Source: Octopus vulgaris (lineage: Eukaryota). Taken from it: a DNA stretch of 64,000 nucleotides. Below, piece after piece: positions 1 through 64,000 of this stretch (positions within the stretch are counted from its first letter, which is position 1; the number at the start of each line of letters is the position of its first letter). The DNA lies in the NCBI GenBank assembly GCA_951406725.2, contig OX597826.1:23312001-23376000 (forward strand), read 5' to 3'. The position numbers were made by a program, and so were the translations under genes. Under the pieces are notes generated by a model that was not told the DNA's origin, did not search any database, and was given only the letters and a program-made list of their open reading frames with translations.

Positions 1-1627
1 TCGTCACAGGATTACGCACTTTTGCCAGCTTAATGGACTGGAGCAACATGAAATAAAGTGTTTTGCTCAAGAACACAATGCATTGCCTCTCCCAATATTA
101 AGTAAACTTTTGATAGATTTCTGCCTCTTCTGGTTTTTACCCTCCCCTTATTTCCCTCTGAGTCATGGAGAAGAATTTATTTACAATAGAGATATGTAAT
201 CTTTTAGTTAAAATCCATTTGACTTGGTTAGGCACCAATGGGAAAAACACAAAGGGCTCTTAAGCTTTGATCTAAAGAAAGAAAATGCTATTTCTGAAGT
301 GTCTTTGCATGTTCTTACAGAACATCATAAGCAACATCAAGTAACTTATTTGTCCTTCATTACTAACTAAATTCACCCTAACCGCATAATGTTTTTCCTT
401 TTCTTTTCAATATTACCTTGGAACCATTGTCTTATTGTTATCAAAATACTATTTCAGCTAGCAGTACTTACCTATGACTGGCTTCTTAACATAGCACTAC
501 TCTGGTTCAATGTTTCTTTCTTTCTTTCTTCCTTTTTGTTGTTATTTATTTATTGATTATTATTATTATTATTGTCATTCCCCTCTCCCCCCTCATTCTA
601 AGCTGCTTCTTTTAGTAAGGTAGTTCTTGAGTGTACTTTTAGCTGTTGTTTTGTGTACATGCATGTGATAAGAAAACTTGTGGTATGCGAGCTGTTCTTC
701 TTTGGTGTCTTACTAATTAGTGAATTTACTGTTTGTTTAAGTAGAAAGGTCACTGACACAGTAAGGAAATTATTTGCTTATGATTTATATGCTGTAGAAA
801 TAATTATCCCTGTTCTGATTCATATACCATTGCTTGTAACCGGGTCATAACTTTTATGTCTTGTGTGTGTGTGTATATATATAATATATATATATATACA
901 TATATATAATGTGTGTGGTTAAGAAGCTTGCATTCAAACCATGTGGTATCTGGTTCAATCTTGCTGCATGGCACTTTGGGCAAGTTTCTTCTATAATGGT
1001 CCCTTGACAACCAAAAAAAGATGTTTTGAGTTAAATTTGGTTTATTTCCTAACATTAACAACCTTGTATTAATTTGATATTAGCAAAATATTATTGGTCA
1101 CACATACGTAGTGTATGTGTTTTGTTTAAACATCCATTTGCTGCTGGATAACATCCAGGGAAGGGTCCCTACACAACGCCGAGTGTTAAAGAACCGAGTA
1201 TCTAAGACCAGGTGAGACAATTTGCCCCTAAATGATCGAGAATGGTAGATATCAAAATTTCGCTTTCATTGTGTCTTATCAAAACCATGTATTCAGATCA
1301 CCTTGGAATAAAGTGAATTGCTGGTCTGGGGCTCTTGTGCAAATAGAGAGAAGTCTGTTTACTGCCCACTCGGTGTCACGTCAGGAGCTTTCCTTGCATG
1401 CTATCCTGCAGCATATTGCATGGCACTTCGGGCAAGTGTCTTCTACTATAGCCTTGGGCCAACCAAAGCCTTGTGAATTAATTTGATAGAGGAAACTGAA
1501 AGAAGCCCATTGTGTGTGTGTATATATATATATATATAGTCAATTCAAATAAAGAATTCTGATGAAAATAACGGACGTGAGGCTGTGCACAAGAAATGTT
1601 CTAGCTTGACACTCAGTGAAAGGCAGG

Positions 1628-1663
1628 AGTTCGATGTTTCAGGTATAGCTCTTCATCAGAAAG
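1628..1663 (-). ncRNA. Degenerate minimal hammerhead-like motif
   Basis: Minus strand ttt-CTGATGA-agagctatacct-GAAA-ca-TC-gaa. Core boxes are present but stems II and III are damaged. Lies in a ~190-bp insert next to (TA)n inside a SINE. Confidence 0.35.
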
Positions 1664-2509
1664 GAGAAAGGGAAAGGTTCAAAGATGGAGAAGAAATTGC
1701 CAATGGCACACGTGTAGTTACATTGCTGAAGTATGTGTGTGTGTGTGATCCCATCATCACTTGACAACTGTTGTTGGTGTGTTTACATCCCCATAACTTA
1801 GTGGTTCAACAAATGAGACTGATAGAATAAGTACTAGACTTATAAATAAGTCTTGGGGTTGATTTGTTAGACTAAAACCCTTCAAGGCGGTGCTCCAGCA
1901 TGGCCACAGTGGAATGACTGACACAAAAGATTACTAGAAGTGCTTTTATTTTATTTGTTTCAGTCATTTGACTGCAGCCATGCTGGAGAACCATCTTTAG
2001 TCAAGTAAATTCACCCCAAGACTTATTCTTTATAAGCCTAGTACTTATTCTATCGGTCTCTTTTGCCAAACCGCTAAGTTACGGGAACGTAAACACCAGC
2101 AATGGTGGTGGGGGACAAACACACACATATTATATGACAGGCTTCTTCCTGTTTCCATCTACCAAATCCACTCACAAGGCTTTGGTTGGCCCAAGGCTAT
2201 AGAAGAGACTTTCCCAAGGTGCCACGCAATGGGACTGAACCCGGGACCATGTAGTTGGTAAGCCACTTACTTACCACACAGCCACTCTTGTGCTAATGTT
2301 CATAATTTAGTTTTAATATTAGCATTTTTAAAACCAACATAAAGAAAATCAATTTGCAGTTAATTTTTTTTTTACAGCTTTAGATATATTTTTATAGATA
2401 GAATGGATGTAATAAGTAAAAAACAAAAAAAATATTTGACGAAAGTTATATATTCTGGTATGAAGATGTATAATAGTAAGTTTATTTTCAATGTTATGAG
2501 TCATGTGAT

Positions 2510-2728
2510 TAAAATGTCGCAGAAAAGAATTGCAAGACAGATTCTTCAATATATGTAATCTGGCAGGAGACCTTGGGGTCGACCAAGAATGAGACAGTTG
2601 GATAATATCCGTTGTGTCAGTCGGTCATACTGGGGGATCCAGCTGGAAAGTGTAATGATGGTTGCTTCTGACAGGTCTCTACTCCAACAACCCTCTCAGG
2701 AATAGTATGAGAAGAAAATGAATGAATG
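2510..2728 (+). mobile_element. RTE-clade LINE 3' fragment
   Basis: From 2562 encodes GRRPWGRPRMRQLDNIR...WGIQLESVMMVASDR (RTE-type GRRPRGRPR.RW.D.I C-terminus); ends in (GAAT)n. Confidence 0.65.
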
Positions 2729-3596
2729 GAGGAGTCTTTGAAGGACTACATGTTGCTAGTACATTCCATGCCAAAAATGGAACTAGTCCTCCAAATAACT
2801 GACACAGATCTTGACTACTCATTTATTCAACCCATACCAGCATGGAAAATGAACAAAAATAATTTGCTTGGGGTTAAAAGTGCAGAGCTTACAGTCTCAA
2901 TCGGGCACTAGTCAATTTTTTCTCTAGTTTACCCAAAAGCAGTTCTAGCAGGGTTTAAACTGAAGGACATGATCAGACATTCTGATAGATTTGTCTAAGC
3001 CAGTTTAACCCTTTTCCATACCAGCCTGTCCCACAAACCACCCTTGGTTCTGTGATACAAACTTCTGTTCTAAAGGTATCTATATTTAAACATTGCATCA
3101 GAATATCATACTTATGTTCCAAACACCAGCTTGACACATCTGCCATATGCACCACTGGTGGTACATTTTCATAATTTGAGGAAATATTTTATTTTCTATC
3201 TTTGACATGGTTTCAAGGATATTTAAATGACATGAGTAGTAAATATTAAGCTTTAGCCCTTTTGTTATTATATTTCTGTTGAGATGCTCTGTGTTTCTTT
3301 CATTTAACTTTAAATATAACAAAGAATTTAGTAAAATAACTTAGTTATCATGAAACTAGTGATAGGAACATAATGACTAAGGTTTGGAAGATTTTAATTC
3401 AGAACTTTTGAAAACAAGACAGTCGTACTACAGAGCCAGAGGCAGTTTCAGGCAGGTTGGTATCAAAAGGGTTGATATGAAATATTGTAAAAATGCAAAA
3501 AAGAAAATTACATTTCCTTGTAATTAAATAGTATGCAGTGTGACTGAAAATATGTGGCATCAAGTTCCAATAACAGGCCATGATGCTTAATGTGTT

Positions 3597-3963
3597 AATA
3601 ATGACAAGTATAGTTTATTAAATTCTTCATTATTTTCAAAATTAATTGAAACAAAAGCAGTTTATTTTCATGGAAATATGGTAACAACAGGGTTAATATT
3701 GACAGTTTTGTTTCTACTGAAAGTTTAATTATTTTCCAAATGAATTGAAACAGTATATTTCAACAAAAATATGATATCAAAAGGGTTAATAATGACATTT
3801 ATTTTACTAAAATTTTTCATTATTTTCAAAATGAATTCAAACTAAGGGAGTGTGTGTTTCAATATAAACATAGTAACAACAAAAAGGTTGATAATGACAT
3901 TTTCTAAATTCTTCATTATTTTCAGAATTAATTTCAACAGGAATATGGTAATAAAAGGGTTAA
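3597..3963 (+). repeat. Degenerate tandem array of four ~90-bp units derived from a MITE end
   Basis: Unit taatgaca...ttcattattttcaaaattaattgaaac...aaatatggtaacaaaagggttaa repeated four times. Confidence 0.7.
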
Positions 3964-6900
3964 CTTCCAATGCCTAAGCTGTGTTTCAGTAGTATTTAGT
4001 CTTCTATAAAGTAAACCTCAGTAAAATTTGAACCACACAACTAGATAAGCTCTGAACATGTTATTGACAAGTATCAGATTTTAAGACTGAATCAAGTTTG
4101 GATTTTATGTATTGCATTATTATATACCTTTTATTTATTTCAATCATTGGACTGTAGGTATACTCAGTGGCACTTTGAAGGGCTTAGTAAAACAAATTGA
4201 CCCCGGTATTTATTTTCTTTTTAAAGTTTGGCTTTTATGCTATCAGCTTCTTTTGCTGAACCACTAAGTTACAGGAACATAAACAAACAACACCAGTTGT
4301 CATACAGTGAGTGGGGTTAGAGAACAAACACATGCACACATGGATTTGTGTGTCTGTACACACACACATAACAGGTTTCCACACAGTTTCTTTCTACCAA
4401 AATCACTCACAAGGCAATGATTCACTTATGGCTATAGTAGATATTTGGCCAAGGTGCTACACTGTAGAGCTGAACCCGAAACCATGTGGTTGTGAGCTCC
4501 TTAACCACATAGTCATGCCTTAAGTTAATCAAAGCTATACATTTGTATGTGTGAGGGTAAGAGAATATGTAGTCCATTAAACTGAACTCTAGTACGTCTG
4601 GTCTTTGATTTATTGTGGGTTAGGGATAAAGAAGTGCTAAAATTCTGGTTTACCCTTGTGCATTAAAAGCAGAATCATAGTGCAAAAGTTATCTTTTTGT
4701 GTAAATTTTATTTTAAAATGTGTAGGCATTTTATGCTCACAAAGTTGAATTGTTTGTTTAGAATCTTACATACATTGATTAGCACTTAGTATTTGTGTGT
4801 CACATCATCTTATAATAATTCTGCTTGTCATTCCATTACTTATCCCGTTGGTAACACTTTCACATGATTAAAGAAAGAGAGGGAGAAAGAAGCGTCCATG
4901 ACGTGATGTAGAGGAAATGTAATTGTAGCGCTTTCATGTGCTTAGTTGAAGGGAAAGAAAGGAGACAGATAAAGAGGAGAGAAAAAGAGGATAAAGCAAA
5001 GAGGGAGAGAGAAAAAAGCAGAGAAGTATCCATGACATGAGGTAGGGGGAATGTAATATTTATTACATGGTTGAAGGTAAAGACAGAGGAGAAGAGCTTA
5101 ATATATAATTTTAGCAGAAGGGTGATGTTCTGATGGTGAGGTTAAAGAAAGGTAGAGAGAGAGATGATGACGACAGTTGTGGAGGTGGCAGGGGTGATTG
5201 GATAGTGAAAAATGTCATTTTGTTATTGAAGTAAGTTTTTTATATCACCTGTCACTTAATGCATGTGCATAAGTGCAATTCCATGAAATATTCATGCTCA
5301 TTTACGTGGCAGATATATGCAATTTAACTAAAGGTTGTTTCATATGTATGGGATTTTTATGAGTTCTGTGTATTAAGTCTATAAAATTGAGCATAAAGTA
5401 TATAAAGTGCATTAAGTAATCATTGAATTCCAATTTCTTTCACTTTTCAATGAGTAGCGGATGAGTGATTATCTTTCCATACAGACTCAACACAGGCAAC
5501 ACTTTCAGGTTTTTTGCATAAAGTTTTCAGGAATAACCCAATAGGTTTACCATTAATTCCATGAAATATTCCCAGGTCCTGCTAGTCATCATCATTGTTT
5601 TAACATCCACTTTTCCATGCTTGCACAGCTGAGATGGAATTTGCTTTGGCAGACTCTCTATAGCCCAGTGCCATTCCGGTGGTCAACCCTCACCTGTTTC
5701 CAAGCAAGGCTATATTTCCTTATGACCTGGCATGTTTTTACAGACTTTTGGAAATGGACACCACTTGTATGACAGTGACACTCATTTACAACTATTGCAT
5801 AACGTCAAGTAAAGTAGGCACTAGAGCAAGCACGCACACACATGGTAGGCTTTTTTCAGTTTCCATCTACCAAATCTGCCCACAAGGTTTTATGTTAGGT
5901 GCTATAATAGAAGATATTTGCTCATGGTGCCACTTTGAGGGAGTGAACCTGAAACCATGTCATTGGGAGGCAAACTTCTTCACTGCACAGCCATGCCTAT
6001 GTGTGAGGGTATATATACACACATGATTGTGCCATGTACACACTCTTGAGTCTAACAGAAAATCAAAATTCAATTGCATTGTTTTTTGTTTTCTTCCCCT
6101 TTTCTCCCTCCCCATTGCTATAAATAGTATTAACCTTTTCAAAATCTACTTTTGCATTGCACAGTTTACATCACAAACTTATTCTGCCTAAAAAGCATGA
6201 TGGGAATTTGGCACAATAATAATGGGAGAAACAACTGGCCTAGATACTTTGTTAACCTAGCTTGGTATCTCATGTTTCTGTCTTGGTTCTTGCTGGAATC
6301 AAAGCTGCAGGGTGAAGTTAATGGAATTGGTAATTATAGCTAGTGTGACTTGAGGGTGATAACAAGGACGTTGCAACTTGCGGCAAGACAGATTGATAAT
6401 ATTCTTTCAGTGAACAATTCCAAGAAGGAAAACGTTGTGCAGTTAGTTATTGTTTAGCCACAGGTGAACCCCAATTGAGCAGACCTATGATCAAGGGCAT
6501 TTCAGATGTGGCCACCCTGTCTTTCTTTTTCATACATGTTGGAGACACTGAACCACATAATCCAACATTTTTTTTTTTTTTAAGATGGTGTGATGTGATT
6601 TGAGGGAGATCTGACTGCAACTTCTAACAGGTTGAGTTACCATGTAGATACTCCCTTACTGAATTATCATATATCATAGTTTTTCTTAATTATAGGTTTG
6701 CTCTATGACCAAAGGTGTCCCAGTGGTACTTTCTTATTTTTGACTTCCAATTTGATTTTTACTAAAGAAACTAGAAGGCAAAAATGTAAAAATAATTGTT
6801 TTGGACAAAAATTCTTTCACAAGAAGAAACAATCACGCAGTTTCTTGCCTTGTTCTTTCTCCATAAGATTGTGATAGCTATTCCAAAAAACCTACTGATA

Positions 6901-9900
6901 AATTATATAATGGAATGTAATAGTTTATCTGCTAATCTTTTAGTAAATAAAAAATTGTCAATAACAGGAAAGTACTGTTCTAGCTATGACCATTCCATTT
7001 TTTTTTTTTTTTTGGTAGGCAAAAATGTATCTAAGACTACAAAATTGAATGTGAGTTTTTTTAAAAGGAGTTTTTGCTGCTATTTCTAGCAGATTGAGTG
7101 ACCACACAACAGTTTACTTCTTAGCTCAAGCTGGTGCATTGAATTGGATGGCAGCAGTATACAGTCAGCAACATCGAGGAATAATTGGTTTAGTCCCAAG
7201 TCATCCTTGACTGAACAGGCCTATAGTCAAAAGCATCCTGTCTGTGCCAGGATATCTTGGACTACATTATCTAATGTGTTCATTCCTCTTTTAAAACAAT
7301 GGGTATGGAAGGAGATTGAGTGTGTTTATTTATATCGGGTTCTCAACCATTTTTTATCTATGGACCCCTTTGATTACTTTTTCATTCTGGTGGACCCCCA
7401 TAGCCATTCAATGTTTAAAAACTAGTTTTATAGAAACCTCTTTCAGAATTCCTATTTTGTTATTCACACATTAACTTTTGTAGGGTGAACTGTGTAAAAT
7501 GTTAGAGAAAGAAAAGGGACTTTAAAATACTATTGTGAATCCTCAACTTACTATTTTGCTGTGTGGAGCCCCAAAATTTTTTATATGGACTATAGTGTAA
7601 GCCAGTGGTTCTCAACCATAATGAATGCAGGTATGGTTGTGTGATCAGGAAGTTTGCTTGAAAACCATGTGTGTTGGGGTTCAGTCCTACTGCATGGCAC
7701 CCTGGGCAAGTGTCTATTACTATAGCTTCAAACTGACCAAAGCCTTATAAGTGGATTTAGTAAACAGGAATTTAAAGAAGCATCTCTTATATGTGTGTAT
7801 GTGTGTGAGAAAGAGAGAGAGTGAGTTTGTATTTCCCTCATCTTTGTGTATTTGCTGATTGCAAACTATGGCCTCATTGATGGTGTTGTTTGTTTCCCAT
7901 TCTCTGTGTAAATATGTCTAGATTGTCTGTTTGTTGTTCAATACACTGAGAGATTATTATTACCTTTCTTGTCAACTTTTGTTTAACCCGGCAAACATGG
8001 CAAAATAGATATTAAAACAAGGATGATGATGATTTTTTGTAATTGTATAGAATTGGTGAGTCAACATTTGTATGTCAATCAGATTGGTCTTTTTCTAAAG
8101 TACAGGGAAACCCATCTCTGCTACTTACAGCTGTTTTTGTAGCTCAATATCAAGAAAAAAAAATCAACAGCTTTGTTTTGTAAAGGCCCTACTTTATTTG
8201 TTCTATGTTTGATTATGGCCCTTAATCATTATTATATCACAGCCTACATATCAAAATTTTCTTGAGTACTCCCTCATTTCCATCATGTGTAATGCTGAGA
8301 GCGATCAGGTTCAGGTGAGTAGGAAAGATTGGGGAAGTAGGAGGATATCTGATAGTACAGAGCTGCAGAATACAAATGGTGATAGAGGAGATGGTGAGGG
8401 GTGGGGAAATCAGACATAGCTGTATGGTTAAGAAGTCCACTTAATAGCCATATGAGCCCATGTTCAATCTTGCTGCATAGTACCTTAAGCAAGTATCTCC
8501 TACCATATCCTCAGATTGAACCATTGTTTTAATGAAACTTGGTAGATGAAACTTTGTGCTTTTTGTTATATAATGTGTGAACTGGCAATATTGCAAAAAT
8601 AATTTAGGTGTTGAGTAAAAATATCTTTTGGTTTTAAGTTTCATATTAGTTACTTCACCCCTTTTTTTTTCTTATTGAAATCAATCGTAGACTCACATCC
8701 TTGACAACTGTACCCCAGCATGGCTACACTCCAGTATTTGATTAGTTCTTATTTTATTGACCCTCCAGGGAGAGGATAAGCAAAACTGAATGTGATGGGA
8801 TTTGATCTTGCAAAGTAAGGGGATATGACCAGACACAAGGTATTGCATTGTCTTCAATTATAATAATCCTCCTTTACTATAGGCACAAGGTTGTTTTTTT
8901 TGTTACTTAGGATAGGGAGCTAGTCAATTACATTGACTCCAAAAGAATGAAAAGTATTTGAACTCAAAATATAAAGCAAGGGGAAGGCTACTAAGCATTT
9001 TGTCCAGCAAGCTAATGATTCTACCAAACTCACTCTCTTCAATAATAACAATAATCAGTATATAATTACTAATAAATTAGATCATATTTCATCAACCCTG
9101 GAAGGATAAAAAAACAATACTTGACCTTCGTGTGATTTGAACTCAAAACTTTGACTCATTGAACTTAATGTATACTAAGCTTGCAACCTGACATTATGTT
9201 GTCTCTCTCACCTGTCTTTTCAATCCTTTGATATTGAATATTAAATTTTTGTTCTGTAGACACAAGTAAGTTATTAATAAATATTTAATGATTGCTGTAC
9301 TATTGTAATCAAAATGCACCTGGCAATTTTGTTAGATTAGTATGGTTATCATCATGATCATCATCATTTAATGCCATCTGAATTTAAATCCTACCTCAGT
9401 CAGTTTTACCTATCATCTGTTCAGGGTTCAATAAAATGAGTCGGTGAAGGGGTGGGGCAGTGTTGTCGAGAGGTAGACCCCGAAACGGCGGGCATGACTC
9501 CACTTGCTGGCTTTTGGTATGAAGAGTTTTCGACTGGTAAAACTTGCATGGGTGAATTGTTTGCAAAACATATATTTTCTCCTCAGAAACATATGGGCTT
9601 GAGAGAAACTCTTGATGTTCTAACAATGGAAGGTTGGTGGAATCGTTAAAGCATTGAAGTTGGTAGGGAATGATATTTATTCTGGTTCTAAGGTGGCAAC
9701 TTGGCAGAACTGTTAGCATTGCCAGGCAAAATGCTTAGCATCATTCCATTCATCTTTACATCTTGAATTCAAATTCCACTCAAGTCGACTTTGACTTTTA
9801 TCCTTTGAAGGTCAATAAAATAAGTACCAACTGAACACTGGGGGGGGGGGCAATGTAATCAAATTACCCCCTCGCCCAAACTTGCTGGTATTGTTTCAAA

Positions 9901-12900
9901 ATCTGAAACCAATATTTGTTTTGGCTCTTTATGTTCTGAGTTCAAATTCTGCCGAGACCAACTTTGCTCTTCATACTTTCAGAGTTGTTAAAATAAATTA
10001 TCAGCCAAGTACTAAGGTCATTGTATCGACTTATCCCCATTATTTAAAACTTTCAGGCTTTGTACTTATGTTAGAAAAATTTAAGTGCAGTAGATTGACA
10101 GAATTATTTGAATGTTGGACAAAAAGCCTAGAGGTCTTTGATCAGACTCTTTGTTCTGAGTTCAAGCCTCACCATGGCCAACCTTTGTCTTTCATCCTTC
10201 CAAGGTCAATAAGTTAAAATACAAGTCAAGTACTGGGGTTGTTCTAATTGATTAACCCCCATTTTGGATCTTGTGCCTATAGTAGAAAGGATTATTATTA
10301 AAAGATTATTGTGTTGTGCAACTCCGTGAAAGAGACTGGACTACATGATGCCTGTTGTTTTTTTTTTATTTAATACAAATTTCTAACCATAATTTGTCCA
10401 TCTTTCAAGGTCTGTCAGATAACTACAGGCATGGCTGTGTGGTTTTGCCTTACATGGTACTGGGCTCAACCCCACTGTATGGCACCTTGGGCAATTGTCT
10501 TCTGTCTTACCCTTGGGATGACTACGTCAGTGGAATATGGCAGGTAGAAACTGTTTCGAACTCCTTGTATGTGTGTGCAGTTGCTCATCAGCATCACCAC
10601 CACCACCATCCGAAAGTCTGTTTATCCATGCTTGCATGGCATTGGTCAGATGGAGTTTATCAAGGCTGATTTTCTGCTGCCCAGTGTCTTTCCTTGTTGC
10701 CAACCATCACCAGTTTTCAAGCAATGTTATATTTCCCCAATGGCCCAAACATGTTCTGTCAGAATATTTGAAACGAATGACATTCATTTGCAACAATCAT
10801 GCAATGGCAAAACAGATAAACATGTGTGCACTCATACACACACACACACACAGCTTCTTGCAGTTTCTACCTACCAAATCCACTTACAATGTTTTTGTCT
10901 GACTTGGGCGATAGTAGAAGACACTTGCACAAGGTGCTATGCAGTGGAACTGAACCCTTAACCACACACCCATACCTGCACCTATGTTATATAAAAACTG
11001 ATGCCATGAGTTGTTGTGCTTCAGCTTCCACATGTAATGTGTCCTCAGGAAACTAATCTGCAGTATAGCAGTTTAGAGTGTGGATGTGTAACACTAAATT
11101 CATATAGATGCCATAGACGCGTAACTTCTTATTGGGCAACAAGCTCTTGTATTTGTAATGTTAGATGTGACATGATTCAACAACAAAAGGGGGGGGGAAT
11201 GGGGTGAGGTGGGGCAGTAAAGCAGGGGAAATAATTCCCTACTACTTTCGAAGGGAGATAATTGAAAGTATACTAAATATGATTTGTTGTATTTTTTGTT
11301 GGCAAAATTAATATGTAGAAGTATTTAAGAGAGATTATTGTAATGAGTAATTAAATAAAAGATAAAATATTGTTAAAAAAATTAATATACAGTTAATTAA
11401 ATAGATAAGTAGTTAAACGACTGAATATGTAGATACGTAATTAAATAATTGATTATATGGAATAATGTTAGGGCATAACAATGGAGGTACTCAAAGAGGA
11501 AAAGCCTGCAAGATGAGGTTGTGAAGTTGCATGATATCTACAATTACAAGGTTAAGAATTTCCATGTTATGTCCTCCAGATATGATTTGTACATGAGTGA
11601 TCTTTGGTTCATTTATATACATGTACTGGTGGCATGTAAAAAGCACTATTCAAGCATGAGTGTTGCCAGTGCTGCCTGACTGGCTCCCATGCTGGTGGCA
11701 TGAAACAAGCACCATTCAAGCGTGGTCAATGCCAGTACCACGTGACTGGCCCTCGTGCCGGTGGCACATGAAAAGCACCCACGACACTTTTGGAGTGGTT
11801 GGTGTTAGGAAGGGCATCCAGCTGTAGAAACTTTGCCAGATCAGATTGGAGCCTGGTGCAGCCTTCTGGCTTGCCAGCCCTCAGTCATACCGTCCAACCC
11901 ATGCCAGCATGGAAAGCAGACCTTAAATGACGACGACGATGATGATATGGGATTGAAAATGAAACCAACATAATTTGGGGAAAATGCAGAAATAGACATG
12001 GATTATCTGAATAAATGAAACAAATGTGTAAGTACTTAAAAGTCTCTTATTTTATGTCATTACTCATTTCTCTTTTAATTACTGAACAGCCTAATTTTTT
12101 TGAAGTTACTAGCCAAACATCATAAAAAAAAAAGAATATATGTGTGTGTGTATGTATGTGTGTAAGAAGAGAACTGACATCCTAAAACCAAGGTGCCATG
12201 CAGAAAGTGCTGTGTCACACACAAAGCATGGGTGCTGGTGCCACGTAAACGGTGCCTAGTACACTCTGTAAACTGGATGGTGTTAAGAAGGGCATCCAGC
12301 TGTAGAAACAAAGCCAAACACAATCTATAGAACCTGGTTCAGCTCCTGTCAAGCTGTCCAGTGCATGCTGGCATGGAAATGGGCATTAGATGACGATGAT
12401 GATATCAAAATTAGTTTTCAGTTTGCAGATACTTTCAAATATATTTTTTTAATAAGAAAGTGACTTTTAAGCATTTGCTATTCATTTCGCTTGCTCAGGG
12501 TAACTAAGTCTGTGTTTATACTTTACCCCAACTGTTTTTATTTTATTATCAATCCCTCTGAAATATGTACCCAAATCCAAAGATTATCCATAATTGTGAG
12601 CCCAGACACCAAAGGGGAGGTTTTTGGCAGCTCCTGAACTGCTTAAGAATAGACAGGCAGAGGCTTTCTGCACCATGTATATAGAGTGCTACAATTAAAT
12701 CTTTCATTATGGGCTTAACAGTTTGGATATGTAAGTATCTACACATTTGGAGACGAAAGTCTTTGAGTGTTCAAACGTAGCCTGGCTGTAAAATGTGACA
12801 AGTATGCATGTAGTCTTTTGTTCTGTACTTGTTAGTCAGTCATTGGACTGTGGTCATGCTGGGGCAACACTTTGAGAGGTTTAGTTAAACAAATGAATCC

Positions 12901-13802
12901 TTGTACTAAATTTTAAATCTGGTACTTTTATTCTCTCTGCCTTTTATGCCGAACCACTAACTTATGGAGACATAAACAACCTAACACCAGTTGTTAAGCA
13001 GTGGTGGAGACACACACAATGGGCTTCTACACAGTTTCTCACTGCTAGATTCACTCCTGGGAATATATGTAGCCCATGGATTCAAATATATGTTTCAAAG
13101 ATTTGAAAGTAAAAATATTCTATTCTTCTCTAGGCACAAGGCCCAAAATTTGGTGGGAGGGGGCCAGTCGATTAGATCAACCTCAGTATGCAACTGCTAT
13201 TTAATTTATCGACCCCGAAAGGATGAAAGGCTAAGTTGACTGTAGCAGGATTTGAACTCAGAAGTAAAGATATTAAGAATCAGATAACTTCACTGTTGCA
13301 GCCCTACTGTTGCAGCCCTACATAGTCATCAGTTGAGTATGGACATACAAGCTGTGTCATTTTTTAAAAAATTTTTGTACTCCTCTTTCTGTTAAAACTT
13401 TAACAGCCTGTACCTTCAAGCATGCACACACAGCTATTATTTAATTTTACTCACACAAAAATAGTAGAGATCAAAGTTGAACAATGACAAATTTACTGGG
13501 AGAGGTTTGGCCTCTGATATATAGGGTCTTGATTGGGTCCTGTGCTATGGGCTTGGAAACAAAATTGTTTTAGTGATGAGCCTCTGTTTTGCCTCTGAAT
13601 TTCAGTCTAAGTTTTCAGCTTGCTGGCTCAACTAATGGCTCCCTTCTACATTCGATAATACCTATATTATCAATTTATTTTGTTGGTAAGCTGGCAGAAT
13701 TGTTAACACATCGGACAAAATGTTTAGCAGCATTTCTTTTTTTTTACATTCTGAGTTCAAACACTCTCATGGTTGACTTTGCCTTTTGGAGCTGCTAAAG
13801 TA

Positions 13803-15004
13803 CTGTAAAAACTCATGTAATTTGTGCACCTGTGTAATCTACACAGGTGATTTTCAGGATAAAATTTGTTAAAAAAAAAGCTCCTACTCATGTAAAATTC
13901 GCACCCAAAAGATTTCAGAATTACCGATATAGGCAGAAGGGAAAGGTTTTCAATTTAGTTGTATTTAGCATAATTTCACTTATTTATGATTACATTTTAT
14001 TAAATTTTCAGTATATAAAAATAATTTCTATTAAACAGGTATCACATTGAAAGCTTTTGAATTATGAAGTGTTTGTGTTGTTTATGATAAACTTTATTTT
14101 ACATTTCTTGCCCACAAGAGATGATGTCCAATCTTTAGCATACTTGTGTATGTCTTCTAAAATCACAATCACAGGAAAAATTGTTGATAATTCTTATCAA
14201 CAAAAATAAAGCTAATATATATGCACAAGTGTTGCAAATTAAGCTTAATTACCAATAAACATCAGCTTGGATGACACTTTACTCAACGAACAGAGAAAGG
14301 TGACTGATCAAACTGATTATGTAAACAGAATTCTGATTGGTCAAAAGTGCCTTCTTGTCTCAAGCTCTGATTTTCCACCAAAAGTATCCACCACGGAGTA
14401 TCAAAATTTTAATCCCTTTCACACTTATAAGATGTCAAGCAAACTTTAAAATTTGTCATTACTGTTTTAGCTGGGAGACCAAAATGATAGTTTGGTAAAC
14501 TGCTAAAATAAACATTAAAAATTGAAAGGAGAAAATAAACAGCTTTGCAAGTTTAACTCAGTGTTTATTGAACAAGAGAGTGAAGGTTTCTGTAGGAATG
14601 CTAAGTCATATTCACTTATTGAGTTTACATACGCAAGGATGAACTATGATGTTGCTGTTGGTGTTAGATGCAGTAAGATATGGCCCAGACCGTGATTACC
14701 AGCATGAACGTCAAACTTCAAAAAGTAGTTAACCATTGAATGGTTTAAGTAAATTTATACAGAAAAGTAAGCATTATATGGTCCAGCATAAATAAAAGTT
14801 AACTTCATTATATTTTTTCTGTAAAAACCTATTCTGACATTAAATGAGTCAACTTCCAGTACAAATGTTTACATTTGTACATCAGTTTTCAACAAAAAAA
14901 AATTTCTAAAAAGTTCTGGAAACAATCTCATATAATTTACACACCCTCTAAAGTTTATTTCTGTTTTAGTGAAAAAAGTGCATAAATTACATGGATTTTT
15001 ACAG
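13803..15004. mobile_element. Non-autonomous Tc1/pogo-superfamily DNA transposon (~1.2 kb)
   Basis: TIRs ctgtaaaaactcatgtaatttgtgcac / gtgcataaattacatggatttttacag, with TA on both sides; no transposase ORF. Confidence 0.8.
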
Positions 15005-15803
15005 TAAGTGCTAGTGGAGTACTGAGGGTCAAAGTAGTTGACTTCCCCCTCCCCTTAAAATAATTGACCTTGTGCTGAAATTAGATCTGATTATGCTGGT
15101 GGGAGTGTGTCTCCTTGCTGTCATTTGCATGAAACTGATCTACTCAGTGGTGTGTCATATTTCATAGCTTTCGGCAGTCTTTGGTTGTGCTTCTGACATC
15201 AAATCCTTATCAGATGTTAATTAGTACATTGACAACTTAGTCTAAAATTACCATAGACCAGCCTAAACATAGTAAATTTCCTACACATAACTTTAGACCT
15301 AAACACATATAAAAACACTCTGTCCATATAAATTGAATGAAAAAACACTAACCACTCTGCAATTATTAAAGAGCTCACTGACAATATCAGTGGACACATT
15401 TCCAATATATTTAACCCTTTTGTTACCATATTTCTGTTGACAAATGCTGCCTTTTAGATAAATTTTTAAAACAATGAATTTAGTAAAATAACATTCTAAT
15501 TATTAAACTGGTGTCTGGAATAATTTAGCATAAAATTTTGTTGGAAGATAATAATTTAGACCACTTTAAAACAGTAGTAAGTTTGTCATAGAACTTGGGG
15601 TGGTCTTAGGCAGGTTGGTATCAAAAGGGTTAATAAAGCTGCTCCTTAATATAAGATAGCATTAACTCTTTTGCAGCCATAGTTCTAATGGATTAAACCT
15701 CCTCTACATTTCCATTAATTTTGAAGCTAATCAAGAATTATGACAGGAAAGGTTTTAGGCTATAGAAAATCTACCTCAAGAAATTCCATCTGGCCCATGA
15801 TGG

Positions 15804-15848
<45 letters not shown>

Positions 15849-15849
<1 letters not shown>

Positions 15850-16237
15850 TAGCAGTATCGCCCGGCATTGCTTGGGTTTGTAAGGGAAATAACTATATAA
15901 GCATTTTTAGAGAGTTATAGCCAAAAAAATGCATTAAAAATGGAAAAAAATTTAAGGTAAATTTTTTTTGTAAATCGTTGACACATCGTAGATATTTTTA
16001 GAGAGTTACTTCCCTTATATAATAGCGAAAAAAATGCATTAAAATGGAAAAATATGATGGTAAATTTTTTTTAAATTGTAGACTCATCGTAGACTCACAC
16101 TAATACCCAGAAGGGCTCGATATGAATCACGACTATAAGATACCCGGTTTTGGTTACACTGCACCGCAAAATGTGGGAGTAGTTAGGAATCTAAATCGTA
16201 GGAGACAGACACACAACTTCACTTTTATATATAAAGA
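15849..16237 (-). mobile_element. Non-autonomous Helitron (~390 bp)
   Basis: TC...CTAG termini on the minus strand; hairpin cgcccggcattgcttggg; 5' ~230 bp nearly the same as 17915-18142; inserted at a (TA)n tract. Confidence 0.88.
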
Positions 16238-17285
16238 TATAAGCCACGTAGTTATATACACATACTTTGTTATATACACATTCTTAAAAGAAAATGTTAT
16301 TTTGAACACAACATTTATAAAGAATAAAATATTTTTTGGTTTTTCTTTTAAACGGATGCATACATTTATTAATAACTATATATAAGTGTCGTCTGTTTAT
16401 ACATAAACACTGTTTCATACTGCAAGCTCGGCTCGCCAATTAATACTACCAAAATTTAACGACAGAAAGTAAAATAAAAACCAATTTACCTTTTCTGTAT
16501 TGTTATAGCAATTCGACCGTCCGTGTGTCTTTGCAAATGTGTTGGAATGAGAAGTGAGTTGTGTTTTGGCGCCTTTTTACTAATAACAAACACACACGTG
16601 TTTGTATGTAGTTGTTTGAAACGTTTGTGTTTGTCACTGTCATATATGTATGTGTATGCGTGTGTGTGAGGAATGACACACACACACTCACGCACGCACA
16701 CATGTACATCAATGCTTTCGGAGTGAAATGTTAAAATATTGAGTTTTCTCGAATTTTGTCTTAATTGGGGGTAAAATTGAAAGAAATTTTGTATGGCATG
16801 ACCCAATGCAAGTACTTTGAAAAATCATGGGTAAACTCTAATTGAAGAAATTGTGTGAGGAGTAAATCGTTGTGTATTTATTTGTTTCTGTTTGCTGTGT
16901 TTTTTTTTTTTTAGTAGTGGTTTAAGGTACACTTCTCTCGTTTTATCGAAATAGTTTCACTTTAATCGTTGCAAACTTGCAAAGAGAAAGTCGTAGAAAT
17001 TAGAGTGATAGCGTGAGTGAATCAGATCGCTCCCTTTTTGTGTGTGTGTGTGTGTGCGTGTGCTATAGCCCACACTAAGAAAAGCACTTGACTCACACAC
17101 CACAATGTGAGTTTTCTCTAAATTTTGCTTAATTGGGGTTGAAATTTTAAAAACTGGACCTGGCACGACCCGATGCATTCTACTCTTAAAAATGCTAGGT
17201 AAATTGTAATTGAAGAAATCCTATATTGTAGATTTCTATAAGAGACAAAGGGAGGCAGATAAAATCTGCCTTTTATAATAAGAGA
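16238..17285 (-). mobile_element. Helitron-like segment of a different family (5' end only)
   Basis: Minus strand begins A|TCTCTTATTATAAAAGG at 17285; internal diverged direct repeat (16740-16850 vs 17108-17220); no CTAG end of its own seen. Confidence 0.5.
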
Positions 17286-17297
17286 TATATATATATA

Positions 17298-18142
17298 CTA
17301 GCAGAATTGCCCGGCGTTGCTCGGGGCTGAATTGCTTGAAAGTACTGTTAATGATTGCGCTGAATGATGATGATTATTCAGGCAAATATTGATATAAGTT
17401 TACGCTGGGAGATAAGGACTTAACGATCAAACGTGTGCCATTGCATTGTTTTGGGGGAACCAAATTTCTGATGAACATTATAGGGGCACCAGCTTTAAGT
17501 TTGAGAATGTGTGGTGGTAGTCCGGGGTGCTCAAAGGAATTGAGTACCTCTATTGGATAGTTGATGACGTCCTCTGGGTCAGGAGTTGTATCGATAGACT
17601 GATATACATAGACTTCCCCAGGAATGAGTTTTAGCATTTCATCATTAATATGGTGAACAGTTTTATTCCTCGGGGCCAGTATAGCCTTTTTGCCAATCCA
17701 ATCCATATTCTGATAATTAGCTTGTAGATCTGGGAACACTGCATCTCTGAGATCAGAAGGCATCTTAACAATGGTACAAATGGAATCGATGGCAATATTA
17801 CCATTTTCATCCCCTGGTATTTTGCTTTCGCCAAGTGCAATGAGGGTGTGAGGAAATGCTGCTGATGTGATATTACGTCGCATATGAGCACGCATATTGG
17901 TGTGAAGTTTGAGAGTTACTTCCCTTAATTTTAAAAAATGCATTAAAATGGGAAAAAATGATGGTAAATTATTTGTAAAATCGTAGACTCATCGTAGACA
18001 CGCGCTAATACCCAGAAAGGCTCGATATGAATCACGACTATAAGATACTCGGTTTTGGTTAAACTGCATCGCAAAATGTGGGAGTAGTTAGGAATCTAAA
18101 TCGGAGTAGACAGACACACAACCTTTCTTTTATATATAAAGA
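17298..18142 (-). mobile_element. Internally deleted Helitron carrying a helicase fragment
   Basis: Minus strand starts A|TC at 18142 and ends CTAG|T at 17298, with a subterminal GC hairpin (gcccggcgttgctcggg). No TSD. Contains the PIF1-like ORF. Confidence 0.92.
17374..17943 (-). pseudogene. Helitron RepHel PIF1-family helicase fragment (189-aa ORF)
   Basis: Motifs AILAPRNKTVHHIN, YQSID, YPIEVLNS..PGLPPHILKLKAGAPIMFIRNL and CNGTRLIV are typical of Helitron PIF1 helicases. Walker A/B and the Rep domain are absent. Confidence 0.9.
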
Positions 18143-19130
18143 TTTTCGTCCTAAAAAACTTTGTATGGAGTGAATGGTTACCTCTATGGAAATATATACA
18201 CACACATTATACATACATGTGTGTATAGATGAATATATAAATACATTTAAATATCTATATACACTTTTGGACGATCTTTCTGCTTCTTAGAGATAACTTT
18301 AGATGTTATTTTGCTTCAGAGCCACATTGTTTCAGATTTGGTACAAGTGGCTGTGTGGTAAGAAGTCTGCTTCCCAACCACATGGTTCCAGGTTCAGTCC
18401 CACTGCGTAGCACCTTGGGCAAGTGTCTCCTACTATAGCCTCAGGCCAACTAAAGCCTTGTGAGCAGATTTGGAAATTGAAAGAAGCCCATTGTATATGT
18501 GTGTGTCTGTTCCCTCATCACTGCTTGACAACTGGTGTTGGTGTGTTTATGTCCCCCATAACTTAGCAGTTCAGCAAAAGTGACTGATAGAATAAGTACT
18601 AGGCTTTAAAAAAAATAAATCCTGGGGTCAATTTGTTTGACTAAAACTCTTTAAAGCAGTGCTCCAGCATAGCCACAGTCAAATGACAGAAACAAGTAAA
18701 GGAATGTGTGAAAGGGATAGGAGGTGACGTTCCATTGTCACTGTCACCATCAGGAAGGCAGTGAACCATTGATCAGCCCAAATGACACTATTGTTCACAA
18801 TTCTGTGATGTAAAACATATAAATAACTCCCATACTGGGTCACTATAATTGATTATTTCTTCTCCCTTTCCCCCTGTCCCTCTCCCACAGAGTTGATCTT
18901 GTCTCTAGCAGCCATCGTGCTGTGGTATGACTTTCAGTATTTAGTTCCATCCTCTAACTCTTGTGAGTTCACACACTGTCAGAGTTAACAAGCCAATAGT
19001 CATGTGCTGAATTTGGTTCAGTCAACTAACCCCACCCCCACGCTGTCTCTCTCTTTCTCTCCCCTTCTTTCTCTTTCTCTGTAATACAACAGTACAACTT
19101 TTTACTTATTGTAAGAATAAATCATTATCA

Positions 19131-19493
19131 GTAGGAGTGGCTGTGTGGTAAGTAGTTTGCTTACGAACCACATGGTTCCGGGTTCAGTCCCACTGTGTGA
19201 CACCTTGGGCAAGTGTCTTCTTCTATAGCCTCGGTCCGACTAAAGCCTTGTGAGTGGATTTGGTAGATGGAAACTGAAAGAAGCCTGTCATATGTATGTT
19301 TGTGTATCTGTGTTTGTCCCCTGCCAACATCGCTTGAAAACGTCCCCGTAACTTAGCGGTTCAGAAAAAGAGTCCGATAGAATAAGTACTATGCTTACAA
19401 AAAATAAGTCCTGGGGTTGATTTGCTCAACTAAAGGCGGTGCTCCAGCATGGCCACAGTCAAATGGCAGAAGCAAGTGAAAGAAATGAAAGAA
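19131..19493 (+). mobile_element. tRNA-derived SINE family A (most abundant; representative full copy)
   Basis: A box tggctgtgtgg, B box ggttcagtccc, body ccttgggcaagtgtcttc...gaaactgaaagaagccc, central (TA/TG)n, tail ctccagcatggccacagtcaaatg. Many copies on both strands, e.g. 1950-2293(-), 18342-18705(+), 24005-24391(-), 35025-35427(-), 40561-40984(-), 63770-64000(+). Exact family name not assigned. Confidence 0.88.
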
Positions 19494-20264
19494 AGTACCC
19501 TCAATGTGGTGGCGGCAGCAGTGGCAATAAATGGTAGAATGTTAGGTCATGTGGTTAAAATTGTTACTTCCAAACACACAGTTCTAGTTTCAGTCCCACT
19601 GTGTAACACCTTTGGCAAGTCTCTTCTGATATAACTCTAGGCTGACCAGAGCCTTGTGAATGGATCTGTTGGATGGAGACTGAAAGAAGCCCATGTGTGT
19701 GTGTGTGTGTATATATATTAATAATATTAATAAGGATTACTATGAAATAACATATTTTGAATACCTAACTGAGAACAAACTGGTAATCATTTTAGGATAG
19801 TCCCTTATGTTATACATACATATATATGTGTGTGTGTGTCACTATCATATAAGCTGTATCATTTATTCATTCCCAATATTCTGCGAGAACATGTCTGACC
19901 ATGGAAAAATATTACTTTGCTTGGAAACTGGTGAGGGTTAGCAGCAGGAAAGGCATCTGGCCACGGAAAAAGGCTGTCTTAACTCTGTCCAACTCATGCT
20001 GGCATAGAAAAGCAAACATTAAAACCATGAGGATGATGATATGTATGAATTGACTGCTGAGATAGTTAACTGTCTTGATACCAACCAACCAACCCACCTT
20101 TGATAGTCACAGGTTCTATGCCATAAACTTGCTGCTCTAATCTTTTAGTATTTAAACCAGCCATGCATGACCAAAATATTCTACTTTTATGTTCAAACTG
20201 GCCATATTCAGCCTTTCACACAATCAGTATTCTGATTTGACAGACAAATCAGAATACTAAAGGG

Positions 20265-20494
20265 TTAACCCTTTTATTACTGTATTTATTTTGAGATGCT
20301 CTGTGTTTCTTTCAATTAATTTTGAATATAACAAAGAATTTAGTAAAATAACTTAGTTATCATTCTGCTAGTGTTAGGAACATAAATTGTGACTAAAGTT
20401 TGATAGAAGATTTTAATTCAAAACTTATGAAAACAAGATAATTTGTACTCAGAGCCAGAGCTGGTTTCAGCCGGGTTGCTAATGAAAGGGTTAA
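20265..20494. mobile_element. TTAA-flanked piggyBac-type MITE (representative of a multi-copy group)
   Basis: TTAA-CCCTTT...AAAGGG-TTAA. Elements with the same or decayed termini at 3005-3475, 15411-15633, 49211-49423 and 51404-51620. Confidence 0.7.
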
Positions 20495-20709
20495 AGATAT
20501 CTAAATTGAAATAAACAAAGTAGATCGTTAGAAAATTTCCATAAGAGATGAAAGTAGTAACTATACTGAGAAGTAATGTTTATCACCAACATGGCTGTTC
20601 CGTAGGAACTAGCCACTTTCCTTGTTGCAAATTCAGTGACCAGTTGTCACTTACTTTTCAATACATTGCAAGCTGGAGCAAACTACTGCTATCTCTGGCA
20701 TACAGGTGT

Positions 20710-20758
20710 CCACTGCTGAGGATGAGCGCAAATAGCTTGAAACCAGATGGTCTGGTAG
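20710..20758 (+). ncRNA. Hammerhead-like motif, partly degenerate
   Basis: ccactg-CTGAGGA(20716-22)-t-gagc gcaaata gctt-GAAA(20739-42)-cc agat gg-TC-tggtag. Complete core, stems II and III formable, stem I weak (two G-U pairs). Confidence 0.55.
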
Positions 20759-21960
20759 TCCCATTGTTGCTGGAGGGTTTGCTCCCCTGCTTGCAATATA
20801 TATCAGGTGCAGATTGCATTGATAATCAGCTACAGGAGGTATCCACCTGGGGTTAAAAACGGGAGTGAAGTCAGTTCCTACAGAATGGCCATACTAAATT
20901 GAAATTGTCCATCAAAATTTTATGCTAATTTGCCCTAAACTCCAGTTTAATAGTGATGACAAATTATTTTACTAAATTTTTCATTATTTTAAAAATTAGT
21001 TAAAATAAGGTACTGTATTCTTTTCTACTCTAGGCACAAGCATGACTGTGGTTAAGAAGCTCACTTTGCAACCACACTCGGTTTAGGTTTCAGTCCCACT
21101 GTGTGGCACCTTAGGTAGGTATCTTGTGCTATAATCCCAGGTCAAACAATAATTTGTGAGTGAATTTGGAAGCTGGAAACTGTTGTGTGTGGAGGATAGG
21201 ATTTCCTTCAGTCATGAATGACCATGGGATTGCACCTAGAAAGTTGTCTTCCAAGACACAAGTTTGGGCAAGGTTGTTTATGGAAGACCAGCAGTTGCCC
21301 ATACATACCAGCCTCCCCTTTTCATGCCACTGATGTTATCCAAGGGAAAAGCAAGGGCCAACATAGCTTGGCACCTGTGACATTGCAGCTCATTTCTACA
21401 GTTGAGTGAACTGGAGCAACATGAAATAAACTGTCTTGCTTAAGAACACAACAGACAGCCTGATCACAGAATCGAACCCACTACCTCATGATTGTGAGCG
21501 CAATGCTCTGACTACTGAGCCATGTGCTTTATATGTATGAATATATGTGCTTGTATGTTTGTCTCCTTGTCTTCACATCATATGATAGTTGTAAATGTGT
21601 ATCACTGTCCAACAATCATGTAACAGTTTCTTCATTGTCTTTTATCTTTAACTTTTATTTGTTTCAGTCATTAGACTGTGGCCATGCTGGGGCACTGCCT
21701 TGGAAAATTTTAGTTGAATGAATTGACCCTGGTACTTATTTTTCATTTCCAAGCTTAGTACTTATTCTATCAGGCTCTTTTCCCAAACTGCTGAGTTATG
21801 GGGAGGTAAACACACCAACACCGGTTGTCAAGCAGTGGTTGGGGCTCAGACACATACACACACACACACACACACATCTATATATATATATATATGAGAG
21901 AGGATGAGAAAAAAAAAATTGACACCAGAAAAACCAAATGTTACGTAATGAACTTCATTA

Positions 21961-22039
21961 GCTTACAGCTGTTTCTACTATAAGATGTGGTGGATTCTTG
22001 GTTTAGTACCAAGATAACATCCTATAGCTTCATCAGAGC
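21961..22039 (-). ncRNA. Minimal type I hammerhead ribozyme
   Basis: Minus strand reads gct-CTGATGA-a-gctataggatgt...acatcttatagt-a-GAAA-cagctg-TA-agc: 3-bp stem I, 12-bp stem II with a nested tcttggt/accaaga hairpin, palindromic stem III, GUA triplet. Lies next to (TA)n. Confidence 0.75.
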
Positions 22040-24764
22040 CTTGAATATGTAATGCACTTTATTTGGGAAAGTTACATTTTCAGAATAACATTGTGTTCTG
22101 GACCATACATATATTGAGTTCTACTCCAGGTTATTAGTTTCACTATTCCTAAGTGAAATATATCATCATCATCATCATTGTTTAATGTCCATCTTCCATG
22201 CATGCATGAGTAGGACAATTGATAGGAGCTGGCCAGGTAGGAAAACTACCCTAAGCTACTGTGTCTGTTTTGGCAGGAGTTTTACAGCTGGATGCCCTCC
22301 CTAACACCAACCACGTTACAGTGTGGATTGGATGCTTTTAACATGGCACCAGCACTGGCAAGGTAACCAAGGAATTATGAGAGGGGCAGGGGAACTTGTG
22401 TCAGAAGATGAAAGGTTAGAGTGTGACAAAGAGACGGGGGGGGGGGGCATTAGAGGAGGTAATCCAGTATCAGATGATGAAAGGTTAGTGTGTGACAGAG
22501 AAATAGCGAGGCAGAAATAGGTGTCTTGCTGTAGAGGAGATACATGGTTACCCACTGAGAGAGAGAGGTACAAGAAAGAGGCCAGAAACAAGTGTGCTGG
22601 TGTAAAGGAGATACTTGGTTACCTAGTCAGAAGGTGAGAGAAATAGTGACCAAAGGGAAATAGAGAGAGTAGGAAACAGCTAAAGTGTAAGAGAGAGCAG
22701 AAGAGAGTTGGTGTAATGCTTCTTTCTGTTTCTATCTACCAAGTAAGATCTTTGGTCAGCCCAAGGCTGTTCTAGATGACACTTACCCAAAGTGTCACAC
22801 AGTGGGACTGAACCTGGAACGATGTAGTTGGGAAGCAAACTTCTTACCCTGCAGCCATGCCTGCATCTATATTAACTTATTTATTTCAACAGGTGGAAGG
22901 TTCTTTTAAGTAACAAGCAATCACAAAGAAAATAGAAAGTAAAAAAAAAAACAAAGCATTTTTCTTTATAGCCGAAATACATTAAATTGATTTTAATTCG
23001 AGTAGCTTAAATCAAACAAGTTGATGAAATTAGCTTTTAGAATTATTCTTGTGTTGATCTTTAACAAGTGGTAAAAATGTTTTAAAACTTGTTTTAAAAA
23101 TAGCCAGGCTATGGGTTAGTTTATTTTTACTGTTGTTTCCTCTTTAAAGTGTTTCTACTTAAGTTTTATTATCTTGTTAGGTTGCACGCAAGATAATGCT
23201 ATTGGCAATCACCATAACACTGCTTCAAAGTAACAAAAGTGAGGCAATTAAACAGAATGGAGGGGCGAACTGGCCTATTATTAAAGAAACGAGTGGGAAA
23301 TACCTATGGTTAATTATTCTTATGATGGTCTTTACTTAACAAAAAAACATTAATTTACTATTTTGTTATTTCGTTTGTGGTTTTTTTTTGTGGGTGGTGG
23401 TGGTGGATGTTTTTTATTTTATTTTAGTTTATTTTATTAACTTTCATTGTCATTCTGCCAAATACTATTATCTTGTTTTTCCAAAATCTACCTGGAAATT
23501 AGCCAGCTGTAGCAGTATTTAAAAAAAGAAAGAAAAGAAAAAAAAAACAACGAATAACGTATTGTGTAAAGAATATTATTAAAATAAAGAATATTCCTGA
23601 CTATTCTGAAGCGACCCAGTTATAATGGAATGGTTAACAGATCATACAGGCATCAATACTTTATATTACAGTACAGTTTTAGTTAAACAGTCAGATGAAA
23701 GGTTTTCTATCTAAAAGAAATTCTTTGTCATCATCACCAATGTCCATTGTTCGATGGGTGCATGGGTTGGACAGAGTTTATCAAGGCAGATTTTTCTATG
23801 GTCAAATACCTTTCCTGTCGCCATCCTTTGTCTGTTTCCAAACAAGTTATTTCTCCATGGCTAGACATGGTCTCACAGAATATTTGGAAACGAATTACAA
23901 TGATACTCATTTACGACTATCACATGATGTCAGAACAAAGAGGCACAAACATATGCGCTCACTCACATGTATACCTATACACACACATGCACACATACAC
24001 ATTCTTTTATTCTTTTACTTGTTTCAGTCATTTGACTGTAGCCATAATGGAGCACCACCTTTACTCAAGTAAATCGACCCCTGGACTTATTCTTGGTAAA
24101 CCTAGTACTTATTCTATTGAACTCTTTTGCCAAACTGCTAGGTTACGGGGACTTAAAAGCACCAGCATCGGTTGTCAAGCAATGTTGGGGGTGGGTGGAC
24201 AAACACACACACACACACACACACAAACATACACACACAGGCTTCTTTCAGTTTCTGTCTACTAAATCTACTCACATGGCTTTGGTCGGGCCAATGCTAT
24301 AGTAGAAGACTCTTGCCCAAGGTGCCACGCAGTGGACCTGACCTGGAACCATGTGATTGGTAAGCAAGTTACCACACAGTCACTCTTGCGCATATGTGTA
24401 TATTATTATTATCAATCTTTTATTCTTTTATTTGCTTCAGTCATTGGATTGTGGCCATGCTGGGGCACTGCCTTGAAGGTCTTTTAGTCAAAGAAATTGC
24501 CCCCCAGGACTTATTCTTTGTATGCCGAACCATTATGTTATAGGGATGTAAATGCACCAACATCAGTTGTCAAGCGATGGCAGGGGCACACACACATATA
24601 TATAATGGGCTTCTTTCAGTTTCCATCTACCAAATTGACTCACAAAGCTTTGGCCGGCCCAAAGCTAGGCTATAACAGAAGACACTTACCCAAAGTGCCA
24701 CACAGTGGGACTGAACCCGGAACCATGTAGTTGGGAAGCAAGCTTCTTACCACACAGTCTCACC

Positions 24765-24798
<34 letters not shown>

Positions 24799-27700
24799 CG
24801 TGTGGGGTAAGGTTCCAGCTTCATCTTGTACAAATGTCTTCTGCTATAGCCTCAGGCCAACCAAAGCCTTGTGAATGGATTTGGCGGAGGGGAACTGAAA
24901 ACTTGTGTGTGTATCTTTTTGTATGTGTCTGTCCCGCACCACCACTTCATAGCTAGTGTTGGTATGTTCCTGCCCCTGTAAGTAAGCAGTTCAGCAAAAG
25001 AGGCAGAATGAATACCAGGCTTTACAAAATAAGTAATGGAGTTAATTCGTTGGACTAAAATTCTTCAAGGCAGTGCCCCAGCATGGCCACTGTCCAATGA
25101 CTGAAGCAAAAAAAGACATATGTTATAAAAAGACACGCAAAACAAGCATCTTTCAGTTTCCATCTACAGAATCAGCATGGGACTATAGTAGAAGACACCT
25201 ATCCAAGCTACCATGCAGTTGGACTGAACCCAGAGCCATGTGTTTGGGAAGCAAACTTCTTAACCACACAGCCTAGCCTGGAGCACAACCTTGAAAGGTT
25301 TAGTTGCTCAAATGAATCTCAGTATTTATTTTTTGCTGACTTCTAAGTTGCTGAGATGTGAACAAACACCAAGAAACAGGTGGTAAGACAGTTGTGTGCG
25401 TGTGTGTGTGTGTGAGTGAGACTATGACATGTATAGGCTTCTGCACAGTTTCTGTCTACCAAATTCACTCCTAAGGCATTGGTCACTATTGCTTATCTTT
25501 AATAATAAATATGAAATTCTGTCTGTCCATCCATCTGGGACCCCTGTATCTCAGTCAACATTTGCCCTACATAGACATATTATACCTTTTTGGATTCAGG
25601 ATAATCCTAGGATTGAAAATCTGTCTTTCATTTGGTTCTTGAACATCCAGCATTGGGATCAGGTCTGGATGAGGATTTGTTATATGCTAACAGTTGAAAA
25701 TTCAAATTTAAAAAAAAACTCCAAAAATTTGTGACCTTAAAAGTTTTTCATTTAAACTAATTTAAAGTAATACCATATTGGTAGGGCAATACCATATTGA
25801 CAGGCTACCAATAAATGCTTCATTATTATTGCTCTCTTTAGTTTGGGGCCACAGGCCCAATTAGCCCTCCACAGGAGCTAGCTTAAAAGTCCACACAGAG
25901 TGCAGCTTTTAAGCTATTTGTGTATAAATTGATTTGTAAATTAAGCTAATCTCATTCAAAGAATACATTTTATTTCTAACCGTTGCTGAATATCGATGAA
26001 TGATCAGCACGGACATTGAAGAGCTACCATAGAAACAGAAAGCAGAAAGAAAAACCCCCCACCAAAAAAACCCAACAAAGACGCAATTCTTTAGAAACTG
26101 TACAATGCTCGCCTTTAATACTTAAGTATTTTGTCAGCATTTTTATTTTTTGTTTTTCATGTCAGCATAAGTTAGTTTATAGAATTGTTTCTGGCCTTGG
26201 CTGCTCTGTTTATTCTTTGTTAATTGTTTGTATGGTATTCTGATTTTCCCTTCTGCTATCTCCAGATTACTTGAGGAGACAACTGGCGAGTCCTCTATAT
26301 ATTGTTGCTTGATCTGCTCGAAATAGAAGCCAAATTTCTCTCAGATCACACTGTATTAGAAAATAAAACGATAATACAGTCTTGGACATAAAAAAAAAAA
26401 AAAAAAATGATGGCCAAGGCCAGAAGATATCTCTTTGGTCATACATCTGCTCAATTAGATTGCTTTTGACCATAAACAAGATGCCAAATCTATATGCTTT
26501 GTCAATGTGCTAGAAATAACAGCCAAATCTCAGATCATACCTTACTGTCTTAGAAAATAAAATGTATTAGATAATGTAGTCCTGGGCTTACCAAAAAGGC
26601 CTGATAACCAAGGTCATAAAACAACAAGGCCCTAAGGTTCCTCTACACTTGGTTTATCTTTTAGAAATAGCAGCCAAATCTCCCTCAAATTGCATCCTAC
26701 TGTCTCAGAAGGGGAAAACATAATGTTAGACAATGTAGTCTTAGATACGTTGTGCTTTTGGTGAGGCAGTAAGAGTAGGTTGTATGGTCATGGTTGGAAT
26801 GCCATGGTTAATGATGACTAATCAGAGTGAAACAACAACAGCTGCTTTGTAAGTTCATAGGTGGCAACTTGGCCAAGTCATTAAAGTGTTGGATTGAATG
26901 TTTTGTGCAGTCTGTTCCAACTCTGTTATCTGAGTTCAAACCTTACTGAGGTCAGCTTTATCTTTTATTTTTACTCTTTCTGGGGTCAATAAAGAAGTAC
27001 CAATCATGAGCAGTGATCTGGCAGAAGTGTTAGGTCTTGCAGTGTCTGTTTTAGTTCTTTGTGTTCTGACACCAACACCGGCTTCAAACTGTATCAGTCC
27101 ATTTCAGTGGCCTTTCCCTTGGATAAACATTGATGACCATGGAGGAGAGGAACCTTGCATGAATGGGCCACTGCTAGTGTTCCTAAAAAAAAAAAGGGGG
27201 GAAGGAAAACATGCTCAGGCTTGTGCATACTTACATACTTTTGACAACAATTCTTATAGGTGCAGGACCTTGCTTTCCAACCACTTCGTTCCAGGTTCAG
27301 TCCCACTGCATTGTACCTTGGGCAAGTGTCTTAAAATCTGCCCTTCATTTGGTTTTTGAACATCCAGCATTGGGATCAGGTCTGGATGAGGATTTGTTTG
27401 TTATATGCAAACAGTTGAAATTGCAAATTTAAAAAAATAAAACTCCAAAAATTTGTGAATCTACAAACTTTTCATTTAAACTGAATTAAAGTAATACCAT
27501 ATTGGTAGGGCAATAATATTAGTAGTATACCAATAAACGCTTTATTATTACTGTTGTCTTCAATTTTGGGCCACAGGCCCAATAAGCCCTCTACAGGAGC
27601 TAGCTTGAAAGTCCTCACAAAGTGCAGCTTTTAAGCTAGTTGTGTATAAAGAAGCTCGTCGTATATATATATATATATATATAGATAGATATGTGTGTGT

Positions 27701-28412
27701 TTGTCCACCCACCACCATCATCACCATCCTGATGTTGGTGTTTACATCCCCATAATGTAGCACTCAGGCATAAGAGACTGATGGAATAAGTATTAAGCTT
27801 ACAAAGAATAAGTCCTGAGGTCGATTTATTTAACTAAAAAATCCTTTTAAGGCAGTGCTCCAGCATAGCTGCAGTGAAATGACTGAAACAAATGAAAGAT
27901 TAAAAGAAAAATGTAGTCAACATTGACCAATTGTATGTAGGCCCCTGCCCTACATTGTAAGTTCCATGTCAGTTAGCAGATATCTGGGTTGGTTTTTCTG
28001 TTGGCACTTAATGAGTTAGAAATATTACATATGTATATGATATGCATCTTCTTGTTTAGTCTTCAGTTTAAAATTCAAACTTCTAATCCTGCCAAGATTT
28101 ATCCCTTTACAGTAGCTGACCACCAGGGCACACCACATGTTTCCTGTTTTTCCTTCAGTCACAGCACTCTTTGCAATCAATGTCAGTGAGACAGAAGGAA
28201 AGGCATGCGTGTCTTGGAGAAGATGCCTAAAATTTCACCAGTTGTCTGTACCTGGTTGCCAAACTTGCTAGAAACAGCTATCAAATATCCCCCAGATCAC
28301 ATTTTCTCATCTTAGAAATGAGAGACATTTTGGATATAATGCAATCTTGTTGTATGTACTGTACCTAGGAAAATGGGAAATTGTTGGAATGCTTTTAAAC
28401 ATAAGTCTAGAC

Positions 28413-28916
28413 CAGGGGTTGGGAAACTCCCGCAAGCCTGTTTCATCCTGCCCATAGGCTGATATACTCATAAGTACAAAATATAGTAAATTTTTCAATT
28501 ATAAAATTTATACAATATTCGTATGTCTGTTTACGACATAGGTCATGTTTCCACTATGACTTAAAATGGTCAAACGGAAATCGTCTGGTAATTGCCATTT
28601 GAATGGAAATTTTGTTTTCATTATAAAACACATGTTGCTATGTTAGTACCACTCCCCTTGAGACCCAACTACACTCTAGCAGAAAAATATAGAATCTCTC
28701 ATAAGTAATATAAACATCCTAAATTCAGTGGCAGCATGAATGAAGATGTTACGTATTAATTTAATGTGTTAAGTTTATCTATATTAATGTATATTGAATT
28801 ATACATAGATATATACAAAATCTACACAGATATATGAGTTAGAACCTGTGATCCGCCTGCGAACCCTTTCCTTAGGAAATTTTTGCCTGCCACGCTAAAA
28901 AGTTACCCCACCCCTG
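28413..28916. mobile_element. hAT (Charlie-like) MITE
   Basis: TIRs caggggttgggaaac / gttaccccacccctg; imperfect 8-bp TSD gtctagac / gcctaaac resembling the NTCTAGAN target. Confidence 0.75.
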
Positions 28917-31900
28917 GCCTAAACAGTCAGGATTGACCTTAGATTAAACATCAAAATATTGATTCAACCTTCAAAAAAAATTTTTTAACTTTTGAGCATT
29001 AAAACCAGCCAAATCTGGTCACCATGAAGACAGTGTTTTTAACATAAATTGGCCATATTTAATTCTATTGACACATTATTTTAGGTAGTCGCAAAATCTT
29101 TATTAGATTATTTCACAGATGAGAGTAGTAGGGTTTGTTTTAATTTCACATGTTGCTATATCATAACTAGCTTCCCAACCACATTGTGTGGCACCTTTGG
29201 TTGGCCAAAACCTTGTGAGTGGATTTGGTAGGTGGAAACTGAAAGAAGCCCATTGTGTGTGTCTCTGTGTTTCACAAAACACACACAGACACTCACAAAT
29301 TGTAAAAGCATTGGTAGAAGATCAAACAAGATAGCTTGAAGTATTTGGCGGCATCCTTTTACATTCCTTCTTTTGCAGTCAGTAAGTATTAGACAAAGGG
29401 CTGATATAACAGACAAAATCCTCAAAAGATTGCAGCACTCCAGGGATTGAAACTTCTAAAAGGATATCCATGTGGAGATAAATCTTGTCTAGACATGTGC
29501 AAATCTGGGCAAGATTTTTTTAAAATTGTTTTTTTTTTTCATTTTTAGATACCATGCAAGCAAGTCTCCCCTCTGATATACAGCCTAGCAAAAGTGTTAC
29601 TATCAGAACACATAAGAGCTGAAATGGATATTGCAAGGCATCTTGCTTGACATTCTAAACAAACCTGGTCTAAAATTACTTTTTCTAATGCTTTAGAACT
29701 CTGGCCTCTATTTAGCTTCACTGCAAAACTGGCCTTTTTTCTCATAATTTGGAACTCTGGATTCTGCCACCTCCAGCAGCTGGCTTCACTACCATCACTG
29801 ACTAATCTACAAAACTGGCCTATTTTAAATGTTTTTTTGTTGTTGTTATCTGTCCAGTCAGTCCATTGACGTGAGTGGCTGCATTCTTTGTTGTCAGATG
29901 GACATAATGCATTGCTGGAGTTGGTTTACTGTCAGTGTGCATGAAATAAAACACAGCGCCCTTTGTCTACTTATCAGTTACACTAGTTATACTAACTAGA
30001 CATTATTTGCTTCCTTGGCACTCTTTTTTTTCTATTAACTGAGCAAGGTCACTTTGCTAATAATGCTGTCAGGACTTCTGTTGCTGCAAGCCTGCAAGCA
30101 ATAATGGAGAAATACTGCAGTCTTATCAGTTCACATATCTTCTTTTCAAATTATTATTATTATTATTATTTTCACCTTGTTTTGGAACATGTAGTTTTGT
30201 TTTCATTTCGTGTGTGCGTGTGCTTGCATTGAATAACATATTTGATGGTTTATTTTTAAAACTGTAAGAATCGCATGACAATCTCTTTCATTTTGCTGCA
30301 AAATCTAAATAGGACAAAGTTCTTTATCATCCTCATCATCACCATCATCAGCAACTATATTTAAACTGCACCAACATGGGAAAAATGGATATGTTTGGTG
30401 AGTCATCATCCTATCATCCATTTTACCAAACTGGAGTGGTCTGTGGTTAAAATAACTTTGCAACACACACACAACAGGAGTTAAGTCTGCCTTCATTTGA
30501 CATTGTTTATCATGTATGTATAAATTCCAATTTTGTCAGGATTGTTCATATTGCTTAAGTCTTTCTTGAGCTACCATTAACTCACAAAACTTCTTGCCTC
30601 AGCATGTACTATCTATTTGTCTTATTTACACACACACACACACACAGAAAGAGAGAGAGAGGTGTATTAGTCTAGTTATCTCTTTATCTCTTCTGTATTA
30701 TGTATATACATTAGTTACTCTTGTTGATGTTCACTTTGTCTAAAAATGCACTCAAGCACTCTCTTTCTCAATGACAATATTACTTTTGAAGTCTCCTATT
30801 AACTTGTGAAATGACTGGATGAGGGGTTTTGTGTGTGTGTATGGTATTTTATTGTCCTTGCTAATGAATTATCAGCCATTTATAAAACATTTTTTCTTCT
30901 CCCCATTCTTATGGTTTTAATCTTGTAAAAATAAGTTGATTGTCAGAAAATATTTAAAAAAAAATTAGAAATATACAAGAAACCCATCACAAAATTTCCC
31001 TGCTGTTGAGTGATAGCAATAGAAAGTTTTTTGGGTCAAATATACTCTTAGAAGCAGTCTTTCTGATTTGTGTGGGTGTATAGAAATCTTTTAAGCTTTT
31101 TCTGCTTTTTTTTTTATCATTTTTCTTTTGTGAGCGCTGTCTTAATGATCATTGATGTTAGTTTATCATTGCATTCATTGTATATTGTTTTCCTTCCAAA
31201 AGTAGATTAATCTAAAGAGAAAAAAGAAGAGGAAAAAAAATAGTCACAGATTATATCTGTTGTTGTATTCTGTAACTGGAACAGCAATTTCTGATGGTAT
31301 TAAGTTTGATTTGCCATTAGTTGAACTGTAAAATAGGTTGAACTCCCAACTCACCTAGGTGGGAGGTTAAAGGTGCTGCTTTCTATTTCAAGATCACCTG
31401 AGGACTGAAAGAAAGAAATTGTTGTGTTTATCTGTTGGATTACCACACTGTCAGATTACTTCATTTAATAATGTAAGGTTTCAGTTTGGAGAAATAAGTG
31501 CCTGCAGTGGGGAAAGTGTTATAGAGCAGGTGTTGAGCTCTTGGTTGGAAAATGGCTATATTTTAGATATTTCCAGACAATGCTAGCATGTGTAAAACAT
31601 GTTAAAGCAATAATATTGATGAAATAAAGTTGTTTTTTTTTTTTTACCTGAGAACACCCCTGGTTCTCTGATAAAAAAGATTCCATGCTTTAAAGTAAAA
31701 AGTTAAAAACCTTCCATTAAAATTTCATAATTCTTTATTTTCCAAGCCAAGTGAAATTCTAGTTATGGCCATTGCTAGTGTCATGTAAATGGCACCCATG
31801 AAATCGTAATTGTGGCTGTTGCCGGTAGCATGATCTTTGAATGTTGGGCCTCATCAAGGCAATGGCAAGTGATTGAGACCCTTTGCGATATGCTGTACAT

Positions 31901-34384
31901 GAGAAGCTTTATCATGCCAAGTGAAATCATAGTCATGGCTGTTGCCGGTGCCATGTAAATGGCACCCATGCCAGTGGCACATAAACAGCGCCTGTTACAC
32001 TCTTGGGGTGGTTGGCATTAGAAATCGCATCCAGCCATAGAAACCATGCCAAATCTAACTGGAACCTGATGCAGCTCTTCCAGCTTACCAGTTCCAGTCA
32101 AACCATCTGACCCATGCCAGATGCTAAATGATGACGATGAATTCTTTATTTTCAAAACTAATTGAAATAAAGGTAGTATATTCCAAGAGTAATTCTTTTC
32201 TACTCTAGGCACAAGGCCCAAAATTTTTGGGGGAGTGGGGCCAGTCAATTAGATCGACCCCAGTATGCAACTGGTACTTAATTTATTGACCTGAAAGGAT
32301 GAAAGGCAAAGTCAACCTTGGCGGAATTTGAACTCAGAACGTAAAGACAGACGAAATACCGCTAAGCATTTCACCCGGCATGCTAACGTTTCTGCCAGCT
32401 TACCACCTTGATCCTAGTTTAATAATGAGAAAGTAATTCTACAAAAGTCTATTCTTGCAATTGATTGAAAACAAAGACAACCTTTTTCGACAGAAATATG
32501 ATAACAAAAGGGTTAAATCAATTTTGGATTATTGATAAGAAGCAAAAACTGAGTCAATAAACTACTAAAGTGAGGTCTTAGCTCACTGATTATAACTTGA
32601 TAGCCTACTTATCTAAGATAACTTTCTAATATTTAAACTTGACATTGTAAGCTAAGAAAGCAATTACTAATTTATTACCTATAACTGTGAGCCAATGAGG
32701 GAGCAATTACATGATTGCTTGCTTTGCTAGAAATAGTAGCCAAATTGGCCTCATTCATAATGCTCTACTGTTTTATAAACAACAAACACTCATCATGCAA
32801 TGTAGTCTCTGATATATAAATTGACAGAATGGTCACAGCTGGAATGCTTTTAACCATAGTTCTTTCCAGTGTGAGATGTTGTGAGCCATTTCAGGGTATC
32901 TTTCTTTTTCTAAGGATACAGAGGACTGCAGGTGTGTGTTGAATGTCAAGTTGTTGGCCAGTTAGTCAGTCAGTCTGACTCAGTACATTTTATATTTGAG
33001 TGATTACCATTGAGAACGATGCTCAACTTTAAAAAAAAAAAAGACCTGTTTTGAATGCTTTAACAAATGTCCCTTAAATAAGATGGCCAGAATTCAGACA
33101 TTTGCGATCTTATTGAACCCCAAGGAACTTGTAAAACCTTGATAAAAATAGTTCTTAGATCTTACAAATGCTTCTTTGCTCTGTAAGCTGTACAGTAACC
33201 CTCCCCCCTTCCCATATTGAATTCTACGAGTTATGGTCACTAATTTCACAATTAGGACAAGGTTGTTTGGGATGTGTGTGTGTGTATCTTGTTTCAGTCA
33301 TCAGACTGCGACCAAGCTGAGGCACCATCTTGAACAAATCAACCCCAGGAATTTTTTTTTTCTTTCCTACTCTAGTCACAAGGCCCAAAATTTTTGGGGA
33401 GGGGGCCAGTCAATTAGATCAACCCCAGTATGCAACTGGTACTTAATTTATTGATCCCGAAAGGATGAAAGGCAAAATCTACCTTGGCAGAATTTGAACT
33501 CAGAACAGACAAAATATCGCTAAGCATTTCGCCCGGCATCCTTAAAAAAAAATGTTTCAGCCTGAAGGCTGCGGCCATGCTGGGGCACCACCGCATGCTA
33601 ACATTTCTGCAAGCTCACTGCCATTTTTTTTTAAAGCCAAGTACTGTCGAACTGCTAAGTTATGGGAATGTAAACATACTAACACCAGTTGTCAAGTGGT
33701 GATGGGGAGACAAACCACACAGACATACACACAACGGGCTTCTTTCAGTTTCCATCTGCCAAATCCACTCACAACGCTTTGATTAGCCCAAGGCTTTAGT
33801 AGATGATGTGCCATGTATATATGTACACATATATATAATTTCTTATATATCTCTCACATCTTTTTCTTGCTCATTCTGTGTCACAACTTTCCCTTTAGTT
33901 GCCTGGAGCTCCAGTGCTCATGCACGTGTGTGTGTAGTGGTGGGGGATGTAACTAGTGATTTTCAACAGCTGCAGAGGAATAGCGTCAGCAACCGACCAG
34001 CCTACAGATGTGTGACAAAATATGAGAAAAAATTTTGACACCTGTAGTTGTGATACCAGTGCCAGTGGCACGTAAGAGAACCATCCGTTCGTGACTGTTG
34101 CCAGCCTCGCCTGGCCCTCATGCCGGTGGCACGTAAAAAGCACCATCCGATCATGGCTGTTTGCCAGCCTCGTCTGGCACGTAAAAAGCACCCACTACAC
34201 TCATGGAGTGGTTGGCGTTAAGATGGGCATCCAGCCGTAGAAACATTGCCAGATCAGATTGGGCCTGGTGCAGCCTTCTGGCTTCCCAGACCCCAGTTGA
34301 ACCGTCCAACCCATGCTAGCATGGAAAGCGGACGCTAAACGATGATGATGATGATGATGATTAGCATAACTAACAAAAACAAAA

Positions 34385-34737
34385 ATAAGAGCACTTGGAG
34401 AGCACAAACCTCCTCCAAGATAACACTGACGACCTCTCAACGATTGGCCAGAGATGATTTTTAAAATGAGAATATCTGAAATAACCTCAACTGCTCTCAC
34501 AAATGAGAATACTAAAAATGAACCTGACCACTCTCAAAAATAAAGTAAAAAAAAACAAAAAAAAATCCAGAATCTTTGTCCAGTACAGGATCGATCCCAA
34601 AATCTAATCAGCTCGTGGCAGTTATGAGGCCAAATATCCCTGAAAGTTTCATTGGAATCCATCCAGCGTTCTTGAGATATCTTATCCATGGACAAACAAA
34701 CAACTGGAAACAATACCTCTGCTAAGGCAGAGGTAAT
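34385..34737. mobile_element. HINE/DINE-like (Helentron-associated) non-autonomous element
   Basis: Terminal stem-loop tacctctgc-taag-gcagaggta (34714-34735), related subterminal motif acctcctcc near 34408, (CAAA)n tract, A-rich flanks. Confidence 0.55.
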
Positions 34738-35425
34738 AAATAGGTATGAATGTGTGTGTGTGTATGTGGCTATTATGAATACAACCCATGATAGACAATT
34801 GTTTCAGGTTTAGAATCTCAAATCAAGTCACCAAACAAGTATAACTTTGAAATATGTGCATGTGTGTTGTCTTTTTTTTTTTTATTTGTTTTTGTTTTTT
34901 TGTTTCAGCTATTCAATTGTAACGATATATATGTGTGTGTGCGTTTTATAAACGTATATGATACAAATTGCAGGTGATCATAAAAATAATATACATATAT
35001 AGATAGATAAGTTAGGTAGATAATCTTTTACTTGTTTCAGTCATTAGACTGTGGCCATGCTGGGGCACTGCTTTAGTCATTTGACTGCAGCCGTGCTGGA
35101 GCACTACCTTTAGTCAAGCAAATCAACACCAGGGCTTATTCTTTGTAAGCCTAGTACTTATTCTATTGGTCTCTTTTGCCAAACAGCTAAGTTACGGGGA
35201 TGTAAACACACCTGCATCAGTTGTCAAGTGATGTTGGGGGGACAAACACACACACGTACATATACGATGGGCTTCTTTCAGTTTCCGTCTACCAAATCCA
35301 TTCACAAGGCTTTGGTTGGCCTGAGACTATAGTAGAAGACACTTGCCCAAGGTGCCATGCAGTGGGACTGAACCTGGGACCATGTGGTTGGTAGGCAAGC
35401 TACTTAGCACACAGCCACTCCTGTG

Positions 35426-35461
<36 letters not shown>

Positions 35462-35986
35462 TCTTATTCTATTGGTCTCTTTTGCAGAACTGCTAAGTTA
35501 CAGGAACGTAAATACACCAACACCAGTTGTCAAGCATTGGGGAGGACAAGCACAGACACACATACAACAGGTTTCTTTCAGTTTCCATCTACCAGGTCCA
35601 CACACAAGGCCTTAGTCAGCCTAAGTCTATAGTAGAAGACACTTGCCGAAGCTGCCATGCAGTAAGACTGAACCCAGAACCATGTGGTTGGGAAGCAAAC
35701 TACTTACCACACAGCCACACCTGCATTATATATAATTTCTTTTTTTTTTTACAAATATTTTGAAGAAAAACGAATGGGAACTGATTGTTTTTGCATTTTT
35801 TTTCTTTGTTATTAAAATTGAATAAAATTGAACTGCAAGTAATTTTGTGTGTGCGCAAAATTGCATTGGACTCCCTGGCCAATAACTGATGAAGAGTTGG
35901 TGACCTGTGTCTGTTTGTACCCTTAAGTTTTGTTACCTTTACACATACATATATATATTTATTTATTTCTTTTTCTATATTTCTAG

Positions 35987-36070
35987 GGAGATCAGTCTAC
36001 TTAAACAGCTCCACCATAAGAACATCATTAAATTGATTGATGTTCTTTACAATGAAGAGAAACAGAAAAT
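35987..36070 (+). CDS. STK11: STK11/LKB1 coding exon 2 (84 nt)
   Basis: Acceptor ttctag|G. Encodes [27 protein letters not shown](M), matching human LKB1 [28 protein letters not shown]. Length equals human exon 2. Followed by the U12 donor GTATCCTT. Confidence 0.97.
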
Positions 36071-36779
36071 GTATCCTTCTATTCATTTGCCAGCATCTTG
36101 TATGTTTTTCTGTTTTTTCTTTCTTTTCATTTCTTTCTCAACTCTTCTGCCAGCAAGCAGGCTAGTTAAACTATTAGTTAAATCTGAGCTACTTTAATCA
36201 ATGTAGTGGGCCAAAAAGTTTTTTAATCAGTTAAAGTTACATCCATAACAAAAGAGAAGTTAGTGTTAGTAACAATTTTTGTCAAGAGGGACAAAAGGAG
36301 AGAATTCTGAAATTTAAACTGATTAAAAATTAAATGGATTTAAGCAGTTAACTTTAGGTTGTGTCTAATATTCAGAACTATCTGATGATGTCTAAACTTT
36401 TCTTTTTATTATTGTCTGATATAAGGCAACAAGCTGGCAGAATCATTAGCACTCCTGGTGAAATGCTTAGTTGTATTTCGTCAGCCAGTACGTTCTGTGT
36501 TCAAATTCTGCTGAGGTCGACTTTTCCTTTCATCCTTTTGGGGTTGATGAAATAAGTACCAGTTATGCACTAGGGTTGATATAATCGATGAGCCTACTTC
36601 CCCCAAAATTTTCAAAGGCCTTGTGCCTAGATTAGAAATGATTACTGTTTAATATAGTTTTGTTTAGATCATTTTATCAGTGTGAGTTTAAAGATTGAGG
36701 GCAACTGACAACTGAAACAAAGAGCCGTGTGTTTTATATTGCAATGAGCTCAATCACTGGTTTACATCATTTATGATGT

Positions 36780-37308
36780 AAACCAGGCAGGACAAGTGAG
36801 CCCAGCCCACTTATGCATGCCTTTCCTCCCTTGGACACAAAGACCTGTTGAGGCAAGCGAAGTCGATATCGAACCTCATCCGACGACAGGCACCCATGCC
36901 AACCCCCTTTGCTTGCGAAGACATGTTGGGGCAAGTGAAATCGAAATAATCCTATGACTGGCACCCGGCAGATGCCAGGACCCCTGGACTGGTGGTACGT
37001 AAAAAGCACTATCCAAATCGTGGCCGATGCCAGCGCCGCCTCGACTGGCTTCCGTGCCGGTGGCACGTAAATTGCACCAATCCAACCGTGGCTGTTGCCA
37101 GCCTTGCCTGGCACCTGTGCGGGTGGCACGTAAAAAGCACCCACTACACTCACGGAGTGGTTGGCGTTAGGTAGGGCATCCAGCTGTAGAAACATTGCCA
37201 GATAAGACTGGAGCCTGGTGCAGCCTTCTGGCTTCCTAGATCCCTGGTCGAACCGTCCAACCCATGCTAGCATGGAGAACGGACGTTAAACGATGATGAT
37301 GATGATGA
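36780..37308 (+). mobile_element. SINE/retroposon family C with (GAT)n tail (representative)
   Basis: Internal gccggtggcacgtaaaaagcac repeats; 3' part ggagtggttggcgttagg...ccatgctagcatgga...gacgttaaacgatgatgat. Other copies at 11620-11947, 34040-34360, 44010-44430 (+) and 40184-40470 (-). Confidence 0.8.
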
Positions 37309-38849
37309 TAACCAAACTGACAAGGGAGTGTGTATAACTCAGTTCCGAACAAATATTTAAAAAAAAAGTAGTAGAATTTCTTTTGCTTTTCTTGTTCAAA
37401 ATTTACCTCCTTCATTGAAAGATGGGCTTCCTTGTAATTTCCATGTGCCAAGTTCTACTCACAATATATTGGTCAACTCGAAGCTACAGTAGAAGATAAT
37501 TACCAAAAGGCATCATGCAGTGAGATTGAACCCAGAACTACTTAGTTGAGAACTGAATATCTTAGCCACTTAGCTATGCCTATTTTGTGACATTTTTTGT
37601 ATGCTTTGTTCAGATGTCTGAAATGTTTCACATTTGCAAAGGTCAGTGTTAATGAAATTCATAAGGTTCTTGACATCCACAAATTATATTATTACTTTTA
37701 ATCGCTTTCAGCTGCTTGACTTTATTGTGGTTGTTATTGTTGTTGCTGCAGCTAGCTGCTATTGATTAAATTGTTTATACAAACATTTGATTATTATTAG
37801 TATTAAGGCAGTGAGCTGGCAGAATTGTTAGCACACTGGACAAAATGCTTAGCAGTATTTTGCCCCTTTGCTACGTTCTGAGTTCAAATTCTGCCAAGAT
37901 CAACTTTACCTTTCATCCTTTCTTGGTCAATAAATTAAGTACCAGTTGAGTAATAGGGTCAGTGTAATTGACTATTACCCTCCCCCAAATTTCAGACCTT
38001 GTGACTATAATAGAAAAGATTATTATTATTTAGGCAATGAACTAGCAGAACCATTAGCATGCCAGGCAAAATGCATAATGGCATTTTGTCCATCTTCGCA
38101 TTCTGAATTCAAATTCCGCCAAGGTTGACTTTGCTTTTCATCCTTTCAGGGTTGATAAAATAAGTACCAGTTGAGTACTGGAGGTTGATGTAATCGATTT
38201 ATTCCCTCCTTGAAATTGTTGGCCTTGTGCCAGAATTTGAAACTATTATTATTATTATTGCATCATCAATCTAGTCCGATTATTTTATCTGTACATGTAA
38301 TTGCTTCTAGTCCCTCACAGAGAGTCTACACTAACTTTGAAAAATCCTCCTACTGTCATTACACGATCATGATAACTCTATAAATAACACTCTAACATTT
38401 AACTTTTTACTAGATATGTTTCTTGTTTAGGCCTCATCTTCTCTGTTGGATTCATTTTCATCATCTAACATTCATTTTCTATGCAGGCCTGGGTTGGATG
38501 ATTGGCAAGAGCTGGCAAGCCAGAGATCTGCACCAAGTTCCAGCTGTCTGTTTCAGCAATGTTTCTACCGCTGGATGCCCTTCTTTATGCCAACCGCTTT
38601 ACAGACTGTACTTGGGTGCTTTTTATGTGGCACCAGCACAAAATTCATCTCAAACTCTCCTTCTCTGCTCTGCAGTTGTCTAACACAAAATTTTTTTCAC
38701 TCCTTCAACCATAACAGGGTTTTTGGTCCTGATGAGGTTCTTTTCATTATCCTCAAGCCAGGGTATGAGATCTCTTGCCACAGCTATTTTGGTACCACTT
38801 ATTGGGCATTGCTGATTCAACACTAACTTGACATCAGACATTTTAATGT

Positions 38850-38960
38850 TTCTCTCTCCCTCCTTCTCTTCCTCTCTCCCTCCCTCTCTTCCTCTCTCCC
38901 TCCCTCTCTTCCTCTCTCTCTCCCTCTCTTCCTCTCTCTCTCTTCCACCCCTCTCTCTCG
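38850..38960. repeat. CT-rich polypyrimidine simple repeat
   Basis: (CT)n and CCTCT runs; a similar tract lies at 52890-53080. Confidence 0.9.
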
Positions 38961-39580
38961 CCATCCTTATCTTTCTCAGTCACTCTATCTGTATGTTTAT
39001 ATTTCTGTGCATTCATGTGTGTATGTCTGTTTGCCTACAGTGCCAAAAAGTACTTTCATCAAAACAGGTTGAATGTCCAGTCAGCCATGTCAATCATCAG
39101 CATCCTAACAGCTGTACCCAGTTGTCTCATTCTGCTCAATCCATGCTTCAGAGCCTCCTGCTGCTTATTCTCATTAAATTCATCAATCTTTCCCTCCATT
39201 GGGATACAGCCAATCTGTCAAACCACTTTACAGTATGATCCATTCTCAAAAAGGGCTCTTTCTCTGACTGACCATTACTGGCTATCTCTCTCCCCTCTTC
39301 TCTCATTGTTGACAGAAACAGTCTTAAATAAATCATTTTGTCCAACTTCTGTCACTCTCTCTCTCTCTCTCCCTCCTTTCTCAGATACAGCTAATATGGT
39401 TTCTGCAGGACTGGTTTTAGTAGGGACCTTACCTCCTGAGAATATAGGTGAAAGCAGTGTTGCCCTTCACATGAGTACAACCTTTGATGCTTCTTGGGAA
39501 CCTCCTGGAATGGTACTGCTACACATACACAAGCATGTAGTTATACTAAAGGGACAGAGGATGTTGAAATATTAAAATTA

Positions 39581-39951
39581 CAGTGATACCTCACCATACA
39601 AGATTAATTTCTTCCATGACCAAGCTCATCTTACAATTTATGCGTTTTACAAATCAACTTTCCCCATTGAAATTAACTACAATGTAATTAATCCATTTCA
39701 GCCTCCAAAAACCACTCAATAATTTTTTTATGGGTTTTAAAACAGAAAAAGTAAAGTTACAATGTAGTTAAATGGCAATTATAAAAAAGATAATGCAAAA
39801 GAAATATGTAAACTGGTTTTATTAACTGAATTACCTTAGAGATGGGACAATTTGTGTACTCATCATACTGTAAGACAAAAATTCACACATGTCTCGGCTC
39901 GTACAGCAAATTACTCATACAATGAGACCCTTGTATTGTGAGGTTCTGCTG
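39581..39951. mobile_element. Tigger/pogo-like MITE
   Basis: TIRs cagtgatacctcaccatacaag / cttgtattgtgaggttctgctg with TA TSD; ends about 110 bp upstream of the U12 branch site. Confidence 0.75.
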
Positions 39952-40082
39952 TATTTGATTCCCCAAAGTCAACTTTGGTCAGGTGTCAAAACATAAGGCA
40001 TGGGGAAGTGGCAGGCCACTGTTAGGCAGGGGAGAAATTTCTATCATTTTTGAATGTTTGTTCTTTAACTAAGATATCACAG

Positions 40083-40172
40083 GTATATGGTGATGGAGTT
40101 CTGTGTCGGCGAATTGCAAGAGATGCTTGAAAATACTCCAGAGAAAAAGTTTCCAGTTTGGCAGGCCCATGG
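40083..40172 (+). CDS. STK11: STK11/LKB1 coding exon 3 (90 nt)
   Basis: cacag|G TAT ATG GTG ATG GAG...; encodes [29 protein letters not shown](G); donor GG|gtgagt. Not in the supplied ORF track. Confidence 0.97.
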
Positions 40173-40984
40173 GTGAGTATGAGGTCATCATCATTTAACG
40201 TCCGCTTTCCATGCTAGCATGAGTTGGATGATTTGACTGAGGTCTGGTGAACCAGATGGCTGCACCAGGCTCCAGTCTGACCTGGCAGAGTTTCTACAGC
40301 TGGATGCCCTTCCTAACGCCAACTACTCCGAGAGTGTAGTGGGTGCTTTTATGTGCTACCGACACAAGAGCCAGTCAGGTGGTACTGACAATAGCCACAC
40401 TCAAATGTTACTTTTTATGTGCCACCTGCACAGGAGCCAGTCCAGCGGCACTGGCAGTGACCTCGCTCGAGGTTTTATAATATAGATATTTCTGTTTGCT
40501 GTTAAGCTTTCTTTAAAACTGGACCAAAAAGATATTGTAGACTGGAATTCATTTCATATATTCTTTTATTTGTTTCAGTCATTTGAGTGTGGCCATGCTG
40601 GAGCACTGCCTTTAGTCAAACAAATCAACCCCAGGACTTATTCTTTGTAAGCCTGGTACTTATTCTATCGGTCTATTTCGCCAAACTGCTAAGTTACAGG
40701 GACGTAAGCACACCAACAGCAGTTGTTAAGCAATGGTGGTGGTGGTGGTGGGCGGGGGGCAAACACAGACACACTAACATATATATACATATACATATAT
40801 ATATATATACACACACACACACGACAGGCTTCTTTCAGTTTCCATTTACCAAATCCACTCACAAGGCTTCGGTCGACCTGAGGCTATAGTAGAAGACAGT
40901 TGCCCTAGGTGCTACGCAGTGGGAATGAACTTGGAACCATGTGGTTGGTAAGCAAGCTACTTACCATACAACCACTCGTGCGCC

Positions 40985-40985
40985 T

Positions 40986-41036
<51 letters not shown>

Positions 41037-41135
41037 TATATACATATATATATATATACACACACACACATATATACATATATATATATATACACTCATA
41101 CACACACATATATACATATATATACACACACACAC
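40985..41135. repeat. Compound (TA)n/(CA)n microsatellite
   Basis: Directly visible; source of the low-complexity YI/HT ORFs in the track. Confidence 0.95.
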
Positions 41136-41629
41136 ATGTGTGTGCATGTAGATGTGCATGGCTTAGTGGGTTGCACCAGTGATCATAGAATTGTGGTTTT
41201 GATTCCTGGAGCAGGCAATGTTCTTGAGCAAAACACTTCATTTCACATTACTCCCATCCACTCAGCTGGCAAAAGTGAATATTTCTGTGGTAGACTGGCA
41301 TCCTGTCCAGGGAAGAATATGTATAGGCCACAGAATCCAGTAAACTAACCTTACAAGCCATAGCTTAAAAAAGGTTTTTATCCTTTAGATACAGGTGTGT
41401 GTGTATAAACATTGAACAATGAGAATGTGCGTTCACCATCACATGGATGTATAAAATTTCTTTGTGTATTGAGACTACTATTGGTTTCATATTAAAATAT
41501 CTTAATATCTTTCTCTCTATATATATGTGTGTGTGTGTGTATATATATATATACATATATATATATATAAAACATTATTGGTGAATTGAAGAAATGGAGC
41601 TGAACGCAGATTGAACAGAAATCGTTTTA

Positions 41630-41719
41630 TTTCATTCTACACGTGTTTCGAAAGGCACAAATTACCAAAATCCGAATTGAATGATGGGACCATATTGTGT
41701 CTTTCTCTTCAGGAAGAAA
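41630..41719 (-). ncRNA. Mirror copy of the minimal hammerhead ribozyme
   Basis: Reverse-complement copy in the left palindrome arm (tcttcag 41706-41712, tttc 41646-41649, cacgtg 41640-41645). Core intact; the 1-nt indel falls in the stem II loop region. Confidence 0.85.
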
Positions 41720-41899
41720 ATAGGAAATCCGTTGGAAAAACAAAAACAGAACAGAGGCGGAGCAAAAACAAATCGAACTCTGCTCCTAAGAGCCCATGGC
41801 GAAACTCTCGAAAGTTTCGCCATGGGCTCTTAGGAGCAGAGTTCGATTTGTTTTTGCTCCGCCTCTGTTCTGTTTTTGTTTTTCCAACGGATTTCCTAT

Positions 41900-41988
41900 T
41901 TTCTTCCTGAAGAGAAAGACACAATATGGTCCCATCATTCAATTCGGATTTTGTAATTTGTGCCTTTCGAAACACGTGTAGAATGAAA
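41900..41988 (+). ncRNA. Minimal type I hammerhead ribozyme (sense to STK11 pre-mRNA)
   Basis: ttc-CTGAAGA(41907-13)-stem II gaaagacacaa/ttgtgcctttc-GAAA(41969-72)-palindromic cacgtg-TA-gaa. Predicted cleavage after GUA at 41980. Stem I ttc/gaa extends further with one bulge. Confidence 0.85.
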
Positions 41989-42197
41989 TAAAACGATTTC
42001 TGTTCAATCTGCGTTCAGCTCCATTTCTTCAATTCACCAATAATGTTTTAATTTCAATTATCCGCACCAACGCACGGTTGCAACACCATATGGTTGTACC
42101 TCCAACCGTGCTGTTTACTGCTGTGATTTTTGCTACTAAGGTATCGGTTAAACTTTTGATTAATCTACTACAAGATTATTCATCTTTCTATTTCACA

Positions 42198-42241
<44 letters not shown>

Positions 42242-42676
42242 TCTTTTTCTCTTTGTCTGTCTGTTCCTTATGCATTCTCAAATGACTCCACCAAATCAAA
42301 TCAAATTTTACAAAGTAATAGTTGTTACACCCCACGAGTGTTGACATGTAATTTTGTATATGAGTGTGTATGTATCTGTGAGTGTATGTGTATTTGTTTG
42401 TTCATTGCTTATAAGATAGTAAAGGACATTTTATACCACGACGATGACACATCTCTATCATTCTCTCTTCATTCTGTCTAGCATTTACTGTTGTAACAAT
42501 GTCTGGTACCAAAAAAATTATTTTAGCTACTTTCATTGTTTACAATCTTCTGTACCAGTGTATTTGTGAACACCAACTCATAGAATGTTAGAAAGGCTAA
42601 AAGGTCAAACAAAAACATTGTACCGGTGTATTTGTGTATCAGTAAATAACCATGGGTAAATATTTTGTAAAGAACC

Positions 42677-43262
42677 TGTTTGTTTAAGACAAGCAGGAGG
42701 ACCCAGTTTCACTCAGGGGTGAACTTGTTTGTACCTCGGTGTGAAATTATTTTTTTCTACAGGTTTTTTTTTAGTGCATTCAATGTATCTGACCTCCAAA
42801 CTCACTGCAAGCCACTCTTTTCCCCAAAAAGAATGTGGGGAGGGGTCAAAAAATTATTTCACAGCGAAACATCAGCCAGTCCTTTATCACAAATAGCTGT
42901 TACGTGGTAGTAGGGCATGCTACAAATAGCTGCCAAAATCTTTCCTTTTCTGGGGAAAGAATCCGTTTACATGCGATTTTGATGTCACATTCGTTGAAAG
43001 CATGCGAAATAACCTGGGAAAGAAAAACAAAGACCTGTGAAACAAAACTCTGTTGGTGGGAAACTGAGGTCCCCAACACCCCTACACTCCTTCTTTTCCA
43101 GAAAACTGTGGCTTGCAGCAGGTTTGGAGGTCAGATACATTGAATACACTCGAAAAAACTTGTGGAAAAAATTATTATTTCACACCGAGGTACAAACAGG
43201 TCCTTTACGAAATATTTACCCCCCGAGTGAAACCAGGTCCTCGTGCTTGTCTTAAATAAACA
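42677..43262. mobile_element. Long-TIR MITE / fold-back element
   Basis: ~75-bp TIR tgtttgtttaagacaagcaggaggacccagtttcactcagggg...gtacctcggtgtgaaat with an inverted counterpart at 43170-43262 that has a short insertion. Confidence 0.8.
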
Positions 43263-43383
43263 ATTTTTCAACGCAGGAGGGATTGGTTTGGTGAGTTGTG
43301 TTCTGTCTTGCCTTCGAGGCGCACTGGAGTCGAACTAGTGACGGCTGATGAAGGGGATTTTTCCTTGTGTGGTTTGTCCTGTA

Positions 43384-43506
43384 CTCTGTTTTTCTGTTGT
43401 AAAAAAATGGTTTTTCCGTTTTCGTTTCTCGTTGAGTTCTGCGTCTCTGTTTTTCTGTTGTGAAAAAGTGTTTTTTCTGTTTTCGTTTCTCGTTGAGTTC
43501 TGCGTC
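43384..43506. repeat. 61-bp tandem duplication
   Basis: ctctgtttttctgttgt...cgttgagttctgcgt occurs twice (starts 43384 and 43445) with a few substitutions. Confidence 0.9.
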
Positions 43507-45234
43507 TAGTTGTGGTGTCCTGTACTCACGTATATGTGTTTATATATACATGTATATATGCATGTGGATGTGGGTACGTACATGTGTGTTTGTGTGTATG
43601 CATATATTTTATTTATTACACTATTGTTTGACAGCGCCCTCGCGTCGGTTCGATTCAATTCGTTCCGTTCTTATTCTCCCAGTACTGTTTTATATATATA
43701 TGACAAGCTTCTTTCAGTTTCCACCTACCAAATCCACTCACAAGGCTTTGGTTGGCCTGAGGCTATAGTAGAAGGCACTTGCCCAAGGTGCCATGCAGTG
43801 GGACTGAACCCAGAACCATGTGGTTAGGAAGCAACCTTCTTACCACACAGCCACACCTGGTGATTGTATTTTATTTAATTTAAAGCAGAAGATTCTTTTC
43901 TCTAAATAGTTAGATTAATCTACAAATTATGACATAATTTTTCTTCTTTTTCCTTTTGTGTATGTTACATTACCATTTTTTTTTTTTACATGACTGGCAT
44001 ACATGCTTGTGGATTGCTAAGATTACCATACGAGCATGATCGTTGCCAGAGCAACAAGCTGGCCTCCATGCCGGTGGCATGTAAAAAGCACCATTCAAAC
44101 GTGATCATTACCTGCATCGCCTTACTGGCACCTGTGCTGGTGATACGTGAAAAAACAGTCGAGCAAGGTCATTGCCAGTGCCGGCACACAAAAAGCACCA
44201 TTTGAGCGTGGCCGTTGCCAGTACTGCCTGACTGGCCCTCGTGCCGGTGGCTTCTGAAAGCACCCACTACACTCTCGGAGTGGTTGGCGTTAGGAAGGGC
44301 ATCCAGCTGTAGAAACTCTGCCAGATCAAGATTGGAGCCTGGTGCAGCCATCTGGTTTGCCAGACATCAGTCAAATCGTCCAATCCATGCCAGCATGGAA
44401 AGTGGACGTTAAACAATGATGATGATGATGAGCACATGGAGGAATGGAGTTCATCTCCGTTTTGGATGAAAACACCCATATATATATAAATGCACAAGTA
44501 TTTTCAAGCACCAGATGAAAATTCTTAAATGTAATAACGTCAATATTGTTTTCTTTTTTCCTTTATTTCGTTCCATTCATCTCCATTTCATTTCCTTAGA
44601 AAATCCGAAGACTTTCTGTATCTGTATATAAATAAATTCCCTCCTTCATTTCTTCTGACTAACCTCATTATTACTAATATACTATTTTGTACACTGCAAA
44701 AAATGTTTTACATATATATGTGTTCATCTTGTATTATCATCATCATCATTTCTTGGCTAGGTCGCTTGGTTTAACACAAGAATGTTATAATAGCGCTGCC
44801 ATCATCATCAACAGCTAGGCTAAGCTAAATCAGCTGAGCTTGTTACATCATCATCACTATAGTCCTCATCTGTTAGCATATCTTTATCACTACAACCATC
44901 AAAACTGCACCATCACACCTACTTTTCATGTCAGAGGTAACTTGTGCATTTGCGAAATAAGTTTGTTTATTGTGGAGTGCTTAGATTAACCCTCATGTGG
45001 CACATCAGAGTAAATCAGGCTCTTGATTCCTCACAATCTCATTTCCTTTTCTCTGTTAGTCATACGTGTGCTATCACCACTACCACCACCAACTCTCTTA
45101 CTACTACTACTACCTCTTTCTCATATTTGTGCTGGCCATCTGGTCGAGTTATATTTGTCCATCTTTCTTCTCTCCTCATCATTTCTTTCCTTGTCTTCAT
45201 GTTGTTTTAATATTTTTGTGCTATATATTTGCAG

Positions 45235-45367
45235 ATACTTTGATCAGTTAATTGATGGTCTTGAATACCTCCACAGCCAACGCATTGCTCATAAAGATAT
45301 CAAACCAGGCAACTTGTTGCTGACTACTGATGAAACCTTGAAAATATCAGATCTAGGAGTTGCTGAG
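45235..45367 (+). CDS. STK11: STK11/LKB1 coding exon 4 (133 nt), catalytic loop and DLG motif
   Basis: ttgcag|A; encodes [44 protein letters not shown] (HKDIKPGN and DLG are typical of LKB1); donor GAG|gttgaa. Confidence 0.97.
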
Positions 45368-45491
45368 GTTGAACATTTTTTTCTACTTGAAGTTTGATTG
45401 ATTAATTTTTCTGTTTCTTTTCCAATCTGATTTTTACTCTTCATTTTAAGTTCCACAAAATCAGTAGAATGTTGGAACAACTACCCTTTTT

Positions 45492-46086
45492 GTAATCTTG
45501 ATCTCCAACCTAAGATGGAGGTTGTGTTAGAACAGAGAATACTACGTTATTTGCCTTGAGAAGATCTCTCAAAGACTTGTGGTGCATTAAAGCACTTATA
45601 ATTATGTCATTGACAGATGAGAATCATCTGCTATGGCTGTTGGAACTGCCAGATCACATGATTTCACCCTGCTATGGGTTCCTCAGTGACAGCTGTCCAT
45701 CACTGACATAACAGCTGAATCTCCTGTCAACCAAATATAGAATCTCAGTATCTATTCAGGCACTGGTGTTGCAAATATCATCACTATTAATTATTTTTTA
45801 ATAAACCCACTGGTTATTTGCAGTCTCAATGCCTAAATAGACACTGAGATTCTATATGACTCTGACAAGAGATCCAGCTGTTATGTTGCTGCTGGACAGC
45901 TGTCACTGAAGAATGCATAGCAGAGTGAAATCATGTGAACTAGCAGCCCTGGTGACTGTAGCAGACAATTGACATCTGTCAACAATGTAATTACAAGTGC
46001 TTTTATGCAACACAAGTCATTAGATAAATAATGCTGTATTCTATGGTCTAACACAACCTCCACTTTAAGTTGGAGACCAAGATTAC
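45492..46086. mobile_element. Diverged fold-back (hairpin) element, ~285-bp arms
   Basis: gtaatcttgatctccaacc...ttgcaaata is inverted against tatttgcag...gttggagaccaagattac, with a short AT-rich loop near 45780-45813. Confidence 0.85.
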
Positions 46087-46451
46087 TTTTTGGAATTAAT
46101 GCTGTTTCTGTCATGTTTAATTACATATTTTGTACTTAGTTTCCTCGATCAATAATCATCAGTAAAATCATTTTAGTCTGCACAAGTGTGGTAGGCAGGG
46201 TGTTTGGTTCAGAAGCTTGCCTCCCAACAGTGTGATCTTGGGTTCAATCTCACTATGCAGCACCATGGGCAAGTGTCTTCTATTATGGCCCCAGGTAGGT
46301 CAAAAACTTGTGTCTGGATTTGGTAGAGAGAAGCTAGAAGAAGCCCATTATATATGTATGTCTTTGACATCACGTGATGGTGTAAATGAACATCACCATC
46401 ATATATATATATATATACACACACACATACACAAATGTGTGTGTGTGTGAA

Positions 46452-46765
46452 GGCACATGGCTCAGTAGTTAAAGTGTCAGGCTTACAACCATGAGGTAGT
46501 AGGTTTGATTCCCAGACCAAGCTGTGTGTTGTGTTCTTGAGCAAGGCACTTTATTTCATGTTGCTCCAGTTCACTGATCTGTAGAAACGAGTTGCAATGT
46601 CACTGATGCCAAGCTGTATTGGGCTTTGTTTTTCCTTTGGATAAAATTGATGGGGTGGAGACAGGAAGCTGGTATGCATGGATGACTGCTGGTCTTCCAT
46701 AAACAACCTTGCTCAGACTTGTGCCTCGGAGGGGAACTTTCTAGGTGCAATCCCATGGTCATTTT
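46452..46765 (+). mobile_element. tRNA-derived SINE family D (representative)
   Basis: Head ggcacatggctcagtagttaaag...ggtttgattccc and body cttgagcaaggcactttatttcatgttgctccagttcac. Inverted copy at 21205-21530; fragments at 30-85, 41155-41350 and 52305-52420. Confidence 0.75.
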
Positions 46766-46770
46766 TACCC

Positions 46771-46812
<42 letters not shown>

Positions 46813-47024
46813 TGTGTGTTTGGGTGTACCCTTGTGTAAACATCACAAAATGATTGCAACCGAGCAGCATAAAGTAAATGCCAAACACCAGTTCTTGATT
46901 ATTTAAAGAAAAATTAAATGAAAAAATTGAGATGTGTATTTTGTTACATGTTTGGTCAAAAAGGATTAAAACGATTTTAACCAGTTTTTTTTTCTTTCTC
47001 TTTTCCTATTTAAATTCTTCATAG

Positions 47025-47161
47025 GCTGTTGGATGGTTTGCCGAAGATGATACTTGTCATGCCAGTCAAGGATCTCCTGCCTTTCAACCACCAGAGATTG
47101 CCAATGGACTTGAAAGTTATGCTGGTTTTAAAGTGGATGTCTGGTCAGCAGGAGTGACATT
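47025..47161 (+). CDS. STK11: STK11/LKB1 coding exon 5 (137 nt), activation segment
   Basis: Polypyrimidine tract plus catag|; encodes [45 protein letters not shown](L); donor TT|gtaaac. Confidence 0.97.
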
Positions 47162-48317
47162 GTAAACTATCTTTATTTATTTATCTATTTATTACTATTA
47201 CTATCATTATGCTCGTGCATGCTAATTTAGTTATCAGGTGTCTTATCTTGAGGTTTGGTGACAACAAGTCTCCTCAAATCTCGTATTATTATTATGGTGG
47301 TAAGTTAGCAGAATTGTTACTATGCTGGGCAAAATGTTTAGCGGTTTATTGTGTCCTTATGTTCTGAGGTCGACTTTGCCTTTCGTCCTTTCAGTGTCGA
47401 TAAAATAAATGATAGTTGGGCAGTGGGGTCAATTTAATTGACTAGCCCCCCCTCCCACAAAATTTTAGGCCTTGTGCCTATAGTAAAAAGGACAAGGTGG
47501 CAAGCTGGCTGAATCATTAGCACACCGGGCAAAATGCTTAGCTGCATTTCATCCTTTCAGGGTCAATAAATTAAGTATGTACTGGGGTCGATGTAATCAA
47601 CTGGTCCCCTCCCCACAAATTTCAAGCTTTGTGCCTATAGTAGAAATTATTATTATTATAGGAAGGCGGCGAACTGGCAGAATCATTAGCGTGCTGGACA
47701 AAAATGCTTAGCAGTATTTCACCTGCCATTGCATTCCGTGTTCAAATTCCGCCAAAGTCAACTGCCTTTCATCCTTTCAGAGTCAATAAATTAAGTACCA
47801 GTGAAAGACTGGGGTCAATGTAATCAACTAGACCCGTCCCCACAAATTTCAGGCCTTGTACCTGTAATAGAAAGGATTATTATTGTTAATAAGGCGGAAT
47901 CATTGGCACACCAAGTAAAATGCTTAGTGGCATTTTCTCCATCTTTACAATTTGCATTCAAATTCTGCCGAGGTCAACTTTGCCTTTCTTCTTTTTGGGG
48001 TTCGATAAAATTAGTAGCAGTGAAACACTGGAGTTGATGTAATCGACTCATCCCCTCCCCCAAAATTGCTGCTCTTGTGGCAAAATTTTAAACCATTATT
48101 ATTATTGTTGTTATTATTATTACTTCAATATGAAAATAAAGTAAGATATAAAAGACACATAAAATGGATAAGAAAATAAATAAAAGAACAAGTATTATAA
48201 AATATGAATATATACAACAAATAAATCAGTTTTGAATGGCCAGTAGATTTAAGCAAAATCAACTTATATATATTCAATAAATTAACCAATCCAATATGAT
48301 GGAAAACAATCTATGCT

Positions 48318-48805
48318 TATTAATAGTTATCGCCAAGCTAATATGGCAGTCCATAAATATAGGACGAAAGCTGCCATTGATTAGCTCCAAGAGGCCATCG
48401 CTTCTAGCTAGCTAAGTGACACATGAACCTGTGTCCATTATAACCTTCGAACAGAGGAGGTCAGGTATCTGCAGAGTAGCCGAACCCAGTAAGCGTCGCT
48501 ACTGACCATCTGTTCGAAGGATTATTTAACTAAATTCAGTGGAATACATCCACTAGTTTTCAAAAATAGAAATATTATTTCTAAGTCTCTCTAAAGGAGA
48601 TAAAGGGCAAATACCCTGAAACTAGTCTGCAGATGCCTGACCAGCAAGGGGAAGTGGCTGACCTCCCCTGTTCAAAGGTTATAATGGGCACAGGTTTGTG
48701 TATCACATAGCTAGCTAAAGGCGATGGCCTTTTGGAGCTAATCAACAGCAGCTTTTGTCCTATATTTATGGACTGCCATATTAGCTTGGCAATAACTTAT
48801 TAATA
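48318..48805. mobile_element. Long-TIR MITE, ~147-bp arms
   Basis: tattaatagttatcgccaagctaatatggcagtcc...ggtcag (48318-48464) is inverted against 48658-48805. Confidence 0.88.
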
Positions 48806-51045
48806 TCCAGTACCGCTGCTGTAGTCTCCTTTAGACTATGCTTATGTTTACCATGTAAATAATACTTCCAATGCCTGCCATGATGTTGATCCTGTTTGCT
48901 ACAATTTTGTCATGATGTTGAACCTGTTTGCCACAATTTTTACACATTTTCCTTTCTGCATTACTTGGTTATGGATGTAATTTTAGTTTAAAAATGCTAC
49001 AAGGAAAGGTGTATTTCAAAAATTGTATTTCTTTTTATCTAATTTTTATGTGGATCTGAAATGCTTGGTGGCTTTTACAGCGTGGCATCAATGGCTCTAC
49101 TTATTTGTGAAATTTTTATTGGTTTGGCTTACACTATAACAAACACCTGAAATACTAATGTCTGTTTTATCTATAGTATAACATTAAAATTTTTCTCACT
49201 GTTTTTTTTTTTAACCCTTCAGATTACTCTGTCAAATGTAATGCTTACATTATTTTGAATTAATCAGGCATTATCTCATAGCTTTGAAAATTCAACGATA
49301 TGTTTGTTTATTCTTAGAATGACATTGTAGGGTAGGTATGAGAAGCCAGATCTGGCCTGTTCGAACATAAAACAGGTAGAATATTTGGACCTGTTATGGG
49401 CAGTTTGAATGCTTAAGGGTTAAAAATATCCTGAGAGAGAAAGAGAGCTTTCAAATTAATCTCTGGAACTTGCTGTCAAGCATGTTGAGTGATTTAAAAA
49501 AACAAAAAAATTTCACCTAAAGTTGTTTATAACAAATTATCATCATTTAATATCAATGTTCCATGCTAGCATGAGTTGGACAGTCTGACAGGATCCAATG
49601 GGTCCAAGAACTGCACCATGCTCCAATATCAGCTTCGGCATGGTTTCTATAGTTAGATGCCTTTCCTAATGCCAACCACATTACAGCATGCCCTGGGTGC
49701 TTTGTTTATGACACCAATTTGTTTGAGGGTGCCGGACCAAATACTTATTTTCTGAGTTCAAATTCTGCTGAGGTCAACTTCATTTTTCATCCTTTCGGGG
49801 TCAATGAAATAAGTAACATTTGAGCACCGAGGTTGATGTAATCATCTAGCCCCCTTCCCAAAATTTCATGCCTTGCACCCGTAGTAGAAAGGATAATCAT
49901 TTATTATGAACCCCTTTTGTAAAATATTTGATTTATCACTATGATTAATTTCCACATAACTAAATATGTAAACCAATAAAATACACTTTTATAAGGACAG
50001 ATTCCATCACAAGTTATCATGAGGTCAGTTATCTGCAATCATTTTAATCACATAAGTTTATTTCTGGATCAGGGAACAACATTATCTCTTGATTGAGGTT
50101 TAAGGAGCTTAAGAGGTAGTCTCAACATGTTCACACATTATAAATTATCACAATCTTCATTTTGTGTTACATCTGGGTTTTTTTTTCTTTCTCTATACTG
50201 ACTTGAGTAAAAGAGATTTATAACTCTGAATGCATCAATGCCTTCACCTGTCTCTTTGTTGTTTGTCACCTTTACTTTATTGATGCATATCATGAGGTAC
50301 AGGTGTGGCTGTGTGGTTAAGAAGCTTGCTTCCCAACCCTGTGGTCTTCAGTTCAGTCCCAGTGCATGGCATTATCGGTAATGGGTGTCTACTATAGCCC
50401 TGGGTTGACCAAAGGCTTGCAAGTTGATGTGCTACATGGAAACTGAAAGAAGCCCATTGTATGTGTGTTAACGTCTCTTTGACTTCATGAGACAGTTGTA
50501 AATGAACATCACTGTCATTCAAGTGGTGTCCTTTGCTTCCAATCTCCCATAAAAATGTCTGGTCACGGGAAAATATTACCTTAGTTGGAAACAGGAGAGT
50601 TGGTGATAGGAAGAGCATCAAAGTATAGTCTCTAACTCAACAAATTCTGTTTGACTCACGCATGCATGGAAAATTGGACGTTAAACAACAACAATGATGA
50701 TGATGATGCATGTGTTTGTGTGTCCCTGTCTCAAGACCTCACGTGATTGTTGTAAATGAGCTGGCTATGGGGGGAAATATAACTTTGCTAGGAAACCAGT
50801 AAGGGTTGGTGACAGGAAGAGCATCTGACTGTAGATAATTCTGCTTGACATATGCAAGCATGGGAAAATGGGCATTAAATGATGATGATGATCATCATTG
50901 TTACCATACATCACTGATTCGTATATGTTTTTCTTATACCTGCCATGCAACAGCCTTTTACATTACTTATATACATACATACAGATGCACACTGTTACTG
51001 ATGTAAACTGAGAATTACATACACTGTTCTTTGTTTTTGTTTCAG

Positions 51046-51173
51046 ATATAACATAACGACTGGATTATATCCATTTGAAGGGGACAATATTTACAAGTTG
51101 TTTGAAAACATAGGCAAAGGAAAATATGTGATACCTGATGTTCTTTGCCCGAGTTTAACTGACTTAATACAGG
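51046..51173 (+). CDS. STK11: STK11/LKB1 coding exon 6 (128 nt)
   Basis: tttcag|A; encodes [42 protein letters not shown](G); donor AGG|gtaaga. Confidence 0.97.
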
Positions 51174-52807
51174 GTAAGAAAGAATTGTTTATTTAACCAT
51201 TTTTTTTTATCATATTTCCATTAAATTATGCTGCTTTTGGTTCATTTGATTTCAAGAATAAGGAAGAATTTGCTAAAATAACCTTGTCGTTTTTAATCTG
51301 AAGTTTGGAACTAAATTAACATGAAGTTTTGATGGCAGGTTTTAGTTTAGGTCACTTTAAAACAAGAAATTTGTGTCATAAAATCAAGGGTGGACAAAAG
51401 GGTCAACTCTTTTGTTACAATGTTTCTGTTGAGATGCTCTGTGTTTCTTTCAATTAATTTTAAATATAACAAAGAATTTAGTAAAATAACTTAGTTATCA
51501 TTCAGCTAATGTTAGGAACATAAATTGTGACCAAGATTTTAATTCAAATCTTATGTAAACAAGACGTTTGTACTACAGAGCCAGAGGCGGTTTCAGCCAG
51601 GTTGGTATCGAAAGAGTTAAAACATATCACCATCTGCAGTCGTATTTATTTTTTTCCTGAAATGATATTTTAGATGTAGGCATGGTTGAGTGGTTATGAT
51701 CACTTCACATCCATGTGATTTGAGATTCCAACCCATCGTGTGATAACACAAGCAAGTGGCTTTTGCTATAGTCTTGGGCTGAACCAATAACTTCTGAGGG
51801 AAATTTAGTAGACAGAAACTGTGTAGAAGGCGGTGAGCCAGCAGAAATGTTAGCATGCCGGGCGAAATGCTTAGTGGTATTTCGTCTGCCGTTACGTCCT
51901 GAGGTCGACTTTGCCTTTCATCCTTTCGGGGTCGATTAAATTAGTACCAGTTACGCACTGGGGTCGATTAAATTAGTACCAGTTACGCACTGGGGTCGAT
52001 ATAATTGACTTACTCCCTTTGTCTGTCCTTGTTTGTCCACTCTATGTTTAGCCCCTTGTGGGCAATAAAGAAATAAACTGTGTAGAAGTCTGTGTGTGTG
52101 TACAGGGAGCCCTTAAATTACCTTTACAGGCAACAAGGGTTCCAGTTGATTTCATCAACAGAACAGCGTGCTCATGAAATTAATATGCAAGTGGCTGAGC
52201 ATTCCACAGACATGTGTACCCTTAACATATTTCTCTGGGATATTCAGCGTAATACAGACTGACAAGGCTGGCCCTTGTGAATTACAGGTGCAACTCATTT
52301 TTGCTAACTGAGTGAACTGAAGCTGTGTGAAATAAAGCATCTTGCTCAAGGACACTGTGCATCACAGGGAATTGAACTCAGGTCCTTATACCCTAACTCA
52401 GCCAAATACCCTAACCGTGAAGCCACTCACCTTTACCACTACACTGAAAGCTTTAATGGACGATGATATTCTACATGAAGTTTTAAACTCACTTGTTGCA
52501 GTTATATATTTATATAATGTGATTTTTGTGTGTGTGGGCACGCAGATGTGGCTGTGTGGTTAAGAAAAGTTTGTTTCCTAACTACATGGATCTGGGTTCA
52601 GTCCTACTATTAGTTTACTGGCTCCCTTATTAGTGTGTGAAGTGGTTGTATGGGGAAAAGACTGCAGAAAGAAAATTGACTGTAAAAGATTGTAAAGATT
52701 TTAACAAATTGATCTGTCTGTTTATGTCCCAAAACTATTTTATGCAAAGGTATTTTTAAAAGAAATAAATAAATGTAATCTGTTTATTTTTTCCTTATCT
52801 GTTGTAG

Positions 52808-52865
52808 GTATGTTAGAATATGATCCAGAAAAAAGGTTATCTATTCAAAAGATTAGAAAACATGG
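52808..52865 (+). CDS. STK11: STK11/LKB1 coding exon 7 (58 nt)
   Basis: ttgtag|GT; encodes MLEYDPEKRLSIQKIRKH(G); donor GG|gtatgt. Confidence 0.96.
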
Positions 52866-54108
52866 GTATGTGTGTGTGTATTTCGATTTACTCCTCTCTG
52901 TCTGTCTGTCTCTCTCTCTCTCTCACCTACTGCTTTCCTTTCACTTATGCTTTATCTCTGTTGCCCTCTCTCTTTTCATCACCCTTCCCTTGCTCCTCTC
53001 TTCTCATTTTCTCTTCCCTCTCCCCACTCCTTTCATCTCATCTTCCTCTTTCTTTCATTTTCCTGTCTTTCCTCTTTGTTTCTCAAAAATACAAAAATAT
53101 ATCCAGTTTCTTCGTTGGAACTTGTGATGACTTAAAGCAGGTTCAGTAAAGAAGCTTCTCAATGCCATTTGTAAGGGGCTGAAAATAGTGACAACCAGTG
53201 TTGTGATGTCTCAGAGTACACACTTGATTGATTTCTCTTTGTAACCATGACACTCAGTGGTTATTATTTGTTTTATTTCATTTATTTCTTCTAGTAGGAT
53301 ATGAAAGAAATGGGAAGTTGCTGTGAGGTTCATTCCTTCCTCTGAAAACCTAAGTGTAAAGGTACAGCTACAGCTGGAAATATAGTACCTACTGTAAATT
53401 TGATTTACTGGGATGTTATAGTCAATGATTTCTTGTCGCTGTTTAATGCTTCCCACCTATGTCATCTTGGGGCCAGTTCCACTGCAAAGTATCTCGAGCA
53501 AGTGTATTCTATAGCCCCAGGTTGATCAATGCCTTGTGAATGGTCATGTGCACCGTGTAAAAATAAATATCCAAAGAAAGGCATTAGGAAGTTACTTCTG
53601 TGTTCCAAAAAAATTCTTTGCGAAGCATGTATTCTCATAGAATTTTCATAGAATTATGGTAACCATGATCATCATCATTTATACCCATTTTTCCATGAAT
53701 GCATATGAAGGAGAATTTATTGAAGCAAATTTTTCTACGACCAAATGCTTTCCCTGTCACCAACCTGCATGTTAAGGCAATTACCAGGGACCTATACGTT
53801 TCTTTATCATCTGTATCTTCATTTAAGATTCTACAGCTAATTCCATTTATTTCTGTCTGTTTCCCATACAACTCAGTGGATTTAATGGAACCATGCTGGT
53901 GCCACATATTAAAGCACCAAAGCTGGTGCCATGTAAAAATCACCCAGTACACTCTGTACAGTATCCAGCCTTAGAAACCTTACCAAAACAGACAATTTTA
54001 GCCTGGTGCAGCTTTCCAGCCTGCCAGCTACTATCAAACCATCCAACCATCCAAATTGGACATTAAGTGATGATGTCATTCTTCTTGGTTTTCTAATATG
54101 CATCTTTC

Positions 54109-54437
54109 TATTATTATTATTATTATTATTTCATGTTTGACTTTTGCTTTGCATTTGTATAAATTGGCTCCAAGTCTCACCCAGAGACCTCAAGAGACAA
54201 CAAGTTAGAAGTTCATGTTGGTGTTATGCCTAGGGTGCCATATATTTGGTTTTGTACATATTGTTGTTCTAGAGAATGTTTAAGAAAACATAGGAAAATT
54301 GTTTGTTTTAAAATTTGAGATTACATAGACAGTATTTTACGTAGGATATGGGCAGTTCCCATGAGCACTATCATTTGAATTTCTGCCATTTTGGGGTTTC
54401 CTGGTATCTGAGCTAGGTAGCAATCAGCCCCTTTTGC
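54109..54437 (-). mobile_element. 5'-truncated R4/Dong-like non-LTR retrotransposon 3' end
   Basis: Minus strand 54437-54321 encodes AKGADCYLAQIPGNPKMAEIQMIVLMGTAHILRKILSM*, resembling the Q..VL.GTA.ILR..L C-terminus of R4/Dong RLE elements. Followed by a 3' UTR and (TAA)n. Confidence 0.78.
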
Positions 54438-55151
54438 TGCTGCTACTGCTATTATAATAATATATATATATATATATATATATATCAGAACAGATCTTAG
54501 TTATTCATTGAGTGTACATCTATATTGAGGGAAGGAAGAGCAGTGGCTATCAATAAATTTTGTTGACCTTCTTAGACTGGGGAGATTGATGCAGTTGATG
54601 CTTAAGCTGAACATCTGCAAGAAAAAAACATGTAGATAGGTGCTGGCGTGGACCTGTGGTAAGAAGTTTCTTGCCAGCTACATAATTCCAGATTTTATCC
54701 TACAGCATGACACCTTGGGCACCTTCTACTATAGCCTCAGGCTAACCAAAACCGTGTGAGTGAAGAGAAAGAAGTCCATTGTGTGTGCATGTGTTACTGT
54801 CTCCATGCCCTGGCATCCTGTGATAGTTATGTGGAAGTGTTACTTCATGCTCGCAGCGTCCTCCATTTCCAGTCTTCCATGAACATGTATCTGGTCATGG
54901 GGAAATATTTCCTTATTAGGAAGCAGGTGACGGCTGGTGACATGAAAGGCATCCAACCATAGAAAAGCCAATTCAACAAATTCTGTCCAACCCATGCAAG
55001 CAGAGAAAAATGAATGCTAAAATGATGTAAATAACGAAAATTGGAGGTTCTTGTTCATTTATAAAGATGAATGCGTAAAACTAAAACCTTACTGACAACT
55101 CCTCCTCTGACATTTTGGACAATCTCATCAGTTTCTATTTTCTGTTTGCAG

Positions 55152-55330
55152 CTGGGTACAGAAAAATCATCCACAGACCTGTGAACGGGTGTCACTACCT
55201 CCAGCCCCAAATGGTGATACTTTACGCAACATGACTGTTTTATTATATCTTGATGTCTTACACAATGAAAAGGCAAACAGTGAAGAGGAGTTTGAAGAGG
55301 AAGAGGACGGTGATGTCTTGGATCCCGAAG
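55152..55330 (+). CDS. STK11: STK11/LKB1 coding exon 8 (179 nt)
   Basis: ttgcag|C; encodes WVQKNHPQTCERVSLPPAPNGDTLRNMTVLLYLDVLHNEKANSEEEFEEEEDGDVLDPE (human has RSMTVVPYLEDLH plus an acidic tract); donor AAG|gtatgt, phase 1 as in human. Confidence 0.93.
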
Positions 55331-55715
55331 GTATGTTAGCTTTATATATCTATCCCATATATATATATATATATACTTTTAAGGCAGCAAGCTGGCAGAA
55401 TTGTTACAGCACAGGACAAAATGCTTAGCAGCATTTCATCCAACGGCTTACGTTTTGAGTTCAAATCCCACCAACGTACATTAAGGTAGTGCTCCAGCAT
55501 AGTTACAATCAAAAGACAAACAAATAAAAAAAATATCTACTCCATTGATGAATCTCTTGGGTGTTTTTGCATATAATTGAAGTGAAACTATTATTGGTGT
55601 ATGTCATCCAAGGGTGTTACCATACTTGCCATGCTTGGCAATTCAGGTTGACAAGCCCTTTAGAGGGCTTTTACCTCATGTAGAGGTATATCAGGTCTAT
55701 TCTTTACTGGGTATA

Positions 55716-55933
55716 TGAGTGGGGTGCTGAAAAGTTCCTAGCTTTGGGTAAAAGAAAATACAGGAGGATCAATTAATTATGATTTTATTCAACATACTCC
55801 CCTCTGAGATTCACACATTCATTACAGTAGTCCTTCAGGTTTTTTAAGCCCTATAAAAGAACTCTAAAGGTTGGGCCTTCAACCAGGCCTTTTGCAATAC
55901 CCTTAAAGCCAGGAACTTTTCAGCACCCCCTCA
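55716..55933. mobile_element. Mariner-like MITE
   Basis: TIRs tgagtggggtgctgaaaagttcctagcttt / aaagccaggaacttttcagcaccccctca with TA TSD. Confidence 0.82.
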
Positions 55934-56746
55934 TACACACACATTTAGGACTATATATATGTCTGTATGCGCACACCAATCTTGAGGGACTGGATTTGAT
56001 CTTACTATGCAGCACTTTGGACAAGTGGCTTCTGTCACTGCCTTGGGTTGTTGACCCAAGCTTTGTGAGTGAAACAGGTTAAACAGAAACTGTATAGGAT
56101 AGCTGTACCCCTAATTGAAAGGTCTAGCTGTATAACATAACTCTTGGGTCTACCTGAAAGTTCCAACTATCGTACAAGAAGACACACACACACACACATG
56201 ATGGGCTTTTTTCAGTTTCCAACTACCAAGTCCATTCACAAGGTTTTGGTTGGCCAAGAGCTCTGGTAGAAATCATTTAGCCAAGTAGCTATGCAGTGGA
56301 ACTGAACCCAGAGCCATGTGGTCGAAAAACACACTTCTCAACTATTCAGTTATGCCAGCACTTTGTGTGTGTGTGTGTGTCACTAGTTTGCAGTTGGCCA
56401 AATTTGAAGTGTGGCGAGGAGAAAGAGAATCCCTGTAAATGTATTGTACAATGTATGGAAGATAGATTCAAAGTGATTAGCTTTTACAACAACAGGAGCA
56501 TGTTGTGAGGTTTACAATAGGTGAGAAGCCTACACATAGCAGGATACATTATAGTCAGTGTACAGTGTGAATCTCAGGTTAGAGGATGGGGTTGTATTGG
56601 GAATTCGGTAAGGAATGTAAATGAGTTATATTTTCCTTTAGAAAGGAAGTTGATATATTTATGTATGTGTAATAAAACATAGTGATTGTATATATAAATA
56701 TTGGCATATTGTAAAAATTATATACTAATATGCAATATTCTAGATA

Positions 56747-57572
56747 CCAGCTGACATACCCAGTAATTCTCGGGAAAGCGGGGCTTATCCCTTGGTTCTG
56801 TTCTCATAATTGTTTCGCTGATCCAATAACAACAATACAAAGTATGTAGCCCTTAAAATGGTTTTTGTGCATTTACAGAGAATACTGAACTGTCTTACAT
56901 AGGATATTGTTTTCAGGAATTCCCAATAAGTTATGAATACCCAAAGTGTGAAATCAGTTATGTAATAAAATGAAATTAGTTACCCGATAGTAAGAATTCA
57001 AATAAAGTAGCCCTGGAAAGGGCTTTAATGCGTTCACAAAGTATATAAAACAGGAAATACCAATAAGGTATGTATACTAAAATTGTGAAGCATGTTATGT
57101 AATACCAAGCTAATCAGTTATGAGATAATTCAAAGTAAATAACTCTGAAAAGGGCTTTTGTGCATTCCCAGAGAATATTACCCTCAGGGGCACTAGTGTT
57201 GGTATATGCGTGAATAAGTGACTAACCGAAATATGTGAATCTATTGTTTAGGAAAATACTATTTACTTGTTTAAGGGTTGTACTGGATAAATTGCAAAAA
57301 TAACTCTAACAGTTCAAATATTAAGAAATAAGCATAGTCAATTTCATTTTTACCAAATAATTTAGGAGAATGACTGGGTTATCTCCTTTGGCTATATATA
57401 AGGATCCTTTCCAGGGGCCCTATTTTCTCAACATCCTGAGTATGCCATGAGGTTTCCCGACAGGAGTTCTACTCACGTGTCAAGTTTCATCAAAATCGAT
57501 AAAACGATGTAGGAGTTAGCTAACAACTCCACAAACACACTCACAGACAGAATTTCCCACATATGTAGTAGA
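56747..57572 (-). mobile_element. Degenerate non-autonomous Helitron-like element
   Basis: Minus strand starts TCTACTACATAT at 57572; (CAGA/CA)n and aagtttcatcaaaatcg motif near the 5' end; decayed 3' end (accagctg, accc...cggg hairpin); three ~150-bp internal subrepeats. Confidence 0.55.
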
Positions 57573-58022
57573 ATTTGATTGTTTGAATGGTAAAATAGTA
57601 ATATTAATTTGCAATATAATGCAAAAGTGTTTGTATATTTTAAATTAACTCTTTCATTACCATCCTACCTGAAACCATCTTTGGTTCTATTATGCAAATT
57701 CATTACTTGAAGTCTCTTCTCCATTCTGACATGGGTCGATGGTTTGACAGGTGCTGCACCAGGTCCACGTCATCTATCTTGGCATGGTTTCTATGGCCGG
57801 ATGCCCTTTGTAATGCCAACCACTTTACAGTGTGTACCGAGTGCTTTTATGTGGCGGCACAAGTGCTTTTTATGTGATGCCAGCACAGTTGCATTTTATA
57901 TGGTGCCTTCTATATGACACTAGCACAGGTATTCTTTATGTAGCGCCAGCATGGATGCTTTTTATGTGGGGCCAGCACAGGTGCCCTTTATAAATTCTGT
58001 TTTAAAAGGATCTGAATTAAAA

Positions 58023-58245
58023 CCTATTTCTTTACTACCCACAAGGGGCTAAACACAGAGGGGACAAACAAGGACAGACAAACGGATTAAGTCGATTACA
58101 TCGACCCCAGTGCGTAACTGGTACTTAATTTATCGACCCTGAAAGGATGAAAGGCAAAGTCGACCTCGGCTGAATTTGAACTCAGAACGTAGCGGCAGAC
58201 GAAATACGGCTAAGCATTTCGCCCGGCGTGCTAACGTGTCTGCCA
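58023..58245 (-). mobile_element. tRNA-derived SINE family B (representative, CpG-intact copy)
   Basis: Head tggcaga..cgttagc and B box gagttcaaatt; core gcctttcatcctttc.gggtcgataaattaagtacc resembles the Meta/MESC central domain (from memory, unverified). Other copies at 32194-32410(-), 36422-36645(+), 37805-38255(+), 47290-48110(+), 51828-52076(+). Confidence 0.82.
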
Positions 58246-59773
58246 TCCATCAAAACTTCATGCTAATTTATATTCGATACATGAGCTTAATTATGACAGT
58301 TATTTTAATAAATTTCTCATTATTTTCAAATTTAATGGAAACGAGCAATTTCAACAGAAATATCGTAACGTATTTTGCCTTTTTCGGTTTTCCATACATC
58401 ATGCTCTGATATACCTGGACACATCATCAGTGATGCTTCATGAGGTCATCAAATGTTTCATGTCTTTCAACATCAGACACCTTCACCCAGGTGACCCAGC
58501 CAAGGTTAACCGAACCCCACCTTGTGTCCAGTTAGCCCTACCCCTTCCAAAGCTTGCCCCCTTCTGATCCACAGCCACCTTGAAGTAACCTCTGCTACCT
58601 CCACAGCCAACGTGATGGTTTTCTATTTGCTGACCCCTGCAATGCCAAGCAGGTTCTGGGCTCTACAGAGGGACTGCCCTGCAAACTATACTTTGCTTAC
58701 CACTCATTGTTTTAGCATGGCTTCACCAACTCCAGAAATCTTTGAAGTGGTGGGTTTTTTTTTTTTTCCAAACTAATATTACAGGTGTGGCTGTGTGGTA
58801 AGAAGCTTGTTTCCCAACCACATGGTTCCGGGTTCAGTTCCACTGTGTGGCACTTTGGGCAAGTGTTTTCTATTATAGTCTCAGGCCACCCAAAGCCTTG
58901 TGAGTGAATTTGGTAGATGAAAACTGAAAGAAGCCCAGCGTGTGTGTTTATGTGTCTGTGTTTGTTTCCCCCCCCCATCGCTTGGCACTTGATGTTGGTG
59001 TCTTTACATCTGCATAACCTAGCGGTTTGGCAAAAGAGACCAATAGAATAAGTACTAGGCTTACAAAGAATAAGTCCTGTGGGAGTCGATATTTGTTCGA
59101 CTAAAGGCAGTACTCCAGCATAGCCACAGTGAATTGACTGAGGCCATGCTGGAGCACCGCCTTTAGTCAAGCAAATTGACCCCAGGACTTTGTAAGCCTA
59201 GTACTTATTCTATCGGTCTCTTTGGATGAATCGCTAAGTTACGGGGATGTAAACACCAGCATCGGTTGTCAAGCGATGCTGGGGACACACACACACACAG
59301 ATATATATATATACGACAGGCTTCTTTCAGTTTCCGTCTACCAAATCCACTCACAAGGCTTTGGTCAGCCTGAGGCTATAGTAAAAGACACTTGCCCAAG
59401 GTGCCACGCAGTGGGACTGAACCCAGAACCATGTGATTGGTAAGCAAGCTACTTACCACACAGCCACTCCTGTAATAGAATAAAATGTCCATTAATATTT
59501 GTTCTTAGGTAATGGATAGCTGAATGGTATTTCATCTGTCTTTACATTCCAACTTCAAATTCAACCAAGATCAACTTCACTTTTCATCCTTCAAGGATTG
59601 ATAAAATAAGAACCATCTAAGCATAGGGAGTCAATGAAATCGACCCCCCCCCCACACACACACACGAAATTGCCGGCCTTGTGTCAAAATTTAAAAGTAA
59701 TATTTGTTCTGATATTTAATTTAGATTTTTTTTTTTTTTTTTCAAATTATAATTTATATTTTGTCTTTCACAG

Positions 59774-59880
59774 TTCTTGAGAAAGAAGTTGTCAAAGAAG
59801 TACCCGAAGAGAAAGTCTCGAAAAAGAAACGGAAGGGAAAAGTACGGCGCTTTACATTTAATTCTTGCAAGCAATCATGA
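59774..59880 (+). CDS. STK11: STK11/LKB1 terminal coding exon 9 (107 nt to stop) with polybasic region and CAAX box
   Basis: tcacag|TT; in phase with exon 8; encodes (V)LEKEVVKEVPEEKVSKKKRKGKVRRFTFNSCKQS*. CKQS corresponds to the human CKQQ farnesylation motif. TGA at 59878-59880. Confidence 0.93.
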
Positions 59881-61300
59881 CATTTTGCTCTAGAATCTTT
59901 ACGGCTACTGTCGTGGAAAACAATTTTATCTCTGTGACTGTCTTGAGCTTTAATCAGCACCTTCAGCTCTTACATTCAAGAAGTATGACTGCAACCCCAG
60001 TCACCCCCTTCTTTTATAAGCACGGGGATTCGCACTTCAAAGGCCAGAATACAACCAGTGTAGCTATTCTGCCTGTAGACAGCTTTACTTACTGTATGCC
60101 ACACTGAGCTCCAATAGTCTTCTAATAATTTATCAGAATCATCTCTAATGTTCTGTTGGTATTTCCTCAGCCATACGACATGCAGGCCAGTGTTAATATA
60201 TATATATACAAATGATGACTACAATGCATTTTGTATTATATGCTTTACTGGCGGATTGGCAGATTTCTTAGCATTATTTAGTATTGCTATGAAAGAAATA
60301 AAGCGAAAAGCAGATGCACTAAACAGGTAAAAACAAAACAAACAAAAAACGGAAAAAATTTAACAAAACAAAACAAAAAAATTGTTCAGTAAAATTTGTG
60401 TTTTGTCCTTTGTAGCGACATGACTAATGAAGATTCAGTTTGTTTTTTTTTCTTTGGATTTTTTTTTGCTACTTGTGTCAGGAGAGAGGGTGGGTCCCCA
60501 TGTCTCTTTCTCTCTCTCAGCTTTTAAACGTTTGACCACAATATTTACCTCCCTTGGCTTGAATTTTGGATTTGTATACGAGATATATGACAAACTGTTA
60601 GGAAGAAGATCAAATTTAAAGCAAAAAAAAACAACACAAAAAGGTGATGAAAATATTTAAAAAAAAAAACGTACATAAGATTTTTACGTTAATTAGGACT
60701 CAGAACCCTTTCTCCTCCTAATATTGACAGTAAAGTTGATCTTATTTTTTCTGCCCTCCCTTCCTCCCTCACCTGTTTGTAAATAGAAGTGTCTTTTTTT
60801 TTGTTATTTAGGTATTTCTGTAATTTTTTTTTGTTTTTTTATGTCTTGCTCCCTCCCGCAATCTCCCTATTAGAGAAACCAGCTTATTTTAATTTATTTT
60901 TTCTTACTCTAATTTTTTACAAATGTTTTTCTTTTAAAGTCACGCCTCCTGCATTCCCCTTCCTTCATCAACTGTATAGTGCCATTAATTAACTAATTAA
61001 TTACATAAAATACTGCTTAGAATGGCTTGTAATGCTACTCCTATGGGCCATCTTGAATATGAAAAATGTAACTTTTTCCCCTGGCTCCCAACTATTTCCT
61101 GTCATATCTTGGTGGTGACTAATGATTTTTTTTCTTTTTTTTGTTGAATTTTCTTTACTTTTACAAGACTTTTTCCTCCCTACAGCCATTGTAGATGTCT
61201 TGTATATATATTTTTTTTTTTGCTTTGTTTGAGATCTCTGCCATGGGCTCTCCATTAATTCCAATATTAGTTGGACAAATTCCTGTCAGTTTTTTTTTTG

Positions 61301-61341
<41 letters not shown>

Positions 61342-62116
61342 ACACATACACACATGTATGTGTCATTTACAAGAAGTTACATTTTTTTATTATATTTTTA
61401 CTCATTGATTGGCCATTTGATGCCTGTTGTTATTTAACTGATCTCCTCCTTCCTCAAGCAGCAGCAACAGCAATTAGTACATATGAAAAAAAAAAAACTT
61501 AATTACTTTTCATTCATTCATTCATTCAAAAAAAAAAAAACTTTTGCTATCTTGAACTGGGCAGAGTTTCTGCAATTTCAGTTCCAAAATCACAATGTAT
61601 CACTGTAATCTGTACAATGTATCAATACAGTTTGGATATGAATTTAACATTGACATACTTTTTTGTCCCCCTCCCACTCTCTACTTATTAACAACAAAAA
61701 CATATTGCAACATGATAATGACTAAGAAGTGTGTATGTATAAGTATGTATGCATGTATGTGTGGTATATGTATTGTATGTGTGTGTTTGTTTGTTTGTAT
61801 GTATGTATGTATATCTATACATATATGTGTGTGTGTGTGTGGACATACATTTAGTGCAGATGCGTATATTGTGTTTATGTGGTTTTAAAGTTTTGTGTAT
61901 GTGTACATATGCTAGAAGACCTTTTTATAATATCTGTATATATATACCAATGTAAGATAAGATACTTTTTGTTTATTGTTTTATATGACTATACCAATAT
62001 TTTTGCTTGACAAGTATGACATACATGTACAAAGACATTGTGCGTTAATGTGAATGTACCTGATGCGTTGCACATAATTACATGTATATATGCACACACA
62101 TGCACATAAATATATA

Positions 62117-62157
<41 letters not shown>

Positions 62158-62690
62158 AGTCTGTATTTATATTCATTGTATGCAATTAAGCTTAATTAAA
62201 CTTTAAAAAAATTAAGAAAAAAACATGACACATAAAGACCCTACTATTCTTTTGAGATTTCACGAACAATTGCTTTTTAATTCTTCTAAAAGAAAGAAAA
62301 AAACAAAGTGCACCAAACTTTTTGCCTGACAACATTGAGATAATGTAAAAAGAAAAAAGAAAGAAAAATATAAAAGTTTTAAAAACAAATGAGGTTTCTA
62401 CTTTTTTCCATGTTACCATCAGATTTATTCCAACTACTTAACAATGTGTATAAAGTGATAATTTAAATGATTTAAGGGTAGTTTTGTCTTCACTGATTAT
62501 TATTATTATTATTGCTTTCATTGGTCTGAAACCCCCTAATTTATTTAGTAAAAGGGCTATTACAAAATATTTCTGGGCTTATAGCAATTTATAAAATACA
62601 TTTTTTTTATTGGCTTTAAACTGTAGCCCTTATTGGGTGGGGCCACACAGTTTTCTAAGGTGTTGTTAATTACATCTTTCCCCAACATTT
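59881..62690 (+). other. Putative long 3' UTR of STK11 (end not determinable)
   Basis: About 2.8 kb of A/T-rich sequence after the stop with no recognisable SINE or MITE, unlike the introns. Candidate poly(A) signals AATAAA 60297-60302, ATTAAA 62195-62200 and AATAAA 63185-63190. Confidence 0.5.
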
Positions 62691-62850
62691 TATTATGTAT
62701 CAACTTCAGAACGATGAAAGACAAAGTAGAACCAGACAGAATTTGAACTCAGAACCTAAAGGGAAGTAACCATCAAATACTATGTGCTGTTTTATCTGAT
62801 GCTTTACAGATTCTGCCCTCAGCCCATCTTTGTCTCTTTCTCTCTCTCAT

Positions 62851-62885
<35 letters not shown>

Positions 62886-64000
62886 TCCTCGACATTTTTC
62901 TTAAAAGTTTCTATAACAAGCTTTCATGTGGAATATTTTACAGTATTGTAAAAAAAAAAAAAACTTGTCTATATACAACTTGTTTTTTTTCTGTAACAGT
63001 ATTTTAAAGAATTACTTTTTAAGATTCCCACCTAAAGTGTCTTGTTTTTTTGTCAGTGTAGAAATTTTGTGGCAAAATTGAGGGTTGGTCTGAATATGAT
63101 TGCATATTTCTGTTGAGAATTTGGAGAGTGATTTGTTGGAAACAGTTGGCTGATAAACTAACTTTACAAACATTTTGCCTGACAAATAAAGTTATTTTTA
63201 CTTTGGAAAGTCTAAAGTTAAGATGGCCTTTGGCATTTTCTCAACAGCTTTAAATTTTTTTAATATATCAACTTACACAATTTTTGAAATTCACTTTGGC
63301 TGCTCTTTTACTTATATATAGAATCTCTGGATTCCATTATGTTTTTTTTTTTTTATGACAGCAAAATTTTGGATTTTAAACTGATTTAAGGCTCTCTCTC
63401 TCTCTCTCTCTGACAACCTTTTTTGTGCAATTGATTGTATGTATATTTCCTTGTCGAACATGTGGACAGTATGATACTGTGCCTCTGGACTTTGTTACCT
63501 CTTTAATGAATGAACTGGAATTTAAAATGTTCTTGTTGCTGCTAAACTTGGAATTATTTCATTGTTATTACTCATTCAGTTTTCTGCTATTCTCAATAAA
63601 AAGGGATCAGTGTTTATTCAGCTATTATCATTATTATTTCATATCATTGTTGCCATCCATAATGATTTTCCTTTTCCCAAGAATTCTAGGTAATGTACAC
63701 CGAAACTTATAAACATTTGTTTATGCAACATGGTGTGTATTAACTGATTACATTAAAACAATACAAAGGTGCAGGCATAGCTGTGTAGTAGGAACATTGC
63801 TTCCAACCACATTGTTCTGGGTTCAGTTCCACTTTGTAGCACCTTGGGCAAGTGTCTACCATACTCTTGGGCCAACCAAAGCCTTGAGTGGATTTGGTAG
63901 ATGGAAACTGAAAGAAGCCCATTGTGTGTGTATGTATATATATATATATATGTGTGTTTGTCTCACCAACATTGCGTGACAACCGATTCTGGTGTGTTTA

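Follow-up and report, generated by a model that had tools for sequence, protein, structure and literature searches.

One copy of an abundant ~390-nt repeat, joined to a 5' mirror copy of itself, forms a near-perfect palindrome in an intron of STK11/LKB1 of Octopus vulgaris, and we consider it probable (at roughly 0.7) that the pair was inserted into a (TA)n microsatellite by the enzyme of a Penelope-like element (PLE), the mirror having been made by cDNA fold-back. More tentatively, and at somewhat less than even odds, the repeat would be an octopod non-coding hammerhead retroelement of ~390 nt with fixed ends, whose copies record cDNA fold-back at a variable point and whose arms share mutations. 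The locus itself is ordinary; any wider importance would lie in the family and the record it keeps of fold-back synthesis. The making of inverted repeats is described, in parts of two accounts (PMC8557442, PMC3846280), as an unsolved step of PLE transposition; joints with one fixed and one variable end, together with private changes common to both arms, point to one route, for which many natural copies offer a test. If this is true, the choice among cDNA fold-back, twin priming, and antisense-RNA self-priming would be decidable from genome sequence alone.

Arrangement of the palindrome and its host gene

Self-alignment of the whole 64-kb stretch of DNA that was analysed (hereafter the window) resolved a 483-bp inverted pair into a left arm of 242 nt (41568-41809) and a right arm of 241 nt (41810-42050), which was the window's sole inverted self-match of at least 90% identity that is over 52 nt long. 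An earlier note on this DNA had described a near-perfect palindrome with one mismatched pair and one 1-nt indel, a 150-bp one-sided tail, and (TA)n flanks, and all of these were confirmed. Aligning the arms gave a single mismatch, C at 41807 against A at 41812, and a single indel that leaves the right arm short of one G near 41953. The mismatch falls at the third pair counted from the palindrome centre, and what was called spacerless with one mismatch is therefore equivalent to a perfect stem with a 6-nt loop at 41807-41812, with TCGA at its centre; judging from the predicted fold, this centre is likely the fold-back point. The one-sided extension runs for 150 nt beyond the right arm (42051-42200) and contains a hairpin at 42072-42112 (z -2.9, 0 of 200 shuffles), and any target-site duplication made at insertion would be hidden within the (TA)n. 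The features are as follows.

40175-45234, plus strand: host GT-AG intron of STK11/LKB1, flanked by exons that correspond to O. sinensis protein residues 223-253 (before it) and 253-297 (after it)
41540-41569, no strand: left (TA)n target microsatellite, its final TA common with the left-arm end (2-nt microhomology)
41568-41807, minus strand: inverted element copy (equal to element positions 41812-42050), without the last 150 nt and with the family GG kept at the indel
41633-41722, minus strand: mirror hammerhead motif, core start at 41712
41807-41812, no strand: 6-nt centre with the self-complementary TCGA at 41808-41811; in the DNA fold, a tetraloop closed by T-G on the minus strand
41813-42200, plus strand: one full unit (~390 nt) of the high-copy hammerhead-bearing repeat, 5' end near 41812-41816
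41897-41990, plus strand: type I hammerhead motif, sense to STK11, with a predicted cut after 41980 and a palindromic helix III at 41972-41979
42051-42200, plus strand: one-sided 150-nt part of the unit, with the hairpin at 42072-42112 (shuffle test of the fold)
42202-42237, no strand: right (TA)18 target microsatellite (repeat sequence)

The host gene was recognized by comparison with STK11 of Octopus sinensis, to which eight exons match over residues 194-479, in order on the plus strand and weakly in the last case (E 0.35); residues 1-193 fall outside the window. STK11 was the best solved-structure match of the exon at 45235-45367, and the exon at 47025 shows no difference from STK11 of either Octopus sinensis or Argonauta hians. 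With the exon at 40083-40174 before it and the one at 45235-45367 after it, the element is placed in STK11 as the earlier note had it, and its host intron is intron 3 by human STK11 exon numbering. The preceding intron (36071-40082) carries U12-type signals with GT-AG ends (5' GTATCCTT, branch-like TTCTTTAAC), and we take the matching human intron to be U12 AT-AC.

A high-copy repeat family and its head-to-head joints

The right arm and its extension together make up a single copy of a ~390-nt high-copy repeat. Contigs were aligned to positions 41740-42200 for 4 of the 24 sequencing runs listed (X1, X2, X3, and X18, the last being one of 11 putative RNA runs), a reference that omits the flanks and the greater part of the left arm. 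The earlier note had looked to related dispersed copies, and a high-copy family was borne out by 80-5997 fitting contigs per run in these four runs (5997 in X1, 1078 in X2, 354 in X3, and 80 in X18). The 3' boundary near 42200 is drawn from listed pieces whose ends fall at 42195-42199 together with the adjoining (TA)n, the reference itself having ended at 42200. Diverged copies retain the 3' strand of the hairpin stem (42072-42112) with a different loop, and another copy adjoins a microsatellite (X18 loose end at 41809). Variable sites avoid the hammerhead core and its proximal helices (0 of 47 sites, compared with 21 of 269 lying beyond the motif; Fisher p 0.03, or p 0.009 with loop 2, 10 of 33 variable, added to the background), which suggests that selection on the element maintains the motif.

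The insertion is of a known type, the arrangement itself having already been published for PLEs. A search of openly accessible papers found no paper on this octopus family, and the O. vulgaris repeat library, the supplement of PMC13282606, or that of bioRxiv 2026.07.22.740005 may already contain it; O. vulgaris is credited with 31 recently active Penelope-like families in part of PMC13282606. The exact 25-nt motif occurred in 0 stretches of metagenome contigs and 0 of viral contigs, and had 0 hits in the PMC8557442 supplement, where line breaks could conceal it. The octopus PLEs of that supplement, Hydra-1_Obim and Naiad, share the (TA)n preference; the Hydra-1_Obim hammerhead sits about 100 nt from its 3' end and differs, as do its flanks, from the present repeat, and the Naiad ends differ as judged by eye. 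As far as its letters go, the present repeat is thus distinct from both families.

The inverted arrangement claimed for this locus proved to be family-wide. Besides the locus itself, 15 distinct joints (12 plus 3 more) were found among other copies in the four runs, all of them head-to-head, and two were re-read from the intervening letters. One end falls at 41812-41819 in 11 of the 15, against ~2.6 expected if ends were even over the 47 positions where joints are visible, and the opposite end varies from 41840 to 42150. These counts are to be read knowing that joints are readily visible only with one end in 41810-41856, that the reference favoured ends near the centre, that some joints are possibly non-independent (alleles of one locus), and that they are silent on which arm has the full 3' end. 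Across the four runs no joint extends upstream of 41812, the sole opposite-strand joint likewise ends at 41813, and no head-to-tail joint is among those listed, contigs showing presence and not absence. One X1 copy forms a perfect palindrome with no spacer, its centre at the TCGA inside the element (41843-41846). In 3 of the 15 joints the variable end lies where the 3' hairpin (42072-42112) has its base, at element positions 42111-42117, and a single joint ends at 41980, the predicted cut site, a match that chance could give.

The two arms also share private changes. Both carry C at 41936, where the family has T in >99.9% of the depth in X1 and in 100% in X2, X3, and X18, and both have one additional T at 41943/4 relative to the family; at the indel, the left arm keeps the family GG and the right arm is one G short. 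Since two changes that are rare or absent in the family are common to both arms, one of the arms is likely a copy of the other, made by cDNA fold-back.

The earlier note had also held the insertion to be probably young or polymorphic. Among the runs, 20 of 24 (10 studies, three organisms) contain 0.37-0.66 of 71 words sampled from the locus. Taking these 71 words as a random draw of distinct 31-mers, family-like words make up 0.39 of the total, and many runs stand at 0.37-0.38; on the same assumption, family plus unique flank words make up 0.71, against 0.66 in the best run, and the whole locus would give about 0.94. The shares thus match the family, or the family plus flank, and not the whole locus, so that the sampled animals seem to hold both flank and family without the insertion. 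Counts of this kind are compatible with a copy that is young or polymorphic, and with a different population or species too.

How the insertion may have formed

By the fold-back route, a GIY-YIG nick within the (TA)n would prime reverse transcription at about 42200, and the cDNA would extend to the fixed 5' end of the RNA, about 41813. The 3' end of the cDNA would then anneal back on itself, here immediately via the TCGA hairpin and further in for other copies, be extended on the cDNA itself up to 42050, and join the other (TA)n end through the TA microhomology. The one-G difference between the arms is not produced by fold-back alone; one G would later have been lost from the right arm, or the difference may be a sequence error. 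We infer these steps (nick, copying, fold-back, and joining) from the palindrome shown here, its flanks, the family, and the joints.

The insertion likely works like a PLE. As in endonuclease-positive PLE insertions, in the parts of PMC3846280 and PMC8557442 that describe them, a head-to-head inverted copy, a palindromic junction, and a one-sided extension occur together, the hammerhead lies in the repeated end on both strands, and a (TA)n target conceals any duplication. Among published PLEs a copy that is inverted and 5'-truncated frequently lies alongside, tails are one-sided, targets include (TA)n (e.g., octopus Naiad and Hydra families), and Penelope-13_HM has HHR on both strands (parts of PMC8557442); palindromes at head-to-head junctions have been interpreted there as self-priming (part of PMC3846280). 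Unlike those insertions, the locus has no ORF, the family seemingly has a fixed 5' end, and there is almost no spacer here; the PLE tail is 30-40 nt versus a 150-nt one-sided part in the present case, which may include a shorter tail. Hence, the earlier attribution to a PLE stands as regards arrangement and (TA)n target, which match published elements, but it finds no enzyme nearby, as no reverse-transcriptase or GIY-YIG frame was among the 131 frames scanned in the window. A 72-codon frame at 41982-42197 gave 28 candidates, of which none reached E 0.01 among longer proteins, no Pfam match, and an Atlas best of 0.79; it was rejected as coding, its 2 hits in 1.84 billion representatives both being sums over tandem repeats of unrelated proteins. 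A MITE or foldback DNA transposon was likewise set aside: in place of fixed terminal inverted repeats, the mirror ends 150 nt short of one end, and the junction differs from copy to copy.

The main rival to fold-back is two-primer synthesis by a dimeric PLE enzyme, which we regard as unlikely. Here, a dimeric reverse transcriptase-endonuclease would nick both (TA)n strands, copy two RNAs of the same locus, perhaps held together by their palindromic helix III, and join the cDNAs via TCGA. Such a route accounts for the difference between the arms, it could draw on the predicted helix III self-duplex (-10.3 kcal/mol), and an anole PLE protein is described in part of PMC11167929 as cutting and extending both strands, starting reverse transcription inside the RNA, and being a predicted dimer. 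However, two rare changes present in both arms require both RNAs to come from one rare source, and two full-length cDNAs would leave both ends fixed, whereas most joints have one variable end.

It is less probable still that the unit represents one monomer from a non-LTR retrozyme, a tandem, circular-RNA-forming element, and that the palindrome was made later by DNA-level fold-back repair. The ~390-nt unit does lie within the 170-400 nt of animal retrozymes (part of PMC7229834), which are like it in being non-coding, with a type I hammerhead, in high copy, and intronic; dispersed monomers occur, and a derivation from PLE pLTRs has been proposed (parts of PMC7229834 and bioRxiv 2026.07.22.740005 for the likeness, of the latter for the derivation). 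Unlike retrozymes, the present family has inverted joints throughout and no tandem arrangement or head-to-tail joint among those listed in the four runs, the locus holds a single unit, and the fixed end differs from the cleavage site.

Slightly lower again we place an assembly error, in which the left arm would stem from a fold-back chimeric read. The exact centre is in no listed contig piece (32 of 7581), and the best word share is 0.66; a chimera, however, would mirror on through the flank, whereas the mirror halts at 42050 and is followed by unique flank, with STK11 exons in order on both sides. The arms moreover differ at two places, with the family allele in the left arm, and similar joints occur in short-read contigs from three runs that are DNA or carry no label. 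Fold-back in a PLE-type insertion remains our preferred account of the palindrome.

Hammerhead motifs, predicted folding, and the host transcript

The earlier note had placed a hammerhead core on each arm, and both were recovered, at 41907 on the plus strand and, as its mirror, at 41712 on the minus strand. The plus-strand motif has the type I order (CUGANGA, GAAA, UH, and three helices): CUGAAGA at 41907-41913 leads into helix II (41914-41924/41958-41968; 10 of 11 paired, G10.1-C11.1 present, 33-nt loop), then GAAA at 41969-41972, with helix I 9 of 10 paired and a 2-pair helix III whose loop is ACGU, ACACGUGU being self-complementary; the cut is predicted after 41980. A descriptor search gave 4 hammerhead hits in the window versus 0.02 per window in 200 shuffles. 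Hammerhead was absent among the 49 Rfam matches in 40500-43500, and Hammerhead_1 run on a 131-nt stretch aligned model positions 1-45 of 45 at 14.8 bits (E 0.49), under the gathering score of 34, for which the long loop 2 is likely the cause. The Rfam miRNA matches in 40500-43500, all under gathering, were discarded as a product of hairpin shape, and the 3' part of the unit had no credible Rfam match.

The motif is a PLE hammerhead variant with a small palindromic helix III. Like the PLE hammerheads of Cervera and de la Pena 2014 (PMC4209133, in part), it has a type I core, a long helix II, G10.1-C11.1, a palindromic helix III with loop, and dual opposite-strand motifs 100-700 bp apart; that account includes dual min-HHRs at this spacing and a variant with a small palindromic helix III. 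The strict min-HHR defined there has no helix III or loop 3, unlike the 2-bp helix III, 4-nt palindromic loop, and 33-nt loop 2 predicted here. Thus, "minimal type I hammerhead", the wording of the earlier note, holds for the type I core and not for the strict minimal class, since helix III exists.

In isolation the motif is predicted to fold poorly, with pairing probabilities of 0.02 for helix I, 0.015 for helix III, and 0.49 for helix II, and a hammerhead fold of -4.5 versus a best fold of -15 kcal/mol. Once transcribed within STK11 pre-mRNA, the arms would pair into a duplex of ~240 bp (predicted energy of the palindrome RNA -432 kcal/mol) masking the ribozyme, the hammerhead pair probabilities dropping to 0.0000 in predictions of the full duplex. 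The two motifs lie on opposite strands, and an active dimer is therefore impossible within one RNA. Lunse et al. are said to have found dimeric cleavage of PLE hammerheads. The earlier claim that the duplex masks the ribozyme is hence supported by prediction, but self-silencing was overstated: with helices that form poorly even without the left arm and no same-strand partner, it adds little. Single PLE hammerhead motifs are reported as inactive in part of PMC4209133 and as protein-dependent in part of PMC11167929, and with the weak isolated fold and the second motif on the other strand this leads us to expect that little would be cleaved even if unmasked. A search of openly accessible papers found no paper on a self-masked intronic hammerhead. 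An AATAAA at 41987-41992 (plus strand, one of 3 in the host intron) comes right after the predicted cut, and a pyrimidine tract ending in AG (41890-41912, plus strand) lies at the core start; both are sense to STK11 and within the predicted duplex.

Editing of the predicted duplex by ADAR, and its dicing, are plausible; a lizard Penelope is described as massively A-to-I edited (part of PMC5625713). Each similar insertion would add a long perfect duplex to the pre-mRNA of an animal with very high A-to-I editing. The duplex is nonetheless likely a passive consequence of the insertion, an ordinary by-product that bears no sign of host function, and not a control switch of STK11.

The next STK11 intron contains an older head-to-head palindrome of an unrelated family (45492-45765 / 45827-46086; 209 of 260 matches, 80%; arms 61 nt apart). 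Its minus strand bears a type I hammerhead of canonical appearance at 45629-45705 (Rfam HH9 E 3.4e-4, 24 bits against a gathering score of 52), and its plus strand has a decayed mirror hammerhead near 45906. Twin-hammerhead structures thus recur, can persist, and decay, and are not special to the site at 41568-42050; such recurrence and decay in STK11 speak against a special role for the palindrome there. That the host retained the hairpin for STK11 regulation, whether by a ribozyme unmasked under some conditions, by editing, or by small RNAs, is very improbable: the sense-strand motif with an intact core inside the pre-mRNA, the strength of the predicted duplex, and the very strong hyper-editing in octopus (part of PMC5625713) are set against word counts that fit absence from other sampled animals, a motif predicted to fold poorly alone, and an older equivalent in the next intron that has decayed.

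Several other elements were seen in the window. A single hammerhead-like motif without mirror copy lies at 20701-20775 on the plus strand (descriptor hit at 20716, Rfam HH9 E 0.61), the STK11 sense strand, upstream of the window's first exon. Two MITE-like elements, whose terminal inverted repeats are long (about 115 and 148 nt), occupy 42724-43200 and 48318-48805, and a minus-strand frame at 17377-17988 carries a Pif1 helicase 2B domain (Pfam E 8e-14), likely a Helitron remnant. Imperfect palindromes at 58777-59477 (80%) and 1779-2096 (75%) appear on visual inspection to be copies of a very common repeat and carry no hammerhead hit.
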